Shown here: positions 1 to 64,000 of the stretch, in pieces
How positions within the stretch are numbered: the stretch's first letter is position 1
Layout: every line of letters starts with the position of its first letter
NCBI GenBank assembly: GCA_021081985.1
Contig: GCA_021081985.1_3639.1
Source: a phage
Reading direction: 5' to 3' (one strand)
Length of the DNA stretch: 64,000 nucleotides
The notes under the pieces: generated by a model
The model's database searches: none
Told to the model about the DNA's origin: nothing
The model's input: only the letters and a program-made list of their open reading frames with translations
Made by a program: the position numbers and the translations under genes

Positions 1-528
1 GTTAATGGGCTTATCAAATAATCTAAATCATGTATATGACCATACCCATTTGTATGCCATTCAGCTAATTCTTTTGGTAGAATTTGAGTTAGTGAGACGT
101 GCTTACTAAGGATACCAGCGAGAAGATCACGATGGCTACTAACCACTCCACTTGGTTTATTAGCGTTTTCTTTAGTAAACTCATCGGCAGTTTGTTCTAA
201 GAATCCCGTAATATCTGCAAACAGCTTCCCTTTACCTTCCCTAACGTTATCACGAGTTTTACGATATTCAATATAAGCCCGTGCAGCATTCTTGAGGTCA
301 AGATCCATTAGTGAATCTTCCACAATGCGGTGAATATCACAAACAGCCACTTTCTCTTGTGGTGGTTCTGATTTTTCCAGAGTTCCATAGACTTGCTCGC
401 CAACTGCACACGCCAGAGGATATGATTTCTCACCATAACCAGCAGCAATCAGAGCAGCTTCTGCCGCTCTAATAACTTTCACACCATCATAATCTTCTTC
501 ACGTCCATCACGTTTAACAACTTTCATT
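1..528 (-). CDS. nrdD: anaerobic ribonucleoside-triphosphate reductase NrdD, N-terminal part (gene runs off window start)
   Basis: Minus-strand translation from ATG at 528-526 reads MKVVKRDGREEDYDG...ARAYIEYRKTRD...ENANKPSG...HRDLLAGI...HDLDY with no stop before position 1; matches the class III RNR N-terminus pattern from memory. Not in ORF track because truncated. Confidence 0.8.
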
Positions 529-832
529 GTTTATTCCCCAGTTCAGTATTAATAAACGCAATAAATTCATCTGCCGTACCAACATACACAGTATCGACAC
601 CGCACTCATAGAAAATCCGTGGGACTGTTTTTGGGATAACAGGGGAGCATTTTAAGACCAATTCCTCTTTGGTGAAGTCTTCTCCTAATTTCTTATAGAT
701 AAAGTTAAGTCCTTTTTGTTTTGCAAACTCTTTTGCTCTTACACAATGAGGGCAATTATCTTTTCCATAAATTAAAAACGTGCATTCTTTAAAGTTCATC
801 TTAAAAATCCCAGATTTCTTCTTCTGCATCAT
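524..832 (-). CDS. glutaredoxin/NrdH-like redoxin
   Basis: 102 aa with CPHC active-site motif (GKDNCPHCVRAKEF); sits between nrdD and nrdB. True start may be the internal Met at 799 (MNFKECTF), 2 nt after the nrdB stop. Confidence 0.65.
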   Translation of the reverse strand: MMQKKKSGIFKMNFKECTFLIYGKDNCPHCVRAKEFAKQKGLNFIYKKLGEDFTKEELVLKCSPVIPKTVPRIFYECGVDTVYVGTADEFIAFINTELGNKQ

Positions 833-1889
833 TCACTGTGGTGTTAACACGATAATCTGTGTTAGACATTTCTTGGTTAGCCGTCTGCTGTAGCGCAGGA
901 TTCATCCATACTTGCATAAACGGCAAAGGGTCTTTGGAAGGAGGGTTGAAGTCTCTATCAAATCCAAAATGATCATAGATAGGAGAACAATTATAGTCAA
1001 CCCACTCTTTCAGCAATGGTTCGTTAAGGCCAATGATTGCTCTACCATCACTGAAGATATAGTGACTCCAACTATACTCTTTTAATCTAACTTCGTCAAG
1101 AATTTCTTTCAATTCATGTTTGATGGCATTAAAGCTGTTCAACCATACAGGGTCTTCTAACAGAATTTCAATAATTGCCAAGTCGTTCTTTGTGTGGAGA
1201 ATCTCATCAAGCATTATTTTTTGCACAAGTTGTGCCACTTGAACAAAGATCCCTTGTTCAGCCAGGGCAAATGTGCACGCAAAACTGGATATGAACTCTA
1301 TAGCTTCTAGGCCAAGCAGAGCAAACATAGCTCTCAGAATGCCTCTACGGGCTTCTTCTTTATCTATAGAAGCAGGATCCAGTCTGTATTTAGCACCAAG
1401 AACTTCTAGTTCACGCATATATTTGACAATGACACCAGATCTGTTTAAAACTTCTTGGTTGTTTTGTACTTCTTCAATAATTTCTCGTGCATTTGGCAAA
1501 CACTGTCTGACAATTTCTGAGTATGTCAAAGCATGAAGCACTTCGATTTCTGCCTGTTTCATCATCAAAGCGTATAATTCACTGTTTGTGATGAATGGGG
1601 CAAATAAACAGATAATTGATTGCGCTGCAACACTATCAGCTTCCCATTGCCACATCAAAGTTTGCACCATAACATCATAGGTTGATTTACTGCATGTGGC
1701 AAAATCTGAAATTGATTGTACTAAATCAACTTCGTCTTCTGACCAGTCTTGCTCTTTTTGTTTTTTATACAAATCGAAAAGTTTTGGGTATTTTTTATTA
1801 ATGGAGTCATACATCCCCATCTGCTGACCAAGAAACAGAGGGTAATCCCCAGTTTTATGTGCTGTGTTTTCTGTATTGAATAATGCCAT
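801..1889 (-). CDS. nrdB: ribonucleotide reductase small subunit NrdB (class Ia)
   Basis: 362 aa; di-iron/tyrosyl-radical R2 pattern; adjacent to nrdA; GAGG RBS upstream. Confidence 0.85.
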   Translation of the reverse strand: MALFNTENTAHKTGDYPLFLGQQMGMYDSINKKYPKLFDLYKKQKEQDWSEDEVDLVQSISDFATCSKSTYDVMVQTLMWQWEADSVAAQSIICLFAPFITNSELYALMMKQAEIEVLHALTYSEIVRQCLPNAREIIEEVQNNQEVLNRSGVIVKYMRELEVLGAKYRLDPASIDKEEARRGILRAMFALLGLEAIEFISSFACTFALAEQGIFVQVAQLVQKIMLDEILHTKNDLAIIEILLEDPVWLNSFNAIKHELKEILDEVRLKEYSWSHYIFSDGRAIIGLNEPLLKEWVDYNCSPIYDHFGFDRDFNPPSKDPLPFMQVWMNPALQQTANQEMSNTDYRVNTTVNDAEEEIWDF

Positions 1890-1902
1890 TTAAACCTCGA
1901 TG

Positions 1903-1921
1903 AAAAAGGGGCGAAAGCCCC
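1903..1921 (-). terminator. intrinsic terminator-like hairpin between nrdA and nrdB
   Basis: Plus strand aaaaaGGGGCgaaaGCCCC; on the minus strand this is a GC hairpin followed by a T-run. Confidence 0.45.
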
Positions 1922-1929
1922 TTAATAAA

Positions 1930-4653
1930 TTACAATGCACAACTCTCGCAGTACGGATCTTCAACTGAACTATCTGCAATCAAAGGATAGTTCTTTTTAG
2001 TTTCTTCCTCAGCTTGTTTCTTCGCGTGAAGTTCCGCTGTCAAGGAATCACCAGCACCAACCTTAGAATTTAGATAGTACCACGTTTTCATACCCACTTT
2101 TGTTGCTTTGATAAGATATCCTAACTGCTCTTTCATAGAAATCTTACCATCTTTTTGTTTGGTGTAATCAAGGTAGAGATCTGCACTGATCGCCTGCCCA
2201 GTAAATTTCTGGAACAGGGCATAAATATCTATCAGATCATTTGTTGGTGTATCCCAAGCAGATGTGTAGTAATCTTTTAATTTTTCATAATCAGGAACGA
2301 TAAAAAGAACCTGACCTTGAGGTGATTTTTTAAAGATTACATGATCACGAACAGGGTATATACCGTTTGTTGTGTTTGTTGCCAAAGACGAACTTTCGTT
2401 CGGCATGTAGGCTTCCAACACACTGTTTCTGATCCCGCCAAAATCAACAATCTCCTTGCGTAAGGACTCCCAATCCTGTTTGAGTGTAGGATCCTTCACC
2501 ACACTATCAATCGTTTTGTTGTAAGTATCAATCGGTAGCCAGCCAGATGGGTATTTTGTTTTACCAATCCACTCACAAACACCACGTTCTTTAGCTAACC
2601 GTAGACTTGCCTTATGAAGGCTGTAGCTGTGCAATTCAGCTAAATCATGTACCAACTGTTTGCTCTCAGGAGAACCATAAGGAACTCTATGTGTCGCAAT
2701 ATAATGCGCCACGTTTGTGATGCCAACACCAATAGACCTACGTTTTTTAACTGTACTCTCCATATTTTCATACGGATAGGTCATGATATCCATCACGTTG
2801 TCAATCATGAGTACGGTATAGTATGCCACATCTTCATACTCTTCTTGTTTAACTCTGCCAGCAACCAACGATGCTAGGAAGCATAAAGCAACTTCACCAT
2901 CTTCAGCATCATGCTCGAAAATGTTACGCATGTCTGAATAGCCTTTTGTTGGAAGAGATATTTCTTGGCACTGCCCAGTTAGCAAGCCATTAAACACTCC
3001 CATATGGCGTTTTGGCTCAGAAAAACAGTAGGTGTCGTCAATACGCCCATGGTCTCTGATCTCAACAACAACTTCTTTTTGTCTGGCTACCGTGTTTTGG
3101 TCTGGCAAGTTTAATTCAATAAGCTGATCCCCAACTTTTAAATCACAAGCCATTTTCTCCAACGGGTTATCTTGTAAATAAAACCTGTGATAGGGGGTAC
3201 AAGTAAGCTCTTTACCTGTACTCGTCACTACAGTAATGAGTTTCCTATTACTACCTGTTTTTCTGACAATAACCTCTGACCACTCTTCTCCATTCCACAC
3301 CTCAACAATACGATCTTTAAGGTCGGAAATGGTTTGATACCCATCCTTAGTGAGAATTTTCGTTTCTGGCGCAACACACAAATTGCTTGAATAAATAATT
3401 TCCTTAAATGGGGTGTGTCTATTCATCTCGTCAGTCCAGTAAACATAAAGTCTACCAGTTTCTGTACGCTGGGTAATTATCTCCATTGCCAAATCTCTTG
3501 CCTTAATCCAAGTTTTTGGAATAGAAGCATCCTTGGCAATCTTATCAACTTCAGAGTCAAACTCCTCCATTGTCATAGTGAACATCCCATCATGGAGTTG
3601 TGGGGCATCTTTATAAGATACCAGCATCCAATCTAGGTTTTTCGCAACACGATTGACAAAAGATTTGTTAATACCAACGGAATAATCCATTGTGTTAATT
3701 CGCTTAGATGTCACAGTCATAGGGTTACGTAAGCGAATTAATTCATCAATTTGTGGATCAAGAGCTAAGAAAGAAACTGTTGCTGAACCACCTCTGGACT
3801 GTTGCCTATTTTCTTTTACCCCAGCATCAATACCACGATAATAAGGTAGTTTACCCATATGCTTGATTGTGTTTCCTCTAACACCATCACCAATAGAGCG
3901 AGATGCTAGATAATAACCGATACCAGCTTGATTAACAGTCATCGTATATGCAACTTCTCGTGCAACACCGATGGACTTAGCTGTATCGTCTGCCTTAATT
4001 ACACAACACGAAGCATATCCTGTTTTCCCGGTACGAAGCCCGTTAAGGTATGGTGTCGGGGCGTTGATCTTAAGATCAGACAAATATGTGTACAATTTTG
4101 TCACATCTTTAATACGACGAGCCTTGGGCATATTCTTCATAACTGCCATTGCCATCCCCATAAACATCATCTGCGGGGATTCAAAAAGGATGTCATTAAC
4201 AGCGTCCTTAATACCGTACTTATCACGGAACTGTTTCAATACAGCATACCCATAAGACAGATCTTTACTATGGTCGATAACAGCTTCTAATGCTGTTAAC
4301 TCCAAGCCTGTGTATTTCATATCTTCCCAATAGCCTGAATCAACCATACGGTGATAGAAATTTGGCAAACTTGGGATTTTTGTGAACCCACCAAAGGCTT
4401 CTTTATAAATCTGCCCGACTAAAACTCTACCAGCCATCCGTGCATGTGCTTCATCTTTACGGCTAATACATGCATCTATAATAGCTTGGTTCACTTCTTT
4501 GGTTGTGCAACCATCATATAGTCTTTTATATGCGTCAAGAGCAATGTGTGACCAGTTGCCGTTGCCATCATCACCAAAAATGGCAGCTTTGTTAAGGCGT
4601 TCAGGGTCGAATACTACCTCTGACCCATCGCTTTTAATAACTTTAGTAATCAA
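1930..4653 (-). CDS. nrdA: ribonucleotide reductase large subunit NrdA, interrupted by a mini-intein
   Basis: 907 aa; active-site SSNL-C..QEISLPTK matches the E. coli SNLCLEIALPT region once residues 426-561 are removed; remaining extein about 770 aa. Confidence 0.85.
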   Translation of the reverse strand: MITKVIKSDGSEVVFDPERLNKAAIFGDDGNGNWSHIALDAYKRLYDGCTTKEVNQAIIDACISRKDEAHARMAGRVLVGQIYKEAFGGFTKIPSLPNFYHRMVDSGYWEDMKYTGLELTALEAVIDHSKDLSYGYAVLKQFRDKYGIKDAVNDILFESPQMMFMGMAMAVMKNMPKARRIKDVTKLYTYLSDLKINAPTPYLNGLRTGKTGYASCCVIKADDTAKSIGVAREVAYTMTVNQAGIGYYLASRSIGDGVRGNTIKHMGKLPYYRGIDAGVKENRQQSRGGSATVSFLALDPQIDELIRLRNPMTVTSKRINTMDYSVGINKSFVNRVAKNLDWMLVSYKDAPQLHDGMFTMTMEEFDSEVDKIAKDASIPKTWIKARDLAMEIITQRTETGRLYVYWTDEMNRHTPFKEIIYSSNLCVAPETKILTKDGYQTISDLKDRIVEVWNGEEWSEVIVRKTGSNRKLITVVTSTGKELTCTPYHRFYLQDNPLEKMACDLKVGDQLIELNLPDQNTVARQKEVVVEIRDHGRIDDTYCFSEPKRHMGVFNGLLTGQCQEISLPTKGYSDMRNIFEHDAEDGEVALCFLASLVAGRVKQEEYEDVAYYTVLMIDNVMDIMTYPYENMESTVKKRRSIGVGITNVAHYIATHRVPYGSPESKQLVHDLAELHSYSLHKASLRLAKERGVCEWIGKTKYPSGWLPIDTYNKTIDSVVKDPTLKQDWESLRKEIVDFGGIRNSVLEAYMPNESSSLATNTTNGIYPVRDHVIFKKSPQGQVLFIVPDYEKLKDYYTSAWDTPTNDLIDIYALFQKFTGQAISADLYLDYTKQKDGKISMKEQLGYLIKATKVGMKTWYYLNSKVGAGDSLTAELHAKKQAEEETKKNYPLIADSSVEDPYCESCAL
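2971..3378 (-). mobile_element. mini-intein in nrdA (about 136 aa, no endonuclease domain, C-terminal Gln)
   Basis: Insert starts CVAPETKILT (block A-like), has LTCTPYHRF (TxxH block B-like) and DTYCFSEPKRHMGVFNGLLTGQ followed by +1 Cys; Cys codon at 3378-3376 checked. Confidence 0.6.
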
Positions 4654-4928
4654 ACATTCTCCTTCTCTTCTACATCATATTTAGCCAAAAATAAAGCAGC
4701 TTCATCATTAAGATCCTCTTTTAAAGAGTCTCTATCATCTGCAAGGATATTAATTACTTTTCCTGTGTATGCGTCATAATAAACATCATCATACATCTTA
4801 CTATCATCTGTAAGATCATTAAAATATAACCACCCAGCATAATGATATTTATCATCAAAACCGCGATCTTTCCATTTGGTCTTTTCTCGCGCCATTATGC
4901 CCCCAGACCAAACATATCGCCAAGCCAT
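4650..4928 (-). CDS. hypothetical protein
   Basis: 92-aa ORF co-oriented with neighbours. Confidence 0.3.
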   Translation of the reverse strand: MAWRYVWSGGIMAREKTKWKDRGFDDKYHYAGWLYFNDLTDDSKMYDDVYYDAYTGKVINILADDRDSLKEDLNDEAALFLAKYDVEEKENV

Positions 4929-5371
4929 GATTCATCTTTAGAATCAAAGTTAATATCTAAACTTTGCTTTCTTTCTCCACGCTTTGTGTATTTTCTGACA
5001 TTGACTTTTTCTGCCACAGGAAGATCGTATGGAAGATCAATAACAAATTCCATATCCTTTTCTGAATACATCTCTACATCAAGAATATCTATACCATTAT
5101 AAATTCCTGCGTATGGATAATCATTCCGCATATCACCTACAAAAATTGTTGTTTTTCTATAGGTTGATGGGAAATTGGCACAACGAACATTCTTGTTGTG
5201 TAGCATTGTAATATGCTTAGGAAGTCCATCAGCATCACTGACTTGGAATCCAATAGCATACAACGCAGCACGAAGTTGATTTTCTTCTTTAATATTAAAA
5301 CCGGGGATTGTGCGAAGAAAGTCCAGCGTCACAGAAATATGCTGTGTAGGTTTACGTTTTGTTTTTTTCAT
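4895..5371 (-). CDS. hypothetical protein
   Basis: 158-aa ORF directly downstream of a strong minus-strand promoter-like element. Confidence 0.4.
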   Translation of the reverse strand: MKKTKRKPTQHISVTLDFLRTIPGFNIKEENQLRAALYAIGFQVSDADGLPKHITMLHNKNVRCANFPSTYRKTTIFVGDMRNDYPYAGIYNGIDILDVEMYSEKDMEFVIDLPYDLPVAEKVNVRKYTKRGERKQSLDINFDSKDESWLGDMFGLGA

Positions 5372-5430
5372 ATATTCTCCACCACATTTGCAAACTAGGG
5401 GACAAATAGCCCCCTATACATCATGCAAAC

Positions 5431-5459
5431 ATAATATGTATTTTTATTAAATTTGTCAA
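5431..5459 (-). promoter_or_regulatory. sigma70-like promoter (TTGACA-17-TATTAT) on minus strand
   Basis: Minus-strand reading TTGACAaatttaataaaaatacaTATTAT; -35 overlaps the stop of the upstream gene. Confidence 0.45.
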
Positions 5460-7342
5460 CCTGCCACAACATTGTTGGGAACTAGTTGGCGGTATTGTAC
5501 CCACCCACGTAGATTTCCTGACCACATATTTCCTTTTCTATCCATATGCGTCACACCGTCACTTGCCTGTCCATCCCACCACAATGAAGCCTCATTCTCC
5601 AACATAGGTGTTGCAACATGCTCAAAAGGAGATGCGTGTACCTTATCACCACTTGTTAGCTTTTTATAGATATCAAGGGCTTTATCCTTAGTGTTGTTAA
5701 GCACGCGATACGAGACTTGTGCACAACAAGACACAGAAATAGCAATTGCCTCATCAACACGTAGCATCACAGGCTCGTTGTTCTCATCTAAAACACAATA
5801 CCCATGAAATTCTCCAACATCCTCACCAACATCAACTGTGTAGAGGTGCTCTACATATGGGGTGTGCCACTGACCAGGTTCTAATAGCTCAGGTACAGAC
5901 TCATCCACAGCTTGTTTCATGAGAGATGCTAGTTTATGGATCGTCGGGTCTGCATCTCCATCTGCACGAAGATGGAAAAAATTATTCCAATCCGTAGCAG
6001 TAACAACAGTTTTCATCCTCTGGAACGGTTCCAGTAAGCGATTTGCCACCTGCTTGTGATAGCCAGCTTGTGAGTATGCTTCGGCAAAACGTGATGCACT
6101 TAAAGCCGCCAATTGCCACCAATCCTCTGGGGAATATCCAGCATCTATTTCAGCATTGTGATTACCATCATCTTGCATACCAGGTTTATTCTTACCAAAT
6201 TGAACAGGCATGGCAGGATTTTTTCGTACTTGCTCAATCATCTTAGAGATTGGAATTGCTCTGCTGCTCATAGCATTCCTGCTAAACAGTCTATGCGTCA
6301 TAAGTTCACAGTTCCCACTGATAAATACGACACCTTCCCTTCGAACAACCACGTAGGAGGTGTCTACACTTACACAATACACCTTCCCTACATAGTCCTC
6401 ATACTCGAAGATATCTTTATCCTGCCTTAGACTAATGTAGTTCGTAACTTTAAATGAGCATTTATACAGAGAGCCATACTTACGAATATTCACAGAGTCA
6501 CCATTCAGGTGAGCTAACACCTGAATTTGGTTAATCAGTGTTTTGGATGTGGTGTTATACTCCATGTTGTCAATATTGCCGTCTGAGAGTAGCAATGCTC
6601 TCTTAAATAAGCGGTACTGCTCCTTATTTAACCCTCTGATATATTTTGGTAATTTTTTCTCCCCTTCTCCAGTGTAACATGCTTCTGTTAATGGGTTTTT
6701 ATTAAAACTGATAACTATATCGTCCCCATATATAGAGGTGCTATATTCGTATCCACACTCTTCAAGGATACGTGTAACTTCCTGTACCTTCCGAGACTTT
6801 TTAAAATGGAAGTTTGCCTTATTCCCCTTTTCTGGGGTATGTCCATCAGCAGCAAACCAAACACAAAATTCAATCTCCGCATCAGAAAGGTCACACTTTG
6901 CATTCATTACCCCAGACTGCTCGATACGTAATGTTCCATAGTCTCCTACAAGTTCCTCAGCAAGAATCGTCTTACTTACAAATTTACCCCCAGTAGTCCT
7001 TTTTTTCGTAAGGACTCGATGCTTGTCTGTAACAAGCATGGGGAACTTCTTCTTGTTCAGAGATACCATCCGATGACGACCTTCGTTCTCTATGTGTGCG
7101 GATGGGGTTACAAAGCTAATAGCTCCTGTTGTATCATCATACTGTGCTACCTTAGCATTGAGTGCAAATACTTCCCTGAAAGATCTGAACTCTGGCAATT
7201 CCGAGTTAATCTGACTGAGTATTTCTGTCTTCTCGTCAAAGCAGTGAATAATGCGGGGGTATTCCAACTCAAAAGTGGTAATTCTGATACCTTGTGGGGA
7301 AATACTGTCAGCTACGATATGTACAGAGATCTGATTATTCAT
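5456..7342 (-). CDS. thyX: ThyX-like flavin-dependent thymidylate synthase interrupted by a LAGLIDADG-type intein
   Basis: Extein junction TTFELEYPRIIH/CELMTHRLFSRNAMSSRA resembles the ThyX motif region; ANRLLEPF..TVVTATDWNNFFHLRAD resembles the ThyX R..LP..T..N.R..HF.LRAD segment. N-extein is only 33 aa and there is a long C-terminal extension. Confidence 0.55.
   Translation of the reverse strand: MNNQISVHIVADSISPQGIRITTFELEYPRIIHCFDEKTEILSQINSELPEFRSFREVFALNAKVAQYDDTTGAISFVTPSAHIENEGRHRMVSLNKKKFPMLVTDKHRVLTKKRTTGGKFVSKTILAEELVGDYGTLRIEQSGVMNAKCDLSDAEIEFCVWFAADGHTPEKGNKANFHFKKSRKVQEVTRILEECGYEYSTSIYGDDIVISFNKNPLTEACYTGEGEKKLPKYIRGLNKEQYRLFKRALLLSDGNIDNMEYNTTSKTLINQIQVLAHLNGDSVNIRKYGSLYKCSFKVTNYISLRQDKDIFEYEDYVGKVYCVSVDTSYVVVRREGVVFISGNCELMTHRLFSRNAMSSRAIPISKMIEQVRKNPAMPVQFGKNKPGMQDDGNHNAEIDAGYSPEDWWQLAALSASRFAEAYSQAGYHKQVANRLLEPFQRMKTVVTATDWNNFFHLRADGDADPTIHKLASLMKQAVDESVPELLEPGQWHTPYVEHLYTVDVGEDVGEFHGYCVLDENNEPVMLRVDEAIAISVSCCAQVSYRVLNNTKDKALDIYKKLTSGDKVHASPFEHVATPMLENEASLWWDGQASDGVTHMDRKGNMWSGNLRGWVQYRQLVPNNVVAG
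6311..7243 (-). mobile_element. intein with LAGLIDADG-like endonuclease domain in the thyX-like gene (about 311 aa)
   Basis: Starts CFDEKTEILSQ, ends VYCVSVDTSYVVVRREGVVFISGN followed by +1 Cys; internal VWFAADGH and LLLSDGNID motifs; boundary codons checked at 7243-7241 and 6313-6311. Confidence 0.55.
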
Positions 7343-7662
7343 TATAAAGCCCCTTCCAGTTTCTTTAGAAAGTCATCTTTAAAACTATCTACCAGTTTCA
7401 TATATTCTTCTGCAATCATATCCTCAATAATCCCACGGCGTTCAGAATACTTTTTATCGAAGGAGATCATTTCTTCGATTTCTTCTGCGGTGAAGATTTT
7501 TAAGTGCATATCATTAATAATTTTAGTAACAAATTCCTCTGTGATACCCAGATCTTCAATTGTGATCCCTGTTCCTTCAAGGCCAAGGATAGGGATGATT
7601 TTCCCTGCACGAGCAATCATTTCATTCTTAAGGTATTCAAAAGATTCTTTTTTCAACATCAT
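7342..7662 (-). CDS. hypothetical protein
   Basis: 106-aa ORF; ATGA overlap with downstream gene. Confidence 0.35.
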   Translation of the reverse strand: MMLKKESFEYLKNEMIARAGKIIPILGLEGTGITIEDLGITEEFVTKIINDMHLKIFTAEEIEEMISFDKKYSERRGIIEDMIAEEYMKLVDSFKDDFLKKLEGAL

Positions 7663-7856
7663 CTTCCTCTCTTTTTTATCTTAAACTTTGTTTGCGGATC
7701 CACACCCGCTTTAAAAACAAGATATCTTGTAAGAATATCATTACACATATCACTGGTAGCTTTAAAAGAGATTAAGAAGTCCCCATCCTCTGTGAAAACT
7801 TCCACCCAATCTCCATATTTTACTACAAAATCACCTTTTGTGCATCGTCTAATCAT
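7659..7856 (-). CDS. hypothetical protein
   Basis: 65-aa ORF in operon context. Confidence 0.3.
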   Translation of the reverse strand: MIRRCTKGDFVVKYGDWVEVFTEDGDFLISFKATSDMCNDILTRYLVFKAGVDPQTKFKIKKRGR

Positions 7857-8458
7857 GCTATGTCTAAAACAAAATCACGTATTGTATACCAATCATCTGT
7901 TTCAAGGTCTAGGGATGTTTTTAATTCTTCAGACTGATCATAAGGTGTTTTAAATTTAATTTTAATAACCTCTGGACCAAACTGATTAAGGAACTCATTC
8001 CTATCATCAATAATAACATCAACATCTACCCCAGCTTTATGCTTTGTTGCATAGAAAGCATGACCGGAACCAGGCTCTAAGCTGAAAAACTCTTCTGTTT
8101 CTCTTTTTAGAAAGCGCACTTTAGATGAAAAATGACCTTTCATACAATAAGAAACAAAATGATTAAAATGACCAGCTTTAGCCCATGCAGCTACTGCTTC
8201 CACTGCACCGGGGAGAGGCTTCAACTTATCGTAAAGATAAGGATCCTCCCAAAACTCATAAGGACTAAGCTGATGCACCTTCGCAGGTGGAAAATACTTA
8301 GAAACATTGTAATACAGCATACCTTGCGGGTTTGGTGGTGGTAATGATAAATCCATTTTAACACCATAAACCTTTTCCAACCACTCAATCCAAGGTGTCC
8401 CAGAGTCAACAAATGTCAAATCTACATCGATTCCGATCTTAAGCCTGCTCATCCTCAC
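7853..8458 (-). CDS. HAD-superfamily 5'(3')-deoxyribonucleotidase-like protein
   Basis: N-terminal IGIDVDLTF (DxDxT motif) and later GVDVDVIIDDR aspartate motif. Confidence 0.55.
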   Translation of the reverse strand: MRMSRLKIGIDVDLTFVDSGTPWIEWLEKVYGVKMDLSLPPPNPQGMLYYNVSKYFPPAKVHQLSPYEFWEDPYLYDKLKPLPGAVEAVAAWAKAGHFNHFVSYCMKGHFSSKVRFLKRETEEFFSLEPGSGHAFYATKHKAGVDVDVIIDDRNEFLNQFGPEVIKIKFKTPYDQSEELKTSLDLETDDWYTIRDFVLDIA

Positions 8459-9063
8459 TTCACCTCACCAAGACCAGCTACTGAAAAAATAAACCACTTA
8501 TGGATTGACTTGGCACAGTCTTCCATTTTACCATCAATATTCTCGAAATCTTTTTCGTACCCTCGGATCCCATCTAAATAGAGCCAATTACGACTATCAT
8601 TGCCCCAGTCACAACCTTCTCTGTGAATACGTGCCAAGAAGAATTTACCACCAGTTTCATAGGCATAGTTGGAAAGCTCAAGAATCTCTTCCTTAAAACC
8701 ACCATCTGAAAAAACAACCAACCATGCCTCTTGATGGTTTTTCTTTAAATTCTCTACAGCAGCTTTGCCAAAAGCATTCTGTCCGAAAATTGGTTTGATC
8801 ACATTCTCCGAACAATGAATCATCCATTTTCGTGGGGAAACCTGTATTCCATCAATTTGCAGGTAAGGGCAAGGTTTTTCTTTGTATCTACGGTCATAAA
8901 GACTGTTCCACAAATCTTTTGAGACTCCAGCAGATCTGGTAGCAACTTCAAAAAGTAGTTTCTTCACTTCTTCATGAAACACACCAGAGATATTCTCACT
9001 CAAATAAGAACAAATAGCGTCTTTTCCAGCACCTGGTGGTGCATTTAAAACAAGAATATGCAT
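8455..9063 (-). CDS. P-loop nucleotide kinase (dNMP kinase-like)
   Basis: Walker A LNAPPGAGKD at N-terminus; nucleotide-metabolism context. Confidence 0.45.
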   Translation of the reverse strand: MHILVLNAPPGAGKDAICSYLSENISGVFHEEVKKLLFEVATRSAGVSKDLWNSLYDRRYKEKPCPYLQIDGIQVSPRKWMIHCSENVIKPIFGQNAFGKAAVENLKKNHQEAWLVVFSDGGFKEEILELSNYAYETGGKFFLARIHREGCDWGNDSRNWLYLDGIRGYEKDFENIDGKMEDCAKSIHKWFIFSVAGLGEVK

Positions 9064-9077
9064 TCAATCTCCCACAA

Positions 9078-10052
9078 TCAGATGATATTAACAAGGGTAT
9101 TAGCCATCTCTTCTTTGGTGCGGATATTACGTCTGTCACGCATAACAGATCCACAACATTCGCAACGGTAAGCCTGAAATTTTGATAGATATGTTGTTCC
9201 TACCTTACCATCCATAACTGACAAATTATCAGAATTGCATCTTACACAACGAAGTTCAACATTATCATCCGGCTCATTAAAAAGTGTAACGTTAGGATGT
9301 TTTTTCATGAAAGGTCTTACTTTAAGATAAATACCTTCCAGTGTTGGAATATCACCAATGTTATAATATTCCATTTCCTCAAATGCCTTAACATCTCCGT
9401 GGCAGCATCGTTTCCACAAAGAGATTCCTTCGTGGTGTCTTTTACGAGCCTCTAGTTGAAAGTAGTTACACGCAGCTTCTAAGGAGTTAGAAGGTAATGA
9501 AAAAGCATTCTTTAACTCTGCAAGAGTATCAATAACAATATATGGCGATGGGGGGTTCATACCATGAAAAGCAAATCTTTGGTTTGCCCATCCTTTATCA
9601 AATTTAGCATTGTGTGCAATGAAAATATCACACTCATCCAAAATGTGCCACAAATCTTCCACAAGCTCTCTGTCATCATGGATATCTGTTTTAAATGTTT
9701 CGTAGTCAGGTAATTTACTACTTAATATTGCTGGATTGTCTAACCACTTCCCTGCCCATGTCAACATATATGGCTCGCTCTCTACGTGAGACGGAGAGAT
9801 GTTTTCTTTAATTCTTCTAAATACCCAAGCCAACGTTGGTGCTACTTCCACATCACCCAGAAAAATCTTTGCCCCTGGCTTTTTAGTGAGGGTCTCCACA
9901 ATCTGTTTTGATGCCTCTGTATTCTGAGCGTGAGCTTTAAGAACTAACCTGATATGTGACTCTTTACTTTCTTTTCCCAGATACCGACGAGCTATTTCTC
10001 TGTTGCTCAAACCTTTAGACTTTAACTCTAGAATTTCTTCTGCACTAAGCAT
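9078..10052 (-). CDS. DEDDh (DnaQ-like) 3'-5' exonuclease with N-terminal HTH and C-terminal Zn-ribbon
   Basis: LSNREIARRY HTH-like; DVEVAP, IAHNAKFD and YNIGD exonuclease motifs; CVRCN..CECCGS at C-terminus. Confidence 0.5.
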   Translation of the reverse strand: MLSAEEILELKSKGLSNREIARRYLGKESKESHIRLVLKAHAQNTEASKQIVETLTKKPGAKIFLGDVEVAPTLAWVFRRIKENISPSHVESEPYMLTWAGKWLDNPAILSSKLPDYETFKTDIHDDRELVEDLWHILDECDIFIAHNAKFDKGWANQRFAFHGMNPPSPYIVIDTLAELKNAFSLPSNSLEAACNYFQLEARKRHHEGISLWKRCCHGDVKAFEEMEYYNIGDIPTLEGIYLKVRPFMKKHPNVTLFNEPDDNVELRCVRCNSDNLSVMDGKVGTTYLSKFQAYRCECCGSVMRDRRNIRTKEEMANTLVNII

Positions 10053-10264
10053 TACACCTCTCTAACAAACTCGATGATATCGTTAACAGCAAAATCACGG
10101 ACATCACCCTTGTCGATATCGTATGCCCTCATTAGCCATTGAGGTTTTTTGTGATAAGGGGTCGTTCCAAACCACATTTTTGGGTCTAAAACATTTCTGT
10201 AGCCACACTTACCTTTCCAGTTTTTATAATAAAAACGTAGAGGGTTATTCAAATCTCCAGCCAA
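10052..10264 (-). CDS. hypothetical protein
   Basis: 70-aa ORF. Confidence 0.3.
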   Translation of the reverse strand: MAGDLNNPLRFYYKNWKGKCGYRNVLDPKMWFGTTPYHKKPQWLMRAYDIDKGDVRDFAVNDIIEFVREV

Positions 10265-10544
10265 AATTATCCTCCGTCTGCCTCACAAATTCCTTCAAAT
10301 ACAAGATAATACTATCCTGTTTCTTAGTTGTTGAAGGAATGTCTAATCCAAGGTCTTGTTTTGCTCTTTCGATGATCTTTTCATTAGAGCATCTTCTTAA
10401 GAACTTTAGCATGTCATCCTTATATGAGGGATGTAAAGGGTAACTGCTAAAATCCCTCTCAAGATAATCTGCAAGGTTTCTTAATGCTGTAGACAAAGAT
10501 GTTTCTGTGTGAAGTGACACATACTTCATCCAAGCCTTCAACAC
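10245..10544 (-). CDS. hypothetical protein
   Basis: 99-aa ORF. Confidence 0.3.
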   Translation of the reverse strand: MLKAWMKYVSLHTETSLSTALRNLADYLERDFSSYPLHPSYKDDMLKFLRRCSNEKIIERAKQDLGLDIPSTTKKQDSIILYLKEFVRQTEDNFGWRFE

Positions 10545-10768
10545 GTACCCTTCGAAAGTGTTAACACACTGACTAAGGACTCCACGGCATTTCCCTTCAA
10601 AATGGTCATGATCAAGACAAGGGTTGCGAAGTGGCTCACCTAAAACAGGATCAAGACCATTCTGGTCTAAGATTAGATATTCTCTAAACTCAGCTATTTG
10701 CTTAGGATTTTTTAACCAGAGACTATCGTTGAGAGGGACGCTTACTGCTTTCTTCCTTGGCTTACGTT

Positions 10769-11398
10769 TTACTTTCTGTTGTTTTTGTCTCTTTCTTGGG
10801 ATAATTCCTCCAAGAATTTTTTACCTATTAAGTAAGCATCAGCATAATCTGATTTACCAGCAGCCAATGTAATACCATCTAACCAACCAGGACAAACACA
10901 ATCAACAGCCCGTATCATGTGTGATTTTTCCATCTTTACTTTACGAGATGAGTATACCTTTTTCCCAGTCTTTTTGTCAAGTCTTTCTTTAACTATTTCT
11001 CTATCTTTTTCTGGGAGTAAGTTTCTGGCAAAAGACTTTAGAGAAGTTGGTGGTATTTTATGTATATTATCAAGCCACTCAGGTGATTTATCACATAAGG
11101 CATAGACAATGCAATGGAACAAACCTGCCAAATCACGCGTCGCATTCCCTACAGATCCGAAACTCAAATCCTCCATCACATACTTATCTATCTTGTACTT
11201 ATCAACTAATTCCAAGATCTTTTGAACTATGTGTCTGATTTGTTCGTAGACTGTATCGTAATAAACAACATCTTTATTTTTCTTAGACCTGCTGGAGTTA
11301 GATCCTGTTCTAATCATCTCTCTATATATGGGAACACCATGCTCCCATATAACAACAGCGCAGTGGGAGATTGACTGGTCAACCGACATCAGTCGCAT
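10769..11398 (-). CDS. RuvC-like Holliday junction resolvase
   Basis: N-terminal MSVD, VMEDLSFG and SDYADAYLIG resemble RuvC catalytic D/E/D-x-x-D motifs. Confidence 0.5.
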   Translation of the reverse strand: MRLMSVDQSISHCAVVIWEHGVPIYREMIRTGSNSSRSKKNKDVVYYDTVYEQIRHIVQKILELVDKYKIDKYVMEDLSFGSVGNATRDLAGLFHCIVYALCDKSPEWLDNIHKIPPTSLKSFARNLLPEKDREIVKERLDKKTGKKVYSSRKVKMEKSHMIRAVDCVCPGWLDGITLAAGKSDYADAYLIGKKFLEELSQERDKNNRK

Positions 11399-11708
11399 CT
11401 AAACCCCCATCAAAACTTTCAACAGCCTGATCTTTAAATAAAACTAAACCACATTCTAAATCACCATGCAACACACTTGTCAGAAGAACTAGTCTTTCTC
11501 CTTCTACCAACTCACAATCTTCTAAAATCTGTGCAGCAAATATTTTATCCTTGTTTATAAAATCATCCTTAAAAAGGATATGATCACCATTCTCATCTTC
11601 TACTAATTTCCACTGCCCTGTACCAACCAAGAACTTCGGTTTCAAAGACGATACAGAAAGTGCTTGGGTGTCCCTCATCACAGCTTCTATAATCATCACA
11701 TCTATCAT
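11379..11708 (-). CDS. hypothetical protein
   Basis: 109-aa ORF. Confidence 0.3.
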   Translation of the reverse strand: MIDVMIIEAVMRDTQALSVSSLKPKFLVGTGQWKLVEDENGDHILFKDDFINKDKIFAAQILEDCELVEGERLVLLTSVLHGDLECGLVLFKDQAVESFDGGLDATDVG

Positions 11709-12838
11709 AGTACCCCTACCCTTTTCAATTCTGTTGCTAGTGTTGTTTTATCATTGGGGTGTCTTTTCATGTAAACCATCTGGAAAATTACAGATGCCCA
11801 TTGACCAGCACTCATCTTTTTAAGGCTTCCATCCCAAGATGTAAATTCAACCCCGTTTGGAAACCATGCCTTATACTGGTCAACAATTGCTTCCCACATC
11901 TCTTTTTCTGTTCCAAGATGCCCGATCAAATTGAATGCCGCAGTATCCCCAAATCTTCCGTTTATATCAAAACACTGGTATGGTTTAATATTGTCAGAAA
12001 TATCACCACAAAGCATCTGATAACCGAAGAACTTTTTGCCCCAGCCTTTAACCTTATTACCTTCCATCCATATTTCACCCATTGAGTCATCAATCAGCAT
12101 TGGGGTTGGATGTTTCCACTGCTTCTCTCCGTTATCGCGCATCGTATCAAATAGCAGACCTGGTGTTCCTTTCTGATCCTTATCGAAGGATGCTATCAGG
12201 AAATTAAACTTACCTGTCTTCTTATAATTTTCCCACCCTGTGTACATTAGTACGGATAAGTAATCATCTGCTTCAACACCATTGATGACTTTTGCATTGT
12301 ACTTCTTCTTAACGTAATCTCGCGTTTCCTGTAAAAGCAACGGCCTGAGTAGATCTTCCCTATTACCTTTATATCTTTCTGGGGCAGGAAGCATAAGACG
12401 GAAATTATTCTCGCCACCAAGAACACCAACACCTTGCTTGCTACTAATTTCAAGATGATCAAAAATAGCATTGATCTTCATTTTGAGAAGATGAAGGCAA
12501 TTCTCAACAGGCTCCGGTGTTTGGATATCCTCAACAAGGAAGTCTTCCCTCGTCCAAGGTGTAAATGATTTTCCTGCGGCCTTTGCTTTCATTTCCATAT
12601 TGGCATTTTGGTCTTTTAGCCAACCGCCTACAACTTTTTTGGTTGATCCCCAAAACTCTGTGCGATTACGAAACTCTTTAGATTTCCCAGATTTAATATG
12701 CGTCGCTCGGATGGTTCTTTTTTCAGAACCAGCAGCCGATACGTAACATGTTTGATCTAAATCTAAGACAATTACACAATCATTTGTGATTTTATCTTTC
12801 CAGTTTTTATCGTATGGATACCCCACAACACCTCTCAA
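11705..12838 (-). CDS. flap endonuclease / 5'-3' exonuclease (RNase H-like)
   Basis: GVEADDYLS and LCGDISDNIKPY motifs typical of phage FEN/RNase H enzymes. Confidence 0.65.
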   Translation of the reverse strand: MRGVVGYPYDKNWKDKITNDCVIVLDLDQTCYVSAAGSEKRTIRATHIKSGKSKEFRNRTEFWGSTKKVVGGWLKDQNANMEMKAKAAGKSFTPWTREDFLVEDIQTPEPVENCLHLLKMKINAIFDHLEISSKQGVGVLGGENNFRLMLPAPERYKGNREDLLRPLLLQETRDYVKKKYNAKVINGVEADDYLSVLMYTGWENYKKTGKFNFLIASFDKDQKGTPGLLFDTMRDNGEKQWKHPTPMLIDDSMGEIWMEGNKVKGWGKKFFGYQMLCGDISDNIKPYQCFDINGRFGDTAAFNLIGHLGTEKEMWEAIVDQYKAWFPNGVEFTSWDGSLKKMSAGQWASVIFQMVYMKRHPNDKTTLATELKRVGVL

Positions 12839-13272
12839 GTATTACCTAAATAATCTTTCAAATAGCTAACGTCAAGTTCCCATTCCTGACGCTTACTTCT
12901 CTCACGATACAGAGCAAACGCCTCTTCAACATATTTTTCGGCTACATGTTGAGGGATGTTGTTAACTTTCATGAAATGCTTCAAAGCTATATGCCCTCTA
13001 CCTCGTAAACTAGCCAAACCAATATGTTTAACTTCGTGACACGATGGGCATAGTGCAATAAGACCTTTCAGGGTGATCTTACCATCTTCAAAATCCCATA
13101 CCTCGTGGCATTCAACAGGGTGTTTATGTCCTTTGCCACCGCAGATTTCACATTTATAACCTGCTTCTGCATAACATTTCTTTCTTACCTTGTCCCATTC
13201 TGATTTTGATAAGTAAGAACGTAAATTGTTGAACCATGCCGTTTTAGGTACTAGTTCAATAGTTAATCTCAT
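12835..13272 (-). CDS. HNH-like zinc-binding nuclease family protein (putative)
   Basis: CEICGG...HPVECHEVW...CPSCHEVKH Cys/His pattern. Confidence 0.35.
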   Translation of the reverse strand: MRLTIELVPKTAWFNNLRSYLSKSEWDKVRKKCYAEAGYKCEICGGKGHKHPVECHEVWDFEDGKITLKGLIALCPSCHEVKHIGLASLRGRGHIALKHFMKVNNIPQHVAEKYVEEAFALYRERSKRQEWELDVSYLKDYLGNT

Positions 13273-13450
13273 TCCGATTTCTCCCGAAGTACATATGCAA
13301 AATTCTCATCCAACTGGGCATTGGTAAAAGAGCCAGCAGAGAACATATCATTAGTGCCTTCAAATCATAATCTTGACAAACAAGCCATCCAATGCTTACC
13401 AAACATAAAGACAGGATAAAACTTAACAACACTATTAGCATATTTTTCAT
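13256..13450 (-). CDS. small hydrophobic membrane protein
   Basis: 64 aa, two hydrophobic segments. Confidence 0.25.
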   Translation of the reverse strand: MKNMLIVLLSFILSLCLVSIGWLVCQDYDLKALMICSLLALLPMPSWMRILHMYFGRNRNEINY

Positions 13451-13470
13451 AACAATCTATGTTCTATGTT

Positions 13471-13704
13471 TTAATGAAATATTCTTTTTGATGGGCAGCT
13501 TCCAGCACCTTCTTTAACCACTGTTTCTGTCCTATGCCCATCGCTATAAATACAGACTTTGGAATCACCATCACGATATTCTGCCTCAAGGCTCAAGGTG
13601 TTTGTGGTAGAAATTGCTAGAGGACTAAACAGAAGTGAGGACAGGAGGATAATGTTTTTAAATTTCATTTTTACCACCTTTGAAAAAGCCCGATGAAAGC
13701 TCAT
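13471..13704 (-). CDS. small secreted protein (signal peptide; probable start at internal Met near 13668)
   Basis: MKFKNIILLSSLLFSPLAIST signal-peptide-like N-terminus. Confidence 0.3.
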   Translation of the reverse strand: MSFHRAFSKVVKMKFKNIILLSSLLFSPLAISTTNTLSLEAEYRDGDSKVCIYSDGHRTETVVKEGAGSCPSKRIFH

Positions 13705-13709
13705 CGGGC
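13683..13709 (-). terminator. intrinsic terminator (minus strand)
   Basis: Plus strand aaaaaGCCCGATGAaagcTCATCGGGC; on the minus strand a 9-bp GC stem followed by a T-run. Confidence 0.5.
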
Positions 13710-13719
13710 ATACGGTATA

Positions 13720-14610
13720 TTATTTACCTGTAGGTAATGTTACAAACGGGGCTTGTGCTCCACTAGTCATATACACAGGTGTTACACCATTCCATTTATT
13801 AATTGCTTCAAGCTGCATAATCTCTGGATTTTTACGCAGGGCAGCACCACGTAGTTCAATAGACTCTGCATCACCTTTGGCAATCAAGATTTTAGCATCT
13901 GCTTCGCCTTGTGCCTGTAGGCGTTTAGACTCAGCCTCACCACGAGCAGCCTCGATACGTTTCTGAGCTTCAGCTTTCACTTGCTGAATTTCGTTTTCAC
14001 GAAGCAGTGCTTTTTGTGTTGCTTCGATCTTAGCATTGATGGAAGCCGTTACCTGTGGAGGATACACCAGATCGTCAGTATAAGACAGCTTCACAAGCAC
14101 GATACCAACAGGATCAAGTTTTTGTTTCAGATGCTTGGTTACACGCTCAAGCAGTTGTGTTTTTCCATCACCAGCCAGTGTACCGATATCCATTGAACCA
14201 GCTTCTTTGATCAAAGCATCAGAGATATTCTGGCGAATGTTTACCTCTGTAATTTCTTGCACACCTTTACGGTACGTCTGGAAAATAGTCGTTACTTTAG
14301 AACGATCAACATAATACTCAACACCAATTTTCGCAGAAACTGTCATAGAGTCTTTTGTCTGGAAATTGAATGGTTGGTCATAGTTATGCAACTGGTTAAA
14401 AGTCGGGAACTGATAAATCTCTTCGTTCCAAGTCAGCCAGTACTTACCTACCCCAACCTCTTGTTGTTGGACACCTTTTTCATCACCGTACAGATCAACT
14501 TTAACGCCAACGTAACCTGCTGGGACTGTTGCACGTTCACAACCTGTCAGGCCAATTGCGGAGACAGCAAGAATACCTGCAAAAATAACTCGTTTAATAG
14601 ATTTAAACAT
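13720..14610 (-). CDS. SPFH/band-7 (prohibitin/HflK-like) lipoprotein
   Basis: Lipobox LTGC after a hydrophobic N-terminus; band-7-like core; C-terminal coiled coil AEAQKRIEAARGEAESKRLQAQGEADAK. Confidence 0.6.
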   Translation of the reverse strand: MFKSIKRVIFAGILAVSAIGLTGCERATVPAGYVGVKVDLYGDEKGVQQQEVGVGKYWLTWNEEIYQFPTFNQLHNYDQPFNFQTKDSMTVSAKIGVEYYVDRSKVTTIFQTYRKGVQEITEVNIRQNISDALIKEAGSMDIGTLAGDGKTQLLERVTKHLKQKLDPVGIVLVKLSYTDDLVYPPQVTASINAKIEATQKALLRENEIQQVKAEAQKRIEAARGEAESKRLQAQGEADAKILIAKGDAESIELRGAALRKNPEIMQLEAINKWNGVTPVYMTSGAQAPFVTLPTGK

Positions 14611-14623
14611 TAAAACAATCTCC

Positions 14624-14836
14624 TTACTTTTTAAGTTTCCCAGTCTTCTTCTTAGAAGACTGTCCTAAGAACACCTTACGCCCCCAGACAAAAACAATCA
14701 TCGGAGACACAAACACCATTGCAAAACCACACATTACCATCAGTGTGTCTTTTGCAGACAGCATTGTTGGTACTACAAATCCAATGATGACACAGATAAA
14801 AACAAGAATACCAACGCAATTTAAATACGTCTTCAC
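14624..14836 (-). CDS. small two-TM membrane protein with basic C-terminus (holin-like candidate)
   Basis: 70 aa, two hydrophobic helices, C-terminal KKKTGKLKK. Confidence 0.3.
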   Translation of the reverse strand: MKTYLNCVGILVFICVIIGFVVPTMLSAKDTLMVMCGFAMVFVSPMIVFVWGRKVFLGQSSKKKTGKLKK

Positions 14837-14838
14837 AA

Positions 14839-15156
14839 TTATCCCTCACGACCAAACAGAATATCCACCTCAGCCATTTGCTCAACCTTTTCCTCAAGGT
14901 CTTTTCGCTTCTTACCCGCTTGGTATTGTCGGTCAAATTCTGCATTTATCATTGCATTGATAAATTTAGGGTCGTATCCGTGGCTTTCTTTTTCTACGGA
15001 TACAATATCTTTAAGCATGTCACTTGCGTCTTTTTTCATGATGCGAGCTTCAACACCTTCCAAGATGACTTTTTTCAGTCGATCGCGCTCAACAGGATCA
15101 GAAGGTAAAGTATTTTTCAGTTCAATTTTTGTTTTAGGCATACGTGGCATTTTCAT
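14839..15156 (-). CDS. hypothetical protein
   Basis: 105-aa ORF downstream of a promoter-like element. Confidence 0.3.
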   Translation of the reverse strand: MKMPRMPKTKIELKNTLPSDPVERDRLKKVILEGVEARIMKKDASDMLKDIVSVEKESHGYDPKFINAMINAEFDRQYQAGKKRKDLEEKVEQMAEVDILFGREG

Positions 15157-15180
15157 CTCCTCTGTCTACGTATAAATTTA

Positions 15181-15208
15181 ATTATAAAAATTTTATATGG
15201 TTTGTCAA
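15181..15208 (-). promoter_or_regulatory. sigma70-like promoter (TTGACA-16-TATAAT) on minus strand
   Basis: Minus-strand reading TTGACAaaccatataaaattttTATAAT upstream of the gene starting at 15156. Confidence 0.4.
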
Positions 15209-15214
15209 GGGGTA

Positions 15215-15421
15215 TTAAATAAAATCTACACCAATTAAATCACCATCACAACGAGCAATATTATCTGCCACACTGCTAAGTTCATAGACATAGCAAGTAT
15301 GAGCATATTTCTTAGCGCCACCCCAACGGCGCTTTACAACAAAGCGTACAACACACTTCTGAAACAGTGTTTCTGTACCACCGCGTTGTTCGATCTTCTT
15401 GATAAGGTCTTCGATATTCAC
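15215..15421 (-). CDS. hypothetical protein
   Basis: 68-aa ORF. Confidence 0.3.
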   Translation of the reverse strand: MNIEDLIKKIEQRGGTETLFQKCVVRFVVKRRWGGAKKYAHTCYVYELSSVADNIARCDGDLIGVDFI

Positions 15422-15433
15422 TTTTTACCACAC

Positions 15434-15461
15434 TTCCAAAACAAGCCCCTTATAAGGGGCT
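15434..15461 (-). terminator. palindromic hairpin, terminator-like (minus strand)
   Basis: AGCCCCTtataAGGGGCT with T-rich tract on the minus strand. Confidence 0.4.
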
Positions 15462-15482
15462 ATTGTTATATATATATATTGA

Positions 15483-16172
15483 TTACACTTTAATAATCGG
15501 TTCAACAAAGGTAATTGGTTTCATAATTTTACCATTACCATCCATAAAGGCAACACGTTCACCGACCTGAACATGGATTACAGAATTATAACGTCCTTTT
15601 GAACGGCGTTCAATCTCTTTGCATTCAAACTCCAACATTTCTAGTTCTTTATCCTTGTAGTCAGGATATTTAACAAGCAGTTGTGTAATTGTTGGGAACT
15701 TAGAGTCGTTAGAATTAAGAACCTCTTCCATATTATACCCAAGATTGATATCCAATTTATAGCATAAAGCCACAACTTGTTTCAAAATCTCAGCATAATC
15801 AGAGATTTTCAACTTATCTTTATGTACCAAGTCAAGCAAACTACCGATTTGCAACTCAACCGTGTCTGAGGGAACCATGCATGACTCCCATTTTTCAGTG
15901 TCCCATTGCACCAAACGCAAAGCGTAAGAGCTTACGACAAAAAGATCACAGGCTGCATCAATAACCGCTGCCTTGTCGGATGATGATAAGGCTTCAATAA
16001 GCTCAGAAAGCTCCTCTTTAATAAGATTTGTTTGTAGTTTAATATCTGTTGACATTCCTCCACGACCAATCCTTGCTACCTCATTCCATTGGGCAACACG
16101 ATGACCATATGCAATCATGTTATCAGGCTTACTCATGGTTTCAAGTGTGGAATACATATTTTTTAAATTCAT
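15483..16172 (-). CDS. MazG-like nucleotide pyrophosphohydrolase (putative)
   Basis: IKEELSELIEALSSSDKAAVIDAACDL resembles the EExxE...D all-alpha NTP-PPase motif. Confidence 0.35.
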   Translation of the reverse strand: MNLKNMYSTLETMSKPDNMIAYGHRVAQWNEVARIGRGGMSTDIKLQTNLIKEELSELIEALSSSDKAAVIDAACDLFVVSSYALRLVQWDTEKWESCMVPSDTVELQIGSLLDLVHKDKLKISDYAEILKQVVALCYKLDINLGYNMEEVLNSNDSKFPTITQLLVKYPDYKDKELEMLEFECKEIERRSKGRYNSVIHVQVGERVAFMDGNGKIMKPITFVEPIIKV

Positions 16173-16181
16173 CTCTTCTCC

Positions 16182-16553
16182 TTAATTTACTGCATCTGGT
16201 ATATGATCACCATCTGGTTGATCACGAATTATTCTTAGAGGTAACAAAGCACCATTTTTTCCTGTGAACAGACATTTATCTGCATAGCTACCATTCTTGT
16301 ACCAAGAGTATGATGTATTAACTTTATAAGTCATACCATCAAACTGGCAAGCAACAGTGTTAATTATTGGCCTAATAAGACAAAATGTAAGGATACCAAT
16401 AACAACAAACCATGCGATAATAATCTTGCGAATATTTGGTTTTACCCAATCAATAAAATCATCTAATTTATCCCGTCTGAACCTATATGCCAGATACACA
16501 CATACAGAGAACAGTACAGTAGTCAGTAGAACGAACACCCAATACCAAATCAT
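16182..16553 (-). CDS. membrane protein
   Basis: 123 aa with two hydrophobic helices. Confidence 0.3.
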   Translation of the reverse strand: MIWYWVFVLLTTVLFSVCVYLAYRFRRDKLDDFIDWVKPNIRKIIIAWFVVIGILTFCLIRPIINTVACQFDGMTYKVNTSYSWYKNGSYADKCLFTGKNGALLPLRIIRDQPDGDHIPDAVN

Positions 16554-16565
16554 AATTATTAACCT

Positions 16566-17891
16566 TTAATATATAGGATCCCACGTCAAAGAATCTACCT
16601 CACGAACACATTTGCCAACAGGAAATTGCGGAACACCGTCATCGGTCCTTGCTTGGTATGTAAAAGTTATATACTTGCCGATAAGTTTTTTCATATTCTC
16701 TTGTGAGCGTTCTTCGTGTGTGCCTCTCATCTTACAGTTAAATTGTGTACCATCCTTCTCAGCACACAACAGGACACCTTCTCCATTCTTATCCTCAAAG
16801 GAATCAAGAACTCTGGCCTCACCATCCTGAAACAATTTCCACTTTTGAAGATCAGACGATCTTTGTCCAAACTCATACTTTCCGTGAAAGTTCCTTATTA
16901 CAACACCCTCATAACCTGCTTCCATAAACTCCTTGATGAGCATTTTAACACGATCCTCATCAGACACTATTGCTCCGTGCACTACTTTAATCAGGTTATA
17001 AGGCCATGTATACTCAGAGACTTTCTGTAAATTATTAAACCTACACTTGTCTGTGTCAGAAGACATCCATGGTGTGTCATCTTCCGAAGGTATATCGAAA
17101 ATATGATATTCTAAGTCTAAACTTGAATAACCACAATACTTATTAATATTTTTCTCTGGTTTCTTTGTGATAGGATGTTCTAACCCTTCGGAGTCTTTCC
17201 AAAACTCATCACCATTGTTAATTGCTTTTTCAAATCGCTTTATGTCTGATTGATAGTCTTTTTCTATCTCACATTCTATCTCTTCTGGTGTTCTCCATTT
17301 CTTAGCCAAAGAGACTATTTTCTGGAGACTTAACCCATGAATATACAACTCTCCATCAAACATTTTCAATCCTGTCTTTTTGGCTAGTTTAGACATCTGA
17401 TCAAGCAATTGGCCTTGTACAGGATATGTTTTATTGCCACGACTATTAAACACAGGCACGCCATCATCACCAACCAGAACAAGTGCTCTAACACCATCAA
17501 GTTTTGGTTGAACATGCAAAGGATACACTAAAGAACTTTTCCTTTTGATGGCATCATGTGCCAGCATTGGTGAGAAATCTTGGGTTTTTGTAAGATCATC
17601 CTTAGATACGCGATACCCAAGGCGTACTTGTTTTTCCCACTTAGATTTTGCCTCCAAAACAGCTTGTTCTGTATCAGTTGTCTCATTTTTCTTACCGATG
17701 TTTTTGGCAAAGCATTTTGTGCGTTTATACTGCATTTTACCGTTTTCTTTACCAAACTCAACAACAGTTTCTGATCCATCTGCCCACACATTCCACACTT
17801 GATATGTACCATCCCTGTTTAGGGCGTATAGTGTTGGAAGGTTATTTTCAAGCATTAAATACCTCGCTTGTGACAACAGGTTTTCCTTCAA
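16566..17891 (-). CDS. ATP-dependent DNA ligase
   Basis: Nucleotidyltransferase motif I KLDGVRAL (KxDGxR); 441 aa. Confidence 0.7.
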   Translation of the reverse strand: MKENLLSQARYLMLENNLPTLYALNRDGTYQVWNVWADGSETVVEFGKENGKMQYKRTKCFAKNIGKKNETTDTEQAVLEAKSKWEKQVRLGYRVSKDDLTKTQDFSPMLAHDAIKRKSSLVYPLHVQPKLDGVRALVLVGDDGVPVFNSRGNKTYPVQGQLLDQMSKLAKKTGLKMFDGELYIHGLSLQKIVSLAKKWRTPEEIECEIEKDYQSDIKRFEKAINNGDEFWKDSEGLEHPITKKPEKNINKYCGYSSLDLEYHIFDIPSEDDTPWMSSDTDKCRFNNLQKVSEYTWPYNLIKVVHGAIVSDEDRVKMLIKEFMEAGYEGVVIRNFHGKYEFGQRSSDLQKWKLFQDGEARVLDSFEDKNGEGVLLCAEKDGTQFNCKMRGTHEERSQENMKKLIGKYITFTYQARTDDGVPQFPVGKCVREVDSLTWDPIY

Positions 17892-18633
17892 GGTGATTTT
17901 CTACCAACTCAATAAGTTTTTGGTTGCTGAATGCTTCAACTGCTCCACAGCGCATTTGGTACACACCATATTTATCATACTGCTCTTGTTCAAAGTAATT
18001 GATCGCTGGGTTTATTACAACCAGTTTAATACCTCGTTTTGCGATTGCATGCAGCAATTCCCAGTTAAAGTCGATAACCTGATTAGAGCAGCCAACCAGA
18101 AGTACAAGATCTTGAGTATTCAAGTCATCAAGCATGGTAAACATGTCCTGATAAAGTGGTGCATTCTCACCGAAAAATACCACATTTGGCTTGCACCACC
18201 AGTAATCATCAGGGTCAACAACCGCATATCCGACATCAATCACACGTTTAGGAAACTCTTCACCATTCTGTACAACAAGCTCTTTGAGAAAACCATGTAC
18301 ATGGAGAATATCCTTCTTTTCAATGCCAGCACGTTCAAGCAGATCGTCAACGTTTGTTGTAAGATTACGTACTTGTCCAGGATAACGGTTATACCATTCT
18401 GCTACACGAAGATGTGCCATGTTGGGGTGCACAGTCTTCAATTCTTCACGGCGTTTGTTATAAAATTCGTGTGTTTTGTGGTAAAAATTACCACGAAATG
18501 CATGAATATTACATACTTCTTCAAGATCATATTCATCCCAAAGAGCTTTACCTGACGAAGTATCTGTACGGAATGTGCGAATACCGCTTTCTGTTGACAT
18601 ACCTGCACCACTAATCACAAGTAATCGACGCAT
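17848..18633 (-). CDS. Sir2-family (sirtuin-like) NAD-dependent protein
   Basis: GAGMSTESGIRTFR, TTNVDDL, HVHG, VVFFGE motifs; no CxxC...CxxC Zn ribbon seen. Confidence 0.65.
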   Translation of the reverse strand: MRRLLVISGAGMSTESGIRTFRTDTSSGKALWDEYDLEEVCNIHAFRGNFYHKTHEFYNKRREELKTVHPNMAHLRVAEWYNRYPGQVRNLTTNVDDLLERAGIEKKDILHVHGFLKELVVQNGEEFPKRVIDVGYAVVDPDDYWWCKPNVVFFGENAPLYQDMFTMLDDLNTQDLVLLVGCSNQVIDFNWELLHAIAKRGIKLVVINPAINYFEQEQYDKYGVYQMRCGAVEAFSNQKLIELVENHLEGKPVVTSEVFNA

Positions 18634-18641
18634 ATAACCAC

Positions 18642-19049
18642 CTATTGTAATTTTAAAGAGTTACGTAAACGTGCTTCTTGACGGTCACGAATAAACTGCG
18701 GGACATCATGAATGCTTTCGTTACCATGATAATTTTCCACAACTACAGATGTTACATCATAGCAGTAGTTTTCTGCTAAGTCAAGATAAGGTTTCAACTC
18801 TTTCGCAGAAGTTGTTGTGTTTGAAACAATAATCTTTTCAACTTCATTCTGCATGTGGAGTTCTACTTTGTCACGACACCATTGATGAGCTTTGTGGATA
18901 TTTTCTTCTTTCCACTCATACACACCGTCTTCGGTGTAATGAAATTGGTCAGCTTCACACACAGGCCAACGACCATCATCAGACAACTCTTTAGCAAGAG
19001 TTGATTTTCCTGACCCAGAGACACCACGTAAAATAAATAACTTTTTCAT
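18642..19049 (-). CDS. P-loop polynucleotide-kinase-like protein
   Basis: MKKLFILRGVSGSGKSTLA Walker A; 135 aa. Confidence 0.5.
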   Translation of the reverse strand: MKKLFILRGVSGSGKSTLAKELSDDGRWPVCEADQFHYTEDGVYEWKEENIHKAHQWCRDKVELHMQNEVEKIIVSNTTTSAKELKPYLDLAENYCYDVTSVVVENYHGNESIHDVPQFIRDRQEARLRNSLKLQ

Positions 19050-19059
19050 TAGTTTTCCT

Positions 19060-19392
19060 TTAGTATTGGTGACGATAAAACTTTATACCTAAAGTGTTTT
19101 CGAAATATTCTCTCGCCAACATAAACTTGTTCACGGCAGATGGGTTAGAGCTATGTACGTGAATCTCTTTAAGATTCGTAAACTTACCATCATGAAGCTC
19201 ACGTTCAATATAGATGAAAGCATCGTAACCTTCCTCATCACCACCCAAATCATTATCAAAATGGATGGAATCAATGTCGCTATCACTCATAAATTTTAGT
19301 AATGAGTAGAAGCTAGAGAGATTCTTACACCATAAGGCATTAGGGTATCCATAATCTACTGGATTTCGCAGATCATCCAACCACAGTTTCAA
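19060..19392 (-). CDS. conserved hypothetical protein (MKLWLDDLRNP...FDNDLGG motif)
   Basis: 110-aa ORF between the kinase-like and ligase-like genes; family not assigned. Confidence 0.3.
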   Translation of the reverse strand: MKLWLDDLRNPVDYGYPNALWCKNLSSFYSLLKFMSDSDIDSIHFDNDLGGDEEGYDAFIYIERELHDGKFTNLKEIHVHSSNPSAVNKFMLAREYFENTLGIKFYRHQY

Positions 19393-20321
19393 ATTGTACC
19401 TCCGAAAAAATCCTCAATAATTTCACGACGGAATTGTTCATGCAAACATTCCCAATGTTCTTTAGAATAGTTATCACGCAAATAGTTTAAAAGGTTATAA
19501 TACTCTTCGTCAACTTTCTTCTTAGCTTCTTCTGGGTTTCCCCAAATCATATCCCACTTGTTCTTACCGCCACGCATCAAAAATTTCTTCGCCAAATAGT
19601 GTGGTGATTTTATCTTCAAGAGAAGATCTTGCTGTCCTGTAGCAGCACGTACAACAAACCCTTCATGTTTGCATTCTTTAGACATTTTCAGGATGTCTGA
19701 AAAGTGCATATTTATGTAAGTCTCTGGTCGTTTAAAACCGAACTCTTTTGCGATAAGATCCAGAGCTTTTTCACTAAGCATAGAAGTTAATTTGTCTTTA
19801 TGAAATCGAACACCAATCAAATACACACCTGCCTTTTCTGGTACAATGTGTGGGTCTGAAGGAGCGCAAATCTCAAAGATAAATGTTGTCTTTGGTTCTT
19901 CCACACATGATAACAACATTGGCAAATTAGTACATTCTTCCATGATCATACCTTTTGCAAGTTTTGCAAAATCGGAATCTAGAGTTCCTGTTGTTGAAAC
20001 AATTAGCTCACCATTGTATGAGCTTACTGCTGCCATGAAGCCATTAACTTTACGTGCTGCATTCACAACCATATCTTTTGGAAGATCAGTACCGTTCTCT
20101 AAATGATTGAAAATCTTGGTAAAAGGCCACACAACGATGTTGTCATCACTGTCCACAACCATACCACGGCAATCAAGTAAGCGACTGTCTTGATCCCACA
20201 AGTTTTCCCAAAAAACTTTGTTACTGTATTTCAAAACAGACAAACCTTTAAACTCACCACTGGTATAAGTCTTCTTTTTGACAAGGCCTTTTGATACTAA
20301 ATCTTCAACATTGAATTTCAT
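19389..20321 (-). CDS. RNA ligase-like nucleotidyltransferase (putative)
   Basis: KVNGFM motif I-like lysine nucleotidyltransferase signature; 310 aa. Confidence 0.45.
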   Translation of the reverse strand: MKFNVEDLVSKGLVKKKTYTSGEFKGLSVLKYSNKVFWENLWDQDSRLLDCRGMVVDSDDNIVVWPFTKIFNHLENGTDLPKDMVVNAARKVNGFMAAVSSYNGELIVSTTGTLDSDFAKLAKGMIMEECTNLPMLLSCVEEPKTTFIFEICAPSDPHIVPEKAGVYLIGVRFHKDKLTSMLSEKALDLIAKEFGFKRPETYINMHFSDILKMSKECKHEGFVVRAATGQQDLLLKIKSPHYLAKKFLMRGGKNKWDMIWGNPEEAKKKVDEEYYNLLNYLRDNYSKEHWECLHEQFRREIIEDFFGGTI

Positions 20322-20518
20322 TTGTCTTCACCGTCACTATTGTATGATTGTTTATTAAATGACTCAATTATACATGTTGATCGTCTTGCGTCAACAGATT
20401 GGCTTGTTAAATCTTTAGCAACAACTAGTTTTTCCACATCATCTTTTTTGATGGATCCGTAAGCACCAGAATCCATCATGAAGAATATTTTATCTTCTGT
20501 TATCTTGTGTATTTTCAT
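20318..20518 (-). CDS. hypothetical protein
   Basis: 66-aa ORF. Confidence 0.25.
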   Translation of the reverse strand: MKIHKITEDKIFFMMDSGAYGSIKKDDVEKLVVAKDLTSQSVDARRSTCIIESFNKQSYNSDGEDK

Positions 20519-20539
20519 TCATAAAATCTCAATAATTAT

Positions 20540-21118
20540 TCAATGGCCATCAGCAGTGAAAACGTCTTTTTCCATACACATTTGGTATGCTTCTGGCAGA
20601 CCCAAAATTCTCCCATGTACATCCCAACCAACATCAAGAATCCGTCCTTTCGCACTGTAAGATCCGTGACTGTGCCCATGCAAGAACACAGACCCATAGT
20701 GAGATTTATTCCACGCGGCAAACGGGTAATGACTCATACAAATTTTTTGTTCATAATCGTTAAATTCGTAATAATCGCACACATCATGACCACGTTTTTT
20801 GAATGTTTTAATCGCATCAAAATTGTCATGATTACCTTTGACAAGGACGATATGCCCAACAAGTTCATCAAGAATTTCTTCAAGTCTTTTAATAACTTGC
20901 TTGCCACGACCAAAACAAAAATCACCAAGCACAAAAGTCACAGTATCGGCATCTGCGCCGTGGTTAAATTTCACTGTGAGGTCTTGGTTCATTTGTTCAA
21001 CGGTTTTGTACAAATCACCACGAAAACGTTTTGAACTCTCAAAGTTCAGGATGTTTTTATGCCAGTAATGTAAATCAGATGTTACACGGTATTTGGTTCC
21101 CATTTCTCTCTCCCTCAC
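20540..21118 (-). CDS. calcineurin-like metallophosphoesterase
   Basis: DLH, GDF, GNHD and GHSH metal-binding motifs in order. Confidence 0.7.
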   Translation of the reverse strand: MREREMGTKYRVTSDLHYWHKNILNFESSKRFRGDLYKTVEQMNQDLTVKFNHGADADTVTFVLGDFCFGRGKQVIKRLEEILDELVGHIVLVKGNHDNFDAIKTFKKRGHDVCDYYEFNDYEQKICMSHYPFAAWNKSHYGSVFLHGHSHGSYSAKGRILDVGWDVHGRILGLPEAYQMCMEKDVFTADGH

Positions 21119-21128
21119 ACAACAAAAA

Positions 21129-21566
21129 TCACTGTCGCTCTAACAAATCTTCTGCTGGATAAGCATACAGCATGTATTCCCAACCACGATGGTAATGTCT
21201 GTGTTGCCAGTTGATTAATTTTAGACACACAATGTTCACCACGTTCCTGTCCCCATGGATAAAAACACAAGTCTCAAGGATTGACTTTCCAAACTCAACA
21301 TGACTGTCAAGATACAGTTTTGTGTTGTATCTTTTTTCAGCATCCAGCATGATCTGTTTCAAGGCCAGAAATGCCTCGCAACACACAGATTTTTCATCAG
21401 AAATCATTTTGATATTCAAGCATTCACCCCCACACAGGCAACCACGCAAATCGTGTCTGATCACCACAACACAATCGGTTTGAAACAAACCTGTTTGACA
21501 CACAACAGGCATCGTCGTAGTGTCATGCCTAAACACAGACAGATATGATACGACGAAGATCCCCAC
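21129..21566 (-). CDS. Cys/His-rich hypothetical protein (first gene of the minus-strand block)
   Basis: 145-aa ORF; several Cys and an HRHYH stretch. Confidence 0.3.
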   Translation of the reverse strand: MGIFVVSYLSVFRHDTTTMPVVCQTGLFQTDCVVVIRHDLRGCLCGGECLNIKMISDEKSVCCEAFLALKQIMLDAEKRYNTKLYLDSHVEFGKSILETCVFIHGDRNVVNIVCLKLINWQHRHYHRGWEYMLYAYPAEDLLERQ

Positions 21567-22122
21567 ACAGAGTCACATAGTGACTTGTGACAACCCGAAT
21601 CCATGATTGAGATAAACACACAGAGACAAACCTGTAGGGTTTGTTGATGTGGGTTTATCTCAGAATGGCTCATGAGGGTTAGATGATCACAAGCTATCAG
21701 CGCAGTGAGCATCTTACACACTCACGTATTGCCTGAAGAGTCTCATCGACTCATGCTTTCAGGCAAAACACTATGAACTCTATGATTCGAAATCATCGAA
21801 CCATACGATTCGACTCAATCGAATCATATCAACAAAAATATTTAAAATCAAGTCTTGACATTCTTCAAGACTTAATGTATTTTAAATAAATTTTATATAA
21901 TATATTATTATATATAATACGTAGTATTATATTATATTAAATTATATTATATAATTTATATTATATTAGATCATATTAAATAGATCATAGTATTATAATA
22001 CGTAGTATTATATTTAATAGATCTTATAAGTTAGTTTAATTTGATCAGTTAGTATTGTGTCCCCAAAACGGGGACATACCCATGTCCCTGAAATGGGGAC
22101 ATATGGGAGGGGTTGACATTGT
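21567..22122. promoter_or_regulatory. divergent intergenic control region (AT-rich repeats, palindromes, promoter-like boxes)
   Basis: 556 bp non-coding between opposed gene blocks; IR gagataaac..gtttatctc (about 21610-21662), IR tgcctgaa..ttcaggca (about 21731-21766), gattcga/cgaatcat repeats, IR aagtcttga..tcaagactt with TTGACA (21850-21873), AT-rich attatat repeats (21880-22050), paired GTCCC..GGGAC hairpins (22058-22102), TTGACA at 22113-22118. Confidence 0.45.
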
Positions 22123-22548
22123 GTGGGGTTATGGGTAGCATTCTCGGTGTTGGATTACACACCGGAGTTTGCCTTGAAATCTAATGTTGGGGGTTTCCAT
22201 GTAAATCCGAAAGCTGGGTCATACATCGCTGTCCCGACAGAGTGGGTTTTTGATGAACGGTTATCACCAAGCGATCTGCAAAGATTGATACGCTTGTTGT
22301 GGAGATACGAGTATTTCAAGAATCTGAACCCTCTGGGTGGGGAACTGGTATTCTTTCCGTCACAACAATCCTTGTGTGGCCTGTTGGGGTGGAATGAAAA
22401 CTCACGAACCAAAGTGTCTGAATTTCTGTCTCGGATGGAGAGCTTTGGTTATATCAGGCGTGTTAGATCAGGATTTCAGGATTCTGATGGTAACGTGAAA
22501 CCAAGAAATTATATTATCGTCAATCGTATCAGAGGGGATAAATCATGA
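22123..22548 (+). CDS. putative winged-helix DNA-binding protein (start uncertain)
   Basis: 141-aa ORF from GTG; LIRLLWRYEYF...GYIRRVR helix-rich segment; track start lies inside promoter-like sequence so a downstream TTG near 22174 may be the real start. Confidence 0.3.
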   Translation: MGLWVAFSVLDYTPEFALKSNVGGFHVNPKAGSYIAVPTEWVFDERLSPSDLQRLIRLLWRYEYFKNLNPLGGELVFFPSQQSLCGLLGWNENSRTKVSEFLSRMESFGYIRRVRSGFQDSDGNVKPRNYIIVNRIRGDKS

Positions 22549-23354
22549 ATATTCGTTTGAGTTTGAACAAGCTACATGTGCCAGTTGACCATTTCACATT
22601 TAGTGGTGGTGAGGAGCAGATTAAGATCGATATGCGTCATGTTCCGCATGGTTCGATAGGTTTTGTTGATATCTTCGCTAGACTCAAGAACTCACAGGAT
22701 GTGATGTGTTTGGCACTGCTTGTTGATGCAGTTAATCGTCTTGGCAATTTGGATGTTGGTGTGGAAAAGGTTTTACACCTGCCGTACATTCCGTATGCTC
22801 GACAAGACCGAGTTATGAACCCTGGAGAATCTCTGTCGGTGAAAGTCTTTGCCACAATGATTAACTCGCTTGGTTTCCACAAAGTCATCGTCGATGATCC
22901 ACACAGTGACGTATCCGCAGCACTGATTGATAACGTGAAAATTCGTTCTCAGACTGATTTGTTCTTGAACATGAATTTTGATTTTGATCTGCTTACGGAC
23001 GAATCGCTTGTGTTGGTTGCTCCAGATGCAGGTGCACGCAAGAAGACCCAGAAGGTTGCTGATACCTTGGAACTATCTGTGGTTGAAGCAGGTAAAATCC
23101 GTGATGTGGGAACAGGGGCAATCACAGGCACAACAGTGTTTGGTGATGTTGGTGGGAAGACATGCCTGATTGTCGATGATATCTGCGATGGTGGGTTTAC
23201 GTTTACAAACTTAGCTCAAGCCTTGAAAGCTGCTGGTGCAAAACGTGTTATTTTGTATGTTACGCATGGAATTTTCTCTCGTGGGAAAGAATTTATTCTC
23301 GACGGTGGTGTTGACGAAATTTATGCATACTACGACTGGACAGAAAATTTTTAA
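22545..23354 (+). CDS. ribose-phosphate pyrophosphokinase (PRPP synthetase) family protein
   Basis: LPYIPYARQDR, VLVAPDAGA and LIVDDICDGGFT motifs. Confidence 0.8.
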   Translation: MNIRLSLNKLHVPVDHFTFSGGEEQIKIDMRHVPHGSIGFVDIFARLKNSQDVMCLALLVDAVNRLGNLDVGVEKVLHLPYIPYARQDRVMNPGESLSVKVFATMINSLGFHKVIVDDPHSDVSAALIDNVKIRSQTDLFLNMNFDFDLLTDESLVLVAPDAGARKKTQKVADTLELSVVEAGKIRDVGTGAITGTTVFGDVGGKTCLIVDDICDGGFTFTNLAQALKAAGAKRVILYVTHGIFSRGKEFILDGGVDEIYAYYDWTENF

Positions 23355-23418
23355 GTTGGTATTGACAAAGATACGTTTTAGTGAAAAAATACGTTTTTAG
23401 GATTGGAGGGTTGAGATC

Positions 23419-25134
23419 ATGCTTCACAAAGAAAGTCCATTGCTGTTTGCAGATTTTTATAAACCAAGTCACATCTCGATGTACGACAAACGTTCACAGT
23501 TTGTTCAAGACAACATGACACCACGCAATGCGAAACACTTTGTACACTTTGCAGATGATGACCATCGTGTAATGTTTGCTGGTCTTCAGGGATTTATCAA
23601 GTGGTTCCTGATTGACATGTTTAATAATAATTTCTTTGCTTTACCGAAAGAAAAGGCGATTCAGGATTACAAAGAGATTTGTGATTTGAGCATTGGGAAG
23701 GATGCTGTTGAAACTTGGGGTTTTGAGAGATTGCATGATCTTGGATATCTCCCAATTGAAATTAGAGCTTTGCCTGAAGGAACTCTTGTTCCTGTTCAGG
23801 TTCCTATGTTCACGATTCAGAACACGCACCCTGATTTTTACTGGCTGCCAAACTTCCTTGAGAGCGTGATCTCCTCGGAGACTTGGAAGACAATTACCAC
23901 GGCAACGACTTTCTGGCAATATCGTAAACTATCAGAACTGTGGGCAAAGAAAACATGTGATAACAACGATCACGTTCCTTTCCAGAACCATTGTTTTGCA
24001 TACCGTGGTGAAGCTGGAACACATGACGCAGCACAGAGCGAATTTGGGCAACTGATTAGCTCAATGGGCACAGATACAATTCCAGCGATTGTTTACGCAA
24101 ATCGCTATTACAACATGAAAGGTCGCTTTGTTGCTGGGTCTATTCCCGCATCTGAGCATAGCGTAGCGACAACGAACATTGGTTTTATTGTTGAGCGTAT
24201 CCAGCAGGAAAATCCTGACATGTCGCTTGCTGAAGCACGTTTTCGTGCTGAAGTTGAGTTCTTAAAGCGTTATGCAACAGAGATTTTTCCGTCAGGCTAT
24301 GCTTCATACGTCGCAGACAGCTATGATTTTTGGGCAATCATTACACAAGCAGCCAAAATCCTGAAAGATGAGATTATGTCTCGTGATGGCAAGCTGGTCT
24401 TCCGACCGGACAGTGGGATCCCAGAGCACATCATTGCTGGCTATCGTGTGTGCTCTCAGGAAGAATGGGCAACGGGACAGTGCTGTGATATGGATGCTGT
24501 GCTGTTTAAAAATGGCAAATATGTCACTCTGTACGAGATGTCCAGAGACACTTCTTGGATGCGAGATTCGGAAGGCAACCTCGTAGATTGGAAATCTTTG
24601 ACAGGTGATGAATTTACAAATTATCTTACCAAAGAGGAGGTTAAGGGTGCTGTACAATGCTTGTGGGAAATCTTTGGTGGTAGTGTAAACTCTTTGGGTT
24701 ACAAAGTTCTTGATAGCCATGTTGGTTTAATCTACGGAGACTCTATCACAATCTCTCGTGCTAAAGAGATCTTTGAGCGCCTTGAAGAACGAGGCTTTGC
24801 TTCCAGCAACATTGTGTTTGGTGTAGGATCTTATACAACGCAATATACAACCCGTGATTCTCTTGGGATGGCTGTAAAAGCTACTGGTGCTGTGATTGAT
24901 GGCAGACAAGTAATGGTTGTAAAAGAGCCTAAGACTGATCTTGGGAAGAAATCTGCGAAAGGTTTTGTTAAAGTTATTCGTGGTGATGATGGTGAGTTGA
25001 AGCTGGTAGATAATCTTGGTATTAATCAGGTATCTGACCCTGACAACGAGCTTAGAACAGTTTTTGTTAATGGTAAGCTGCTTGTGGATGAGGATCTTGA
25101 AGAAATTCGTCAAAGAGCTTTGTCACAGCTTTAG
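23419..25134 (+). CDS. nicotinamide phosphoribosyltransferase (NAMPT/NadV) family protein
   Basis: 571 aa; N-terminal LLFADFYKPSHISMY and overall NAMPT-like pattern; GGAGGG RBS. Confidence 0.8.
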   Translation: MLHKESPLLFADFYKPSHISMYDKRSQFVQDNMTPRNAKHFVHFADDDHRVMFAGLQGFIKWFLIDMFNNNFFALPKEKAIQDYKEICDLSIGKDAVETWGFERLHDLGYLPIEIRALPEGTLVPVQVPMFTIQNTHPDFYWLPNFLESVISSETWKTITTATTFWQYRKLSELWAKKTCDNNDHVPFQNHCFAYRGEAGTHDAAQSEFGQLISSMGTDTIPAIVYANRYYNMKGRFVAGSIPASEHSVATTNIGFIVERIQQENPDMSLAEARFRAEVEFLKRYATEIFPSGYASYVADSYDFWAIITQAAKILKDEIMSRDGKLVFRPDSGIPEHIIAGYRVCSQEEWATGQCCDMDAVLFKNGKYVTLYEMSRDTSWMRDSEGNLVDWKSLTGDEFTNYLTKEEVKGAVQCLWEIFGGSVNSLGYKVLDSHVGLIYGDSITISRAKEIFERLEERGFASSNIVFGVGSYTTQYTTRDSLGMAVKATGAVIDGRQVMVVKEPKTDLGKKSAKGFVKVIRGDDGELKLVDNLGINQVSDPDNELRTVFVNGKLLVDEDLEEIRQRALSQL

Positions 25135-25146
25135 CAGCATAATCAT

Positions 25147-25172
25147 TCCCCTCCGCACGGAGGGGTTTTTCA
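25147..25172 (+). terminator. intrinsic terminator after the NAMPT-like gene
   Basis: CCCCTCCGcacGGAGGGG followed by TTTTT. Confidence 0.55.
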
Positions 25173-25188
25173 TTCCTAGGAGAGCGTT

Positions 25189-25395
25189 TTGAGAAATTTC
25201 GTAGTCAAGCACGACAGAAACCGTGCATCAGTCCACACAGACATGAAAAAAGCGTGGGAGCCAGATATCCTTGACGGACTAGAAGAACATTACATCGAAG
25301 TCGGTCTTTGCAAGGATGCCTCATGTGACCTTTCCCCTCATGAGATTGCAGTAGCAGAATACGAACGTGGTGTCAAGGCTTCTGGAATAGTTTAA
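25189..25395 (+). CDS. hypothetical protein
   Basis: 68-aa ORF. Confidence 0.3.
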   Translation: MRNFVVKHDRNRASVHTDMKKAWEPDILDGLEEHYIEVGLCKDASCDLSPHEIAVAEYERGVKASGIV

Positions 25396-25463
25396 TTGAC
25401 AAAAATAAACACCACTGATAAGATCTAATAACAAGATAAAAATAAAGTTAGTGGTGATTTGTT

Positions 25464-25712
25464 ATGTTTAAATTAAAAATGGTTCTTAAGTCTGATAACG
25501 GGGAGTACGTAGAACATGAGTCTTTTCATAAAACACATGATGATGCGCTTGAAGAAGCGGATGATGTCGCTTTTTCTACAACTGGTTTTGGAATTGAATC
25601 CTGGAAATATATTGCATCGTTCGGTGAAGAAGGCGGGTTATATTATTTCTACCCCATCGAAGGGATTAGTACAACAAAGTACGTTATCAGGATCCTTAGA
25701 ACAACCGTATAA
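25464..25712 (+). CDS. hypothetical protein
   Basis: 82-aa ORF; promoter-like TTGACA-17-TAAGAT at 25396-25424 upstream. Confidence 0.3.
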   Translation: MFKLKMVLKSDNGEYVEHESFHKTHDDALEEADDVAFSTTGFGIESWKYIASFGEEGGLYYFYPIEGISTTKYVIRILRTTV

Positions 25713-25995
25713 AAATCGTAAACAAAGACGTGCAGAAGCTGCAATGAAAAGATCACGGAGAAAAGTAAGATGACCAAAACGTATACTGAAGAGACGCATA
25801 AACAAGTTGAGTTGTTGCTTTGTAGGTTACAACAGTGTATTGACAGAGTTCGTATTTTACGTTTTGAGTTTGAAAATAATATCTCTTAATGTGAGGAATG
25901 TATGAGAAAAGGTATTGATTTTGAAAAAGAAGTTGGTTTCGGGGAAGGGTGTCATCAAGAAGAAAATTGGGATGTTTAAAATTTTAAAATATCTC

Positions 25996-26024
25996 TTGAC
26001 AATGTAGATCATACAGGATAACAT
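25996..26024 (+). promoter_or_regulatory. sigma70-like promoter (TTGACA-17-TAACAT) upstream of first tRNA
   Basis: cTTGACAatgtagatcatacaggaTAACAT about 22 nt before the tRNA 5' end. Confidence 0.4.
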
Positions 26025-26045
26025 CATCTCATACCAAAGAGATAC

Positions 26046-26121
26046 GGCCCCTTAGCTCAGTGGTTAGAGCAGGTGACTCATAATCGCTTGGTCGCTGGTT
26101 AAAGTCCAGCAGGGGCCACCA
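26046..26121 (+). tRNA. tRNA-Met (anticodon CAT; could also be Ile2 or initiator)
   Basis: Manual cloverleaf: acceptor GGCCCCT/AGGGGCC, D-arm GCTC..GAGC, anticodon loop cTCATaa, T-arm GCTGG..CCAGC, encoded CCA. Confidence 0.75.
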
Positions 26122-26173
26122 AATGTGGCACACGAAATAAACTAGGTTTATTGTTTTCGGAGGAGAAAACTTA

Positions 26174-26497
26174 ATGGCTAAGAAACAGTCTGCTAAAAAG
26201 GTATCAGCTATCGAGGCGATCAAGCAACCTTTTCAGTTTGAATCAAAATCCACGCAGACACATTCTGCACCGCACGATGTGCGTCTTGGTGGCAAAACGC
26301 AAACTGTAGCAGTTCTGAAAAAACGCAAAGATGAAGACGGTAATACTGAAATGTATTATGAATCTGTGTCTCGTGTCATTGGTGGTGAAGTGATTTCTGC
26401 TTCCTATCGTATCCGTACTGGGAAAACAAAGCGTGAACGAGAAGTGAAACAGAAAACAAGCACTCCTGTAGGAAACGTTAAGAAAACTAAAAAATAA
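26174..26497 (+). CDS. hypothetical basic protein
   Basis: 107 aa, Lys-rich; GGAGGAG RBS. Confidence 0.35.
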   Translation: MAKKQSAKKVSAIEAIKQPFQFESKSTQTHSAPHDVRLGGKTQTVAVLKKRKDEDGNTEMYYESVSRVIGGEVISASYRIRTGKTKREREVKQKTSTPVGNVKKTKK

Positions 26498-26573
26498 TTT
26501 ACTGACGAGAGTGCCACCGTGAGCCAGCGTCATTAAACAAAGGGAATCACGGACATTCAGGAGGGTTGAGATT

Positions 26574-26765
26574 ATGATAGGATCTTTGCTTAAGATTGCA
26601 AGCGATGTAACAACAACGGCTGTTGAAGTGACTGCTGCGGTAACAACTCCGTTTGTTGATTTAGCATCAGATGCTATAGCAGCAGCAGACGAGATGATTT
26701 TGTCACCGACATCTGATCTTGTCCAAGATCTTTGTGATTCTATAAAAGATGCTGTAAAAGATTAA
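26574..26765 (+). CDS. hypothetical small acidic protein
   Basis: 63 aa; AGGAGGG RBS. Confidence 0.3.
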   Translation: MIGSLLKIASDVTTTAVEVTAAVTTPFVDLASDAIAAADEMILSPTSDLVQDLCDSIKDAVKD

Positions 26766-26773
26766 AATTTTTC

Positions 26774-26802
26774 TTGACATAGTTTTTGTTTTTCTGTATA
26801 GT
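26774..26802 (+). promoter_or_regulatory. sigma70-like promoter (TTGACA-17-TATAGT)
   Basis: TTGACAtagtttttgtttttctgTATAGT upstream of the ORF at 26839. Confidence 0.5.
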
Positions 26803-26838
26803 TACTTTATCAAAGCTAATTTACATAGGAGAGATTGA

Positions 26839-27486
26839 ATGTCTACTAAGATTTCCGTAACTCGTGCACTTGCTTCTATCTCTAAGATTGAAGATAAGAT
26901 CAATAAGCGCATTTATAACCTTGAATGTATTAAGATTGCAAAAGGAACTGAGAATAATTGTAAGATTCCTGGTTATATCGGCTCTGTTGATGATTTTAAG
27001 AAATCTGCGATCAACGACTATCAAAGTCTGCAAGACCTCTTGGCAGTTCGCGATGAACTGAAGGCAAAAATTGTCAAGTCTAATGCTGAGACAATTGTCA
27101 AAATTGGTAAGGTGTCTATGACAGTTGCTGAGGCAATCGAACGCAAACGGACGATTTGCTTTAAACAAGAGTTGTTAAACAAACTTTGTGCACAGCGTGC
27201 TTCTGCACAGCTTCTTCTGGCAAAAGAAGAAAAATCTCTGGAAGATAAACTTGAAAATGCCAGAGCGCCATATATCCAACGTGATAAAGCGCCAGATGCA
27301 GAGCAGATTAAGACTGTGGAAGCTCCCATTCGAATGATGAACACACCATCGGTTGTGGATCCTCTTGAACTGGCTTCTAAGATTCGTTCTCTTGAAGAAG
27401 AGATTGAAGATTTCTTGTCTAACGTTGATTTTGCGTTGTCTGAGTCAAACGCTAAGACAGAAATTGAGATTGAGCACTCTCTCTAA
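26839..27486 (+). CDS. hypothetical coiled-coil protein
   Basis: 215 aa; heptad-like charged stretches; AGGAGAG RBS. Confidence 0.4.
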   Translation: MSTKISVTRALASISKIEDKINKRIYNLECIKIAKGTENNCKIPGYIGSVDDFKKSAINDYQSLQDLLAVRDELKAKIVKSNAETIVKIGKVSMTVAEAIERKRTICFKQELLNKLCAQRASAQLLLAKEEKSLEDKLENARAPYIQRDKAPDAEQIKTVEAPIRMMNTPSVVDPLELASKIRSLEEEIEDFLSNVDFALSESNAKTEIEIEHSL

Positions 27487-27520
27487 AAGGCTCTGATAAT
27501 ATCATTATCGTTCCTTTGTT

Positions 27521-27733
27521 TTGAAATTTAAAACATTGCTTTTGATTAACGAAGTTTACATCATCTTGCCTCCTGGGGATTGGAGGTTAAATATTCCCCA
27601 CCATGTATCGTATATGTATGAGGATAATACAGAACATAGATGCAGCGAGGCACACGAAGATGCTTTGTTGTTTCCACTAAGTAAAAGTTCATACAATAAA
27701 GGTCAATGGTTAAATGTGAAAGATGAAACTTGA
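27521..27733 (+). CDS. hypothetical protein
   Basis: 70-aa ORF. Confidence 0.25.
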   Translation: MKFKTLLLINEVYIILPPGDWRLNIPHHVSYMYEDNTEHRCSEAHEDALLFPLSKSSYNKGQWLNVKDET

Positions 27734-27851
27734 AAGTTGACTCTTGAAAGATAAAATTTCGTTTATCATCTGAAATCCTTGACACAGGTTATGGCTCACA
27801 AGATATGGTCTGTAAAGCCTCAAGGCTGTTAATCGGAAGCAATGTCTTATT

Positions 27852-27926
27852 GCTCGTATAGCTCAACGGTAGAGCACCTGCCTTGTAAGCAGGGGGTTGC
27901 AGGTTCGAAACCTGCTGCGAGCACCA
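27852..27926 (+). tRNA. tRNA-Thr (anticodon TGT)
   Basis: Acceptor GCTCGTA/TGCGAGC, D-arm GCTC..GAGC, loop cTTGTaa, T-arm GCAGG-TTCGAAA-CCTGC, CCA encoded. Confidence 0.75.
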
Positions 27927-27928
27927 AT

Positions 27929-28025
27929 GCTGGGTAAGCCCTTTGGCAAGGGCGAGGATTTATAATCCTGAAAATAGACGGGCTAGCCGTTGAATACATA
28001 GGTGGTTCGATTCCATCACCCAGCC
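27929..28025 (+). ncRNA. atypical tRNA-like element (97 nt; intact acceptor, D- and T-arms, aberrant anticodon region)
   Basis: Acceptor GCTGGGT/ACCCAGC, D-arm GCCC..GGGC, T-arm GGTGG-TTCGATT-CCATC, but about 46 nt between D- and T-arms with two hairpins and no encoded CCA. Confidence 0.3.
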
Positions 28026-28226
28026 ACAAGTTTGTTTTATAGTGTATTAGCTTATATTATTCGATATAAATGCCTGATCAGCATTTGTTGTGAATGAGGC
28101 ATACAATGCGTGAGAAAGCTATCGGTGCGCAACGTTGATTTCAAACGTAGTCATGCTCGTAGAGCACCAACTGTGGAAGTTGGAGGGTGGTTGAGTAACC
28201 ATACACTATAAAGCATTCTTTAAAAT

Positions 28227-28311
28227 GGGCGGTGTCCCCACACAAGTCTTCTAAACTTGTACTTAAAAAGTGGGAAGGAAGTGAGAGGTTCGATTCCTCC
28301 ACCGTCTACCA
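28227..28311 (+). ncRNA. atypical tRNA-like element (T-arm, acceptor and CTTCTAA anticodon-like hairpin but no D-arm)
   Basis: GGTTCGATTCC T-loop, acceptor GGGCGGT/ACCGTCT plus ACCA, hairpin CAAGT-cttctaa-ACTTG; does not fold as a canonical cloverleaf by hand. Confidence 0.3.
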
Positions 28312-28387
28312 GATTAACCCCAACTTGAGAATCGTCAGCGCGGCTCGTAAGACCCACTCTATAGGTTCTCTACCTGGGGTGCTTATT

Positions 28388-28464
28388 GCACGGTTGCCGG
28401 AATTTGGTTACGGGTCTGTCTGCAAAACGGATATATGTCGGTTCAAGTCCGACACCGTGCTCCA
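28388..28464 (+). tRNA. tRNA-Cys (anticodon GCA)
   Basis: Acceptor GCACGGT/ACCGTGC, loop cTGCAaa, T-arm GTCGG-TTCAAGT-CCGAC, CCA encoded. Confidence 0.7.
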
Positions 28465-28501
28465 AACTTTCAATTTCTTGGCAAATATGTTAAAATACCA
28501 C

Positions 28502-28530
28502 TTGACAGATATGTTTTTATTTGATAATAT
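28502..28530 (+). promoter_or_regulatory. sigma70-like promoter (TTGACA-17-TAATAT)
   Basis: TTGACAgatatgtttttatttgaTAATAT upstream of ATG 28551. Confidence 0.45.
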
Positions 28531-28550
28531 CATTAAGTGGGGTTTTTAAA

Positions 28551-28898
28551 ATGGCTACTAAGCAGCTTACAAAACGTAGAAGAGGAAAAGGTCGTCCTCT
28601 GAAAGAGGAATCTAATGCAATTCAGTTAGAGAAAAATATCCTAGATTTGAAAACGAATCTGATTGCAATGATTCCTGAAGCTCATCAGGTTCTTAGGGAT
28701 TTGATGAAGAATGTGAATACAAAAGACAATATCAGAGAAAATATCGCTCGTTATGTTATTGAGAAAGGTGAGCAGATGCTTTCTGATTACTTTGATGAGG
28801 AAAACGAAGAGTTACTCGAAAAAGATAACTCAGAAAAAGCGCCTATTAAGGCAGCCAAACCATTCTCGACGGATATTGTTCAATTCAAACAAGGTTAA
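28551..28898 (+). CDS. hypothetical protein (start at internal ATG of track ORF 28521..28898)
   Basis: MATKQLTKRRRGKGRP...; promoter-like element immediately upstream. Confidence 0.35.
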   Translation: MATKQLTKRRRGKGRPLKEESNAIQLEKNILDLKTNLIAMIPEAHQVLRDLMKNVNTKDNIRENIARYVIEKGEQMLSDYFDEENEELLEKDNSEKAPIKAAKPFSTDIVQFKQG

Positions 28899-28899
28899 T

Positions 28900-28989
28900 G
28901 TGTCGTTAGACCGTAGGGGTAGCGGGGGAGACTGTAAATCTCCTGTCTCGAAAGGGACTCGGGTAGTTCGACTCTATCACGGCACACCA
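28900..28989 (+). tRNA. tRNA-Tyr (anticodon GTA), long variable arm
   Basis: Acceptor GTGTCGT/ACGGCAC, loop cTGTAaa, variable-arm hairpin GTCTC-gaaa-GGGAC, T-arm GGTAG-TTCGACT-CTATC, CCA encoded. Confidence 0.7.
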
Positions 28990-29057
28990 ACTAAATCTGT
29001 ACTGGCTTTGATGTGTGACGATACCCTCCAATCGTGGTTGTTGGGTCAGTACAGTTT

Positions 29058-29133
29058 GGGAGTGTAGATCAGTTAGTAGATCGCTCGACCGATAATCGAG
29101 AGGACGTAGGGGCAGAGCCTACCACTCCCACCA
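29058..29133 (+). tRNA. tRNA-Ile-like (anticodon GAT) with non-canonical T-loop and C33; possibly degenerate
   Basis: Acceptor GGGAGTG/CACTCCC, D-arm GATC..GATC, loop ccGATaa, T-arm GTAGG-GGCAGAG-CCTAC. Confidence 0.4.
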
Positions 29134-29138
29134 AATAT

Positions 29139-29213
29139 GCATCCATAGTTTAATTGGGAAAACTACAGCCTTCCAAGCTGAAGTCGAGGGTTCGATGCCC
29201 TCTGGATGCTCCA
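29139..29213 (+). tRNA. tRNA-Gly (anticodon TCC)
   Basis: Acceptor GCATCCA/TGGATGC, D-arm GTTT..AAAC, loop cTTCCaa, T-arm GAGGG-TTCGATG-CCCTC, CCA encoded. Confidence 0.65.
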
Positions 29214-29338
29214 GTTAAAAGATGTCAATGAAATCCGCTTGGGTCAACTGAAGACCGTAACAAATTCCATGGGGTTGTGTTTGCGGTCCAACCCTAGACA
29301 TCTTCTATCTTTAGTAGAAGGCTTTAATACGGACGAGT

Positions 29339-29569
29339 ATGATGGTTTCTAAATTAATCATAACAAGGCATCATAATGCTAAAGAAATAGAGATTGTGAA
29401 TGCTGCTGGCACTCTTGTGCTAAAAGTTGGTAAAGACTGTCCTTTTGAATTGTGCCAGAAGGAACTTTTAAGTTTGTGCGGTTTCAGGTTTAAACAGATT
29501 ATCTTTGAAAATGCTTTTCAATATTCAGACTTAAACCAGTACATTATATCTAGGCTTGATCCTGCATGA
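29339..29569 (+). CDS. hypothetical protein embedded in tRNA array
   Basis: 76-aa ORF. Confidence 0.3.
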   Translation: MMVSKLIITRHHNAKEIEIVNAAGTLVLKVGKDCPFELCQKELLSLCGFRFKQIIFENAFQYSDLNQYIISRLDPA

Positions 29570-30123
29570 GATACTTGAAATATTTATCTTGGATCCTGTT
29601 AGCACCTCTTGATCCAATTATGTCGGCTCTCTGTGTTATTCTGGCTCCTTTTGTTGTTCCGTTCTATAATGAGAAGACAGGGCATCTACCCTATATTTTC
29701 AGGTGGATGGAAACATATGATAATCCTATAGACGGTGACAGAGGACACATAGAGAGATGGGAAGAAGTCCGTAAAATAGGAAGTTTTGGTGTTTACCTAC
29801 AACGAGTTGCTTGGTTGTGGAGAAATAAAGCCTACAATTTTTCCTATCACGTACTTGGACGTGAAATCGCATCTGTGACAAAGTGGAAAGGAAACATCCA
29901 TGTAAGCTCTGATGTGGAGGATAATCAACAAGGCTATTTGTTGATGTGGAATGACAATGCGTGGGGTGTATTCGCGTTTGTCCCGTCTTTTAGATTGTTT
30001 GGAAAACAATTTTACTGGCGAATTTATGTCGGTTGGAAACTGAAGAGTGTGGTTCCTGAAGACAGAGCTTTTTCAAGAGAGAGGGTGATGTTGGCATTTT
30101 TCATAAGTCCTTTCCGAAAATAG
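29566..30123 (+). CDS. hypothetical protein (hydrophobic N-terminus, Trp-rich) embedded in tRNA array
   Basis: 185-aa ORF, ATGA overlap with upstream ORF. Confidence 0.4.
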   Translation: MRYLKYLSWILLAPLDPIMSALCVILAPFVVPFYNEKTGHLPYIFRWMETYDNPIDGDRGHIERWEEVRKIGSFGVYLQRVAWLWRNKAYNFSYHVLGREIASVTKWKGNIHVSSDVEDNQQGYLLMWNDNAWGVFAFVPSFRLFGKQFYWRIYVGWKLKSVVPEDRAFSRERVMLAFFISPFRK

Positions 30124-30129
30124 TTTTTA

Positions 30130-30211
30130 ATGAGAGTAGCGTAACTTCACTGGGTGAAGGCTGGCCTCCAAAACCAGTGACTAAGAGGTTCGATTCCTCA
30201 CTCTCGTGCCA
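30130..30211 (+). tRNA. tRNA-like gene, possible tRNA-Trp (anticodon CCA), irregular D-region
   Basis: Acceptor ATGAGAG/CTCTCGT, loop cTCCAaa, T-loop TTCGATT, CCA encoded; D-region forms a tight 6-bp hairpin instead of a normal D-arm. Confidence 0.35.
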
Positions 30212-30212
30212 A

Positions 30213-30288
30213 AGGGGATTAGCATAGTGGCCTAATGCAACGGGCTTTGACCCCGTGATCGGTTGTTCGAATCAACCATCCCCTGCCA
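30213..30288 (+). tRNA. tRNA-Gln (anticodon TTG)
   Basis: Acceptor AGGGGAT/ATCCCCT, D-arm GCAT..ATGC, loop cTTTGac, T-arm GGTTG-TTCGAAT-CAACC, CCA. Confidence 0.75.
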
Positions 30289-30297
30289 AGTTAAAAC

Positions 30298-30387
30298 GGA
30301 GAAGCAAATCGATTGGCGACGAAACCACATTGGAAATGTGCTGACTGGTAAAACGGCTTGAGAGTTCGATTCTCTCCTTCTCCACCA
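30298..30387 (+). tRNA. tRNA-Ser (anticodon GGA), type II
   Basis: Acceptor GGAGAAG/CTTCTCC, loop tTGGAaa, T-arm GAGAG-TTCGATT-CTCTC, CCA; variable arm pairs weakly. Confidence 0.5.
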
Positions 30388-30401
30388 GTTTTTAAGGATT
30401 T

Positions 30402-31145
30402 ATGTATGCACTCTCCCCAAGAAAAAAAAATGGAAAACAGATATTTAATTTGTTGAAAAGCGGAAAAGGCTTCTCAAACCCGCTTCAATCAGGTCTTTCT
30501 CTGGTTGGTGGTAAAGTAAGTAGTCTATCTTCTTTATCTTCCTCTATTTCTTCGGTAACTAACCCAGCTATAAAGGCTCAATTAGCTGCCGCAGGTTTGA
30601 CAACTGGCGTTTTATCAAATTTTACTTCGTCTCTTGGTTCTGTTACAAGCACGACAAAAACGCTTGTTGATTATGGTCAGAAATCTGTTGAAGAGTTCTC
30701 CCAAAGAATGCACGCAGCGAGTAATTATATGAGTACTCTGAGCAGAATGGGAGAAAAGACAAGTTGTTCAATATTTAGTGACGTTATGTCTGTAGCCACT
30801 GATTTAGGTAAGAAAGCTATGGATGCCGTTAATTCCGCGATGGATGCGGTGAACGATGTTATGTCTCAATTGCAAGATGCAATAAATAAGGGTTTGAATA
30901 CAATATCTAGTTTGGCGAGTAAAGCTGTCTCAGCGATAAACAAAGGGATCCAGAAAATGTCTGAGTATGCTAGCCAAGTGACAAAGATGATTGAAGATGA
31001 AGCAAAGAAGTTGGCAGACTACTTAAAGACAAGTGCTGAAGGATTTCTCGCAGATATCCTACCTGATTGGTTTAACGATTCTTGTAAATCTGGTATAGTT
31101 GACCAGATTGCTACACCAGAGATGAAAGAAGTTCTTAAAAAGTAA
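30402..31145 (+). CDS. hypothetical Ser/Thr-rich helical protein embedded in tRNA array
   Basis: 247-aa ORF between tRNA genes; start may be internal. Confidence 0.4.
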   Translation: MYALSPRKKNGKQIFNLLKSGKGFSNPLQSGLSLVGGKVSSLSSLSSSISSVTNPAIKAQLAAAGLTTGVLSNFTSSLGSVTSTTKTLVDYGQKSVEEFSQRMHAASNYMSTLSRMGEKTSCSIFSDVMSVATDLGKKAMDAVNSAMDAVNDVMSQLQDAINKGLNTISSLASKAVSAINKGIQKMSEYASQVTKMIEDEAKKLADYLKTSAEGFLADILPDWFNDSCKSGIVDQIATPEMKEVLKK

Positions 31146-31147
31146 TT

Positions 31148-31241
31148 GGAAGATTAACCCTAATTTGGTAAGGGGTCTCCCTGCTAAGGAGATAGTAACC
31201 CAGAAATGGGTGTGCCAGTTCAAGTCTGGCATCTTCCTCCA
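31148..31241 (+). tRNA. tRNA-Ser (anticodon GCT), type II
   Basis: Acceptor GGAAGAT/ATCTTCC, loop cTGCTaa, variable-arm hairpin ACCCA-gaaa-TGGGT, T-arm GCCAG-TTCAAGT-CTGGC, CCA. Confidence 0.65.
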
Positions 31242-31320
31242 CTGTATGTCAAGGCTCAGATTTCTTCGGACCTGGGCGTTCGCCTTTGTTGGGTGTATAT
31301 TCTCGGCAGAGGCTATCTTT

Positions 31321-31409
31321 GGAGGCTGGGGTGCATGGTGCACAAGCTGGTTTGAACCCAGTCCCGCTGTAGAGATATGGTGACAGTTCGATTCTGTCAG
31401 CCTCCTCCA
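31321..31409 (+). tRNA. tRNA-Ser (anticodon TGA), type II
   Basis: Acceptor GGAGGCT/AGCCTCC, loop tTTGAac, T-arm GACAG-TTCGATT-CTGTC, CCA. Confidence 0.6.
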
Positions 31410-31632
31410 AGTTATCTTTAATGTAGCTTGTTTAGTTGCTTGGTGTGATTTTTCGGTGGATGGCTGCAACCATCTTATCGATACCCCAGAGCAGTCCGCT
31501 CTTTACTGGCGTAAGCCAAACACTTATGATGGTCATGTAATCGTAATCTATCATTAGTGTGCTCTCCCTGGAGAGCTGTTGCGTATAGCTAATTATTGTG
31601 TGAGTAATTAGCTATTTTAAAGATAATTTGAC

Positions 31633-31709
31633 GGATCTGTAGCCAAATGGTTTAAGGCACTCGACTTTTAATCGAGAGATTGTTGGTTCGAATCCAACCA
31701 GATCCACCA
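31633..31709 (+). tRNA. tRNA-Lys (anticodon TTT)
   Basis: Acceptor GGATCTG/CAGATCC, D-arm GCC..GGC, loop cTTTTaa, T-arm GTTGG-TTCGAAT-CCAAC, CCA. Confidence 0.8.
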
Positions 31710-31718
31710 AAATATTCA

Positions 31719-31809
31719 GGTTCTTTGACCGAGTGGTCGATGGTGACGGCCTGTTAAGCCGTTGGGAGGAATCTCCCCACCGAAGGTTCGAATCCTTCAG
31801 GAACCGCCA
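31719..31809 (+). tRNA. tRNA with anticodon GTT (Asn codons) but type-II body and G73 discriminator
   Basis: Acceptor GGTTCTT/AGGAACC, D-arm ACCG..TGGT, anticodon stem ACGGC/GCCGT with loop cTGTTaa, variable-arm hairpin GGGAG-gaat-CTCCC, T-arm GAAGG-TTCGAAT-CCTTC, disc G, CCA. Confidence 0.5.
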
Positions 31810-31893
31810 ATTCTTGACTTAATCAAGTCACAGATATCACCTAGCCAGCGATACCAGTTAGTAGATTCTGGGACAATTAAAATCTACATTTCT

Positions 31894-31971
31894 CTGTCCG
31901 TAGCGCAGCTTGGGTAGCGCGGGTCACTTGGGATGATCAGGTCGTTGGTTCAAATCCAACCGGACAGACCA
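31894..31971 (+). tRNA. tRNA-Pro (anticodon TGG)
   Basis: Acceptor CTGTCCG/CGGACAG, D-arm GCGC..GCGC, loop cTTGGga, T-arm GTTGG-TTCAAAT-CCAAC, CCA. Confidence 0.75.
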
Positions 31972-32013
31972 ATAAACATATACATATCAAAGCAGAAATG
32001 TACAGAGGATACC

Positions 32014-32205
32014 ATGTTAACAGTTAAAGTCGTATCTCCAAATGATGAACAAATTTTTTGTGGGAAAATTGTTGGGTATTGTGCTCATCAAAAGTCTATA
32101 GCTATTTCAGGTATTGACCAAAAAGTGTTTTTGTCTGAGGATCAGACCGCTTATGTGATCAATGCCAATGGAAAAACTATTTCTGTGTATCGTGGAAAAC
32201 CGTAA
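32014..32205 (+). CDS. hypothetical small protein (internal ATG of track ORF 31933..32205, which overlaps tRNA-Pro)
   Basis: MLTVKVVSPNDEQ...; AGGA RBS 5 nt upstream. Confidence 0.3.
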   Translation: MLTVKVVSPNDEQIFCGKIVGYCAHQKSIAISGIDQKVFLSEDQTAYVINANGKTISVYRGKP

Positions 32206-32219
32206 CTCTTAATATAAAT

Positions 32220-32296
32220 GGGCGATTGATGGAATTGGTATACATGTCAGGCTTAGAACCTGAATTTTGGGGGTTCGAGTCCCTCATCGCCTACCA
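32220..32296 (+). tRNA. tRNA with anticodon TAG (Leu codon CUA) but short variable arm (type-I body)
   Basis: Acceptor GGGCGAT/ATCGCCT, anticodon stem TCAGG/CCTGA with loop cTTAGaa, 5-nt variable loop, T-arm GGGGG-TTCGAGT-CCCTC, A73, CCA. Confidence 0.5.
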
Positions 32297-32301
32297 ATTA
32301 T

Positions 32302-32377
32302 GTGACGGTAACTCAGTTGGTAGAGTGCCTTGCTGAAGACTAGGTGGTCACAGGTTCGAATCCTGTCCGTCACACCA
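32302..32377 (+). tRNA. tRNA-Phe (anticodon GAA)
   Basis: Acceptor GTGACGG/CCGTCAC, D-arm ACTC..GAGT, loop cTGAAga, T-arm ACAGG-TTCGAAT-CCTGT, CCA. Confidence 0.7.
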
Positions 32378-32392
32378 AACAGGAAATAGATT

Positions 32393-32623
32393 ATGCGAAG
32401 AAAATTGAAGAGTGCATATATCCAAAAAATAGAGACAGTTAGAAAATTTTGTGCTGGGTGGCCTCTTATTCTACTTATTGCCGATTCTAGGTATACTACT
32501 CAAGATGTGAAGAACTACAAGAAAGTAGATAAGTATTGTCGGACAAAGAAAGGAAGACTTGATGGTACTTATGAGATCCATTTTGGTCATCCACCTAGAA
32601 GGATTTCTCTTGGTAATAAATGA
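32393..32623 (+). CDS. hypothetical basic protein
   Basis: 76-aa ORF between tRNA genes; AGGA RBS. Confidence 0.35.
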   Translation: MRRKLKSAYIQKIETVRKFCAGWPLILLIADSRYTTQDVKNYKKVDKYCRTKKGRLDGTYEIHFGHPPRRISLGNK

Positions 32624-32627
32624 ACAT

Positions 32628-32703
32628 TGCGAGTTTGAAGTCTGGTGACTTCGCTGGTCTCATAAGCCAGTCCAGATTGGTTCGATCCCAATACTCGCAA
32701 CCA
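32628..32703 (+). tRNA. tRNA-Met/Ile2 (anticodon CAT), second CAT tRNA
   Basis: Acceptor TGCGAGT/ACTCGCA, D-arm GAAG..CTTC, loop cTCATaa, T-arm ATTGG-TTCGATC-CCAAT, CCA. Confidence 0.65.
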
Positions 32704-32834
32704 GAATTAAAGTGGACACTAAGGAAGGTCGTGGCTGAGTAAACGGTAAGACACTCTCGACATGTAAAGGTTCCTTCGCCACTTTTCTCAAATAACTATA
32801 ATAATAATCCAATCAATCTCCTCTCCTATGCCTA

Positions 32835-32860
32835 ACCCCGCCTCTTGCGGGGTTTTTCTT
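32835..32860 (+). terminator. intrinsic terminator closing the tRNA array
   Basis: AACCCCGCctcttGCGGGGTT followed by TTTTTCTTT. Confidence 0.6.
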
Positions 32861-32906
32861 TATGTGCTAGTCTTTACGCATCTTGTTTTGTACTTAAGGA
32901 TAGCTA

Positions 32907-34267
32907 AGATGTTGCATGTTTTCAAAAAAGAAGATTTTCAAAGAGAGTATGACATTTTGTGCTCTTTTATACCAAAAGGTGTTTATGATTTATTGTCAAA
33001 GCTGGATGTTAAGATAGCTGGCGGTGCAATAACCTCTTTGTTCTCTAATAGTAAAGTCAACGATCTTGATTTGTATTTCCCATCTTGGGAAAGCCTTGAG
33101 ATATTCATTGCGTACATGATGGATAAAAGACTCTTGTCAGGGAAATATGATTTGTCTAAGAAAACAAATGGCTGGGCGTCAGATCAAAAAATAGCATTTA
33201 GGCATTTCTATAAACTTGATCACGGTGATCCAGCATTTTCAAATTTTACAGATCCTCTTTCTATAGGTAGAGAATATGACAATGAATACGATTATTTATG
33301 TGATGAAGATGATAATTTGCCAACCATGAAAAAGGTTGGTGTGACAGATAAGAGTGTGATGTTTTACTTTGGACAAGAGCCTGTCTTTCAATGTGTGGCT
33401 GTGGATGTGTTCAAAACAACAGAAGACATCTTTAGCAAATTTGATTTTACAATAAATATGGGTGCTTTTAACTTCAAAGATGGTGTGTGGGAATTTAATA
33501 GCAATTTCTTAAAACATATTGCTCAAAGAGTTTTGGTTGTAAATCATAAAACTGAATACCCGATTATGTCACTTTTGAGATCTGAAAAATACAAATCTCG
33601 TGGCTATACAATTTCGAAAAAAGAGACAATGAAACTGGCTATGACCATTGCTAACCTTCAGATAGAAGGTTGGGAATCGGCAAAGTCACATCTTAGCGGG
33701 ATGTACGGAATGAAACTGTCAGATATTTTTGATGAGACAAAACAGTTTTCACTTGATTCTTTGGTTGAGTGCCTAGACAGATTAGAATCTTGTTGCCAGC
33801 AGGTAGACAAAAATGTTACCCCTGTGCAACCGTTGCCGTTTAATGATGTATCTAAAGTTAATATGTTTAATATTTTTCAAAGATTAAGAAAAGCAACAGG
33901 CAGGAAATACTTTACAAAACTATATGGGGTTTGTCCTGCTGAAGTTTTCTATCTTATGATGCCAACAAAAGATACACATTATGTTGGGCTTTACAAAGAA
34001 GATATAGCAAATAATTTTCCCACTCTCAGACTTTATGTTGATGAGAAGAAGGCAAGAGAATATTACGAATACCTGTGTGAGTGTGGTAAGACAGATGGTT
34101 ATGGATGCCTAATGTATAAACCTGGGGCAGTTCTCTTAGATGTCTCAATAAGTGATCCATCTAAGATGCAATACGATATCATAACTGATGAGATTAATAT
34201 TTATGAAAACAGAAAAACAACATTGAAAATTGAAAACATTATTGTGTGTGATGGGGATATATCATGA
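32907..34267 (+). CDS. class II nucleotidyltransferase, CCA-adding enzyme / poly(A) polymerase-like (start at internal ATG; track ORF 32828 spans the terminator)
   Basis: KIAGGAITSLFSNSKVNDLDLYF (GG..x10..DxD pol-beta NTase motif) and FDFTINMGA (DxTIN-like motif) resemble tRNA nucleotidyltransferase head-domain motifs; follows the tRNA array. Confidence 0.5.
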
Positions 34268-34665
34268 TATGGTTTAAAACGCTGTTAACTTTCTTTTCTA
34301 GGAACATAAAACAGATAGGTGTTGTTTTGTGTTGTGTGGTTCTCGTCTGTGGTATCTTGGGGATAAAACATTGGTATAATGACCAGTTAACATCGTCCTA
34401 CAACGCAGGTGTCAGCGACACGGATCTTAAATGGGAGAGGATTAACCAGCAAGTTAGAGATCACAACAACGCTTTTAAAAAACAACAGCAGGATAAGATC
34501 GATGAGTTGTCAACCATGTTGGTGAAAGAGAGAGAAATTAATAACCAACTGAAAGAAGACCTTGATAAAAAGGTTAAAAGTTATAGCAAAACACAAGCAG
34601 GAAAACAGGTTTGCCTCGATAACCAGTTTGTTGATATCTATAACGACAGTTTGGGGTCTAAATGA
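34264..34665 (+). CDS. i-spanin (Rz-like inner-membrane spanin)
   Basis: N-terminal TM helix (IGVVLCCVVLVCGILGI) then charged coiled-coil; ATGA-coupled to downstream lipoprotein. Confidence 0.55.
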   Translation: MIWFKTLLTFFSRNIKQIGVVLCCVVLVCGILGIKHWYNDQLTSSYNAGVSDTDLKWERINQQVRDHNNAFKKQQQDKIDELSTMLVKEREINNQLKEDLDKKVKSYSKTQAGKQVCLDNQFVDIYNDSLGSK

Positions 34666-34955
34666 AAAAGTATGTTATCATGGTTCCTTTTCTATTGTTT
34701 ATGTTAACAGGGTGCACTTCACCACCTGAGAGAGTTGTTCCTGTTGCAAAAGAGATCATAATAAGCGATATCCTAGCAAGACCACCCGCTGAAGCTATGA
34801 TACCACCGAAAGAACCTGAAAAATTGCCAGGTGGTCTTAGTAATGCAGATGCTATCGAGGTGATTAAGAAAAACAACATTAAGGCTGCTGAAGATCGTAT
34901 GAAATTAAGAACGTTACAGCAGTATGTAAAGACAATATTTTCTTCAGACAAATAG
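34662..34955 (+). CDS. o-spanin (Rz1-like outer-membrane lipoprotein)
   Basis: Signal peptide with lipobox LTGC, Pro-rich mature part, 97 aa. Confidence 0.6.
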   Translation: MKKYVIMVPFLLFMLTGCTSPPERVVPVAKEIIISDILARPPAEAMIPPKEPEKLPGGLSNADAIEVIKKNNIKAAEDRMKLRTLQQYVKTIFSSDK

Positions 34956-34963
34956 TTGACAAT

Positions 34964-34995
34964 GCCCTTATTTAATGATAAGGGCTTTATTTTTA
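34964..34995 (+). terminator. intrinsic terminator after spanin genes
   Basis: GCCCTTAtttaatgaTAAGGGC followed by TTTATTTTTAT. Confidence 0.55.
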
Positions 34996-35050
34996 TCGTG
35001 ATTCGTGGTAAACTACCTCCTATGGTAGGAATAGAAAATATGGAGGTCTT

Positions 35051-36397
35051 TTGAGTAAAGTATTTGGACCTGCCAGTCCTAAACAAAAAATGATTTTGGA
35101 GAGTAAAGCCCAAATTCTAATAATTGGCGGGGCCGCCGGGTGTTTGTCTAAAGACCACGAGGTGTTGACACCATCTGGCTGGATTAAGATATCAGAATGG
35201 TCAGGACAGGACATTCTGCAATATGATAAAGCCACTGGGGAGGCTAAATTTATCCCTCCTTTAGAGTTTGTTAAACTCCCTTGTGAAAAACTTACAAGAA
35301 TAGAAGGTAATGGTATTTGTCAAGAGCTATCTGACGAACATACTGTGATTTATAAACCAGACTATAAATCACAGCCAAGAACACTTTCTTTTTCTGAAGT
35401 GGCAGAAAGACATAACAACTCTGTTAAAAAAGGTTGGACAGGTAAGTTCATAACTACATTTAACTATGATGGGCCTGGGATAGACATGACAGAAGGGGAA
35501 TTAAGGCTTCAGGTTGCTGTCATGGCTGATGGGAGAGTTGTTAAAGAAGGGAAAGATAATTATACACAGATGCGCTTTGCTAAAAAGCGTAAATATGACC
35601 GCTTAATCGAACTTTGTAAAAAGTTTGGATTAAGATATGAAGATAGAGGATCAAAACCCAGTGAAAGATATACCACTGGGGAACAGTACGAGGTCATTGT
35701 ATGGCCTAAATATCCTGATAAAAAATTTACAGAGAAATACTATCAGTGTTCAAATGAACAACTGGAGATAATACTTGATGAGATTTTTCATTGGGATGGT
35801 TCTTTTTGTAAGCCATATGGCGGTAAAACACATAATAGCTTTACAGGTAGATATTTTACTGCTCATAAGACGAACGCTGATTTTGTTCAGTTTATAGGAT
35901 CTTCTCTTGGTTATAATACCACCATAAGCCATGATACAAGAAGTGGAAAGGACAGTTATACTGTTAATATTATGGCTAGAGGAAAAGGATTAAGGTCACT
36001 GGCTAATAAAGACAGAAAAGCTGAGTTTAAAGAGTTTATACCTACGGATGGGTTTAAATACTGCTTTGTAACACAAACAGGTTTCTTTGTTACCAGACTA
36101 GAAGATTGTGTGGTTGTCACTGGGAATAGTGGAAAATCATATCTCCTACAATTGATGCCGCTTGCTTATGTCGATGACCCGCAGACAGCATGTATAATGT
36201 TTCGTAGGACAACACCTCAATTGACAGGTGCAGGTGGACTTTTTGATACAGCGAAAAGTATTTATTTGCAACTCGATAAGGAATGGAAGCCGAAGTTCAG
36301 GGAGAAAGCTCTGGAAGCAATTTTCCCATCTGGGGCAAAGGTGTTGTGGAGACACATGGAGTATGAGAATAACAAATTAGATCATCAGGGTGAATAG
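35051..36397 (+). CDS. terL: terminase large subunit, 5' exon (ATPase N-terminal part) containing an intein in the Walker A loop
   Basis: TTG start with GGAGG RBS; IIGGAAG/[intein]/SGKSYLLQ reconstitutes a GxxGSGKS P-loop; ORF reaches a stop at 36395-36397, probably intron-derived. Confidence 0.65.
   Translation: MSKVFGPASPKQKMILESKAQILIIGGAAGCLSKDHEVLTPSGWIKISEWSGQDILQYDKATGEAKFIPPLEFVKLPCEKLTRIEGNGICQELSDEHTVIYKPDYKSQPRTLSFSEVAERHNNSVKKGWTGKFITTFNYDGPGIDMTEGELRLQVAVMADGRVVKEGKDNYTQMRFAKKRKYDRLIELCKKFGLRYEDRGSKPSERYTTGEQYEVIVWPKYPDKKFTEKYYQCSNEQLEIILDEIFHWDGSFCKPYGGKTHNSFTGRYFTAHKTNADFVQFIGSSLGYNTTISHDTRSGKDSYTVNIMARGKGLRSLANKDRKAEFKEFIPTDGFKYCFVTQTGFFVTRLEDCVVVTGNSGKSYLLQLMPLAYVDDPQTACIMFRRTTPQLTGAGGLFDTAKSIYLQLDKEWKPKFREKALEAIFPSGAKVLWRHMEYENNKLDHQGE
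35141..36127 (+). mobile_element. intein with LAGLIDADG-like endonuclease domain in terL P-loop (about 329 aa)
   Basis: Starts CLSKDHEVLT (block A-like), ends CVVVTGN followed by +1 Ser; internal LQVAVMADGRVV and ILDEIFHWDGS motifs; boundary codons TGT 35141 and AAT 36125 checked. Confidence 0.6.
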
Positions 36398-37659
36398 CTT
36401 GCCCTTCGTGCCTATAACGGTGGAACTCCCTATGGGAAAATACCGTGCCACAGAATATGGAAATATAAAATCTGGGTGTAACGACTATCTCCGATGAGTG
36501 TAGGAGAGTAGAATCACAAGCGATTGGTGATCCAAACGGCACGCCAAGGATGGAAGATATAGTCTGTTCCACATGGAAACATGTGGCGGGTGTTTTAGCA
36601 CACCGCCTCAGTGTAGCGAACTGAGGGGACAATAAGTTGCAGTATACCTTTATAGGTTTTGATGAGGGTTGGTATTAGCTCTCTTTAAACCTCCCTAATT
36701 GTCGGGGAAACCTTTATTGTTTACATAACCAAGCAAATGTGGTAACATGTTTGTGGCCTACACTAACTATGTAGGGTATGGTAATATCATGTAAAATTAG
36801 GTAATCCGCAGCGAAGCATCCCTATGGGATGAACGTTCAACGACTATCGCTTACGGGCGTTAGGGCCAAGCGGTGAGGGAAACCTCCAGTCTTTCAGACT
36901 GCCGAAATGGGAGGATATTTGCGTAATAATATTAAAAAATGTGTTGACTGCCATAGAGAACTTCCTCTTGATAAATTTTTTCTTTCATCAAAAAGTAGTG
37001 ATGGATATTCTGGAGCTTGTAAAGAATGCTACATGTATTATAGACTTAACAACTCCAGAAAGAATAAGGATATGATTAAGAAAGAGGATGCTGCCATGTT
37101 TATACAAGATTTGGTATCATCTGGTGAACTTTTCGAATGCAAAACTTGCCGTAAGAAGTTTTTAGCTGATAATTTTTATACTAAGAGAGATTATGGTAAA
37201 GTGTATCTTGCAACAAATAGATGTAAAAGATGTGAAAAGTTTTACCAAATAGAGAGAAAGTTTGGCATCTCTGAGGAATATTACTTTTCAATGTTGGAAA
37301 GGCAGGGGTTTAAGTGCGAGATATGTAAAATACCTTTGGAAGATTATAAAAATCAAGGGTATAGAGATTTTTTCTCCGTAGATCATGACCATAAGACAGG
37401 GAAGATTAGAGGTTTGTTATGCGATAAGTGTAACAGGGCTTTGGGATTTTTCGGAGAAAATGAGGAAACACTTTTAAATGCCGCAGAATATATACGCAAA
37501 TATAAGATATAGTCTGGTCTGCATGGTGACATGCAGCAGCACGTAGTGGTGCGGGATAAGAGTAGCGATCTTATCTGAACAAAAACGACACAATTCACAT
37601 GGTCACAGATAGATTATCTGATATCTCGTCTACGTTCAAACTCTAAATATCCGAGCAGG
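36398..37659 (+). mobile_element. putative group I intron in terL carrying an HNH homing-endonuclease ORF (boundaries approximate)
   Basis: 1.26-kb interruption between two terL reading frames; contains aattgtcggggaaacc (P-like, 36667-36682), gggtatggtaata (36774-36786), aatccgcagcg (Q-like, 36803-36813), gttcaacgactat (R-like, 36835-36847) resembling conserved group I core elements recalled from the Tetrahymena and T4 introns. Confidence 0.55.
36907..37512 (+). CDS. HNH (His-Me finger, Endo VII-like) homing endonuclease encoded within the terL intron
   Basis: 201 aa; several CxxC pairs and VDHDHKTGKIRGLLCDKCNRALGFF matching the DHDH...RGLLC..CN motif of T4 endonuclease VII-type nucleases. 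Confidence 0.65.
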   Translation: MGGYLRNNIKKCVDCHRELPLDKFFLSSKSSDGYSGACKECYMYYRLNNSRKNKDMIKKEDAAMFIQDLVSSGELFECKTCRKKFLADNFYTKRDYGKVYLATNRCKRCEKFYQIERKFGISEEYYFSMLERQGFKCEICKIPLEDYKNQGYRDFFSVDHDHKTGKIRGLLCDKCNRALGFFGENEETLLNAAEYIRKYKI

Positions 37660-38700
37660 ATGGTTATCTCTTGTAACCCTGATCCAGATCATAAGATTAA
37701 AGAGTTGATTTCTTGGTATTTAGACGATGAGGGGTATCCTATACCTGAACGTGACGGGGTGATTAGATGGTTTATAAGACGTGACGGGGAGTTTATCTGG
37801 GGTGAATCAGAGCAAGAATTAATTGAAAAGTATTGGGATGGCAAGGATGAGAAAAGAAAGCCTAAACCACTTTCATTTTCCTTCATTTCCGCAACAATAT
37901 TCGATAATCCTCCCATGCTGGAGAATAACCCAGATTATCTAGCATTCCTTGAAGGTCTTCCAGAGGTAGAAAAAGCCCAGTTATTGCATGGAAACTGGAA
38001 CGCAAGACCTGAAGGGGCAAACTATTTCCAGAGATCTTATTTAAAAGAGGTTCCCTGCTTACCTCTCGGTGTTGTATCTGTTCGTCCGTATGATAAAGCA
38101 GGTACAGAAAGAACATCTGGAAACAGATATCCTGACTTTACAGCATCTGTTAAGGTAAGTAAAGACAATGATGGTTTTTACTACTTGTCTGGTGATTATT
38201 GTCCTGAATTTTTTGATGATGGTAGATATTCGACTCAAACGCAGGGAAGATTCTGTAAAAAAGCTGGGGAACGTGATGTTATCATTAAGAAACAGGCTTA
38301 TTTTGATGGTGATGATGTCACCATAATTTTCAGTGTTGACCCAGGACAAGCAGGAATAAGTGAATTTTTAACAAGCTCCCGTGAACTAATAGCGGAAGGG
38401 TTTACAGTAGAAAAAGATCCTACACCAAGCAATAAATCAAAATTAACACGATTCACACCGTTTGCAAAACTTGCTCAAGCAGGTATGGTGAGAATAGTTC
38501 GTGATAGTTTTGATCCTAAAACTTATGAAGCCCTTATGACAGAGCTTGAAAAGTTCAATGGGGAAAGGAGTACTACGACAAGAAAAGACGATTGGGTCGA
38601 CGCCATTTCTTCTGGGATAAATTATCTTGAAAAAGAAGAAATAGTCAAACCTGTTGTTATTCCAAAAATTGTAGCTCCTACCTTGTATAAAAGAATATAA
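37660..38700 (+). CDS. terL: terminase large subunit, 3' exon (Walker B and nuclease domain); true exon start may lie slightly upstream
   Basis: ELISWYLDDEG Walker-B-like (hhhhDDE) soon after start; acidic residues consistent with RNase H-like nuclease domain; track coordinates used. Confidence 0.65.
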   Translation: MVISCNPDPDHKIKELISWYLDDEGYPIPERDGVIRWFIRRDGEFIWGESEQELIEKYWDGKDEKRKPKPLSFSFISATIFDNPPMLENNPDYLAFLEGLPEVEKAQLLHGNWNARPEGANYFQRSYLKEVPCLPLGVVSVRPYDKAGTERTSGNRYPDFTASVKVSKDNDGFYYLSGDYCPEFFDDGRYSTQTQGRFCKKAGERDVIIKKQAYFDGDDVTIIFSVDPGQAGISEFLTSSRELIAEGFTVEKDPTPSNKSKLTRFTPFAKLAQAGMVRIVRDSFDPKTYEALMTELEKFNGERSTTTRKDDWVDAISSGINYLEKEEIVKPVVIPKIVAPTLYKRI

Positions 38701-38715
38701 CAGAGGGGATAATTC

Positions 38716-40257
38716 GTGTCAACAAGATTTGCACAACAAGAAGAGATTTCTAAAGCAGGTAATGAGAGACTTGCTGTTAGTCGTCTTCGCACCGGAGAGT
38801 TAGGCTCTGGTGCTCTTTCTCAACTTAGGGCTGAATCAGAAATTATGAAAGTTAAGGAGTTGAGATGGCCTAATTTCATCGCCACTGTTGAAGCCATGAA
38901 GCAAGACCATACAGTTTCCACAGCCCTTGATACAAAGTATGTCTTTGTAACCAAAGCATTCAATGACTTTAAAATCTTGTACAACAGAGATAGCAGAAAA
39001 TCTAAGAAAGCTGCTGAGTTTGTGGAGTATGCACTGAAGAATCTTGCTAATCAACAAACTCTGCGTGATATAGCCCGAAGCGCAGCAACGTTCAATGAGT
39101 ATGGGTTTTCGATATTTGAAAAAGTTTATCGTACTGAGCCAGAGACTTCAAGGTATGCTGGGTATATTACGATTGATAAAATTGCATTCAGGCCACAGTG
39201 CAGTCTTTCTAGATCAAAGCCTTGGGTATTTGATGCCGATGGCAAGACGCTGAAGGGCATTAACCAAAGCAGTTTGGCTTTCTCTAATTTACAAAACGGA
39301 ATGCTAGGTGACACTTTAAGCATTATACGTAAATTAACTAATGGTGATGATGTTTTTATTCCAGTTAATAAGTTGATGATAATGAGTTTGGGAGGTACAG
39401 AATCAAACCCGGCTGGGGTATCACCATTAGTGGGTTGTTATAGGGCATTCCGAGAGAAGATCCTTATAGAAAATTTGGAGACTATTGGGGCATCTAAAGA
39501 CCTTGGTGGTATCATAGAACTTAAAATACCTTCCCAGATCCTTAATAAAGCAGCAATAGACCCAACATCACCAGAAGCTGCTATGGTGCAAGGATTAATG
39601 GCAGATGCTGCTAACGCACATGCTGGAGAACAAGCCTACTTTATTTTACCATCTGATCTCAATAACCAAGGTGGTAAACAATATGAAATGTCTCTCAAAG
39701 GGATAGATGGGGCAGGTAAACAATACAGCACTCAAGAGCTTGTTAATTCTCGCAAGAAGGCCATTCTTGATCGCTTTGGTGCTGGGTTTATTAACTTAGG
39801 TAACGACGGGCAGGGATCTTATAATCTTTCAGAATCAAAACAGACTATTCATGGTCATTTTGTCCAGAGAGATATTGATATTATTACCGAGGCGTTCAAT
39901 AAGAACTTAATACCCCAACTTCTTGCTTTGAATGATATAAGATTATCTGACGAAGATATGCCTAGATTAAAACCTGGACTTATTCAAGAAGTTGATATGG
40001 AAGGGTTCTCTAAATTTGTTCAGCGTATTGGTGCTGTTGGGTACTTGCCTAAGACACCTACAGTTATTAATAAAATTCTTGAGGTTGGTGGTTTTGACGA
40101 AGAAATCCCAGAAGATATGGACCTTGAAGAGTTGTTGCAAATTCTTGGTCAGGATGTAAGTCGTTCTGGTGATGGGATGACTCCAGGGTCAACAGGTAAC
40201 GGAACATCAAAAATATCAACAGTGAGGGATAATTCTGTTTCTAATTTAGAGAATTAA
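38716..40257 (+). CDS. portal protein
   Basis: 513 aa immediately after terL; size and position typical of portal; GTG start with GAGGGG RBS. Confidence 0.55.
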   Translation: MSTRFAQQEEISKAGNERLAVSRLRTGELGSGALSQLRAESEIMKVKELRWPNFIATVEAMKQDHTVSTALDTKYVFVTKAFNDFKILYNRDSRKSKKAAEFVEYALKNLANQQTLRDIARSAATFNEYGFSIFEKVYRTEPETSRYAGYITIDKIAFRPQCSLSRSKPWVFDADGKTLKGINQSSLAFSNLQNGMLGDTLSIIRKLTNGDDVFIPVNKLMIMSLGGTESNPAGVSPLVGCYRAFREKILIENLETIGASKDLGGIIELKIPSQILNKAAIDPTSPEAAMVQGLMADAANAHAGEQAYFILPSDLNNQGGKQYEMSLKGIDGAGKQYSTQELVNSRKKAILDRFGAGFINLGNDGQGSYNLSESKQTIHGHFVQRDIDIITEAFNKNLIPQLLALNDIRLSDEDMPRLKPGLIQEVDMEGFSKFVQRIGAVGYLPKTPTVINKILEVGGFDEEIPEDMDLEELLQILGQDVSRSGDGMTPGSTGNGTSKISTVRDNSVSNLEN

Positions 40258-40278
40258 CACCCAACCTTCTGAAATAAC

Positions 40279-40968
40279 TTGCAAAAGAAAAAGAACGATG
40301 TTAAAATAACTGTTAATGGGGAAATAATGAAATTTAAAAGCATTAAAGACCTTCCTTCATCAGTATCTGATCTGTCTCTTGTTCAAAAGAGCAAGATACT
40401 GAATATCGCTAATGGCCTGATTGCTTCAGGCCATTCTCCAGAAATTTCTGTAGAAAAGGCTTCCGAGAGAGTTTTATCTCTAAATCTTAAAAAGAGTCTT
40501 AATAAAGAAACATCTGTAGTTAATATTCAAAAAGATGCGGAACAAATGATCTCTTATGAGGTTATTTATGAGCCAAACACTAAGGATGCCCATGGAGAGT
40601 GGATGTCTCCTGAAACGATAGTAAAGGCAAAAGAATCCTACGATAAGGCACTCGCTGCTGGTTTGGTGAAAGAAAATTTATTCCATCTTAGTGAGACTGA
40701 TGCATTCACTATTGAAAAAACTTGGATTCAAGAAGAACTGGATGTTGTGGTCATTGGGACGGAACAGATAATTAAAGCAGGAACATGGGTAGCCAAGGTT
40801 AAGTATAATGATCCTGATTTGTGGAATTTGAAAAAAGCAAATGTTGTTGGTGGTTTAAGCATCCAGTGCTCTGGGCGTGTGGACACAGCAACAGGAGAAA
40901 TAACAGATGTTGATTTCGGTATCGAATGTCTGGGTTATCTAGATGAAACAGAGGAAGAGGACGAATGA
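40279..40968 (+). CDS. head morphogenesis protein (possible prohead protease); start probably internal ATG near 40327
   Basis: Position between portal and scaffold-like gene; acidic C-terminus. Confidence 0.3.
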   Translation: MQKKKNDVKITVNGEIMKFKSIKDLPSSVSDLSLVQKSKILNIANGLIASGHSPEISVEKASERVLSLNLKKSLNKETSVVNIQKDAEQMISYEVIYEPNTKDAHGEWMSPETIVKAKESYDKALAAGLVKENLFHLSETDAFTIEKTWIQEELDVVVIGTEQIIKAGTWVAKVKYNDPDLWNLKKANVVGGLSIQCSGRVDTATGEITDVDFGIECLGYLDETEEEDE

Positions 40969-41966
40969 CAATTGTAAAGGCCAAAGCCATTAAGGAGAAG
41001 GGTATTGCACTGTGTCATGAGCTTCAAGGGTATTCTGCTAATTTAAGACCAGTATCACTTCTTATGAAGTCTGATCTTAAACCCGAGCAGCTTACTAAAG
41101 ACGTTATCAAAGCCCTCCAGCAAGTAACTGTTACAATGAGCTTTGAAGAATTTCTGCGTAGATTCTTCTACATGTGGCATGATGATGCAGAACTGCTGGC
41201 AAAACTTCTTGGTTTTGAAACTGAACTTGAATACGATGCGGCGCAAAACCCTGATGATGAATTTATTGTGGCGTGGAATGCACAACATCAAGAATTTCTT
41301 GAAGAACGCGTGCAAGCAATAACAATTGCTAAAGCTGCTCACGAAGGTAAAGAATTAGATCTCACTAAACAATATGAGTTGTTAAAATTACAACAATTGT
41401 TTGAAAAAGGTGTTGCAGAATTAGGAGTCACTTTCGTAGAGGGTGATGATAAAGATCTCCAGGTGACTGGGGTCGTCAAAGAAGCAGGTTCAAATCCTGT
41501 AGTTGATAAATCCAAGAAAAAAGAGGAGACCTCAGTGTCTAATAATGTTGATGTTACCAAATCTCAGGAATATCTGGATCTGGTTAAAAAATTAGAAGAA
41601 GCTGAAGCCAAAGCTGCTAAAGCTGATGAAATTATCAAAGCTGCTGTTGAAGTGGAAAAGAAAGAAGCTCTGAATAAAGCAAAAACTTTCACTTTCGCTG
41701 CTGACTCTGATCATGAAGCACTGGCTAACTTTATTATCGAGAAAGCTAATGCTCCTGTGGTGGCTATTCTGGAAAAAGCACAGGCTCGTATTCAGGAGCT
41801 TGAAGAAGAAGTTAAGACTGTGAAAAAAGAATTTGCTACCGCTGAACATGGCTCCGGTGCTGAAGCTACTACAGACGACATTAATAAGTCTGCTGAAGAT
41901 ATTCTGAAAGCCAACGTAGAAAAAGCTCGCGCCCGTGCACGCGAAGCGGCTGCAATGAACGCGTAA
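40965..41966 (+). CDS. scaffolding-like coiled-coil protein
   Basis: 333 aa, Ala/Glu/Lys-rich helices (EEAEAKAAKADEIIKAAVEVEKKE...), upstream of decoration and capsid genes. Confidence 0.4.
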   Translation: MTIVKAKAIKEKGIALCHELQGYSANLRPVSLLMKSDLKPEQLTKDVIKALQQVTVTMSFEEFLRRFFYMWHDDAELLAKLLGFETELEYDAAQNPDDEFIVAWNAQHQEFLEERVQAITIAKAAHEGKELDLTKQYELLKLQQLFEKGVAELGVTFVEGDDKDLQVTGVVKEAGSNPVVDKSKKKEETSVSNNVDVTKSQEYLDLVKKLEEAEAKAAKADEIIKAAVEVEKKEALNKAKTFTFAADSDHEALANFIIEKANAPVVAILEKAQARIQELEEEVKTVKKEFATAEHGSGAEATTDDINKSAEDILKANVEKARARAREAAAMNA

Positions 41967-41984
41967 TTCGAGGAGATTAAATAA

Positions 41985-42407
41985 ATGGCTAATCCAATTC
42001 AAGGTTTCTACTCTGACATTGTACTGGGTAAAGTTGATTCTTCTGACCAAGGCTATAGCTTCAAGGAAATGGAGATTCAGTACGCAGCAGGTATGAAAGC
42101 AGGTATGATCGTTAAAGAAGACGGTACTCTGGTCGCTTCTGGAAGTGGTACAGATGCTTATGGTGTTCTTGTTGACCATGATCTTGTGCCTGCTTACGAG
42201 CCAGTTACCCCGTACAAAGTAGGAACCAAATATAATTTTGTTGTTGCTGTTCGTGGCGTTACTCTGAATAAGTCCAAGATTGTGTTCTCCGACGGTTCCA
42301 CTGGAATTGACGAGACTGCTATTAAAGCTCTTGAGGCAAGAGGTCTGAAAATCACCGATAAATATTACGATGGTTCTGAAGATATTAAAGTAACGGCTAT
42401 CAGCTAA
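41985..42407 (+). CDS. head decoration protein (lambda gpD-like position)
   Basis: 140 aa directly upstream of the major capsid gene; GAGGAG RBS. Confidence 0.4.
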   Translation: MANPIQGFYSDIVLGKVDSSDQGYSFKEMEIQYAAGMKAGMIVKEDGTLVASGSGTDAYGVLVDHDLVPAYEPVTPYKVGTKYNFVVAVRGVTLNKSKIVFSDGSTGIDETAIKALEARGLKITDKYYDGSEDIKVTAIS

Positions 42408-42430
42408 TTTGCATCAAGGAGAATTTATAA

Positions 42431-43444
42431 ATGGCAGCAGTACAGACTAACGACTTTCAAATCGTAAACCTTGGCGCAGCACTGGAACTTGTTCCACGTC
42501 AGTATCGCCTGATTACCAACATGGATCTGTTCACCGCTTACCATGGTGAAACCACAATTGCTCGTGTTGAGCGTGTTGACGAAATTGTTGCGGATATTCC
42601 TGCACGTCGTCGTGGTGGAGAACGTAACTATGTGGGTAGTGAAAAAGCTCAAATCAAGAACTTCAACATTCCGTTCTTCCCTCTGGATCGTCAGATCACT
42701 GCGGCAGATGTTCAGAACTTCCGTAAATATTTCACTACGGACGCTCCGAGAACTGTTGAAGACGTAGTTGCTCGCGTAGTTAAGCGTATTCGCGTTTCTC
42801 ATGAACAACTGAAAGAAAAAGCAATGGTTCAGGCAATCATGGGTAAATCATGGTCTCCACAAGATCCGACCGCACAGTACAACTACTTTACCGAGTGGGG
42901 AGTTACCCAGCATACTGCCAATATCGACTTCACAGATGTCGCTGTTGACCCGTCTGATCTGATTGAAAAAGACGCTCGTGCATACATCATCGACAATGCA
43001 GGTGATAACGGCAATAACTACAATATCATTGTTCTGGCTTCTCGTAAATGGTTCTCTGCTCTGATCGCCCATCCGCTGATCATGAATGCATACCAGTATT
43101 ATTCTTCTACCCAAGAGCCGCTGCGTCGTCGTCTGGGTATGGGTTCTGAGAATGCCAACAACCGTATGTTTGTTCATAAGAACGTAACCTACATTGAAGA
43201 CATCTCTGGATATATCCCAGATGGTGAAGCATACATCCTGCCGCAAGGTATTGATGATATGTTCCAGATCCACTATGCTCCGGCAGATGATGTTCGTGAA
43301 GCAAACACTGTAGCTGAAGAACTGTATCTGTGGTACAAATCTTCTGCATATCTGCGTGAAGAGAAAGTTGAATCTGAAACTTCCTTCTTGACGGTTAACA
43401 CCCGTCCTGAACTGGTTGTGCGTTCTACTGGTACTTTCGCATAA
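42431..43444 (+). CDS. major capsid protein (lambda gpE-like)
   Basis: 337 aa, strong RBS AAGGAGA, codon usage biased toward highly-expressed codons (CGT, CTG, GGT), followed by strong terminator. Confidence 0.7.
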   Translation: MAAVQTNDFQIVNLGAALELVPRQYRLITNMDLFTAYHGETTIARVERVDEIVADIPARRRGGERNYVGSEKAQIKNFNIPFFPLDRQITAADVQNFRKYFTTDAPRTVEDVVARVVKRIRVSHEQLKEKAMVQAIMGKSWSPQDPTAQYNYFTEWGVTQHTANIDFTDVAVDPSDLIEKDARAYIIDNAGDNGNNYNIIVLASRKWFSALIAHPLIMNAYQYYSSTQEPLRRRLGMGSENANNRMFVHKNVTYIEDISGYIPDGEAYILPQGIDDMFQIHYAPADDVREANTVAEELYLWYKSSAYLREEKVESETSFLTVNTRPELVVRSTGTFA

Positions 43445-43470
43445 GATAGCTTAAATGCTACCTCTAATGA

Positions 43471-43500
43471 GGGGAGGTGAATTATCACCTCCCCTTTTTT
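43471..43500 (+). terminator. intrinsic terminator after major capsid gene
   Basis: GGGGAGGTGaattaTCACCTCCCC followed by TTTTTT. Confidence 0.6.
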
Positions 43501-43575
43501 CACATTCTGACCTTAATAATAGCCACTTATCCTGTGTTGTCAAGTGGTTTTTACTAAGGAATAAAAGGAGATTTT

Positions 43576-44085
43576 ATGGCAAATCAAAATTATCGTATTT
43601 TCCCTAATAAAGTGGAACTGTTTAAGTTTTTCGGAGCATATGCACCACAATTGAATGCAGCGGTATCTGCAAGACTGCCTTTGAATGGTTTATGTGTGGG
43701 AACACAACACAAAGCATTCAGAAACACTGTTGAGTTTTTCACTGCTCTTGCTGAGATGTCTGGTCTTGATGTTGATGCACAGCACTCTACTATTCGTATG
43801 GGATCTTATATCGTGTTCTTCAACAAAGATATCCCTAGCCCAAATAGTATGGGTAAGGTAGTTGATGCCAAGATTGTAGAAGTGCAAGATAAAAAGGATG
43901 ATAAAGAAAATCTATCTATTGACCTGATTTTAGAGGAAGCAATGTCTCTGAATGATGAAGCTGATAAAAAAGGTAGTAAAGATAGATTAGTTGAGTTTGC
44001 ACTTTCTAAAGGTGTTACACTGACTAAGAACAAATCCTTTGAAAAGATGATTGCTGATCTTAAATCTGAATTAGAAGCATTTTAA
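43576..44085 (+). CDS. hypothetical structural protein
   Basis: 169-aa ORF with AAGGAG RBS. Confidence 0.3.
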   Translation: MANQNYRIFPNKVELFKFFGAYAPQLNAAVSARLPLNGLCVGTQHKAFRNTVEFFTALAEMSGLDVDAQHSTIRMGSYIVFFNKDIPSPNSMGKVVDAKIVEVQDKKDDKENLSIDLILEEAMSLNDEADKKGSKDRLVEFALSKGVTLTKNKSFEKMIADLKSELEAF

Positions 44086-44112
44086 AATGTTTTTTTTTCA
44101 AGGAGTTAAGCA

Positions 44113-45366
44113 ATGACAGCAACAACAGGTGTTGGTGGTTTAATTTATGGTCGTGCATTGGTTGACCAGAAGACAGGAAAGAAAATAAATTTTGATGAAC
44201 TGGGTGGCGGGAATATTCCAGAAGATATAACAGATCTTATTGCATCTAAAGCCCCAATAGAAAGCCCTTCATTTACAGGGAACCCTCAAGCACCAACACC
44301 GTTGGATGATGCTATTGGAAAGGAAATAGCTAATGTAGAATATGTGAGGGGTTTAATTGCAAAATTGGCTGACTCAGCGCCTGAAACATTGGATACTCTC
44401 AATGAATTAGCGAAGGCATTAGGTGATGACCCTAACTTTGCGACAACCATAACTAACGCTCTTGCTGGTAAACAACCATTGAGTGAAATACTGACATCTT
44501 TGTCAGGATTGATTACTGCTGGAAATAAACTAGCTTATTTCAGTGATAAAAACGTAATGGCTTTGGCAAATCTCTCCGCTGTTGGTCGAGTTATCATAGG
44601 GCAAGACTCAAAAACTGGTGTTCTCGATTATCTGGGGATAAAAACCGCTGCCGCAAAAGATGTACAAAGGGATATCTACGATACCACAGAAGGGGTGGTA
44701 TCTTTACCAGGGGCATTTGGTTTTGGTGCGTTTTTTCCTACGGAGAAAGAAGTTGTTTTTCAAGAGAAGAATGGGCCAGAGGAATGGGTTTCTTGGTTGA
44801 GAAGTGCACAACCTGGTCGCTACCTTGTTCGCCAAGATTTACCTTCAGGTGGCACACCTATTATTAAAGGGATTACTGCTTTCAAAGGTATGGTTGAGGT
44901 ATTGTCACCATATCCAGCAGAGAATGCAGAGCAGGCAGCAAAAAATAGTAAACATGCCTATTTTTATGGCATAAATGGGGAGTTGTACCATTATCGCTTA
45001 CTGACTATTTTTGCCAATGGTGACTGGGTGAATATAAAAGGGCAATTCTCTTCTTTGCAGTCTACGGTAGGCAATTCTTGGGGGAGTCCTGATGTTGGAG
45101 GAATAATGTTAGGAGTGTATCTTGGCGCTTCAGACACTGATTCAAACAGAAAACTTGTTCGTGGTCAGACTATCCCAGGATCCCGCATAGGGTGTATAAC
45201 TCTTTACAGCAAAGTTTCCGCAACAGGTGCATATCAAAGTACACCAGTTTCTGTTACACACAGTACTGAAACACAGAGAGGTACGTTTATAGCCTTATCC
45301 GGTTCACCAAGCAATAGTAATGGTACTGATACAGGTTATATTGGCCTTTTTATGAGGATTGCATGA
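44113..45366 (+). CDS. tail fibre protein
   Basis: N-terminal ESPSFTGNPQAPTP motif typical of phage tail-fibre N-termini; contains one copy of the PGAFG..PGRY repeat domain. Confidence 0.55.
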   Translation: MTATTGVGGLIYGRALVDQKTGKKINFDELGGGNIPEDITDLIASKAPIESPSFTGNPQAPTPLDDAIGKEIANVEYVRGLIAKLADSAPETLDTLNELAKALGDDPNFATTITNALAGKQPLSEILTSLSGLITAGNKLAYFSDKNVMALANLSAVGRVIIGQDSKTGVLDYLGIKTAAAKDVQRDIYDTTEGVVSLPGAFGFGAFFPTEKEVVFQEKNGPEEWVSWLRSAQPGRYLVRQDLPSGGTPIIKGITAFKGMVEVLSPYPAENAEQAAKNSKHAYFYGINGELYHYRLLTIFANGDWVNIKGQFSSLQSTVGNSWGSPDVGGIMLGVYLGASDTDSNRKLVRGQTIPGSRIGCITLYSKVSATGAYQSTPVSVTHSTETQRGTFIALSGSPSNSNGTDTGYIGLFMRIA

Positions 45367-45935
45367 TGCTAGATATTAAAGATATCAAGTCTCCACAGTA
45401 TCTTCTTAATGGCGACGTTGATTGTCTGGTACTTTTTGATGGTTTTTCTGATTATCTTCCATACACCGCTTCCAGCAACGACTATAGTGAAACTGGGAAA
45501 GCAGTTTGGGATTCCTTACAGTCTGGTAATTTTGGGGAGATTGCCCCGTATGTAGTAAACCCTCAATTTATCGAGGCATTAAAGCAACAGATGTTATCAG
45601 AAATAAAAGAGTGGAGAAAACTGGAAGAAAGCTCTACAGCTATTGTTTCTTATAATGGTGCAAGGTATGATGTCAATAATGCAACCCTTGGTCGTATTTA
45701 TCCAGTATTATTAGCACAAAAAGCATCCTCGGCTAGACAAGCTGTGGTTTGGAGAGATGTTGATAACAAACCTGTAGAGATGAGTAGCTCTGAATTTGAA
45801 AATCTTGTTGTAGCTATGTCTTCCGAGTTGGCAACTAAGAATGATTCAATATACATCAAGCAACGAGAAATGAAAGATCAAGTGCTTTCAGCCTCTACGG
45901 TTGAGGAATTACAAAGGATAAAAATTGGGTGGTAG
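45363..45935 (+). CDS. tail fibre assembly protein (putative)
   Basis: 190 aa, ATGA-coupled directly after a tail fibre gene. Confidence 0.4.
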   Translation: MMLDIKDIKSPQYLLNGDVDCLVLFDGFSDYLPYTASSNDYSETGKAVWDSLQSGNFGEIAPYVVNPQFIEALKQQMLSEIKEWRKLEESSTAIVSYNGARYDVNNATLGRIYPVLLAQKASSARQAVVWRDVDNKPVEMSSSEFENLVVAMSSELATKNDSIYIKQREMKDQVLSASTVEELQRIKIGW

Positions 45936-47716
45936 CTATGGATTATAAGGATAAAGTTGTCAATGCTGAAGTCATACTTCCAGATGGGCATAGTATTGGA
46001 GGATCAGGACTCCCAAGCCAATCTTTTAAATTATACACAGAAGACACCGCGACCATAAAACTTTCAGGTAATGGTGAAAAAGCAACACCACTTAAAGGTG
46101 TTGTTGTGGTGGCAGAAGATGAAAATAATGCTCTCCAAGCTGGAGATAATGGGTTAGCTGTTAAGGTTAGCCCTGCTGCAAATAACCTGTTGGAGTTGAA
46201 ACAAGGGGCATTATATGTAACAGCGCCCGAAATAAATATCCCTATATCTCCTAAAGAAGGAAATGCTTTAACAAATCTGACTTCTGAAGGTGAAGAGGGG
46301 TTGTATGTTGCACCTACCAAAGTACAAGGATGGCTTTATGATCCTGCGCCTGGTGTTGCAGCTTTGCCTGGAGCTTTCGGCTACGGAATGACAAATCCTG
46401 GAGCAATTTCACTTATTGCTTACAGTCTTGGCGATGTTGCACGTTCTGCCCATAACCTACACCCAGGTAGGTATTATACTTTCACCACACGATCTGAGGA
46501 AATGACCGGAATAACAGAAATTATCTGGCTGGATAATGGCTGGGGCGACAAAACCAGCCAGACAGCAACAAAGCTGGTTCTGTTTTTTGGAAAAGACGGT
46601 CGTATGAAGTATACAATCCGTGGCGACAATCCAAGGGAGCCAGCAGTGTGGTATGATTTGTTAACTGCCAAACAAGCGAATATTCATGATCGCACGGCTG
46701 GTGTTGCAGCCATACCGGGAAGTTTTGGGTACGGTATGGCAGCGAGCGATGGTGTCACCTTATCGTTGCTAAACATTGATGAGATCGCTTCTCTTGCTAA
46801 TCAGACCATGCCGGGGAGGTATTATGCCCATATACAATTCCCAGCAAACTCTGGCGTATTTGAAATAATATGGCTAGATAATTGGCAAAATGATAAAACT
46901 TCAGCAACGGCAAGTAAATTGATCTTGTTTTATGGCGCGGATGGTAGTGTTAAGTATACAATTAGAGGCTCAGACCCTAGTACCCCTGTTTCCTGGGTAG
47001 ACCTTGGAGGAAGTTCTGCCACCTATTCACTATCTATCGGCACAGTTTCCTCTTTGGAAAGTGGGCAACAGGCAACCGCATCAATAACTGGTGATTCTCC
47101 TTCACAAGTTCTTAACTTAGGTATCCCTAAGGGTGCTGATGGACAAACAATAAAATCTGTTAATGCTGTTGTTAAAGAAATAGACAGTGCACAACAGGTA
47201 ACACTGACTTTTACAATGACAGATGATTTAAGTCAACAGGCGAGCTTTAATATCCCATTTTCTCCTCAGCCGACTATGAAGTTGTCAGCAACATCTGGGA
47301 ATTTCTCTTTCAATTATAGCGATACACCTTCAGCGAAAAAAGCAGCGGGGAGATCTGGGTCTTCTATATATTTGAAAACAACAGTTGATCTGAACAGATC
47401 AACTGCTGGCAGTACAGATGTTATGGTGGATGTTCGTTTGACAGAGATACCTTGTACGGAAGACGGTACGTATCTTGATTATGATATCTATGCAGAATAC
47501 CCAAGTGTTGTCGGGTCAGGGCAACCCACAGTGGCTGTATGGCTTATTCTACCAACAGTTCCCACGCATACCATTGATCCCAAGACGAAGACAATAACTA
47601 AACTTCTTCGTGGTGATGGTTTATCAGGACTTAATGGAATCATTCCTATTGCAGGTGCAGACGAACAAGTCCACGAATTTAAATATTTCTTGCAATATTC
47701 TTATCTGAACAACTAA
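45929..47716 (+). CDS. tail fibre / receptor-binding protein with tandem internal domain duplication
   Basis: Two about 110-aa repeats (ALPGAFGYGM..PGRYYTFT..EIIWLDNGWGDKTSQTATKLVLFFGKDGRMKYTIRGDNP and AIPGSFGYGM..PGRYYAHI..EIIWLDNWQNDKTSATASKLILFYGADGSVKYTIRGSDP). Confidence 0.55.
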   Translation: MVAMDYKDKVVNAEVILPDGHSIGGSGLPSQSFKLYTEDTATIKLSGNGEKATPLKGVVVVAEDENNALQAGDNGLAVKVSPAANNLLELKQGALYVTAPEINIPISPKEGNALTNLTSEGEEGLYVAPTKVQGWLYDPAPGVAALPGAFGYGMTNPGAISLIAYSLGDVARSAHNLHPGRYYTFTTRSEEMTGITEIIWLDNGWGDKTSQTATKLVLFFGKDGRMKYTIRGDNPREPAVWYDLLTAKQANIHDRTAGVAAIPGSFGYGMAASDGVTLSLLNIDEIASLANQTMPGRYYAHIQFPANSGVFEIIWLDNWQNDKTSATASKLILFYGADGSVKYTIRGSDPSTPVSWVDLGGSSATYSLSIGTVSSLESGQQATASITGDSPSQVLNLGIPKGADGQTIKSVNAVVKEIDSAQQVTLTFTMTDDLSQQASFNIPFSPQPTMKLSATSGNFSFNYSDTPSAKKAAGRSGSSIYLKTTVDLNRSTAGSTDVMVDVRLTEIPCTEDGTYLDYDIYAEYPSVVGSGQPTVAVWLILPTVPTHTIDPKTKTITKLLRGDGLSGLNGIIPIAGADEQVHEFKYFLQYSYLNN

Positions 47717-47726
47717 GGGGATAATT

Positions 47727-47984
47727 ATGGCAACAACAGGTGTGGCTGGTAAAGTATATGCATCAAGCCTTGTTGATATAAAAACTGGAAAATCTGTGAA
47801 AATCGAAGATATTATTGCTGGAGGCTCAGATAGCTATGTTCTTCCAGCGGCTACGGAATCAGTATTAGGAGGTGTTAAGAAAGCACAAACACAAGCAGAT
47901 TCTGTGGCTTCAGATGTCTCTACGTTGGTCAACGATTTTAATGCTTTGCTTGCCAAGTTGAAAGCCGCTGGTATTATGTCGTGA
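47727..47984 (+). CDS. short paralogue of tail-fibre N-terminal domain
   Basis: MATTGVAGKVYASSLVDIKTGKSVKIEDIIAGG parallels MTATTGVGGLIYGRALVDQKTGKKINFDELGGG of the fibre at 44113. Confidence 0.35.
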   Translation: MATTGVAGKVYASSLVDIKTGKSVKIEDIIAGGSDSYVLPAATESVLGGVKKAQTQADSVASDVSTLVNDFNALLAKLKAAGIMS

Positions 47985-48015
47985 TAAAAAAGACCCTTCG
48001 GGGTCTTTTTATTTT
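47985..48015. terminator. bidirectional intrinsic terminator
   Basis: aaaaaAGACCCttcgGGGTCTttttatttt; A-run on one side and T-run on the other; convergent genes on both sides. Confidence 0.6.
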
Positions 48016-48413
48016 AGGAGTTCCTGTACTCCTTTATTCAAATTTGCATTAATATACGGTTCACGCCCATTCTTATAGAAAGTACAGATGTATTTCCCAG
48101 TGTAAGATTTTTTTCCTGAGATAATTGCGACATCATCAAAATATTGATATGCTTCTGCTTGCTCTGCAATTCTGCCTTCAAAGCCTGATGACACAACAAT
48201 CACGTCTGGTTTAAATGCTTCTCTGAATCTCTTATCGCAAGATAATTGTACAATACGGCTAATTGCCTCATCTTTTTCTTCTGGTGACAACCAACTTGCC
48301 TCGACAGATTTATAATCATTAATGTCTGGGTTATTTTTCACATATTGGAGAGTCCCCGCTGCAATAACAGCACAGACGCACAGACCAATTGTAATTTTTA
48401 AAATATTTTTCAT
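48009..48413 (-). CDS. reverse-oriented secreted/lipoprotein-like protein (moron candidate)
   Basis: 134 aa on minus strand inside plus-strand structural module; N-terminal KITIGLCVCAVIAAG signal/lipobox-like sequence. Confidence 0.45.
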   Translation of the reverse strand: MKNILKITIGLCVCAVIAAGTLQYVKNNPDINDYKSVEASWLSPEEKDEAISRIVQLSCDKRFREAFKPDVIVVSSGFEGRIAEQAEAYQYFDDVAIISGKKSYTGKYICTFYKNGREPYINANLNKGVQELLK

Positions 48414-48477
48414 AAATCCTCCATAGCAGTTGTTGTGTTTATCTTACCTACGGAATTTTTCGTGTCAAGCGTTTTTA

Positions 48478-48506
48478 ATGACAAAAATTGTATTTTGTGA
48501 TAATAT
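48478..48506 (+). promoter_or_regulatory. sigma70-like promoter (ATGACA-17-TAATAT, with upstream TG)
   Basis: ATGACAaaaattgtattttgtgaTAATAT upstream of the ORF at 48541. Confidence 0.45.
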
Positions 48507-48540
48507 AGTTACTAACAAGTAACATAAAATGGAGAGTTAG

Positions 48541-49059
48541 ATGACAGACCAAGAAATTGTTGATTACATCAGGCTCCTGCTTGGGTCAATATCCCCAGAG
48601 GCACTACCTGATGAAGTTATCATGGCATTCCTTGAGATGGAGAAAAAAAGAGCAAACTGGCCTAACCCATCATCCACGCCTTGCGACATGTGGAGAGTGG
48701 TCTATAACACAATGGTGGCTGTATTAAGATGGTTAATTCTTCAAGAGATAAATTCTGGCGAGGCATCCATCACAGAAAGATTGGAAAAGATAGGTGATGA
48801 GACAATACAGGTGAAAGGCGGATCGTCATACCAGAACTGGAAAGATTTTCTGGACTGGCTACTGCAAAACCCTGATTACGTCAATAGCTGCCTGAATGGT
48901 GTCTCTGGTTTGGTTATTGTGGGCGGTGTGCGACAGGATGAGTTTTGGCGTGTTAAGAGTAATCCTAACTCAAGAAGCCCGTTTGATGTTTCCGGTATAG
49001 TTCCTCAAACAGGAGTTCCCGGTATTCCTCGGAGATACCCAAAACACAGGTATTATTGA
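48541..49059 (+). CDS. hypothetical head-tail joining region protein
   Basis: 172-aa ORF, GGAGAG RBS. Confidence 0.3.
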   Translation: MTDQEIVDYIRLLLGSISPEALPDEVIMAFLEMEKKRANWPNPSSTPCDMWRVVYNTMVAVLRWLILQEINSGEASITERLEKIGDETIQVKGGSSYQNWKDFLDWLLQNPDYVNSCLNGVSGLVIVGGVRQDEFWRVKSNPNSRSPFDVSGIVPQTGVPGIPRRYPKHRYY

Positions 49060-49124
49060 CAATCGTATTCCTAATTATTGATTTTGCTTGGATAATGTGG
49101 TAAAATACCTTAACGGGAGTTCTT

Positions 49125-49601
49125 ATGAGAACAAAATTTAAATCTCATCAAGATTTAAGTGCTTTGGAGAATTTTTATAACTCTGTACAGCAACTTGATA
49201 AAAAACAAGTCTCCTATGGTTATTATGATGACCCACACTATTCAGGACTAAATACTGCAACTCTGGCAGCTATCCATGAACAAGGCTGGAATAATCTTCC
49301 AGCCCGTACATTCATAACTAGCGCGGCTGTGTCCTTTCAAAAGGATTTGGAGAAATTACAGAAGGAGTTATTCGGCACGTTAGCATCTGGAAGTAATAAT
49401 CCAACCCCAATGCTGAAAAAAATTGGTAAAGCAGGTGCTGAAAAAATTAAGTTTGTAATAGACTCTGGGCTTTTCCCTCATAATACTGTATCAGATGCAT
49501 GGGCAGATGTCAAAGGTTTTAGTGCAGCTATGTATCATTATGGGGATTTAAGAGATTCCACAACTTATAAGATTTCGAACAGAAGAGGTTCAGGGGCGTA
49601 A
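49125..49601 (+). CDS. hypothetical structural protein
   Basis: 158-aa ORF; promoter-like TTGATT-17-TAAAAT upstream. Confidence 0.3.
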   Translation: MRTKFKSHQDLSALENFYNSVQQLDKKQVSYGYYDDPHYSGLNTATLAAIHEQGWNNLPARTFITSAAVSFQKDLEKLQKELFGTLASGSNNPTPMLKKIGKAGAEKIKFVIDSGLFPHNTVSDAWADVKGFSAAMYHYGDLRDSTTYKISNRRGSGA

Positions 49602-49604
49602 ATT

Positions 49605-50039
49605 ATGGCGGGATACAAACTTATAGGCAAGAACAAATTGATACCCAGAGTTACCATGAAAGGTAGACACAGGCAGTTCAAAAAGACAGACTTAGATAAT
49701 CCATTTGAAAATGGTGGGTTGGATATTGAGTATGTTGAATTTGATGTACCTGAATGTGTCGTTCAACCTATTAGTGGTAAAGCAGCTAGGGATTACACGT
49801 CCCAATTAGTTCCTGAAGGTGGTAGGCAGTATGATTCCTTTACTGTGTATTCATCTGTGATGTTAAAAGGCCCAGTTGAAGGATCTGATAACATGGCTGA
49901 TCAGATTCTATTAATGAACTCTCGTGGTGAGATGGAGTGGTTCACAGTTATTAAATCTGATTTGTATCAGACCACAGGTGTCTCTAGGTTCAGAGCTTAT
50001 GTGGTGGCAATACCAGAAGGGACAAACGGAGGTATTTAA
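49605..50039 (+). CDS. hypothetical structural protein
   Basis: 144-aa ORF tightly packed. Confidence 0.3.
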   Translation: MAGYKLIGKNKLIPRVTMKGRHRQFKKTDLDNPFENGGLDIEYVEFDVPECVVQPISGKAARDYTSQLVPEGGRQYDSFTVYSSVMLKGPVEGSDNMADQILLMNSRGEMEWFTVIKSDLYQTTGVSRFRAYVVAIPEGTNGGI

Positions 50040-50569
50040 TGACTGATTTTATCAGTGCAGATGAAATCTTCGATGCTTTGACGAAAACAATAGGTTCTTT
50101 TTGTAAAGAAGTTACTGGTAGGAAAGTCGTGCTGGCAGGGGAAGATGAAATACCTAAAGTTGATGGTGAGTTTATTCTAGTGGATCTTACTGCTGTAGAT
50201 CAGCTTGACTGGCAATCAGACGATGGATTTACTGATGATGGTCGAGCGATGACAGTCCATAACTATGAAATTGTATATACATTGACTGCTTATCGTGGTA
50301 AAGCACCAAATGCCCTAAGTCGTATTTTACAAGCTATGAACTTACCTTTTATATACGATAAGTATTTCCCAACTAATTCACCTTTTGCATATTCCTCCTC
50401 TTCAACAATATCTCGGTTGAGAGTTCCTTTGAATGTCCAAAAATATGAAACTCGGGCTGTAGTGCTGATAACTTTTAATGTTTGCTTTGCAGAAACAGAC
50501 ACTGGAGTTTTCGAAGATTTGGAAACCCTCAATGCGCAACTTTCATATCATTTTCCGAAAGAGGATTAA
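50039..50569 (+). CDS. hypothetical structural protein
   Basis: 176-aa ORF, ATGA-coupled. Confidence 0.3.
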   Translation: MTDFISADEIFDALTKTIGSFCKEVTGRKVVLAGEDEIPKVDGEFILVDLTAVDQLDWQSDDGFTDDGRAMTVHNYEIVYTLTAYRGKAPNALSRILQAMNLPFIYDKYFPTNSPFAYSSSSTISRLRVPLNVQKYETRAVVLITFNVCFAETDTGVFEDLETLNAQLSYHFPKED

Positions 50570-50695
50570 AAGAAATATTTTGGTTATTGATAAGCACTGG
50601 CTTATTGGTGATCACGATGTGGAGAAATAACCCACAACACAGCACAAATAAGTGCTGGTCAATAACTGTACGTACAGAAATAAAAGAGGAAATCG

Positions 50696-52108
50696 ATGGC
50701 TTATAATGACAAGGTGGTTGATGTAACAGTCACACTTGGTACTCAACCAATCGACACAAAAGGGTTTGAAACCCCACTGTTCCTTGCGATCCATAATGTC
50801 TTCCCAGAAAGAGTTCGTGCTTATACCGAACTTAGTCAATTAGTTGATGATGGATTTGCTGTTGGAACACCTGCATATAATTATGCATCTAAGGCATTTT
50901 CTGGAACATTCCGTCCACAATATCTGATGATTGGTCGCCAAGGCTTCACCAATACGGTTGTGGATTTTACAGACCAGACAAACACAGACCCAGAAACACC
51001 TGTAGCTCTAAACTTTGTGACAGGGGCTTATCAAAAGAGCATACTTGTCAATGTAAATGCATCTTCAGAGCCTTCTACAATTGCTACATCTCTGGCTGAC
51101 GCTATTAATGCGGATACAACGCTGAAGACTGTACTTACGGCAACAGCAAGCGAGGCTAAAGTAACAATTGCCCCAAAAGATAGTGGCAAGTTTAGTGTTG
51201 GTAAAGACAGCGGAAATATGGTCATCACCAATACCTCCGATGAGACAGTTTCTTCTGTTCTTCCGCAGGTTATGACCGCAAATGAGAACTGGTATTTTGT
51301 CAGCACTGAGTCACACACAAAAACATCTATCTTAAGTGCCGCCGCATTCGCCGCTGCAAATTACAAGATGCATGTCTACTCAACTGCGGATGAAAAATCT
51401 AAAACTGCTGATAGTGATTCCATCGCAGATGAACTGAAAGCTCTGCAATACGACACCTCTATTGGTATGTACGATCCGCTGGCAGACAGTGCCTATCCAG
51501 AAGGAGGAATTATCGGGGCGATGGCCTCAAATGATCCTTCCTATGGGGATTCTATCCACCTGAAGACTATGGACGGGGTTGTTGCTCCAACCTTGAGTGC
51601 AACGGAACGTATGACTATCTGGGGTAAGAATCTGAACTTCTACCGCATGATTAATGGTGTAGGATCCTTCTATGAAGGCAAATGCGCTTCCGGCAATTAT
51701 GTAGATGTTGTGAGATTTGGTCACTGGCTTAAGTTCCGCACCGAAGAAAGTGTTTTCGGATATATGTCCCGCAGATCCAACATGGGCCTGTCTGTTAAAA
51801 TGAGTGATGATGACCTCCCTAACCTGAAGTCTGTCATCATGAATAACCCTATCAACGTAGGTATTTCTAACGGAGCTATTTTAACAGGTTATGATGAGGT
51901 TAACAAGGTCTTCTTCGACCCTGTAATCACAATCCCTCTGCGTGGAAGCATACCTACTAACGATCTGGCAGCACGTACACTTAACAACGTGAAAGTGGAA
52001 CTGGTATACAACACACCACTACATTTTGTCAAGATCCGTATGACTGTCATGCTGGACAAAACAGGTTCAAATTCTGGTAACGCACAGACAGTAACAGCAG
52101 GAGTGTAA
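50696..52108 (+). CDS. tail sheath protein (putative)
   Basis: 470 aa immediately upstream of a 157-aa tube-sized gene, chaperone pair and tape measure gene; canonical contractile-tail order. Confidence 0.5.
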   Translation: MAYNDKVVDVTVTLGTQPIDTKGFETPLFLAIHNVFPERVRAYTELSQLVDDGFAVGTPAYNYASKAFSGTFRPQYLMIGRQGFTNTVVDFTDQTNTDPETPVALNFVTGAYQKSILVNVNASSEPSTIATSLADAINADTTLKTVLTATASEAKVTIAPKDSGKFSVGKDSGNMVITNTSDETVSSVLPQVMTANENWYFVSTESHTKTSILSAAAFAAANYKMHVYSTADEKSKTADSDSIADELKALQYDTSIGMYDPLADSAYPEGGIIGAMASNDPSYGDSIHLKTMDGVVAPTLSATERMTIWGKNLNFYRMINGVGSFYEGKCASGNYVDVVRFGHWLKFRTEESVFGYMSRRSNMGLSVKMSDDDLPNLKSVIMNNPINVGISNGAILTGYDEVNKVFFDPVITIPLRGSIPTNDLAARTLNNVKVELVYNTPLHFVKIRMTVMLDKTGSNSGNAQTVTAGV

Positions 52109-52111
52109 TAA

Positions 52112-52585
52112 ATGAATACAGCTATTCTAACGCCGTATGCATATGACCCTAAAAAAGTAAAACTGTATCTGATGACTCAAAGAGTAACAGGATTCGCAGC
52201 GGACACGAAAATTGTTGTGTCCCGTAATGAAGACAATATCATCCCCCACATGGGGGTTGATGGTGAGCTATCTGCTGCACTGTCCCGTAACCAATCTGGT
52301 GTTATGACGGTTTCTCTTCAGAATACAGCATCATGGAATGGTAATTTAGCAAACTGGCAAAAACAAGCATCCGTAACTGGCCTTATTTTCTTCCCTGTTC
52401 TTCTGGAAGGTTCTCAAGGTATGGGCTTGAGTACAATTGGATGGATTCAGAAACAGCCTGACCTTACTTACGGAACGGAAGTTGGTCAGATGGACTGGGA
52501 AATTGGTATTCTGGATGCTTGGTTGAGTCCTGATACTCTGTCCTCTGTTGGCTTCGGCCTCGCTGGACTTTCCGGTATTATTTAA
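52112..52585 (+). CDS. tail tube protein (putative)
   Basis: 157 aa between sheath-like and chaperone genes. Confidence 0.5.
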   Translation: MNTAILTPYAYDPKKVKLYLMTQRVTGFAADTKIVVSRNEDNIIPHMGVDGELSAALSRNQSGVMTVSLQNTASWNGNLANWQKQASVTGLIFFPVLLEGSQGMGLSTIGWIQKQPDLTYGTEVGQMDWEIGILDAWLSPDTLSSVGFGLAGLSGII

Positions 52586-52660
52586 TAATTTCGTGTGCCA
52601 CATGGATGTGGCCTTTATACACGTAAGGATAGTTCAACTTCTAAAGACGCAGGAGCGTGC

Positions 52661-53128
52661 ATGAAAATCAGACAAACAACTGAAATTGACCTAGCGGGTC
52701 ACAACTTTGTTATTACACATTGGTCCCCAACAAAAGCATTTAAAAATATTCCTAAGATAGGACGTTATATTGCTGTTCCAATGGCATCCATTTCTGGAGC
52801 ACTTATGTCTGGTGGGCAGAATCTTTCTGATGCTATTCCAACAGCAGTATTATACCTATTTGACCAGATGGAGCAAGATAATATTGAAGAACTTTTTGCC
52901 TTAATTCTGGACGATGTATCTGTTGATGGTATGGCAGGTAAGGTAGACATTGATGATATTTTCCAAGGGAAGATGATGGACCTTATCAAACTCGTGGCGA
53001 AAGTGCTGGAGGTTAACTACGGCTGTTTTTTCACGAAAGACGGTTTCGCAAGCCTTCAGGATCTTCTGGGACGCCTGGGTCAGACCCATCAACTGAACAC
53101 GATGGATCAGGCAGAGGAAGCGGAGTAA
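52661..53128 (+). CDS. tail assembly chaperone (start at internal ATG with AGGAG RBS)
   Basis: Position upstream of tape measure gene; contains a slippery heptamer near its 3' end. Confidence 0.5.
   Translation: MKIRQTTEIDLAGHNFVITHWSPTKAFKNIPKIGRYIAVPMASISGALMSGGQNLSDAIPTAVLYLFDQMEQDNIEELFALILDDVSVDGMAGKVDIDDIFQGKMMDLIKLVAKVLEVNYGCFFTKDGFASLQDLLGRLGQTHQLNTMDQAEEAE
53026..53032 (+). other. candidate programmed -1 ribosomal frameshift site (T TTT TTC)
   Basis: Heptamer in zero frame tgT TTT TTC acg; the -1 frame is open from 53017 to 53406, giving a chaperone fusion product. Confidence 0.5.
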
Positions 53129-53163
53129 CACCGTCTAATATTTCGAAAGTTGTCCTGAGAGCT

Positions 53164-53406
53164 ATGAACTATGCAAGAAAAAATAGCTCATTGACTTGGT
53201 TCGATTATTTGTGGTGTCGTGCTCTGAAGAGTTTTAAAGGTGAGTCTTATTCCTCACTTGAGTCTGCTGACATGGCCTACCTGCTTAAACTGAACGAATA
53301 TCTTGATATCGAAGAGTTTATCCAAGACGTACAGGAGAGAGAGGAACAAAGTGCAGCCAATGCTGCCGCCGCTGCAAATAGGTCGCGCCGAGGTAGAAGA
53401 GGTTAA
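53164..53406 (+). CDS. tail assembly chaperone -1 frame extension (track ORF)
   Basis: Open in -1 frame relative to the upstream chaperone ORF; ends RSRRGRRG. Confidence 0.4.
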   Translation: MNYARKNSSLTWFDYLWCRALKSFKGESYSSLESADMAYLLKLNEYLDIEEFIQDVQEREEQSAANAAAAANRSRRGRRG

Positions 53407-53410
53407 TCTC

Positions 53411-53446
53411 AAGCCAGGTTCCTTCTCGGAACCTGGCTTTTTTATT
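53411..53446 (+). terminator. strong stem-loop, terminator-like, before tape measure gene
   Basis: AGCCAGGTTCCttctcGGAACCTGGCT followed by TTTTTTATT. Confidence 0.55.
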
Positions 53447-53457
53447 GAGGAAAATCT

Positions 53458-55830
53458 ATGGCGAATATCATAGTAACTAAAACCGTAAATGCTGTCGAGT
53501 GGTCTGTAGATCGCACCAGTTACGGTCGTGCAATGAAAGCTATAAAATCCCTGAAGAAGGAATGGGAAAAGACTAACAGAGCTTTCACTTCTAATAAAAG
53601 TAATCCGGCAGCAATTTATAAACGTTCTGCGCAAGAGGCTCGTCTTGTAGCTAAAAGATTACACCAAACTGAACGTGCAGAGCAAGCAAAATCTACGGCA
53701 CATGCTATTGCAATGGCAAAAAAGGAAGCTCGTGCTCGTGAACAAATAGCCAAAGTTGAGAGCGCGAGAAGAAAGCAAGCAGTAGCCAGACTAACAAACA
53801 GAAGAACACCTGAAGAACAAAAAGAATATAATGCATTAAAATCAAAGTTGAAGCAGATGGAAAAAACAGGTTCTGGATATGTAACAAATCCAGAAATATC
53901 TGCTGCCCGTCAAGCAAGATTGCAGCAAGAACTTGCAGCAAGAAAGTCTTCAGGGTCTGCCTCTGGTATTGTTGGGGATCCTAATAGTCGTCACGATCCA
54001 AGTCTTGTGGCTGCCCAGAACTCTGCTATGGAACGCTATCATAAATCTATTCCGAAAGAAAAAACAGCGGATGAGATTAAGGCAGAAAAAGATGCTAATA
54101 AGAAGAAAGAAAGAGAAGCGTTAAGAGCAGAAAGGATAAAGGCTGCAAAACAATCAACAATTGCTAATGCTGCTGTAAGACTTCGTGCTAAGTATGGTGA
54201 TGATTTCAGGTCTAAAATTAAAGGTTATGATGATCTGGAAAAGAGATTTATGCAAAGCCAGACTATGAGAGCTTCTAATTTCCGTGCTGAATTGGCAGCA
54301 ATGGAAACAGGACTCCGCAAAGCTAAGGCAAATACACTATCTCTTGATCAAGGATTGAAAAACCTTCGTAGCACATTAATTAGTGTTTCTGCTGCATACG
54401 GAGCTTTTAATGCTGCCGCAAGTGTTGTGAAAACAGGACAATTCTTTCAAGGCATGGAAGCTACCATGTTAATGGTTTCTGATGACTCAGAAGAAGCAGC
54501 GAAAAGAATACAGTTTGTTCGGGAGCAATCTTACAGATTGGGTTTGAATTTAAAAACCGCCGCCCAAGGTTATACCCAAATGTCCATATCTGCCAAAGGT
54601 GTTTTGAGCAAGGCGCAAAATGACGAACTGTTCAAAGGTTTCTCAGAATATGCTACTGCACTTCAGGTTGATCCTGTAAAATACCAGCGTGGTATTACCG
54701 CTATCCAACAAATGATGGGTAAAGGTCAGATCATGGCTGAAGAATTAAAACAGCAGTTAGCCGAGGGTATTCCTGGTTCTCTTGATGTATTCCTTAAAGC
54801 CACACAAGAAGCATTCAATGATTCATCTATAGACATTGCAAAATTAATGGATATGATGAAGAATGGAGAGCTAAAGGCTTCAAAAATTCTTCCTTTGGTC
54901 GCTAAGTATTATGCCGAGGCTGCAAGAAAAGGTGGTGCACTTACCAAGGCACAACAAAGCAACCGTGTTGCTATGCAGCGTTTACAACAAACATGGATGA
55001 ACTTTCAAAATAAGATATTTGAAAGTGGATTTGGGGATGAATTAACTAAAACGTTTAATGATTTGTCTCACATGTTGGATGCTAAAGGACCGTTAGCTGA
55101 GAAAGTTGGACAATTTACTTCTGGATTCATAAAGGGCTTTATGGATATCGCACATACGATATCTAATGTCTGCATTTTTATAAATGCAGAATTAAACATG
55201 TATATCCCACAATGGATAAAGAAAAGTGAGACATTCCAAAAAGCGACTAACTGGGTAGGTTGGGGTCTCGGTGCTCTATTCTTCGCGACTTCCTTGGTTA
55301 GAGTATTCAGAATCTTGGCTAAAATTGCTGGAATAACGGGAACATTGAAAGTATTGAAGGATATCTTTGGTGATGGTGACGATAAACCTAAAAATCCAAG
55401 AAAACCAAGAATACCAAAATTCCTGAGACGCGGTAAAGGTTGGCTCGGTTTAATAGCAACAGCCGCTATAGCAGCAACAGGTTTGGATGTTGATGACTCC
55501 GAAGAACCAAGTTCTGACCAAATACCTACAAAATCAATGCAGGAAGATTTTGTTAAGAACAGGAGTATTTCAGGCGGCCTTTCTCAATGGTGGGATAGTT
55601 TATGGGCTGGGCATATGCAGGATAAAGCCAACTATCTTCAATCCCATAATCTAATGCCTGGCGGATCTGCTACAGGTCAAACTGTAGCTCCTATGGTTAT
55701 TCCTACCGAGCCTGTCAGTGGTGAAATAACAATTAAAATAGATGCTGGAGAATTACGGAATATGATTGACCAGCAAATAGAGACAGCTAATATGGATAAC
55801 ATTAATCTTATTCTTGCTGTCCCTCAATAA
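53458..55830 (+). CDS. tail tape measure protein
   Basis: 790 aa, extended Ala/Lys/Glu-rich helical N-half and hydrophobic segment, located after the chaperone pair. Confidence 0.7.
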   Translation: MANIIVTKTVNAVEWSVDRTSYGRAMKAIKSLKKEWEKTNRAFTSNKSNPAAIYKRSAQEARLVAKRLHQTERAEQAKSTAHAIAMAKKEARAREQIAKVESARRKQAVARLTNRRTPEEQKEYNALKSKLKQMEKTGSGYVTNPEISAARQARLQQELAARKSSGSASGIVGDPNSRHDPSLVAAQNSAMERYHKSIPKEKTADEIKAEKDANKKKEREALRAERIKAAKQSTIANAAVRLRAKYGDDFRSKIKGYDDLEKRFMQSQTMRASNFRAELAAMETGLRKAKANTLSLDQGLKNLRSTLISVSAAYGAFNAAASVVKTGQFFQGMEATMLMVSDDSEEAAKRIQFVREQSYRLGLNLKTAAQGYTQMSISAKGVLSKAQNDELFKGFSEYATALQVDPVKYQRGITAIQQMMGKGQIMAEELKQQLAEGIPGSLDVFLKATQEAFNDSSIDIAKLMDMMKNGELKASKILPLVAKYYAEAARKGGALTKAQQSNRVAMQRLQQTWMNFQNKIFESGFGDELTKTFNDLSHMLDAKGPLAEKVGQFTSGFIKGFMDIAHTISNVCIFINAELNMYIPQWIKKSETFQKATNWVGWGLGALFFATSLVRVFRILAKIAGITGTLKVLKDIFGDGDDKPKNPRKPRIPKFLRRGKGWLGLIATAAIAATGLDVDDSEEPSSDQIPTKSMQEDFVKNRSISGGLSQWWDSLWAGHMQDKANYLQSHNLMPGGSATGQTVAPMVIPTEPVSGEITIKIDAGELRNMIDQQIETANMDNINLILAVPQ

Positions 55831-55834
55831 TTTG

Positions 55835-55862
55835 AAGGGGCTTTTGCCCCTTTTTGTTGTTT
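55835..55862 (+). terminator. intrinsic terminator after tape measure gene
   Basis: AGGGGCttttGCCCCT followed by TTTTGTTGTTTT. Confidence 0.55.
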
Positions 55863-55909
55863 TAATAAAAGATTTATGATAAAATCATACAATAACAAGT
55901 GAGGTTCTT

Positions 55910-56776
55910 ATGGCTTCAGTTTCCAATAACCAGTCAAAACCGCAGCAAGGTAAAGCTACAGCAAATGTCGAAAGAAAGGTAAGTAATGCACAAGAAACAA
56001 GCTCTGGTGTTAAGTATACACTTTTTGCCAGCGGTTTGAATTATGGTGGTCGTAATATTGAACTGAAAGATAAAAATTATACAGACGATTTAGCTATAAT
56101 TTTTGATGTTGTTGAAGAACACTCCTATACGAGAACTGTGGATAAGACTTCTTATGCAGTTGAAGATAGGGTTAAGTTTAGTGATCACGGTGTAATAGAA
56201 GATGGGAAATTCTCTTTTAGTGCAAGGGTTAGCTCATCACCACTTTCAATTATTCAGTTTAATTACATAGATAAAGATACCGATAATCAGAACCCCGCTG
56301 CTTCAAAAAGACCAGAAAAAGCTCTGGAAGTGCTTGAGCGCCTCATAGACCAAAGACAAATTGTAACTCTTGTGACAGAGGATAGAATCTTAGATAATTA
56401 TATCCTTACTTCAATGGAGGCATCTCGTAGCAATTCAGATGGTGCGGCATTAGTTTTTCAATTAGAGTTTACAGAGTTCCGTACATTCACATTAGGAAAG
56501 ACTGTTTTAGCCACCATCTACACAGATCCTAAGAAGTCAGGGAAAACAAAACAGAAAGGTTCTGTTCAATCATCCGCTACCCAACAAGAAGTTGATATTA
56601 TGGCTAGAAAAACATTATACTCTGGAGACCAAGCTGATTTCTGGAAAAACTGGTCAGAGAGCAGACACCATAATTTAGATGATGTTACTTCTCTACAGAA
56701 AGTTGGGTCATATACACTTACTCCGTCTGGGGAATTTAAAGATCTGGATGGGAACCCTATGAAGTTTGGTAAGTAA
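55910..56776 (+). CDS. hypothetical tail/baseplate protein
   Basis: 288-aa ORF in baseplate region. Confidence 0.3.
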   Translation: MASVSNNQSKPQQGKATANVERKVSNAQETSSGVKYTLFASGLNYGGRNIELKDKNYTDDLAIIFDVVEEHSYTRTVDKTSYAVEDRVKFSDHGVIEDGKFSFSARVSSSPLSIIQFNYIDKDTDNQNPAASKRPEKALEVLERLIDQRQIVTLVTEDRILDNYILTSMEASRSNSDGAALVFQLEFTEFRTFTLGKTVLATIYTDPKKSGKTKQKGSVQSSATQQEVDIMARKTLYSGDQADFWKNWSESRHHNLDDVTSLQKVGSYTLTPSGEFKDLDGNPMKFGK

Positions 56777-56786
56777 GGAACTATAG

Positions 56787-57137
56787 ATGTCTAAAATAAC
56801 TTTTGTCTGGGATATAGATGGGTTTGCTGATCAAACAATGAGAGTTGTCTTGGACAGTAAAACATACGAGATGAGATTTCAATGGAATGAAAGGGATGAA
56901 TCTTGGCTTGTGTATTTTGGGGATGTTGGCTCCACACCCACGATATCTTTTAAATTAACAACAATATTTGATATCTTTGAGCCGTTCAAATACCTTGAGA
57001 ATATACCATCTGGTCAATTGTCTGTTTTTTCTTTTAAACAGTCTACAAAACGTGTCGGAAGATACAATATCGGATTTCTTGCAGATCTCCAACTTCTTTA
57101 TTCATCTCCTGACGAGGAGTTAACAGGTGAGGAGTAA
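56787..57137 (+). CDS. hypothetical tail/baseplate protein
   Basis: 116-aa ORF. Confidence 0.3.
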   Translation: MSKITFVWDIDGFADQTMRVVLDSKTYEMRFQWNERDESWLVYFGDVGSTPTISFKLTTIFDIFEPFKYLENIPSGQLSVFSFKQSTKRVGRYNIGFLADLQLLYSSPDEELTGEE

Positions 57138-57142
57138 TAATT

Positions 57143-58141
57143 ATGCCATCTTACAGAACAAGAACATATAAACTAACAATAGGTAAACCAGTATACATTG
57201 GAGAGAAGCCAACGAATATTTCAGATTATACAAATCAGAATAATAAGGATGCTTATGTTGTAAGTAACGAGTACGGTTCTGCAAATATAGAATTTGAAGT
57301 TAAAAAAGACAACTCAAAAGACCCTAACAAAGGTTACGTAACAATTTACAATTTAAGTGATGAGACCGTTAGCTATCTAGATGCTAATCAGAGAGAATCT
57401 CTAGCCATAGTGTTGGAGGCTGGGTTTGATGGTGAAAACCAAATGTTATTCTCTGGGACAGTAGAGTTTGTTCAGGATAAATGGGATGGAAATACTCGCC
57501 AAACAAAAATGATCCTTGGTGATGCAACCACAAATATTATGACTGCTAAAACAGCAAGATCATATAAAAAAGGAACACCTTTAGATACTGTTCTTAATGA
57601 TTTAATTTCTGATTTAAAATTACCTATCGGAAAAGTTGTTAAATTCGGGAATAAGACTCTTCAACAATCAATGGCATTCACAGGGAATGCTGCTAATAAT
57701 CTTGAGAGGTTAGCTAGAAATACAGGTTCCACATTTAGTGTCCAAGACGGTGCTGTGTACTGGACAACCCAAGGTAAAAGATTTAAGAACGCTGTTTTTG
57801 AAATAAGCGCAGAATCTGGGATGCATGATTCTCCAACCCCACAGAATCCAGAACCTGCTAAAAGAAGACTTGAGAAAGAAAGCAAAAAGAAAAAAAGGAA
57901 ACCTAAACCCGGTACGGATACAAGACCAAGTAGAGCAAGAATAAAAGAAGACGCTGGGTTGGTTGTAACCACAGAGCTTAATGGGGCAATTATTCCTGAG
58001 AGCACAATTTATTTGAAGAGTCATAAATATACAGGTTTTTATAAAGTAGTATATTTGACACACAAAGGGCAACTTGAAGGTGGAGATTGGATTTCCGAAA
58101 TTGGCCTTGCTGAAGCCCGTGGTGGTGTTGTGGAGGAATAA
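57143..58141 (+). CDS. hypothetical tail/baseplate protein with Lys-rich linker
   Basis: 332-aa ORF; KRRLEKESKKKKRKPKP low-complexity segment. Confidence 0.3.
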   Translation: MPSYRTRTYKLTIGKPVYIGEKPTNISDYTNQNNKDAYVVSNEYGSANIEFEVKKDNSKDPNKGYVTIYNLSDETVSYLDANQRESLAIVLEAGFDGENQMLFSGTVEFVQDKWDGNTRQTKMILGDATTNIMTAKTARSYKKGTPLDTVLNDLISDLKLPIGKVVKFGNKTLQQSMAFTGNAANNLERLARNTGSTFSVQDGAVYWTTQGKRFKNAVFEISAESGMHDSPTPQNPEPAKRRLEKESKKKKRKPKPGTDTRPSRARIKEDAGLVVTTELNGAIIPESTIYLKSHKYTGFYKVVYLTHKGQLEGGDWISEIGLAEARGGVVEE

Positions 58142-58842
58142 TGGCAGCAATTCAAAGAATGGACGCAGCATTGAATCAGTGGTTTGCGAGACAAGCCAGA
58201 GACATCCATACAGGATTAAGGGCGAAGGTTGTTGAGGTTGATTATAGCATACCCTCAGCAACTGTACAACCTTTGGCATCCACCAATTTCGACGACGGAA
58301 CAGTAGATGCATATCCTGCTGTTTTCGACGTGCCACTTTCGATGCCAAGCGCAAACGGCGGTAAGGCAAGACTTACATTGCCTGTTAAACCAGGTGATAT
58401 TGTCGGGTTATCTTTTTCAGAGAGAAATGAGTCAGATGCTAATGACTTAACGACACACGGTTTATTTCCTGGGTGGTCAATCATTGGTGTTCACAGTGAT
58501 GGGAATGCAATGGTTATCGACCCAAACAATGTGGAATTATGGAACGACCAAGTTCATTTCTCTCTTGCCCCTGAAGGAGATTTTGTATTAAAAGGCCCAG
58601 TGGGAACATTTACTGTTGATAAAGATGGCAAAATGTCTTTTACCAACGGGTCTGCGACATTGACAGCGAAGCCTGATGGGAATATAGAGATGAATGGGGC
58701 GAAGGTGACACCAGATGGGAATATTGTGACAGCTAGAGGTGTAAGTCTAAATGATTTCTACGACTGGTTTACAAGACACACACATCACTATATTTGGACA
58801 GACCCATCTGGTGAAAGTGACACAAATGTCCCTAACAAATAA
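58141..58842 (+). CDS. baseplate spike / gpV-like protein (putative)
   Basis: 233 aa, Gly/Thr-rich beta-type C-terminus, position before wedge-like genes. Confidence 0.4.
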   Translation: MAAIQRMDAALNQWFARQARDIHTGLRAKVVEVDYSIPSATVQPLASTNFDDGTVDAYPAVFDVPLSMPSANGGKARLTLPVKPGDIVGLSFSERNESDANDLTTHGLFPGWSIIGVHSDGNAMVIDPNNVELWNDQVHFSLAPEGDFVLKGPVGTFTVDKDGKMSFTNGSATLTAKPDGNIEMNGAKVTPDGNIVTARGVSLNDFYDWFTRHTHHYIWTDPSGESDTNVPNK

Positions 58843-58851
58843 GGAGTGTAA

Positions 58852-59379
58852 ATGGCAACTCTCTATTCTGATTTATTAATGGATCCTGTTACTGGGGATC
58901 TCGATGTCTCAGAAGGTCTTAAACTGATAGAATCAAACCAAGTTAGTCTTCGTCAACGTTTGTGGCTAAGGTTTAATGTCTGGCAAGGAGACTGGTATTT
59001 CGATGAGACATTCGGATTTCCATATCGAACATATATTAGCAAGAAGGTTATGAAGACTGTACTTGATAATAAGATAAAAGAGGTAACAAGGCAGGAACCG
59101 GACGTTTTGGAAATAACTTATTTTCATTCCACAATGGATTCAGGGACAAGAAGCTATCAAGCATATTTTGAAGTGACAACCAAAGAACAAGAGGTTGTTA
59201 GGATTGCCTTTATAGGGCAGGATGAGTATTATTATCCAGAAGCTGATGCAGGGACAACAATCCTTTGCGATGATGATGGCTGGATACTTTGGGCTAACAA
59301 ACTCTATTACCTCATCAATTTCCGTTTACCTCGTACAGGTGACGCAACTTGGTGGAATAAGTGGGCAACTAATGAATAA
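58852..59379 (+). CDS. baseplate wedge protein (gp25/GPW-like, putative)
   Basis: 175 aa; N-terminal YSDLLMDPVTGDLDV resembles the GPW/gp25 family start. Confidence 0.4.
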   Translation: MATLYSDLLMDPVTGDLDVSEGLKLIESNQVSLRQRLWLRFNVWQGDWYFDETFGFPYRTYISKKVMKTVLDNKIKEVTRQEPDVLEITYFHSTMDSGTRSYQAYFEVTTKEQEVVRIAFIGQDEYYYPEADAGTTILCDDDGWILWANKLYYLINFRLPRTGDATWWNKWATNE

Positions 59380-59383
59380 TGGA

Positions 59384-59412
59384 AAGGGGCTTATGCCCCT
59401 TTATTTGTGTTT
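59384..59412 (+). terminator. intrinsic terminator
   Basis: AGGGGCttatGCCCCT followed by TTATTTGTGTTT. Confidence 0.55.
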
Positions 59413-59433
59413 ACTATTTATAATTAAGACATA

Positions 59434-59461
59434 TTGTGGTAAAATAACCACATCTTATAAT
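59434..59461 (+). promoter_or_regulatory. sigma70-like promoter (TTGTGG-16-TATAAT)
   Basis: Perfect TATAAT -10 at 59456-59461 downstream of terminator; inverted repeat GTGGTaaaataACCAC in spacer. Confidence 0.45.
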
Positions 59462-59484
59462 AATTTACAAGAGGAGGCATAATC

Positions 59485-60978
59485 GTGGCTGCTCAATTTG
59501 GATTAAATGACTACGGTTTTTCAATTCCGTCCCTTGATGACTTGATAACAGACACTAAGCAATCCCTTATTAGAGCTTTTGGTGAAAACTTTAACACCCA
59601 AACTAACTCTGTTGTTGATAAGATCACTACTATTTTCAACGAAAGGGAATATCAATTAATTCTTTTGGCTGCATCTATTTATGCAGCACAAACGCTAGCA
59701 GGGGCAGAAGGTATATATCTTGACGAGATTCTTGGTCGTCGTGGCATATTCCGTAGAGGAAAAACCAAAGGGTCCGGTACTGTTCAAATGGTAATTAATA
59801 ACACAGTGCCGTATAACATGATTTATGATGCCGCAACATACAGTATTGACGGTGGAAATTTTGTGTTAACAGAAGATACCGCCGTTGCTGGCAATATCAT
59901 AGCGCAGCAAATAACCAATCAAGATTGGGTTCTTGGTAACTACACCATCCAGATAGTTAACCAGAATGATGGGACAACAAAGACACTGAACCTATCTCTG
60001 AAAAACAAAACTCCAAACAGTACCGAATTAAACTCTTTTATGATGGCTATGAAAGAGTTTATAGTCGATAATACAACTTATCTGAATGAAGATAAGATCT
60101 TTATCGAATCTTCTTCAGGAAGTATGTTTATAGGTTATGATCAAAATAAGAAAATGATTGGTCTGAATGCCCCTGTGGACTTTAGAACATCACCCCTACT
60201 TGGTCAAAGAACAATAACCATGGATGTTATTGCTGTTGAAGCAGGAGAAATATCTAGAGAAGCAGAGACAGTTACTAACATAAGCCCAACACCAAGTGGT
60301 TTTGTTAGCTTGACGAACAGGGAAGCATTCAGTGATGGTACAGATGTCGAGACAGATACAGAATATAAGCTGAGAGCCTCAAATACAACATCCGCAGGTG
60401 CAGCCGCAACACGACCTGCTATTGTTTCTGCTGTTTTAAATGTGCCTGGTGTAAGTAAGGTTAAAATTTTCTCCAACAATACTGGTGTGACAAACGAGTA
60501 CGGTGTTCCAGCGTATAAGTTTGAGACAGTAGTCTATGGTGGGGCCACAGAAGATATCAGTAAGGCACTTTATAATACTATAGCACTCTCTAATGCTACT
60601 TATGGTGATGTATTCTATGATGTGACTACAGAAGATGACCAAGTAGAAAGAATTTATCATAGCAAGGCAAAAGTAAGGCAACTTGAAATTCGTGTCAGAT
60701 ATAAAGGTAAATTACTATCCCTTACAGAACAGAACACGATCAGGGATTCCCTTAAAGCTGTTGTTGATCCTCTTAACATTGCAGATACGTTGTACAATAT
60801 TCAACTTGTTTCTGCTGTGGGGTCATCCATCTCATCAGGCAGATTTACTCAACTTTTAGTAGATGTCAAAAACAAAGGTGAGCCAGACAGTACGTACACT
60901 AATGATGATATTGTTGCTACTATGACAGAAGTTTTCGCTGTAGAGTTAAATGACATAACTTTCCAGCAAGTTCTTTAA
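59485..60978 (+). CDS. baseplate J-like protein (putative)
   Basis: 497 aa, GTG start with GAGGAGG RBS, in baseplate gene order. Confidence 0.45.
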   Translation: MAAQFGLNDYGFSIPSLDDLITDTKQSLIRAFGENFNTQTNSVVDKITTIFNEREYQLILLAASIYAAQTLAGAEGIYLDEILGRRGIFRRGKTKGSGTVQMVINNTVPYNMIYDAATYSIDGGNFVLTEDTAVAGNIIAQQITNQDWVLGNYTIQIVNQNDGTTKTLNLSLKNKTPNSTELNSFMMAMKEFIVDNTTYLNEDKIFIESSSGSMFIGYDQNKKMIGLNAPVDFRTSPLLGQRTITMDVIAVEAGEISREAETVTNISPTPSGFVSLTNREAFSDGTDVETDTEYKLRASNTTSAGAAATRPAIVSAVLNVPGVSKVKIFSNNTGVTNEYGVPAYKFETVVYGGATEDISKALYNTIALSNATYGDVFYDVTTEDDQVERIYHSKAKVRQLEIRVRYKGKLLSLTEQNTIRDSLKAVVDPLNIADTLYNIQLVSAVGSSISSGRFTQLLVDVKNKGEPDSTYTNDDIVATMTEVFAVELNDITFQQVL

Positions 60979-60988
60979 GGATGTTATT

Positions 60989-61666
60989 ATGGCAGACTAT
61001 TTAAAAGATGTAAATCATATACACACACTGCCAGATTTCGTTGAGGGAGGTATTGATTATCTCCCTGGTGATTTTCTGAAAGAGAAAAAGAATCTTGTAA
61101 AATTTCTGACAATATACCTTGAAAGATTGAAAGCTATTGATGAGATGCTTGTAAAGCTATCAGAAGGTAGATTATTAAGGAATGCCGCAGGGCTGAATCT
61201 TGATGAGATAGGTAATCAGGTTGGTATTGAGAGGAACGGGCTTGATGATGCCACCTATAGGGCAATAATAATGATCTTGGCTGCTGGATCTGCAAGACAC
61301 GGTACAAGACCAGAGTTTATTGAAACATTAGATCAACTGTTTGGTGTTGGAAATTTTACAACTTACAAAGGGGATAATTACCGTTTTGACGTAAACGTAT
61401 CGAAAAGCTGTTTCGACTTAGCAGCAGCGATAGATGAGATACTTGACCTATTACCGTTACCAACTCACCTTAGACTAACAGAGTCTGTGGGTTTGGCGTT
61501 TGGCTTTAAGAATGACAAACATGCACTTGGATTCGGATCTGTGGCAGAGAAATCAAGAACTGGGGATGGCGGTTTAGCCCATCTAGTTTACGTACCGGAT
61601 CCACCAAGAACATCGGATGACATCCTTATTTATGTTGACAATATCTCTGTAGATGCAACAGAGTAG
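60989..61666 (+). CDS. baseplate/tail protein (putative)
   Basis: 225-aa ORF between J-like and fibre-like genes. Confidence 0.35.
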   Translation: MADYLKDVNHIHTLPDFVEGGIDYLPGDFLKEKKNLVKFLTIYLERLKAIDEMLVKLSEGRLLRNAAGLNLDEIGNQVGIERNGLDDATYRAIIMILAAGSARHGTRPEFIETLDQLFGVGNFTTYKGDNYRFDVNVSKSCFDLAAAIDEILDLLPLPTHLRLTESVGLAFGFKNDKHALGFGSVAEKSRTGDGGLAHLVYVPDPPRTSDDILIYVDNISVDATE

Positions 61667-61678
61667 AGGAGACCACAT

Positions 61679-63742
61679 ATGGCAGAGGCTATTTTCACAG
61701 CCAGAAGAGAAGATGACTCTGTAGCTGTCAGCTTTGACTATGAAACAATACCAAACACAGCTATTGCTGGAAGAGATTATACACCCAAGGTAGGTACGGC
61801 AACAATTCCTAAAGGGGAAAAGTCTGTACAGATACCTGTGGAGATAAAACAACATCCTAAAAACTCATTACCAAGAGAATTTACCTTAAAAATGAGTAAT
61901 CCGTCTTTTGGTGCAAGGCTAGACAGGCTGGCTTCCAGATGTGTTATTAGCACCAAGGAGGATATGTCTGAGTTGGGGTGGGGAACAAAAGAAGAGAAAA
62001 TGTTTCTACCTAAATATTGGACAATTGATTCTCAACCCACAGAAAGTTGCTCTATAATATCTAATGGTAATATACTTACAGCTTATATGACTAATAGAAC
62101 TGTAAGCGGTTTAGCAGGGGTTATTTGGAGCACAAAAGATAAGTATGATCATAAAGGGATCTCTTTTCAAGATCACACAGATCTTCGAAACGCTAAGCTG
62201 TGGTTCGATATAGAGTTGGGCGACGGAATGCCTGATTTCAATAATGAGAAATTGACCCCGACATTAACCCTTAAACTTTTAGATGGGGCGACCCATTATA
62301 TCCCTCTGTACGCTTATGCTGAAAATATCAGCGAGGATTATAAAAGAGCCACAATCAAACTTGATTTTTCAAATTTAAAATCTGGCCCTGATGTGAACGT
62401 GCCAGTGGATACCTCTCAAGTGGATCAGTTTTTCTTTTCTATGATATCTGAGAAGTATGCAGAAGGAGAAGATGTTGTCCCTAAAGAAAATCAGAACCTT
62501 ATGTTGAAAATAACTCTTAAAGAGCCTGATACAGGCTATACAATGATGAGAGTTAATAATTTGACAATTCCTGCACATGATGTGCGTATGTGTACATCCT
62601 ATGATGACATGTATAACCTGACACCTGAACGAGTGGTGGACAACTGCTTGAAACTTGGGTACAGGGATATGATAAACCACTATAATGGTATGTCGCATTA
62701 TTACGAGTTCTCTTGGGAAAGCTCCGCATGGAAACTGAACAAAGATGTCCCTGTCAATAATGCAACCCTACAATGGATGAATAACTATTTCGCACTGACA
62801 CGAGCAAATGGTTATAAGGTTATCAATTCTATTAGTTTTGAGTTGATGAGCACTGTATGTCCGGCAGAATGGGTGCAGCATGATTGGAATGATGCATTGG
62901 CTGAAACAGGCTATACACCTCCTAGTTGGGTATTATCACCTAATATTAATGAGGGTATGCAATATATCCAAAGTGTGATAAATAAAATAGCAGCTACGTG
63001 CGAACAAGTTAACCAAGTTGTTATCATTCAGATAGGAGAACCTTGGTGGTGGTATAATACAGCTACTAACTTACCTTGTGTCTATGATTATACTACAAAA
63101 GTTCGTTTTAATGAAGAGACTGGATTGTATGCTCAAGACATGGGAACAATTTATGACTTTAAGACCGGAACACCCTATGATGAGTATGTAGATTTTCTAA
63201 GACAGTGCTTAGGGGAGCGAGTGGTAAAATTCGGTGCTGATCTTAAAAAATCTTATCCTAATGCAAAAATAACACTTTTACCGTTTTTACCATCCATTAT
63301 TGGTAATGGTATTATGGAAAAGATAAATTTCCCTAGTGGTAGTTATACACCTGAGAATTTTGATTTCTATTGCTCCGAGTGCTATGACTGGTTACTTCAA
63401 GGAAAAATGGAAAAATCATTTCAGGCTATCACCATTCCGCGAGATGTCTTAAAATTTGAAGAAGATAAGATACATTATCTGGCAGGATTTGTTCCAGATG
63501 AAGGGCTAGCACCATTATACGGATTTGACCCTAATTCTAATTATAGAGAATATCTTTGGAAAATGATTATAGGGAACATCGTTCTTAATGAGTTTAAGTT
63601 TCCAGGTATTTATCAATACATATGGGCGTATCCACAAGTAATGCATGATTCTATAACAGTGCACAACTCTCAATCCGCAGTCTTTCATATGGGGCATACA
63701 GCATTGAAAGGGTATTTAAAAGATACCCCACCAGAAGTTTAA
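61679..63742 (+). CDS. tail fibre / receptor-binding protein with Calx-beta-like N-terminal segment (putative)
   Basis: 687 aa; AGRDYTPKVGTATIPKGEKSVQIPVEIKQ...EFTL resembles a Calx-beta-type motif; distal position in tail module. Confidence 0.4.
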   Translation: MAEAIFTARREDDSVAVSFDYETIPNTAIAGRDYTPKVGTATIPKGEKSVQIPVEIKQHPKNSLPREFTLKMSNPSFGARLDRLASRCVISTKEDMSELGWGTKEEKMFLPKYWTIDSQPTESCSIISNGNILTAYMTNRTVSGLAGVIWSTKDKYDHKGISFQDHTDLRNAKLWFDIELGDGMPDFNNEKLTPTLTLKLLDGATHYIPLYAYAENISEDYKRATIKLDFSNLKSGPDVNVPVDTSQVDQFFFSMISEKYAEGEDVVPKENQNLMLKITLKEPDTGYTMMRVNNLTIPAHDVRMCTSYDDMYNLTPERVVDNCLKLGYRDMINHYNGMSHYYEFSWESSAWKLNKDVPVNNATLQWMNNYFALTRANGYKVINSISFELMSTVCPAEWVQHDWNDALAETGYTPPSWVLSPNINEGMQYIQSVINKIAATCEQVNQVVIIQIGEPWWWYNTATNLPCVYDYTTKVRFNEETGLYAQDMGTIYDFKTGTPYDEYVDFLRQCLGERVVKFGADLKKSYPNAKITLLPFLPSIIGNGIMEKINFPSGSYTPENFDFYCSECYDWLLQGKMEKSFQAITIPRDVLKFEEDKIHYLAGFVPDEGLAPLYGFDPNSNYREYLWKMIIGNIVLNEFKFPGIYQYIWAYPQVMHDSITVHNSQSAVFHMGHTALKGYLKDTPPEV

Positions 63743-63757
63743 GAAGGAGATACTTTT

Positions 63758-64000
63758 ATGGCTACACCAAGTATACCAATCGAGATTTGGGCAGCGGGGG
63801 ATGTAATTCTCCCTAATACTCACGGGGAGAATAAAATAAGACCTATTGACGACCTTTGGTTAAAAGGTTGGGATATGGGAGAAAAACCAGCTTGTGAAGA
63901 ATTTAACTATGTTCTTCATATGATGACAAGTTGGATAAAATATGTTACAGGGGATCAAATTCCTGAATTAGATACAAGATTTTTAAGAAGAAGTGAAAAT
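63758..64000 (+). CDS. hypothetical tail protein, 5' part (runs off window end)
   Basis: ATG with AAGGAGA RBS; open to window end (MATPSIPIEIWAAGDVILPNTHGENK...). Confidence 0.3.
   Translation, partial: MATPSIPIEIWAAGDVILPNTHGENKIRPIDDLWLKGWDMGEKPACEEFNYVLHMMTSWIKYVTGDQIPELDTRFLRRSEN

What the first reader, a model, noticed from the sequence alone, without database searches (positions are those of the whole stretch)
27929..28311. Cluster of degenerate or atypical tRNA-like elements
Between tRNA-Thr and tRNA-Cys lie an element with perfect acceptor, D- and T-arms but a 46-nt aberrant middle region (27929..28025), a fragment resembling the tRNA-Thr D-arm plus a TGG anticodon hairpin (about 28150-28200), and an element with T-arm, acceptor, CCA and a CTTCTAA anticodon-like hairpin but no D-arm (28227..28311). 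These look like decaying tRNA genes or non-canonical tRNA-derived RNAs.
Basis: seen in the sequence. Interest (0 to 1): 0.45.

Follow-up and report, generated by a model that had tools for sequence, protein, structure and literature searches.

The report
Rebuilt arginine tRNA in phage cluster
Of three odd tRNA-like elements in this phage's tRNA operon, one is a dead tRNA fragment and two are conserved, properly folded RNAs; one of these is an arginine tRNA whose D-arm is replaced by a pseudoknot, a design found in hundreds of unrelated phages and missed by standard tRNA finders.

Summary
The reading "decaying tRNA genes" is right only for the middle element.

- **Window:** a Vequintavirinae phage, 98.5% identical to Escherichia phage Av-05.
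- **Element 3 (28227-28311):** part of a family with about 350 BLAST matches in phage records (T5-like Vibrio/Aeromonas, T4-like Acinetobacter, Salmonella Arash, prophages), plus viral and metagenome contigs.
  - In 48 distinct sequences, 99.4% of pair cells are paired and 18 of 25 pairs show compensatory changes.
  - Two crossing helices form a pseudoknot that replaces the D-arm.
  - Every member carries anticodon UCU or CCU (both Arg) and an encoded CCA.
  - In the near-identical phage TH18 the same slot holds a canonical tRNA-Arg(UCU). Av-05 has no other tRNA-Arg, while AGA+AGG make up 50% of Arg codons here.
  - Most likely it is a working, structurally non-canonical tRNA-Arg. This is inferred; charging was not tested.
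- **Element 1 (27929-28025):** a tRNA-like RNA conserved in every Vequintavirinae genus sampled here, with covarying stems, a 31-41-nt variable region and a non-conserved "anticodon" loop. Its function is unknown.
- **Element 2 (28155-28204):** a dead tRNA-Thr fragment.

I found no published description of either conserved family in the searched library.

The parts
27730..27757 (+). Promoter-like site (TTGAAA-16-TAAAAT) upstream of the tRNA-Thr / element 1 / element 2 / element 3 / tRNA-Cys run
   Evidence: Consensus scan. The next promoter-like site is at 28502-28530, after tRNA-Cys, and no terminator-like site lies between. A consensus match only; it suggests one transcription unit.
27852..27926 (+). 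Canonical tRNA-Thr(UGU), the source of the element 2 fragment
   Evidence: ARAGORN; Rfam 73.6 bits.
27929..28025 (+). Element 1: Vequintavirinae-specific tRNA-like RNA. Acceptor 27929-27935 / 28018-28024; D-arm 27938-27953; T-arm 28001-28017; discriminator C at 28025; no encoded CCA in this phage.
   Evidence: Rfam tRNA 33.1 bits. 162 phage records hold a match, 157 of them nearly full length. Four stems 99.2% paired, 9 of 21 pairs with compensatory changes.
27955..27969 (+). Element 1 'anticodon' hairpin AGGAU-UUAUA-AUCCU. It can also be read as a 4-bp stem with the 7-nt loop UUUAUAA, giving anticodon UAU.
   Evidence: The stem covaries between genera, but the loop differs in size and sequence: UUUUUAA in rV5-like phages, CAUCCA / CAGCCA / CCUCCA in Seunavirus and Mydovirus, CAUCAAA in Henunavirus.
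27970..28000 (+). Element 1 oversized variable region: conserved GAAAAUA, hairpin 27977-27991 (GACGG-GCUAG-CCGUU), conserved GAAUACAUA
   Evidence: In 7 of 9 variants a hairpin forms at this same place with unrelated stem sequences. The flanking single strands are nearly invariant.
28155..28204 (+). Element 2: dead fragment of a tRNA-Thr copy (the acceptor-5' and D-arm sequence with part of the D region deleted, a 5-nt-loop hairpin, a degenerate T-arm, no 3' acceptor strand)
   Evidence: Local alignment of the spacer to tRNA-Thr: z = 4.6, 0 of 300 shuffles. Only tRNA-Ser(UGA) comes anywhere near (z = 2.4, 9 of 300); the other tRNAs tested, including tRNA-Leu of relatives, score about as shuffles do. 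No RNA family at E <= 10. Present in Av-05 and TH18.
28227..28311 (+). Element 3: D-arm-less, pseudoknotted tRNA-Arg(UCU)-like gene (85 nt including the encoded CCA)
   Evidence: Covariance model R1 scores it 100.3 bits. Family alignment A3 and pair counts. Slot swap with canonical tRNA-Arg in TH18.
28227..28233 (+). Element 3 acceptor 5' strand GGGCGGU, pairing with 28301-28307 (ACCGUCU), with G1-U72 and G3-U70 wobbles
   Evidence: All 7 pairs show compensatory changes in the family; 99.4% paired.
28237..28241 (+). Element 3 helix S1 5' strand CCCAC (where a D-stem would start), pairing with 28270-28274 (GUGGG) inside the variable region
   Evidence: 100% paired in 48 sequences, 3 of 5 pairs compensatory, for example CCAGC:GCUGG, CCGAC:GUCGG, CCCUC:GAGGG.
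28242..28260 (+). Element 3 anticodon arm: 6-bp stem ACAAGU/ACUUGU and loop CUUCUAA, with anticodon UCU at 28250-28252
   Evidence: 5 of 6 pairs compensatory. The anticodon is UCU or CCU in every family sequence listed by the anticodon-free pattern.
28261..28264 (+). Element 3 helix S2 5' strand ACU(U), pairing with 28279-28282 (A)AGU. It crosses S1, which makes a pseudoknot.
   Evidence: 100% paired, all 3 counted pairs compensatory: ACU:AGU, AGC:GCU, ACG:CGU, CAC:GUG, ACC:GGU, GCC:GGC.
28275..28279 (+). Element 3 segment AAGGA after S1. The GGA is invariant. It is a candidate stand-in for the G18-G19 contact with the T-loop (inference).
   Evidence: Invariant columns in A3.
28284..28300 (+). 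Element 3 T-arm AGAGG-UUCGAUU-CCUCC, with an invariant A-C at the first stem position
   Evidence: Invariant in the family. The loop has the canonical T-loop sequence.
28308..28311 (+). Element 3 discriminator A and encoded CCA
   Evidence: CCA is invariant in A3; the discriminator is A, G or U.
28388..28464 (+). Canonical tRNA-Cys(GCA), the downstream anchor of the conserved gene order
   Evidence: ARAGORN; gene order in relatives.

Best explanation
The 27.85-28.46 kb stretch is one tRNA transcription unit that holds three different things.

(1) Element 3 is a real gene for a structurally non-canonical tRNA-Arg.
- It keeps a 7-bp acceptor stem, a 5-position T-stem with a canonical T-loop, an encoded CCA, and an anticodon arm with the loop CUUCUAA, which my parse of the T4 tRNA-Arg sequence also gives.
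- It has no D hairpin. Instead the 5 nt at the D position pair with 5 nt inside a long variable region (S1). The base of that variable region forms a short helix of its own (S2) that crosses S1, so the core of the molecule is a pseudoknot.
- Inferred mechanism: it is cut out of the operon transcript like its neighbours, charged by host arginyl-tRNA synthetase (C35 and U36 are present; an A from the conserved A-run may stand in for A20), and reads AGA/AGG. These are half of the phage's Arg codons, while AGA is rare in E. coli (5.1% of Arg codons).
- It entered the Av-05 lineage by replacing the canonical tRNA-Arg(UCU) gene in the same slot.
- Shown: the fold, the conservation, the restriction to Arg anticodons, the swap. 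Inferred: charging and decoding.

(2) Element 1 is a tRNA-like RNA found in every Vequintavirinae genus sampled here. It has a canonical acceptor, D-arm and T-arm, a 31-41-nt variable region and a fast-changing 'anticodon' loop. It is under structural selection. Most likely it acts as a tRNA mimic whose role does not depend on one fixed anticodon. In rV5-like phages it may double as the phage's tRNA-Lys(UUU).

(3) Element 2 is a non-functional remnant of a tRNA-Thr duplication.
For: Element 3, fold:
- In 48 distinct sequences 99.4% of pair cells are standard pairs and 18 of 25 pairs show compensatory changes. None of 500 shuffles reaches this, and slid controls give 34-50% paired.
- S1 and S2 are each 100% paired with 3 covarying pairs (the smaller set agrees).

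Element 3, spread:
- 351 phage records hold a BLAST match, nearly all spanning most of the element. They cover Demerecviridae, Straboviridae, Vequintavirinae and unclassified phages.
- 28-30 IMG/VR contigs, 49 metagenome contigs, and one prophage among 185,579 species genomes.
- Model R1 gives 80 hits of at least 60 bits; the next full-length hits score about 41 and 37 bits.

Element 3, Arg identity:
- A search pattern that does not specify the anticodon found only UCU and CCU members. The two types sit in tandem in Aeromonas phage AhSzw-1.

Element 3, equivalence to tRNA-Arg:
- In TH18 the flanks are almost base-for-base identical, and the slot holds a 77-nt canonical tRNA-Arg(UCU).
- Other Vequintavirinae genera have the order Thr, element 1, Leu, Arg, Cys.
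- Contig L016 has a UCU family member where its relative L045 has a canonical tRNA-Arg(UCU). No locus holds both.
- ARAGORN finds no canonical tRNA-Arg in the window, or in the stretches of Av-05 fetched separately; together these correspond to the whole 121-kb Av-05 genome.

Element 3, need:
- AGA is 38.1% and AGG 12.4% of Arg codons in 51 long ORFs, against 5.1% for AGA in E. coli O157 (PMC3606486).

Element 1. Element 2.
Against: - No expression, processing or aminoacylation data exist. All function is inferred from sequence.
- A20 in the D-loop is a major identity element for E. coli ArgRS (established knowledge), and there is no D-loop here. Whether the A-run replaces it is untested.
- D-arm-less tRNAs are known to work only in metazoan mitochondria, in some lineages with specialised factors (established knowledge). 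Performance on a bacterial ribosome is unproven.
- The 3-D arrangement of S1 and S2 was not modelled. Zero-length linkers at the anticodon stem mean the core cannot copy the canonical D-stem geometry.
- The co-occurrence test used loci of 1-15 kb, not whole genomes, except for Av-05.
- For element 1 the proposed role is weak. Anticodon loop and discriminator vary between genera, and no known synthetase identity set fits.
Confidence: 0.62

Rival explanations
1. Element 3 is not used in translation. It is a tRNA-Arg mimic (decoy or sponge) that binds and titrates a host factor directed at tRNA-Arg(UCU/CCU), such as an anticodon nuclease or another tRNA-targeting defence protein. The altered core keeps it from being consumed or from entering the ribosome.
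For: - The anticodon loop is kept exactly while the core is rebuilt.
- Phage tRNAs are known to counter tRNA-cleaving defences (PMC11464382 read; PMC10264068 and PMC11555353 listed).
- Av-05 also encodes a CCA-adding enzyme and RNA ligase 2 (annotation), which fits a conflict over tRNA.
- A PIN-domain gene lies near the family member in the Spirabiliibacterium prophage.
Against: - It occupies the exact slot of a canonical tRNA-Arg(UCU) in a near-identical phage and is the only UCU-bearing gene in Av-05. A pure decoy would leave a phage with 50% AGR Arg codons without its own supply.
- Family members and canonical tRNA-Arg(UCU) never shared a locus.
- A 12-bp acceptor/T branch and an invariant encoded CCA are what aminoacylation and EF-Tu binding need.
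- The UCU and CCU subtypes together cover both AGR codons, as isoacceptors do.
Confidence: 0.15
2. One reading: all three elements are tRNA genes in decay, with no function.
For: - Element 2 is a truncated tRNA-Thr copy with no RNA-family signal.
- ARAGORN misses all three.
- Element 1 in this phage lacks an encoded CCA, and its loop differs by one base from the rV5-type loop.
Against: - Elements 1 and 3 keep every stem through compensatory changes in distant relatives: 99.2% and 99.4% paired, with none of 500 shuffles reaching the observed covariation.
- Element 3 occurs in unrelated phage families, which cannot come from shared decay.
Confidence: 0.03
3. Element 1 is a true decoding tRNA whose charging does not depend on the anticodon, as with class II tRNAs. 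It would read different codons in different genera: Lys AAA in rV5-like phages, Ile AUA here, UGA in Henunavirus. That would make it a phage recoding or suppressor tRNA.
For: - It has a long variable arm like class II tRNAs.
- With a 4-bp stem, the rV5-type loop UUUUUAA and the window loop UUUAUAA have U33 and A37 in place.
- rV5-like copies have discriminator A, and rV5 has no canonical tRNA-Lys (PMC3606486). Genera whose loci here include a canonical tRNA-Lys carry other loops.
- GenBank annotators have called it tRNA-Lys, tRNA-TERM or tRNA-OTHER.
- ATA is frequent in this phage, about 16 per 1000 codons.
Against: - Loop length is 5-6 nt in most genera if the closing pair forms, and Henunavirus has A33.
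- The discriminator varies (C, U, A) and fits neither SerRS (G73) nor LeuRS/TyrRS (A73) identity across the family (established knowledge of identity sets).
- The 7- and 9-nt single-stranded flanks of the variable arm have no counterpart in class II tRNAs.
Confidence: 0.15

Closest known systems
Canonical bacterial and phage tRNA-Arg(UCU): E. coli argU, T4 tRNA-Arg, and the TH18 gene in the same slot
   Same: - Anticodon UCU in the loop CUUCUAA, with U33 and A37.
- 7-bp acceptor, T-loop UUCGAUU, encoded CCA, discriminator A or G.
- G1-U72, as in T4 tRNA-Arg. Contig L012's member has the same acceptor stem as T4 tRNA-Arg, GUCCCGC/GCGGGAU.
- Same genomic slot as the TH18 gene.
   Different: - No D hairpin and G8 instead of U8.
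- 6-bp anticodon stem.
- A 23-nt variable region that forms a pseudoknot with the D position.
- The Rfam tRNA model does not report it at E <= 10. The TH18 canonical tRNA-Arg scores only 19.8 bits on the family model, against 100.3 for element 3.
Metazoan mitochondrial tRNA-Ser(AGY/AGN), which lacks the D-arm
   Same: A functional tRNA without a D hairpin that reads AGN codons with a GCU or UCU anticodon (established knowledge).
   Different: - The mitochondrial species has a simple replacement loop, no long variable region and no pseudoknot. It often has weak T-loop features and is charged with serine.
- Element 3 comes from viruses of Gammaproteobacteria, has a fully canonical T-arm, and keeps Arg anticodons.
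Phage T4 species 1 and species 2 RNAs (rnaC, rnaD)
   Same: Stable small RNAs of unknown function encoded inside a phage tRNA cluster next to tRNA-Arg. rnaC carries a tRNA-like T-arm.
   Different: - No resemblance by eye to element 1 or 3 in the T4 sequence, and model R1 gives no match at rnaC or rnaD; no formal alignment was made.
- 119 and 139 nt long, with no anticodon arm of the tRNA-Arg type.
allo-tRNAs and (8/4), (9/3) tRNAs (Mukai et al. 2017, PMC5389517)
   Same: Non-canonical tRNA architectures found in bacteria and phages by genome and metagenome mining. Some have long variable arms and unusual anticodons.
   Different: Those change the acceptor/T split (8/4 or 9/3) but keep a D-arm. 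Elements 1 and 3 keep 7/5 and change the core instead. The paper mentions no pseudoknot and no tRNA-Arg.
Class II tRNAs (Ser, Leu, bacterial Tyr, Sec), compared with element 1
   Same: Cloverleaf with a base-paired extra arm between the anticodon arm and the T-arm.
   Different: - Element 1's variable region is 31-41 nt, with conserved 7- and 9-nt single-stranded flanks.
- The anticodon loop is not conserved in length or sequence, and position 8 is A.
- The tRNA-Sec hallmarks (8/5 split, 6-bp D-stem, UCA anticodon) are absent.
Phage tRNAs that escape tRNA-cleaving defences, such as T5 tRNA-Lys versus PARIS AriB
   Same: A phage-encoded isoacceptor that differs from the host tRNA in structure and replaces it during infection (PMC11464382).
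   Different: Known cases differ by a few substitutions in the anticodon stem-loop. Here the anticodon loop is unchanged and the whole D/variable core is rebuilt. No link to any defence system has been shown.

Membership tests
Canonical tRNA (Rfam RF00005), element 3 | Score at or above the family gathering score (29 bits) | tested here: not met
   No RF00005 match is reported for 28227-28311 at E <= 10. The best match kept from the tRNA clan is tRNA-Sec at 29.6 bits. ARAGORN is silent.
Canonical tRNA, element 3 | 7-bp acceptor stem plus 5-bp T-stem with a T-loop, and a 3' CCA | tested here: met
   The acceptor covaries at all 7 pairs. The T-arm is invariant with loop UUCGAUU. CCA is invariant. 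The first T-stem position is A-C.
Canonical tRNA, element 3 | D-arm hairpin (stem 10-13:22-25, loop with G18 G19) and U8 | tested here: not met
   Only 9 nt lie between the acceptor and the anticodon stem. Position 8 is an invariant G. The D-position strand pairs with the variable region instead.
Canonical tRNA, element 3 | Anticodon arm with a 7-nt loop, U33 and purine 37 | tested here: met
   The loop is CUUCUAA in nearly all members, and U33 is kept in all. The stem is 6 bp rather than 5.
tRNA-Arg isoacceptor (function), element 3 | Arg anticodon with C35 and U36/G36; discriminator A or G; A20 | tested here: inconclusive
   C35 and U36 are invariant. The discriminator is A, G or U. There is no D-loop, so A20 has no direct counterpart. 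A20 as an identity element is from established knowledge.
tRNA-Arg isoacceptor (function), element 3 | Aminoacylation by ArgRS and decoding of AGR codons | not testable with these tools
   Indirect support only: slot swap with canonical tRNA-Arg, never in the same locus as one, codon usage.
tRNA-Sec (Rfam RF01852), element 3 | Gathering score 47 bits; 8/5 branch; 6-bp D-stem; anticodon UCA | tested here: not met
   29.6 bits. The branch is 7/5, there is no D-stem, and the anticodon is UCU.
Canonical tRNA (Rfam RF00005), element 1 | Score at or above the gathering score; four-arm cloverleaf | tested here: met
   33.1 bits against a threshold of 29, with a 26-nt insertion in the variable region. 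The four stems covary.
Decoding tRNA, element 1 | Conserved 7-nt anticodon loop with U33 and a stable anticodon within the family | tested here: not met
   The loop is 5, 6 or 7 nt and differs between genera: UUAUA, UUUUA, CAUCCA, CAGCCA, CCUCCA, CAUCAAA.
Class II tRNA, element 1 | Variable arm of roughly 13-21 nt with 1-2-nt flanks, plus an identity set for Ser, Leu or Tyr (G73 or A73) | tested here: not met
   The variable region is 31-41 nt with 7- and 9-nt flanks. The discriminator is C, U or A. Typical class II values are from established knowledge.
T4 rnaC / rnaD | Sequence or structural similarity to the T4 species 1 and 2 RNAs | tested here: not met
   T4 sequences were read. Model R1's only T4 hit is tRNA-Thr at 22.5 bits.
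tRNA pseudogene or fragment, element 2 | Similarity to a parent tRNA plus loss of features essential for function | tested here: met
   z = 4.6 against tRNA-Thr, 0 of 300 shuffles. No 3' acceptor strand, a 5-nt loop, and no RNA-family hit at E <= 10.

The most novel reading that the evidence does not exclude
Phages of Gammaproteobacteria circulate, by horizontal transfer, tRNAs whose core has been re-engineered: the D-arm replaced by a pseudoknot in tRNA-Arg, and an oversized variable arm in the Vequintavirinae element. These tRNAs would remain chargeable and work on the bacterial ribosome. The rebuilt core would be an adaptation that makes them invisible to host tRNA-targeting immunity, or to enzymes that read the D-arm and elbow. 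If so, element 3 would be, to my knowledge, the first D-arm-less elongator tRNA shown to work in a bacterial translation system, and tRNA architecture itself, not only anticodon-loop point mutations, would be a front in the phage-host arms race.
Probability: 0.25. Interest if true: 0.88.

Novelty: new variant of a known kind. Interest (0 to 1): 0.72.

Why it matters
- **A missed class of tRNA gene.** If element 3 is a working tRNA-Arg, the cloverleaf core is more replaceable in a bacterial translation system than assumed. Standard tools (ARAGORN, the Rfam tRNA model) then miss a whole class of phage tRNA genes. No record listed in the BLAST tables annotates it as a tRNA; the features under the match are blank or "hypothetical protein".
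- **Consequences for annotation.** This affects phage tRNA censuses and codon-usage arguments, and it produces spurious hypothetical ORFs over the element.
- **A natural experiment.** Av-05 and TH18 differ in this slot by a clean swap between the canonical and the pseudoknotted allele. That pair can test directly what the new architecture buys the phage, including resistance to tRNA-cleaving defences.
- **A compact scaffold.** The family is an 85-nt, strongly covarying scaffold for structural work and for engineering orthogonal tRNAs.
- **Element 1.** It adds a second conserved tRNA-like RNA of unknown function, found in every Vequintavirinae genus sampled here; that subfamily includes phages studied for biocontrol.

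Tried and rejected
1. **Known RNA families.** Rfam 15, at gathering thresholds and at E <= 10 over 27500-29400, gave nothing for elements 2 and 3 beyond a sub-threshold tRNA-Sec match.
2. **T4 species 1 and 2 RNAs as homologues.** I read their sequences. They are not similar, and model R1 does not hit them.
3. **Element 2 as a relic of the tRNA-Leu found in that slot in other genera.** It shows no similarity to three such tRNA-Leu genes. Clear similarity is to the window's tRNA-Thr; tRNA-Ser(UGA) is a weak second.
4. **A homing endonuclease as the agent of the tRNA swap.** The ORFs within the cluster are DUF7338 and DUF7217 or have no family. No support.
5. **Protein-coding explanation.** ORFs overlapping the elements (for example 28232-28549, 105 aa, GTG start) also run through tRNA-Cys. 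The substitution pattern is base-pair covariation, so I rejected this.
6. **Element 3 as a chromosomal bacterial tRNA used as a prophage attachment site.** Only one hit turned up in 185,579 species genomes, and it lies in prophage context. Rejected as a general explanation.
7. **A canonical cloverleaf found by ARAGORN for some members.** It-99-nt genes in L012, L016 and L044-L046 by recruiting upstream bases that are not conserved in the family. I do not accept these folds.
8. **Literature.** Nine full-text searches and the rV5 genome paper, the allo-tRNA paper, the PARIS paper and the Schlafen paper describe neither family. The library does not cover most subscription journals, so earlier description cannot be excluded.
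9. **A 3-D model of the pseudoknot.** No tool was available.
Full report
**Context**

The window comes from a Vequintavirinae phage. Positions 27500-28600 are 98.5% identical to Escherichia phage Av-05 (Avunavirus) and 94.6% identical to TH18, 18-1-2, 19-1-2 and 24-2-1. A tRNA cluster runs from 26046 to 32377 on the + strand. ARAGORN finds 14 tRNAs there and none for Arg. Rfam adds two more matches, at 29058-29130 and at 27929-28025. A promoter-like site at 27730-27757 precedes tRNA-Thr. The next one follows tRNA-Cys, and no terminator-like site lies between them. Thr, element 1, element 2, element 3 and Cys are therefore probably one transcript. This is inferred from consensus matches only.

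**Checking the observation**

All three elements are at the stated coordinates.
- Element 1 has perfect acceptor and D stems and a T stem with one G-U. Its 46-nt middle consists of a 15-nt hairpin plus 31 nt. Rfam's tRNA model accepts it at 33.1 bits (gathering score 29) with a 26-nt insertion.
- Element 3 has an acceptor stem, a T-arm, ACCA and a CUUCUAA hairpin, but no D hairpin. Its only Rfam match is tRNA-Sec at 29.6 bits, below the gathering score of 47.
- Element 2 gives no RNA-family match at E <= 10.

**Element 3: the family**

BLAST against 50,697 phage records finds near full-length matches at 75-88% identity in about 350 records. These include:
- T5-like Vibrio phages and Aeromonas AhSzw-1 (Demerecviridae);
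- T4-like Acinetobacter Lazarusvirus phages;
- Salmonella phage Arash;
- Nitrincola and Salicola phages;
- only Av-05 among the Escherichia phages.

No record listed in those BLAST tables annotates it as a tRNA. Pattern scans add 28-30 IMG/VR contigs and 49 metagenome contigs. Among 185,579 species genomes there is one true hit, in Spirabiliibacterium pneumoniae next to a P22-type antirepressor gene, which marks a prophage. A covariance model built from 26 sequences separates 80 hits of at least 60 bits from everything else; apart from two end-truncated members, the next hits score about 41 and 37 bits. The window copy scores 100.3 bits.

**Element 3: the fold**

In an alignment of 48 distinct sequences I tested five helices:
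- acceptor, columns 1-7 with 78-84;
- S1, columns 11-15 with 47-51;
- anticodon stem, columns 16-21 with 29-34;
- S2, columns 35-37 with 57-59;
- T-stem, columns 62-65 with 73-76.

The results are:
- 99.4% of 1200 pair cells are standard pairs.
- 18 of 25 pairs show compensatory changes.
- None of 500 column shuffles reaches the observed values.
- Sliding the 3' partners by 1-3 columns drops pairing to 34-50%.
- S1 and S2 are each 100% paired with three covarying pairs.

S1 and S2 cross each other, so the core is a pseudoknot. The strand that would begin a D-stem (CCCAC, 28237-28241) pairs with GUGGG (28270-28274) inside the loop of a short variable-arm helix (ACU, 28261-28263, with AGU, 28280-28282). 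The T-arm, the CCA, G8 and a GGA after S1 are invariant. I infer that this GG may replace the G18-G19 contact with the T-loop. The minimum-energy fold of the window copy recovers the acceptor, S1 and the anticodon hairpin.

**Element 3: what it does**

Four lines of evidence point to a working tRNA-Arg.

1. *Only Arg anticodons.* A search pattern that leaves the anticodon free returned only UCU members plus a second subtype with CCU (loop CUCCUAA). The two subtypes sit in tandem in AhSzw-1 and in contig L016. Both anticodons read arginine AGR codons and keep C35 and U36.
2. *Slot swap.* TH18 is nearly base-for-base identical to the window on both sides. Between about 28222 and 28308 it carries a canonical 77-nt tRNA-Arg(UCU) instead. 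More distant Vequintavirinae genera have the order Thr, element 1, Leu, Arg, Cys. A second swap appears in unrelated contigs of about 175 kb: L045 has a CCU-type member followed by a canonical tRNA-Arg(UCU), where L016 has a CCU-type member followed by a UCU-type member.
3. *No co-occurrence.* No locus holds both a UCU member and a canonical tRNA-Arg(UCU). ARAGORN finds no canonical tRNA-Arg in the window or in the separately fetched stretches of Av-05; together these correspond to the whole Av-05 genome.
4. *Demand.* AGA and AGG are 38.1% and 12.4% of Arg codons in 51 long ORFs of the window. AGA is 5.1% of Arg codons in E. coli O157 (PMC3606486).

The acceptor/T branch is the canonical 7/5 and the CCA is encoded, which is what charging and EF-Tu binding need. 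The G1-U72 pair that is the commonest first pair in the family also occurs in T4 tRNA-Arg, and contig L012's member has the very same acceptor stem as T4 tRNA-Arg. This suggests descent from a phage tRNA-Arg.

Charging, decoding and the benefit of the new core were not tested. The absence of a D-loop A20, a major ArgRS identity element in E. coli (established knowledge), is the main reason for caution. The decoy rival stays open at about 0.15.

**Element 1**

- 162 phage records hold a match, 157 of them nearly full length. Identity is 92-94% in more than 110 rV5-like phages and about 72%, with length changes, in Seunavirus, Mydovirus and Henunavirus.
- GenBank annotators have labelled it tRNA-OTHER, tRNA-Lys, tRNA-TERM or tRNA-???.
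- Across 12 distinct sequences the four cloverleaf stems are 99.2% paired, with 9 of 21 pairs compensatory.
- The variable region always has the same layout: GAAAAUA, then a hairpin, then GAAUACAUA. In 7 of 9 variants the hairpin forms at the same place with unrelated stem sequences.
- The "anticodon" loop is the least conserved part: UUAUA here, UUUUA in rV5-like phages, CAUCCA, CAGCCA or CCUCCA elsewhere, and CAUCAAA in Henunavirus. The discriminator varies as well.

Element 1 is therefore a selected, folded tRNA-like RNA, but not an ordinary decoder. One observation deserves follow-up. rV5-like phages have no canonical tRNA-Lys (PMC3606486), and their copy can present a UUU anticodon with discriminator A. 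Genera whose loci here include a canonical tRNA-Lys carry other loops.

**Element 2**

The 200-nt spacer at 28026-28226 is clearly similar only to the window's tRNA-Thr (z = 4.6, 0 of 300 shuffles); tRNA-Ser(UGA) is a weak second (z = 2.4, 9 of 300), and tRNA-Leu of relatives scores no better than shuffles. The matching part reads as the tRNA-Thr acceptor-5' and D-arm sequence with part of the D region deleted (4 nt in the computed alignment), followed by a short-looped hairpin and a degenerate T-arm. There is no 3' acceptor strand. It is present in Av-05 and TH18, but those genomes are too close for that to indicate selection. I treat it as a dead fragment.

**Comparison with known systems**

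- Element 3 works like a tRNA-Arg but fails the structural definition of a canonical tRNA, because it has no D-arm and does not reach the Rfam threshold.
- The nearest functional analogy is the D-arm-less mitochondrial tRNA-Ser(AGY). That molecule has no pseudoknot and no long variable region.
- The T4 rnaC and rnaD RNAs, the allo-tRNAs and tRNA-Sec were each considered and do not fit.
- Nine literature searches and four papers gave no description of either family. The searched library is incomplete.

**Verdict**

- Element 3 is a new structural variant of tRNA with wide distribution among phages, and a natural canonical/non-canonical allele pair exists for testing it.
- Element 1 is a conserved tRNA-like RNA of unknown role.
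- Element 2 is debris.
- Interest is 0.72.

Noticed in passing
window 30134-30211 (+), just upstream of tRNA-Gln; the same element is in Av-05 (L001 7641-7713): Another tRNA-like element missed by ARAGORN and by Rfam at gathering thresholds. It matches the tRNA-Sec model at 34.4 bits (gathering score 47). It has a 6-bp D-stem with a 4-nt loop, an anticodon loop CUCCAAA (CCA, Trp), a 4-bp T-stem, a possible 8-bp acceptor (AUGAGAGU/ACUCUCGU) and GCCA at the 3' end. This may be an 8/4-type tRNA.
   Followed up: partly
window 29058-29130 (+): Rfam calls a tRNA at 53.4 bits that ARAGORN does not report. The anticodon loop is CCGAUAA (GAU, Ile, with C at position 33), and the T-loop is GGCAGAG instead of the usual UUCGAAU type.
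   Followed up: no
window 31719-31809 (+): The tRNA-Asn(GUU) is 91 nt long and has a base-paired long variable arm (UGGGAGGAAUCUCCCCA). tRNA-Asn is normally a short class I tRNA, so this is a class II-like scaffold with an Asn anticodon.
   Followed up: no
L042 3392-3473 and L038 3364-3445 (Klebsiella Mydovirus phages P8734 and KNP2): A different, unannotated tRNA-like gene with anticodon UCU and no D hairpin. It has acceptor GAGGGCG/CGCCUUC, loop CUUCUAA, T-arm GCGGG-UUCGAAU-CCUGC and GCCA at the 3' end. It sits between tRNA-Leu and tRNA-Cys, where other genera have tRNA-Arg. It scores only 36.7 bits on the element 3 model, so the loss of the D-arm may be independent.
   Followed up: partly
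window 30402-31145 (+): A 247-aa ORF (DUF7217, E = 8.6e-75) lies between tRNA-Ser(GGA) and tRNA-Ser(GCU). In Av-05 these two tRNA genes are only 21 nt apart, so this is an insertion or deletion difference between very close relatives.
   Followed up: partly
L005 1925-1999 (Acinetobacter phage Abraxas); L010 6822-6906; L044 354-433 and L046 6314-6393: The carrier phages also encode other unusual tRNAs by ARAGORN: a CUA (amber-reading) tRNA labelled tRNA-Pyl, a UUA 'tRNA-Stop', and tRNAs with a four-base anticodon (tgga).
   Followed up: no
Av-05 genome, KM190144 37094-38338 and 93070-94104 (L112, L113): Av-05 is annotated with its own tRNA nucleotidyltransferase (CCA-adding enzyme), RNA ligase 2, a site-specific RNA endonuclease and a 'valyl-tRNA synthetase modifier'. 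This is a tRNA maintenance and repair toolkit. It matters because element 1 has no encoded CCA in this phage.
   Followed up: no
L049 1701-2249 (Spirabiliibacterium pneumoniae NZ_JABMII010000004): A PIN-domain protein gene lies about 2 kb from the family member in a prophage region that also carries a Bro-N/P22 antirepressor gene. PIN-domain toxins include tRNA nucleases, but no link has been shown here.
   Followed up: no
window 27754-27851 (+): In the BLAST hits to Salmonella KE22/KE23 and Enterobacter FENT2 phages, similarity starts about 100 nt upstream of tRNA-Thr, covering the promoter-like site and leader, while the rest of the 370-nt intergenic region is not matched.
   Followed up: no

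Follow-up and report, generated by a model that had tools for sequence, protein, structure and literature searches.

The window, as we call the whole 64,000-nucleotide stretch of phage DNA that was analysed, contains at 31719-31809 on the plus strand a genuine, conserved phage tRNA gene that reads asparagine codons and carries a long extra arm. ARAGORN calls a 91-nt tRNA-Asn (gtt) that spans exactly 31719-31809 on the plus strand, with the anticodon at position 35. Rfam family RF00005 matches 31719-31806 with a score of 57 bits (gathering score 29, E 1.5e-10), so that the curated threshold is passed; in the resulting alignment the anticodon loop is CUGUUAA, and approximately 17 nt of the variable region appear as an insertion. 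The gene, its parts and its immediate upstream neighbor are as follows.

31633..31709, plus strand: tRNA-Lys(UUU) of normal length, 9 nt upstream of the Asn gene (ARAGORN; Rfam)
31719..31809, plus strand: whole gene, class II-architecture tRNA-Asn(GUU) with encoded CCA (ARAGORN; Rfam RF00005; orthologue covariation)
31719..31725, plus strand: 5' strand of the acceptor stem, GGUUCUU, paired with AGGAACC at 31799-31805 (sequence, Rfam alignment)
31728..31744, plus strand: D-arm, ACCG / AGUGGUCGA / UGGU (alignment with E. coli Ser, Tyr, Leu and Asn tRNAs; segment parse)
31746..31762, plus strand: anticodon arm, ACGGC / CUGUUAA / GCCGU (Rfam; alignment)
31753..31755, plus strand: anticodon GUU, reading AAC/AAU (ARAGORN; Rfam alignment)
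31763..31781, plus strand: extra (variable) arm of 19 nt, U + GGGAG/GAAU/CUCCC + CACC (sequence; segment parse; folding)
31764-31768 and 31773-31777, plus strand: strands GGGAG and CUCCC of the extra-arm stem, 5 bp (segment parse)
31778-31781, plus strand: unpaired 3' tail of the extra arm, CACC (segment parse)
31782..31798, plus strand: T-arm, GAAGG / UUCGAAU / CCUUC (Rfam; covariation)
31806..31806, plus strand: discriminator G73 (Rfam alignment; sequence)
31807..31809, plus strand: encoded 3' CCA (sequence; ARAGORN span)

A sequence-only reading of this locus had proposed a GUU anticodon in a cTGTTaa loop on an ACGGC/GCCGU stem, together with a well-paired long variable arm and a G73 discriminator. 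Inspection of the gene bears out this outline: ARAGORN, Rfam and direct reading agree on the anticodon arm, with both programs placing the anticodon loop where it had been drawn by hand; the discriminator is evident in the sequence and the Rfam alignment; and the arm is formed by a 5-bp stem (GGGAG/CUCCC), three of whose four shared pairs covary in 17 genes. The acceptor stem contains the pairs G1:C72, G2:C71 and U3:A70 (sequence, Rfam alignment), the D-loop is of class II style, with extra nucleotides after G18 G19 and a C11:G24 pair (alignment), and position 39 is a G, as compared to U in E. coli tRNA-Asn (alignment). The RNA folds at -38 kcal/mol and is more stable than its shuffles (z -2.7). 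In the minimum-free-energy fold the CACC tail pairs with GGUG of the D-arm, an arrangement that we regard as a folding artefact because the complementarity is absent in phages GAP31 and 4MG. No credible ORF overlapping the tRNA gene was found, and the minus-strand Rfam matches (plastid UTR families), all of which fall below threshold, are reverse-complement echoes of the tRNAs.

Examination of the surrounding DNA with ARAGORN places 14 tRNA genes on the plus strand of the window between 26046 and 32377, among which 31719-31809 is the sole tRNA-Asn; asparagine codons account for 5.1% of the 17,300 codons in the window's long ORFs. The tRNA-Lys(UUU) and tRNA-Asn genes probably share one precursor transcript. 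The order Lys-Asn-Pro is also seen in phages 18-1-2 and Av-05, and in VIK251 a Lys gene likewise lies directly upstream of the Asn gene. By ARAGORN, the complete Av-05 genome possesses the same 14 tRNAs, with the long-arm gene as its only tRNA-Asn, and this gene is again the only Asn gene in the tRNA clusters of GAP31, 4MG and PVP-SE1. RefSeq annotation further assigns to Av-05 an RNA ligase family protein and a tRNA nucleotidyltransferase. A long 'tRNA-Lys' that GenBank records place beside the Asn gene of Seunavirus phages was considered as a second clear extra-arm tRNA and set aside as unconfirmed by ARAGORN, which makes no call there in GAP31 and 4MG and reports an odd 4-base anticodon in PVP-SE1.

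The tRNA is conserved well beyond the closest relatives of this phage. Identity of the window region to its closest relative, Escherichia phage Av-05 (Avunavirus, Vequintavirinae), is 97%; the Av-05 record has no annotated tRNAs. The tRNA itself is 100% identical in Av-05 and 97.8% identical in four related E. coli phages. The 348-kb Salmonella phages 7t3 and SE_PL show 81-84% identity, as do the Seunavirus/Mydovirus phages GAP31, EC152, 4MG, LNA4 and VIK251, whose hosts are Cronobacter, Enterobacter, Escherichia and Klebsiella; in PVP-SE1 and SSE121 the figure is 77%. Annotated records of these relatives label the gene as a plain tRNA-Asn. Alignment of 17 related genes shows that 98.7% of the cells of the cloverleaf, extra arm included, are paired, and that compensatory change on both sides has occurred in 19 of the 25 pairs and touches every stem, including 7/7 pairs of the acceptor stem and three of the four shared pairs of the extra arm. 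None of 500 shuffles performed equally well, and slid controls reached only 30-51% paired. None of the 17 relatives departs from CUGUUAA in the anticodon loop or from G73, such that the orthologues uphold the GUU assignment without exception, and G2:C71 is present in only 9 of 16 distinct close-relative sequences. At the level of aligned sequence, these comparisons show the structure, including its extra arm, to be under purifying selection across Avunavirus, Seunavirus, Mydovirus and the jumbo phage 7t3. Searched against every complete E. coli genome, the 91-nt gene had no match even at E = 10; the tRNA is therefore not a captured host gene.

Long extra arms are, in the textbook account, confined to serine, leucine, bacterial tyrosine and selenocysteine tRNAs, and to our knowledge every cellular tRNA-Asn is a class I molecule that lacks one. 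The class I architecture (a 4-5 nt variable loop), which is a trait of all known cellular tRNA-Asn rather than a demonstrated identity element, is absent from the window tRNA, the variable region of which spans 19 nt. Comparison with E. coli tRNA-Asn(GUU) (asnT/U/V/W) shows that the two molecules share the anticodon loop CUGUUAA, G73 and a canonical T-loop, but that the host tRNA is a class I molecule of 76 nt, whose variable loop has 5 nt, whose D-loop is short and which carries U1:A72, whereas the window tRNA has 91 nt, an extra arm of 19 nt, a D-loop of class II type, G1:C72 in place of the U1:A72 typical of bacterial tRNA-Asn, and G39 rather than U39. The identity set of E. coli tRNA-Asn consists of G34 U35 U36 and G73, and is sufficient when moved into tRNA-Lys (PMC9976931). 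Both the anticodon bases and the discriminator are present here; because the anticodon loop and G73 are those of E. coli tRNA-Asn, the published AsnRS identity set is common to both molecules in its entirety (PMC9976931). The U1:A72 pair is needed for the GatCAB route, and is dispensable in hosts that possess AsnRS (PMC9976931). The sequence-only reading had treated G73 as an element of serine rather than asparagine identity, a distinction that fails, given that G73 is the discriminator of E. coli tRNA-Asn as well (alignment; PMC9976931).

Outside the arm, the window tRNA has the features common to E. coli K-12 tRNA-Ser (serT, serU, serV and serW), namely G73, G1:C72, G2:C71 and C11:G24, and its U3:A70 is common to serV and serW. 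Class II tRNA-Ser(GCU), as represented by Pseudomonas phage PPSC2 and by serV, shares with it G73, C11:G24, a D-loop of the form GAG-N-GG-YYGA-W and a long paired extra arm, and the match to serV extends to G1:C72, G2:C71 and U3:A70. The nearest non-Asn relative in GenBank is the PPSC2 tRNA-Ser(gct) gene (76% identity over 82% of the window tRNA), the D-arm of which is that of the GAP31 orthologue. The window tRNA differs from tRNA-Ser(GCU) in the middle anticodon base, which is U rather than C, in having four unpaired nucleotides as opposed to one on the 3' side of the extra arm, and in that G2:C71 drifts among its relatives. This last pair has been described as absolutely conserved in bacterial tRNA-Ser. 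Nearest-neighbor typing of tRNA bodies points to a Ser(GCU)-like scaffold for the subclade to which the window tRNA belongs, and is too noisy to separate a single from several origins across the long-arm family as a whole. Judged by these comparisons, the body of the window-tRNA subclade appears genuinely serine-like, and a switch from Ser(GCU) to Asn(GUU) by C35U would be its most economical origin.

The extra arm itself tells otherwise. Class II tRNAs are known to be told apart by the number of paired and unpaired nucleotides in this element, and recognition by E. coli SerRS depends on tertiary shape, not sequence (PMC9976931). At 5 bp, the window stem is within the 5-7 bp range of E. coli serine tRNAs. 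In the four E. coli tRNA-Ser compared (GCU, CGA, UGA and GGA; 4/4) and in PPSC2 tRNA-Ser, a 5-7 bp stem is flanked by one unpaired nucleotide on either side, and 80 of 85 phage tRNA-Ser extra arms have 0-2 unpaired 3' nucleotides; the window tRNA departs from the serine-type arrangement of about one unpaired nucleotide per side, with four on the 3' side. The corresponding plans are 1 + 3 bp + 3 in E. coli tRNA-Tyr, 1 + 4 bp + 2 in tRNA-Leu and 1 + 5 bp + 4 in the window tRNA. The suggestion of a serine-type body hence stands for the acceptor pairs, C11:G24 and the D-loop, which are as in E. coli tRNA-Ser, and not for the base of the extra arm. In plan, bacterial tRNA-Tyr(GUA), with its short extra-arm stem and 3-nt unpaired tail, comes closest to the long-arm Asn family; it also has G34 U35, the T-arm of the window tRNA is that of E. 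coli tyrT, and some family members have U8-U9 and Tyr-like D-arms. Tyrosine tRNAs differ in carrying A73 and A36 (anticodon GUA), as compared to G73 and U36 (GUU) in the window tRNA. In work by Himeno et al. from 1990, lengthening the arm stem of tRNA-Tyr by two nucleotides and introducing G73 reportedly led to serine acceptance in vitro.

The window tRNA proves to be one of many. A scan of viral sequences (IMG/VR) for CTGTTAA, 20-32 nt and GGTTCRAATCC, a spacing that fits only a long-arm GUU tRNA, yielded at least 115 ARAGORN-validated long tRNA-Asn(gtt) genes of 82-94 nt, at least 110 of which are in IMG/VR contigs. When the same pattern was run over 596 Gb of cellular genomes, only 9 of the 120 loci among the matches listed received a long tRNA-Asn call; five of the nine resemble archaeal genes with introns, two are solitary genes with a Ser body, and the remaining two are situated in dense tRNA arrays (11 and 17 tRNAs in 8 kb). 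A viral scan that allowed any spacing (10-32 nt between motifs, one T-loop pattern, first 120 stretches) found 11 long versus 107 short genes among the matches listed, which puts the share of arm-bearing genes at approximately 9% of viral-contig GUU tRNAs with this T-loop among the matches listed for those stretches.

To describe the family we used the 111 long Asn genes with a well-paired acceptor stem among the matches listed, 98 of them unique. Among the matches listed, G73 is present in 100 of the 111 long-arm genes, as compared to 42 of 45 short phage Asn genes, and the 1:72 pair is U:A in 54/111 and G:C in 53/111 (U:A in 51 of the 98 unique genes). U1:A72, a hallmark of bacterial tRNA-Asn, occurs in 0 of 76 phage tRNA-Ser genes. 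Conversely, G2:C71 is found in 40 of the 98 unique long Asn genes among the matches listed and in 73 of 76 phage Ser genes, and the full non-arm serine set is seen in 12 of 98 long Asn genes among the matches listed, the window subclade included. A Ser-type arm, defined as a stem of at least 4 bp with no more than 2 unpaired nt on its 3' side, is present in 12 of 98 long Asn genes among the matches listed versus 70 of 76 phage Ser genes and 4/4 E. coli Ser genes. The prevailing plan in the family is instead 0-1 nt, a 3-5 bp stem, often closed by a GNRA-type tetraloop, and then 3-4 nt of tail, for example CAUC or CACC; with 1 + 5 bp + GAAU + CACC and G73, the window tRNA fits the plan of most members. 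The anticodon loop CUGUUAA is unchanged in 97 of 98 unique members among the matches listed, and in phage sets of 19-20 isotypes (L055, L126, L088, L001 and L003) the long-arm gene alone fills the asparagine slot.

Inspection of the same loci revealed long-arm Cys, Thr, Met, Ile, Lys, Trp, His, Asp, Glu and Pro tRNAs, with the same arm plan and class II-style D-loops, often beside a normal short copy of the isotype. Their discriminators (Cys U 10/10, Ile A 10/10, Lys A 7/7, Trp G 4/4, Pro A 4/4) agree with those of the short copies. An independent scan for long-arm tRNA-Lys(UUU) produced at least 75 validated genes, spread over 70 of 117 new loci among the matches listed, and A73 in 56 of 69 such genes among the matches listed. 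As read from the genes, the discriminator of long-arm phage tRNAs is shown to go with the anticodon, whatever the isotype. Serine-bodied mistranslators would all have G73; of the indirect evidence, that the discriminators track the anticodon thus speaks most strongly for asparagine acceptance by the window tRNA. We propose to group these molecules as phage extra-arm tRNAs for class I amino acids, marked by an anticodon other than those of Ser, Leu and Tyr, the arm plan given above, the discriminator proper to the anticodon and a place in a phage tRNA cluster, and the window tRNA has all of these marks.

Body and anticodon also disagree in nematode nev-tRNAs, in Streptomyces tRNA-ProX and in anticodon variants of tRNA-Ser. 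In allo-tRNAs, a long-arm body is joined to the anticodon of an amino acid whose tRNAs are not normally of class II (PMC7609411). The identity elements of all of these molecules are those of the body's amino acid, leading to mistranslation or recoding, whereas in the long-arm Asn family the discriminator, and in half of the genes the first base pair, are those of the anticodon's amino acid. We found no description of extra-arm phage tRNAs or of a class II tRNA-Asn in the literature, in a search that covered subscription journals thinly, and the term 'variable arm' is nowhere in the recent phage-tRNA and defence papers found in that same search; a 2020 review of non-canonical tRNAs does not mention phage. 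Extra-arm tRNAs, common in phages, have apparently gone undescribed so far.

Taken as a whole, the window tRNA is probably a working elongator of class II architecture for AAC/AAU, belonging to a phage-enriched class and most likely charged with asparagine by the host AsnRS. In the history that we would propose, the scaffold of the window subclade came from a phage tRNA-Ser(GCU)-like ancestor, and the switch would have required a C35U change together with an extension of the arm's 3' base from one to four unpaired nucleotides. The longer tail would turn the arm away from the geometry recognised by seryl-tRNA synthetase, and host AsnRS would charge the product through G34 U35 U36 and G73. Class II synthetases such as AsnRS approach their tRNAs from the variable-loop side, and for this reason the extra arm may hinder AsnRS.

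A less probable reading, which nonetheless deserves some weight, gives the window tRNA a dual identity: AsnRS would recognise GUU and G73, and SerRS the class II body along with G73 and the acceptor pairs, such that some AAC/AAU codons receive serine. Partial serylation of the window subclade is conceivable because all non-arm E. coli serine elements are present along with an arm stem that, at 5 bp, is within the 5-7 bp range; phage tRNA-Ser(GCU) genes are the nearest non-Asn relatives, and SerRS ignores the anticodon (PMC9976931). Against this stand the base of the arm, with four unpaired 3' nucleotides versus one in E. coli tRNA-Ser, and the behavior of close relatives, which have kept GUU and G73 but not G2:C71. 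Ambiguity at roughly 5% of codons would, moreover, be costly, but the phage has no other tRNA-Asn.

That the molecule accepts serine with little or no asparagine charging, and so places serine at AAC/AAU, whether by design or by accident, seems improbable to us. The acceptor stem, D-arm, G73 and long arm are indeed serine-like, and natural and engineered anticodon variants of tRNA-Ser do mistranslate (PMC9976931; PMC11415595). Yet GUU and G73 constitute the full known asparagine identity set, and AsnRS should therefore compete for the window tRNA; asparagine codons are frequent (5.1%) and this is the phage's sole tRNA for them, so that a pure serine donor would be costly. The geometry of the arm is not serine-like, the family retains the asparagine hallmark U1:A72 in 51 of 98 unique genes among the matches listed, the discriminator tracks the anticodon in all long-arm isotypes, and the long-arm gene occupies the asparagine slot of otherwise complete phage tRNA sets.

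Equally improbable is a tRNA-like RNA that does not translate, serving as a decoy that soaks up host tRNA-cleaving nucleases or in some other phage function. Some phages do carry adjacent long and short copies of one isotype, and the authors of the study of AriB, the PARIS nuclease, raised the possibility that overexpressed viral tRNAs are competitive inhibitors (PMC12409363). A decoy of this kind is difficult to reconcile with the encoded CCA, the intact 7-nt anticodon loop with U33 and A37, the canonical T-loop and the conserved discriminator, or with the role of the gene as sole asparagine decoder in many phages. Finally, the sequence-only reading had entertained a recently mutated type II tRNA. 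A recently mutated or decaying gene of this type without selected function (Ser GCU to GUU, or Tyr GUA to GUU), which GUU, one base from both GCU and GUA, would allow, is effectively refuted: 77-100% identity in at least four phage lineages, conservation across phage genera with compensatory change in 19 of 25 pairs, invariance of the anticodon loop and G73, and more than 100 further examples in viral contigs together rule out a recent mutant or pseudogene.

Changes in the anticodon loop and stem of phage tRNAs have already been linked to escape from PARIS, PrrC and retron effectors. [quoted passage not shown] The T5 case differs in that resistance of its tRNA-Lys was mapped to substitutions in the anticodon stem, and the word 'variable' does not occur in that paper; when the AriB site was restored in T5 tRNA-Lys, cleavage was still absent (PMC12409363). 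All three window tRNAs are altered at this site: the Asn and Thr tRNAs have G39 and the Lys tRNA has G41; for Asn, the host counterpart asnT has U39. On the basis of these substitutions, the Lys, Thr and Asn tRNAs of the window are predicted to resist AriB. Telling against an anti-nuclease role of the arm, the anticodon loop of the window tRNA is the same as that of the host, and many long-arm Asn family members keep U39-C40.

Evasion of tRNA-cleaving host defences is a reasonable, if speculative, guess as to what the arm is for. In such a scheme the arm would constitute a change to the tRNA body by which phage tRNAs stay usable when defence nucleases destroy host tRNA-Lys, tRNA-Thr and tRNA-Asn, and in the window tRNA it would act jointly with the G39 substitution at the PARIS AriB recognition site. 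A broader proposal, which we offer tentatively and hold to be doubtful as it stands, is that phages maintain a parallel repertoire of class II architecture for class I amino acids (Asn, Lys, Thr, Cys, Met, Ile, Trp and others), each tRNA with its own identity elements, in which arm and D-loop serve as a disguise or 'self' mark against tRNases. The window tRNA might then be the Asn member found in phages of Enterobacterales, and the repertoire might afford escape from PARIS AriB, from PrrC-like enzymes, or from the phage's own nucleases that degrade host tRNAs.

Around one in ten viral-contig tRNA-Asn(GUU) genes among the matches listed, together with many Lys and some Thr, Cys, Met, Ile and Trp genes, are long-armed, and cellular genes almost never are. 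AsnRS, LysRS and similar synthetases would accordingly have to tolerate a class II body. Long-arm tRNAs would represent an unrecognised axis of phage tRNA evolution, beside changes in the anticodon loop and stem, and are possible scaffolds for the engineering of orthogonal or nuclease-resistant tRNAs. If the window subclade is partly serylated, it would furnish a case of ambiguous decoding imposed by a phage.

Among the matches listed from IMG/VR (loci L012-L131 and L365-L481), phage contigs were found to carry long-arm forms, 82-95 nt in length, of tRNAs that are normally short, with Lys, Thr(UGU), Cys, Met, Ile, Trp, His, Asp, Glu and Pro all represented (for example at L060, L047, L117, L102 and L061). 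Inspection of these same listed matches showed that a single extra-arm plan, together with D-loops of class II style, is common to the long-arm tRNAs across isotypes, that the cognate discriminator is kept within each isotype, and that a short copy of the same isotype often adjoins the long-arm gene.

Within the window, five further tRNA-like sequences lacking an ARAGORN call were evident:

27929-28025, + strand, tRNA-like gene of Ile(UAU) type; 33 bits with the Rfam tRNA model
28226-28308, + strand, tRNA-like sequence with a UCU anticodon; tRNA-Sec model only, 29.6 bits, below threshold
29058-29130, + strand, tRNA-like gene of Ile(GAU) type with an unusual T-loop; 53 bits
30134-30205, + strand, tRNA-like gene with a CCA (Trp) anticodon; Sec model only, below threshold
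32629-32698, + strand, tRNA-like gene with a CAU anticodon; Sec model only, below threshold

The first of these, with a variable region about 28 nt long, presents the anticodon UAU, a reader of the Ile codon AUA, in a UUUAUAA loop, and is possibly the phage's second extra-arm tRNA. The second pairs a 6-bp anticodon stem and a CUUCUAA loop (UCU, a reader of the Arg codon AGA) with a long variable region. AUA and AGA each account for 1.6% of window codons.

In the extra arm of the window's tRNA-Asn(GUU), the 3' tail CACC (31778-31781) is perfectly complementary to a GGUG within 31741-31745 that comprises the 3' strand of the D-stem and position 26. This pairing is used by the minimum-free-energy fold of the tRNA, and the complementarity is not kept in GAP31 or 4MG, the orthologues compared.

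The window's tRNA-Ser genes and its tRNA-Leu(UAG), together with a Leu gene of the Seunavirus GAP31, are as follows:

30298-30387, 31148-31241 and 31321-31409, + strand, the three tRNA-Ser genes
32220-32296, + strand, tRNA-Leu(UAG), in the 77-78 nt class, without a long arm
GAP31 (L001) 3791-3868, tRNA-Leu(UAA), in the same size class, without a long arm

None of the three tRNA-Ser genes carries G73, the discriminator being A73 for GGA and U73 for both GCU and UGA; U73 is likewise present in 28 of the 81 tRNA-Ser in the listed phage loci. To our knowledge the long arm is universal in cellular tRNA-Leu, whereas both Leu genes here are short-armed, and about half of the Leu calls in the listed phage loci fall below 82 nt (58, versus 53 others).

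Seunaviruses contain an additional tRNA-like gene of 84-87 nt, with Ser(UGA) on one side and the long Asn gene on the other, and labeled tRNA-Lys in GenBank:

L001 5745-5831
L003 5744-5827
L004 5848-5933

ARAGORN makes no call for this gene in GAP31 or 4MG, and assigns the PVP-SE1 copy a four-base anticodon (ggca). For the Avunavirus Av-05, the closest relative, the RefSeq record (NC_025830.1) annotates no tRNA genes, as compared with 14 found by ARAGORN; its product names, by annotation only, include a tRNA nucleotidyltransferase, an RNA ligase family protein, an endoribonuclease and a 'valyl tRNA synthetase modifier'.

Cellular-genome contigs also hold long GUU tRNAs, including two lone genes with a GTT anticodon:

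L194 6162-6250, Prevotellaceae genome
L200 3976-4064, alphaproteobacterial MAG

Both have a typical tRNA-Ser body and G73, and are candidates for either true Ser-bodied readers of Asn codons or sequencing or assembly errors. Two further contigs binned as bacterial, from a Saprospiraceae MAG (L145) and a Planctomycetota MAG (L182), place a long-arm tRNA-Asn within dense arrays of 11 and 17 tRNAs, respectively, in 8 kb, and are probably phage or prophage DNA.

Follow-up and report, generated by a model that had tools for sequence, protein, structure and literature searches.

How does a phage package its DNA when the ATP-binding loop of its packaging motor is split, in frame, by 329 further residues? 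This question is raised by the large terminase subunit gene (terL) in the window, by which we mean the whole 64,000-nt stretch of DNA that was analyzed. The interrupted gene encodes the DNA-packaging motor (TerL) of an Avunavirus (Vequintavirinae) coliphage. The segment that splits it is, with high confidence, an intein that harbors a LAGLIDADG homing endonuclease, and it is predicted both to splice and to home. It is a genuine yet ordinary case of a well-known selfish element; inteins in the P-loop of TerL are already known, and current concepts are unchanged by this finding. The features discussed below are collected in Table 1.

Table 1. Coordinates of the terL locus and of the second intein, numbered from the first letter of the window
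Feature	Position	Strand	Details
terL N-extein	35051..35140	+	30 codons, TTG start; ends ...IIGGAAG, first half of Walker A
Intein	35141..36127	+	329 aa, Cys1 to Asn329
N-terminal splicing (HINT) half	35141..35473	+	aa 1-111; block A Cys1; block B Ser64-Asp-Glu-His67, Val69 at B:12
LAGLIDADG homing-endonuclease domain	35474..36016	+	aa 112-292; motif helices end Asp130-Gly131 and Asp219-Gly220
C-terminal splicing half	36017..36127	+	aa 293-329; block F Tyr307-Cys308-Phe309 (F:4 Cys); block G Thr327-Gly328-Asn329
terL exon 1, C-extein part	36128..36391	+	opens with Ser+1 (SGKSYLLQ..., second half of Walker A)
Group I intron 1	36392..36636	+	245 nt, no ORF; contains in-frame stop 36395-36397
terL exon 2	36637..36669	+	33-nt micro-exon, encodes LQYTFIGFDEG (Walker B)
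Group I intron 2	36670..37587	+	918 nt, carries homing-endonuclease ORF
HNH/Endonuclease VII-type ORF in intron 2	36907..37512	+	201 aa
terL exon 3	37588..38700	+	remaining ATPase domain and nuclease domain
Second intein, same family, in thyX	6311-7243	-	

Exact insertion in a gene with three selfish elements

The insertion lies between Gly30 and Ser31 of mature TerL (GGAAG/C...TGN/SGKS, slashes marking its borders). When it is removed in silico, GGAAG is joined to SGKS in an uninterrupted GGAAGSGKS loop, and the product matches positions 1-213 of the 215 in Terminase_6N (E 1.3e-24); the initial annotation was thus right that excision rebuilds the P-loop. The N-extein aligns with the N-termini of TerLs without an intein. 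At a coverage of at least 80%, 1264 phage records match the spliced TerL, and in those sampled (KE22, KNP2, UPEC06, EM, and wV8) one unbroken match spans the junction; the KE22 protein and the spliced product agree at 83.8% at the amino acid level. These one-piece alignments confirm the proposed intein in the terminase Walker A loop. They also rule out that the segment is a normal domain of the terminase, stably inserted, because homologous terminases run uninterrupted through the junction.

The gene proved to be more heavily interrupted than first described. Where a single downstream intron, and so two selfish elements, had been reported, there are two group I introns flanking the 33-nt Walker B exon, which makes three elements with the intein. 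A 691-nt DNA query from which all three had been deleted found one-piece matches in about 91 genomes. Av-05 and KE22 lack exactly intron 1, as do about 90 other genomes; the base directly before it, the last of exon 1, is U, and its own last base is G. Intron 2 shows the same U/...G boundaries, is exactly absent from 24-2-1 and KE22, and is present in Av-05 at 80% identity. The micro-exon is found joined to its neighbor on one side in Av-05 and on the other side in 24-2-1. Both introns score 27-40 bits against Rfam Intron_gpI (RF00028), short of the gathering score of 50, at E values of 1.9e-8 to 1.3e-4 and with core motifs aligned. Intron 1 accounts for 27-34 bits, with the core motifs GUGUAACGACUA and GAAGAUAUAGUC, and intron 2 for 40 bits in its 5' half and 29 bits in its 3' half. 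The intron 2 ORF matches Pfam Endonuclease_7 (E 4.7e-20) and PHROG endonuclease VII families (E to 8e-33), and exon 3 matches Terminase_6N, Terminase_6C, and phrog_979 (E 1e-140).

Expression of the gene would begin with removal of the two introns from the transcript, at the predicted RNA junctions ...CATCAGGGT/TTGCAGTAT... and ...GATGAGGGT/ACACAATTC... Translation of the intron-free transcript would give a precursor of 828 aa (N-extein 30 aa, intein 329 aa, C-extein 469 aa), in which ATP binding would be impossible because the P-loop is split. The true terL product is a predicted protein of 499 aa, reached once RNA splicing has occurred twice and protein splicing once; this is the length obtained when the intein and both introns are removed in silico. 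A search of the 64,000-nt window for a second terL copy found none, and in the cultured phages Av-05, TH18, and 24-2-1 the insert is present in the sole terL seen.

Splicing residues, fold, and class

The initial annotation had described terminal blocks like those of inteins. These are indeed present, although in atypical form, with Ser-x-x-His in block B, Cys at F:4, a terminal Thr-Gly-Asn, and no penultimate His. The class 1 residue set is complete (Cys1, His67, Asn329, and Ser+1), with Cys rather than the commoner Asp at F:4. We surveyed 178 copies of the family, and all of them have Cys1, the F:4 Cys, the terminal Asn, and Ser, Cys, or Thr at +1 (93, 71, and 14 copies, respectively). In the family alignments, C1, W14, and H67 are invariant (A2 and A3), as are Y307, C308, F309, R319, T327, G328, and N329 (A3). 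The penultimate position (G:6) is Gly328 here and Gly in 176 of the 178 copies, and functional inteins without a His at this position are documented (PMC7891396; PMC4031507). Block B has Ser, not Thr, at B:7; this is the usual residue of the lineage, and it works in the AceL NrdHF intein (PMC7891396). At B:12, where the window copy has Val69, Trp occurs in none of the 178.

The fold agrees with this reading. A single-sequence AlphaFold model reached a pLDDT of only 38, and an AF2 model made from the family alignment was used instead (pLDDT 92.4, pTM 0.90). The latter has the HINT fold, and its superposition with the AceL NrdHF intein covers 142 of 154 residues (2.0 A). Aligned by sequence, Cys308, Thr327, and Asn329 correspond to Cys124, Thr144, and Asn146 of AceL NrdHF, so that the C-terminal Asn and its +1 Ser align with block G, as had been asked of a true intein. 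The same structure (6ZGQ) is matched by the N-terminal half in a profile search (E 5.4e-9), and marginally in a PDB search from the single sequence (E 0.35). The boundary of the N-terminal half was set from the mini-intein alleles P0018 and P0036.

These residues and folds also bear on whether the segment might be a bacterial intein-like (BIL) or Hedgehog-type domain, which would cleave its flanks without ligating them. This we consider hardly credible. BILs lack a +1 nucleophile (PMC4031507), whereas one is found here in every copy surveyed; moreover, a LAGLIDADG endonuclease is nested in the segment, the flanks rebuild an essential motif exactly, and the top structural matches, at much higher Z (17-22.8), are true inteins.

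It had been suggested that the segment be compared with HMMs for Hint and LAGLIDADG domains. The curated intein models (Pfam Hint and Intein_splicing, NCBIfam intein_Nterm and intein_Cterm) gave no match to the window copy at E <= 1, nor to any of 25 family members at E <= 0.01, and LAGLIDADG_3 matched the window copy below threshold only. The missing matches are a gap in model sensitivity and do not speak against the HINT fold. Since these HMMs fail, the case rests on comparative and structural evidence. As standard Pfam and NCBIfam models miss the splicing domain, the lineage is probably under-annotated in phage genomes.

We infer that the intein splices. In the proposed pathway, a thioester would form at the Gly30-Cys1 bond through Cys1 and/or the block F Cys308, with Ser64 and His67 assisting. 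The N-extein would then pass to Ser+1, cyclization of Asn329 would release the intein, and an O-to-N shift would complete a TerL of 499 aa in which the GGAAGSGKS loop is whole, with the predicted junction peptide AQILIIGGAAGSGK.

Which cysteine would initiate the reaction depends on the splicing class, and this is ambiguous because the closest relative of solved structure belongs to class 3. [quoted passage not shown] We hold this route to be possible but unlikely. AceL NrdHF likewise lacks a penultimate His and has Ser at B:7, Cys at F:4, Thr at G:5, and, at B:12, a residue other than Trp (PMC7891396); the register of Cys308 and Thr327 given above fits class 3, as does the presence of the F:4 Cys in all copies. 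Yet Cys1 is equally invariant, which is unexpected of a dispensable residue, and class 3 inteins are by definition without the residue-1 nucleophile that is present here (PMC2807308, PMC7891396). Nor is Cys at F:4 diagnostic alone, being the second most common residue at this position across inteins generally (PMC4031507). The WCT triplet also lacks its Trp in the window copy (Val69 at B:12), with Cys308 and Thr327 in place. WCT inteins with a residue-1 nucleophile are said to be the subject of Tori and Perler (2011). AceL NrdHF, proven to be class 3, is also without Trp at B:12 (PMC7891396). It should be kept in mind that this relative (AceL NrdHF-1-1) has Ala1, is naturally split, resides in a ribonucleotide reductase (RNR) gene, and is accompanied by a free-standing GIY-YIG endonuclease (PMC7891396). 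The window intein, by contrast, begins with Cys1 and is encoded in one piece; a LAGLIDADG domain is nested within it, and its site is a P-loop.

Two invariant cysteines, Thr at G:5, the lack of a penultimate His, and a class 3 intein as nearest solved relative also leave room for a mechanism that has not been described. The lineage might use a thioester relay from Cys1 through the F:4 Cys to the +1 residue, or a reversible Cys1-Cys308 disulfide; we think either rather improbable. If the disulfide reading were true, redox conditions in infected cells would govern the activation of terminase, and of helicase, PhoH, and others. An Escherichia coli phage with two such inteins (in TerL and ThyX) would be a convenient genetic system for work on mechanism, and the terL locus offers an E. 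coli-based system for a P-loop intein of ambiguous splicing class.

Endonuclease decay and proposed homing at a single site

The two LAGLIDADG-like motifs noticed in the initial annotation are real: Asp130 and Asp219 terminate the two LAGLIDADG helices of an alpha-beta-beta-alpha-beta-beta-alpha pseudo-dimer. Pfam LAGLIDADG_3 gives the window copy 14.1 bits, under the cut-off of 22.5, and is significant in six of 25 relatives (best E 5.7e-7). Alleles at the TerL site include full-length inteins (323-331 aa), forms with half of the endonuclease deleted (Av-05, 241 aa; P0016, 240 aa), mini-inteins (152 aa and 156 aa), and sites with no intein. Together the full, half-decayed, mini, and empty alleles give a picture of a homing cycle at one locus. 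Throughout this loss of the endonuclease, in Av-05, P0016, P0018, and P0036, both termini are retained exactly. The nearest empty terL sites have about 74% nucleotide identity; no near-identical empty allele, which would attest directly to present-day homing, was found, the intein being present in all six Avunavirus records (95-99% identity).

Compared with its 98%-identical relative in 24-2-1, the splicing domain differs by six synonymous and no non-synonymous codon changes, and the endonuclease domain by three synonymous and four non-synonymous changes. In these codon counts the endonuclease domain shows signs of relaxed constraint. They are pertinent to one further explanation, that the segment is a dead intein remnant or a domesticated insertion, with TerL functional despite the insert or the gene a pseudogene. 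The changes in the endonuclease domain, the missing penultimate His, and the blindness of intein HMMs to the segment would all fit. The splicing domain, on the other hand, has accepted synonymous changes only, its splicing residues are all intact and invariant over the 178 copies, and the endonuclease-deleted alleles preserve their ends. Furthermore, the insert splits the Walker A motif GxxxxGK[ST], which is unbroken in every intein-free homolog, and the carrier phages are cultured and viable, with no second terL in the window. We regard a dead or domesticated insertion as very improbable.

An intein that splices and homes remains our reading. If its endonuclease is still active, the freed intein would cut the intein-free P-loop sequence of terL in a mixed infection, with a predicted double-strand break near GGCGGGGCCGCCGGG/AGTGGAAAATCA in the empty site. 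Repair of the cut allele by copying would then confer the intein on it. Homing elements have accumulated on the most conserved motifs of this essential motor, at Walker A and on either edge of Walker B.

Related inteins, annotation, and the wider family

The closest precedents are the inteins of mycobacteriophage TerL. TerL1-a and TerL1-b sit in the Walker A P-loop and are shown to splice, two cut intein-free alleles, and the active site is rebuilt only through splicing (PMC5050341). Like the window intein, they lie in the Walker A loop within the ATPase domain of TerL, and they often carry a LAGLIDADG endonuclease (PMC5050341). The window intein differs in its Gram-negative coliphage (Avunavirus) setting and its Terminase_6-type TerL, and its site is G/SGKS, three residues upstream of the "classic" mycobacteriophage GK/T. 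It also belongs to another lineage (Cys1, F:4 Cys, Thr-Gly-Asn). The class 1, endonuclease-bearing inteins PI-SceI, PI-PfuI, PI-PkoII, and TliVMA are only 11-15% identical to it, and are larger (366-537 residues in solved chains). A similar load on one essential gene is found in nrdA of Pectobacterium phage CB7, also of the Vequintavirinae, which has a LAGLIDADG intein and an HNH-bearing group I intron (PMC7344957). The gene there is a ribonucleotide reductase; in the window it is terL, in which an 11-codon exon separates two introns.

A literature search found no paper that ties Av-05 to an intein. GenBank relatives label the intein-bearing product only "terminase large subunit," and Avunavirus deposits break terL up into two or three CDSs, each named "terminase large subunit," and add an "HNH homing endonuclease," with no intein or intron features annotated in the deposited gene. 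Elements left within terL lead to wrong phylogenies and mislead packaging-strategy predictions and phage engineering.

The family itself is widespread. Its profile matches 13,060 cluster representatives, and end-to-end homologs lie in unrelated proteins, among them a primase-helicase (43% identity, E 5e-74) and RtcB, RecD/ExoV, PhoH, DnaC-like, and MTase-like proteins. Of the 178 surveyed copies, 160 are inserted at the Walker A position used in terL, written G/xGK[ST] or G/xGxGK[ST]. In PHROG, the matches are to internal stretches of "PhoH-like" and "RNR" families.

An intervening segment in the TerL P-loop

Read through from its TTG start, the first terL ORF translates as MSKVFGPASPKQKMILESKAQILIIGGAAG^CLSKDHEVLTP...LEDCVVVTGN^SGKSYLLQLMPL... 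(carets mark junctions), and the insert that the initial annotation placed at 35141-36127 proves exact by codon translation: it runs from the Cys1 codon (TGT) to that of Asn329 (AAT), and its removal in silico fuses GGAAG to SGKS, rejoining the P-loop as claimed. Both of the LAGLIDADG-like motifs proposed within it are also seen (LRLQVAVMAD130G and LEIILDEIFHWD219G).

Features in the window
Feature	Coordinates	Strand	Remarks
First terL ORF	35051-36397	+	TTG start
TerL intein	35141-36127	+	329 aa
terL exon 1	35051-36391	+	Includes intein
terL intron 1	36392-36636	+	Group I, 245 nt, no ORF
terL exon 2	36637-36669	+	33 nt; LQYTFIGFDEG, exactly the Walker B strand
terL intron 2	36670-37587	+	Group I, 918 nt
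Endonuclease VII/HNH ORF	36907-37512	+	Within intron 2
terL exon 3	37588-38700	+
ThyX intein	6311-7243	-	311 aa, within ORF 5456-7342

We predicted the mature TerL by removing the insert and the downstream non-coding gaps from the reading frame. Its first 272 residues matched 1307 phage-collection records by tblastn, 1264 of them with query coverage of at least 80%, and the nearest intein-free relatives, Salmonella phage KE22 (83.8%) and Klebsiella phage KNP2 (82%), aligned as a single unbroken piece. In the residue-level alignment, KE22 and UPEC06 show GGAAGSGKSYLLQ, and Pseudomonas phage EM and wV8 show GGAAGAGKS/T, precisely at the position of the insert in the window and in phage Av-05. 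The spliced protein regains Pfam Terminase_6N in full length (positions 1-213 of 215, E 1.3e-24), for which the unprocessed N-terminal ORF gave no match. A 691-nt terL query without all three intervening elements was colinear as a single piece in ~91 genomes at ~74% identity, including 4MG, PVPSE1, and KE22. Because intein-free relatives are uninterrupted at both the protein and DNA level and Terminase_6N is regained, the segment is not a normal domain of homologous terminases.

The +1 Ser codon (36128-36130) is AGT in the intein-bearing allele and TCA in intein-free KE22 and UPEC06, and many synonymous differences cluster just 3' of it; this could reflect co-conversion from a donor or shielding of the occupied site from re-cleavage. 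The GC content of the intein is 0.369 vs 0.43 in the adjacent terL exon segments, with intron 1 higher (0.473) and the intron 2 HNH ORF much lower (0.328) than the window mean of 0.396, contrasts that would be consistent with the elements having foreign origins.

An intein family that curated models miss

Comparison with Hint and intein HMMs, which the initial annotation had proposed as a check, fails for the window copy: Pfam returned only LAGLIDADG_3, whose 14.1 bits fall short of the 22.5 cut-off, no match came from NCBIfam, and a PDB search with the single sequence gave only a marginal hit (0.35).

Four independent lines nevertheless settle its identity as an intein: unrelated hosts, conserved junctions, a sequence link to 6ZGQ, and fold. 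The 329-aa segment is matched end to end (100% coverage) within phage primase-helicases (43% identity, E 5e-74 for KIL1) and also in RtcB ligases, RecD/ExoV-like helicases, and PhoH-like ATPases, and among PHROG families it aligns to internal stretches of "PhoH-like" and "ribonucleotide reductase." Metagenomic proteins carrying the module include TerL, toprim-primase, DnaB/KaiC-like, DnaC-like, and methyltransferase-like hosts.

Junctions of the family in different hosts
Host	N-terminal	C-terminal
TerL	GGAAG^C	TGN^SGKS
Primase-helicase	GSASG^C	TGN^TGKST
RecD/ExoV	NAGAG^C	TGN^CGKT
PhoH	G.AG^C	TGN^CGKT or TSKT
RtcB	VGVDIG^C	TGN^CGM

An exhaustive search with the family profile recovered 13,060 cluster representatives at E <= 1e-3, of which 1,627 reach E <= 1e-30. 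Cys1, the block-F Cys, and the terminal Asn are each present in 178/178 full-length copies; Gly occupies the penultimate position in 176, the +1 position holds Ser (93), Cys (71), or Thr (14), and 160 are inserted at the same point of Walker A, G^xGK[ST] or G^xGxGK[ST]. Columns C1, W14, H67, Y307-C308-F309, R319, and T327-G328-N329 are invariant in the family alignments. The profile also matches the AceL NrdHF-1-1 intein (6ZGQ) at E 5.4e-9; alignment of a mini-intein allele sets YCF...T on HAL...T of the C124A crystal construct, so that Cys308 corresponds to Cys124 and Thr327 to Thr144 under a single, consistent offset in numbering (PMC7891396). An AlphaFold model built from a 25-sequence alignment (pLDDT 92.4, pTM 0.90), with whose fold Foldseek agrees (E 4e-15), places the LAGLIDADG helices at 118-130 and 205-218, with ends at Asp130 and Asp219; LAGLIDADG_3 scores significantly in 6/25 relatives. 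The proposed intein-like terminal blocks are present but atypical, with Gly for the penultimate His and Cys at F:4. We predict with high confidence that the segment is splicing-competent.

The window holds a second intein of this family, in a ThyX-type thymidylate synthase, with junctions YPRIIH^CFDEKTEIL...VYCVSVDTSYVVVRREGVVFISGN^CELMTHRLFSRNAMSSR. In hhalign, the family profile aligns along its whole length (probability 99.3%, E 4.5e-20), and the host, once spliced, is again recognized by Pfam Thy1 (E 5.6e-10). It bears the family signature, with Cys1, F:4 Cys, Ser-Gly-Asn, and Cys at +1.

Pfam and NCBIfam intein/Hint models miss the splicing domain in 25/25 members tested, in a family of more than 13,000 cluster representatives, and inteins of this lineage are therefore likely to be systematically unannotated.

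Splicing class and allele stages

By formal definition, the window intein would be class 1, as a residue-1 nucleophile is present. Class 3 is defined by the lack of that nucleophile together with a WCT triplet (PMC2807308), a definition that the window intein does not fit, Cys1 being invariant and the Trp absent. Its closest structural relative, AceL NrdHF, is a proven class 3 intein, and the two share Ser B:7, Cys F:4, and Thr G:5 and lack both a Trp at B:12 and the penultimate His (PMC7891396). Across inteins overall, Cys is the second most common residue at F:4, and inteins that lack the penultimate His are documented to splice (PMC4031507), so this unusual signature has precedents. We lean toward initiation of splicing by the invariant Cys1; initiation by Cys308, the counterpart of Cys124, seems unlikely, and a requirement for both takes up the small probability that remains. 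The question pertains to the entire lineage rather than to this locus.

TerL-site alleles comprise full-length inteins (323-331 aa), forms with a half-deleted endonuclease (241 aa in Av-05 and allele P0013; 240 aa in P0016, a cluster of 432 sequences), mini-inteins (P0018, 152 aa; P0036, 156 aa), and empty sites; both termini are kept exactly in all full-length, half-deleted, and mini alleles. Against the 98%-identical Escherichia phage 24-2-1, synonymous and non-synonymous codon changes number 6 and 0 in the splicing domain, 3 and 4 in the endonuclease domain, and 15 and 1 in the exteins, small counts that are suggestive only. No intein-free terL was found among Avunavirus records, the intein being present in 6/6. 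The codon counts fit an intein that would be fixed in Avunavirus, its splicing function still essential and its endonuclease drifting; we put the chance that the window endonuclease is still active at about even.

Introns, precedents, and annotation

A single downstream intron had been claimed, making two selfish elements in the gene. In fact terL has two introns, flanking exon 2, each precisely missing from a different close relative (intron 1 from Av-05, intron 2 from 24-2-1), and therefore, with the intein, three selfish elements, each adjoining an ATPase motif. KE22 and ~90 other genomes lack both introns. The stop codon closing the first ORF at 36397 falls within intron 1. Each intron follows an exon-final U and has G as its last nucleotide, and group I core motifs are found in both, with Rfam scores of 27-40 bits, below the gathering score of 50.

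In phage 24-2-1, terL contains a third intron, whose HNH ORF is a different one (3582-4563 in the phage record), at a site equivalent to 37898^37899 and unoccupied in the window; the 3' end of this intron matches that of intron 2 (37506-37555) over 50 nt at 96% identity. The 3' end of intron 2 (37503-37588, ~85 nt) also resembles, at ~82% identity, unannotated sequence in many Pseudomonas jumbo phages of the phiKZ type, and the matching records include Campylobacter phages as well, which suggests related, unannotated group I introns in these phages.

Mycobacteriophage inteins are found most often in TerL, and those at two insertion sites within its Walker A loop splice and cut intein-free alleles; ATP-binding proteins are stated to hold ~70% of bacterial and archaeal inteins (PMC5050341). 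In phage CB7 (Vequintavirinae), nrdA is host to a LAGLIDADG intein as well as an HNH intron (PMC7344957). TerL Walker A inteins are thus already known, and the window copy is a new, unannotated instance. GenBank relatives label the terL pieces just "terminase large subunit," and our literature search found no paper connecting Av-05 with an intein. As an example the locus is clean, and it has a practical bearing on annotation.

The closest non-TerL copy (43% identity) lies in the Pseudomonas phage KIL1 primase/helicase CDS (NC_030934 55002-57803), which is deposited as a two-piece join; the intein may have been cut out of the DNA sequence by the depositors in the manner of an intron.
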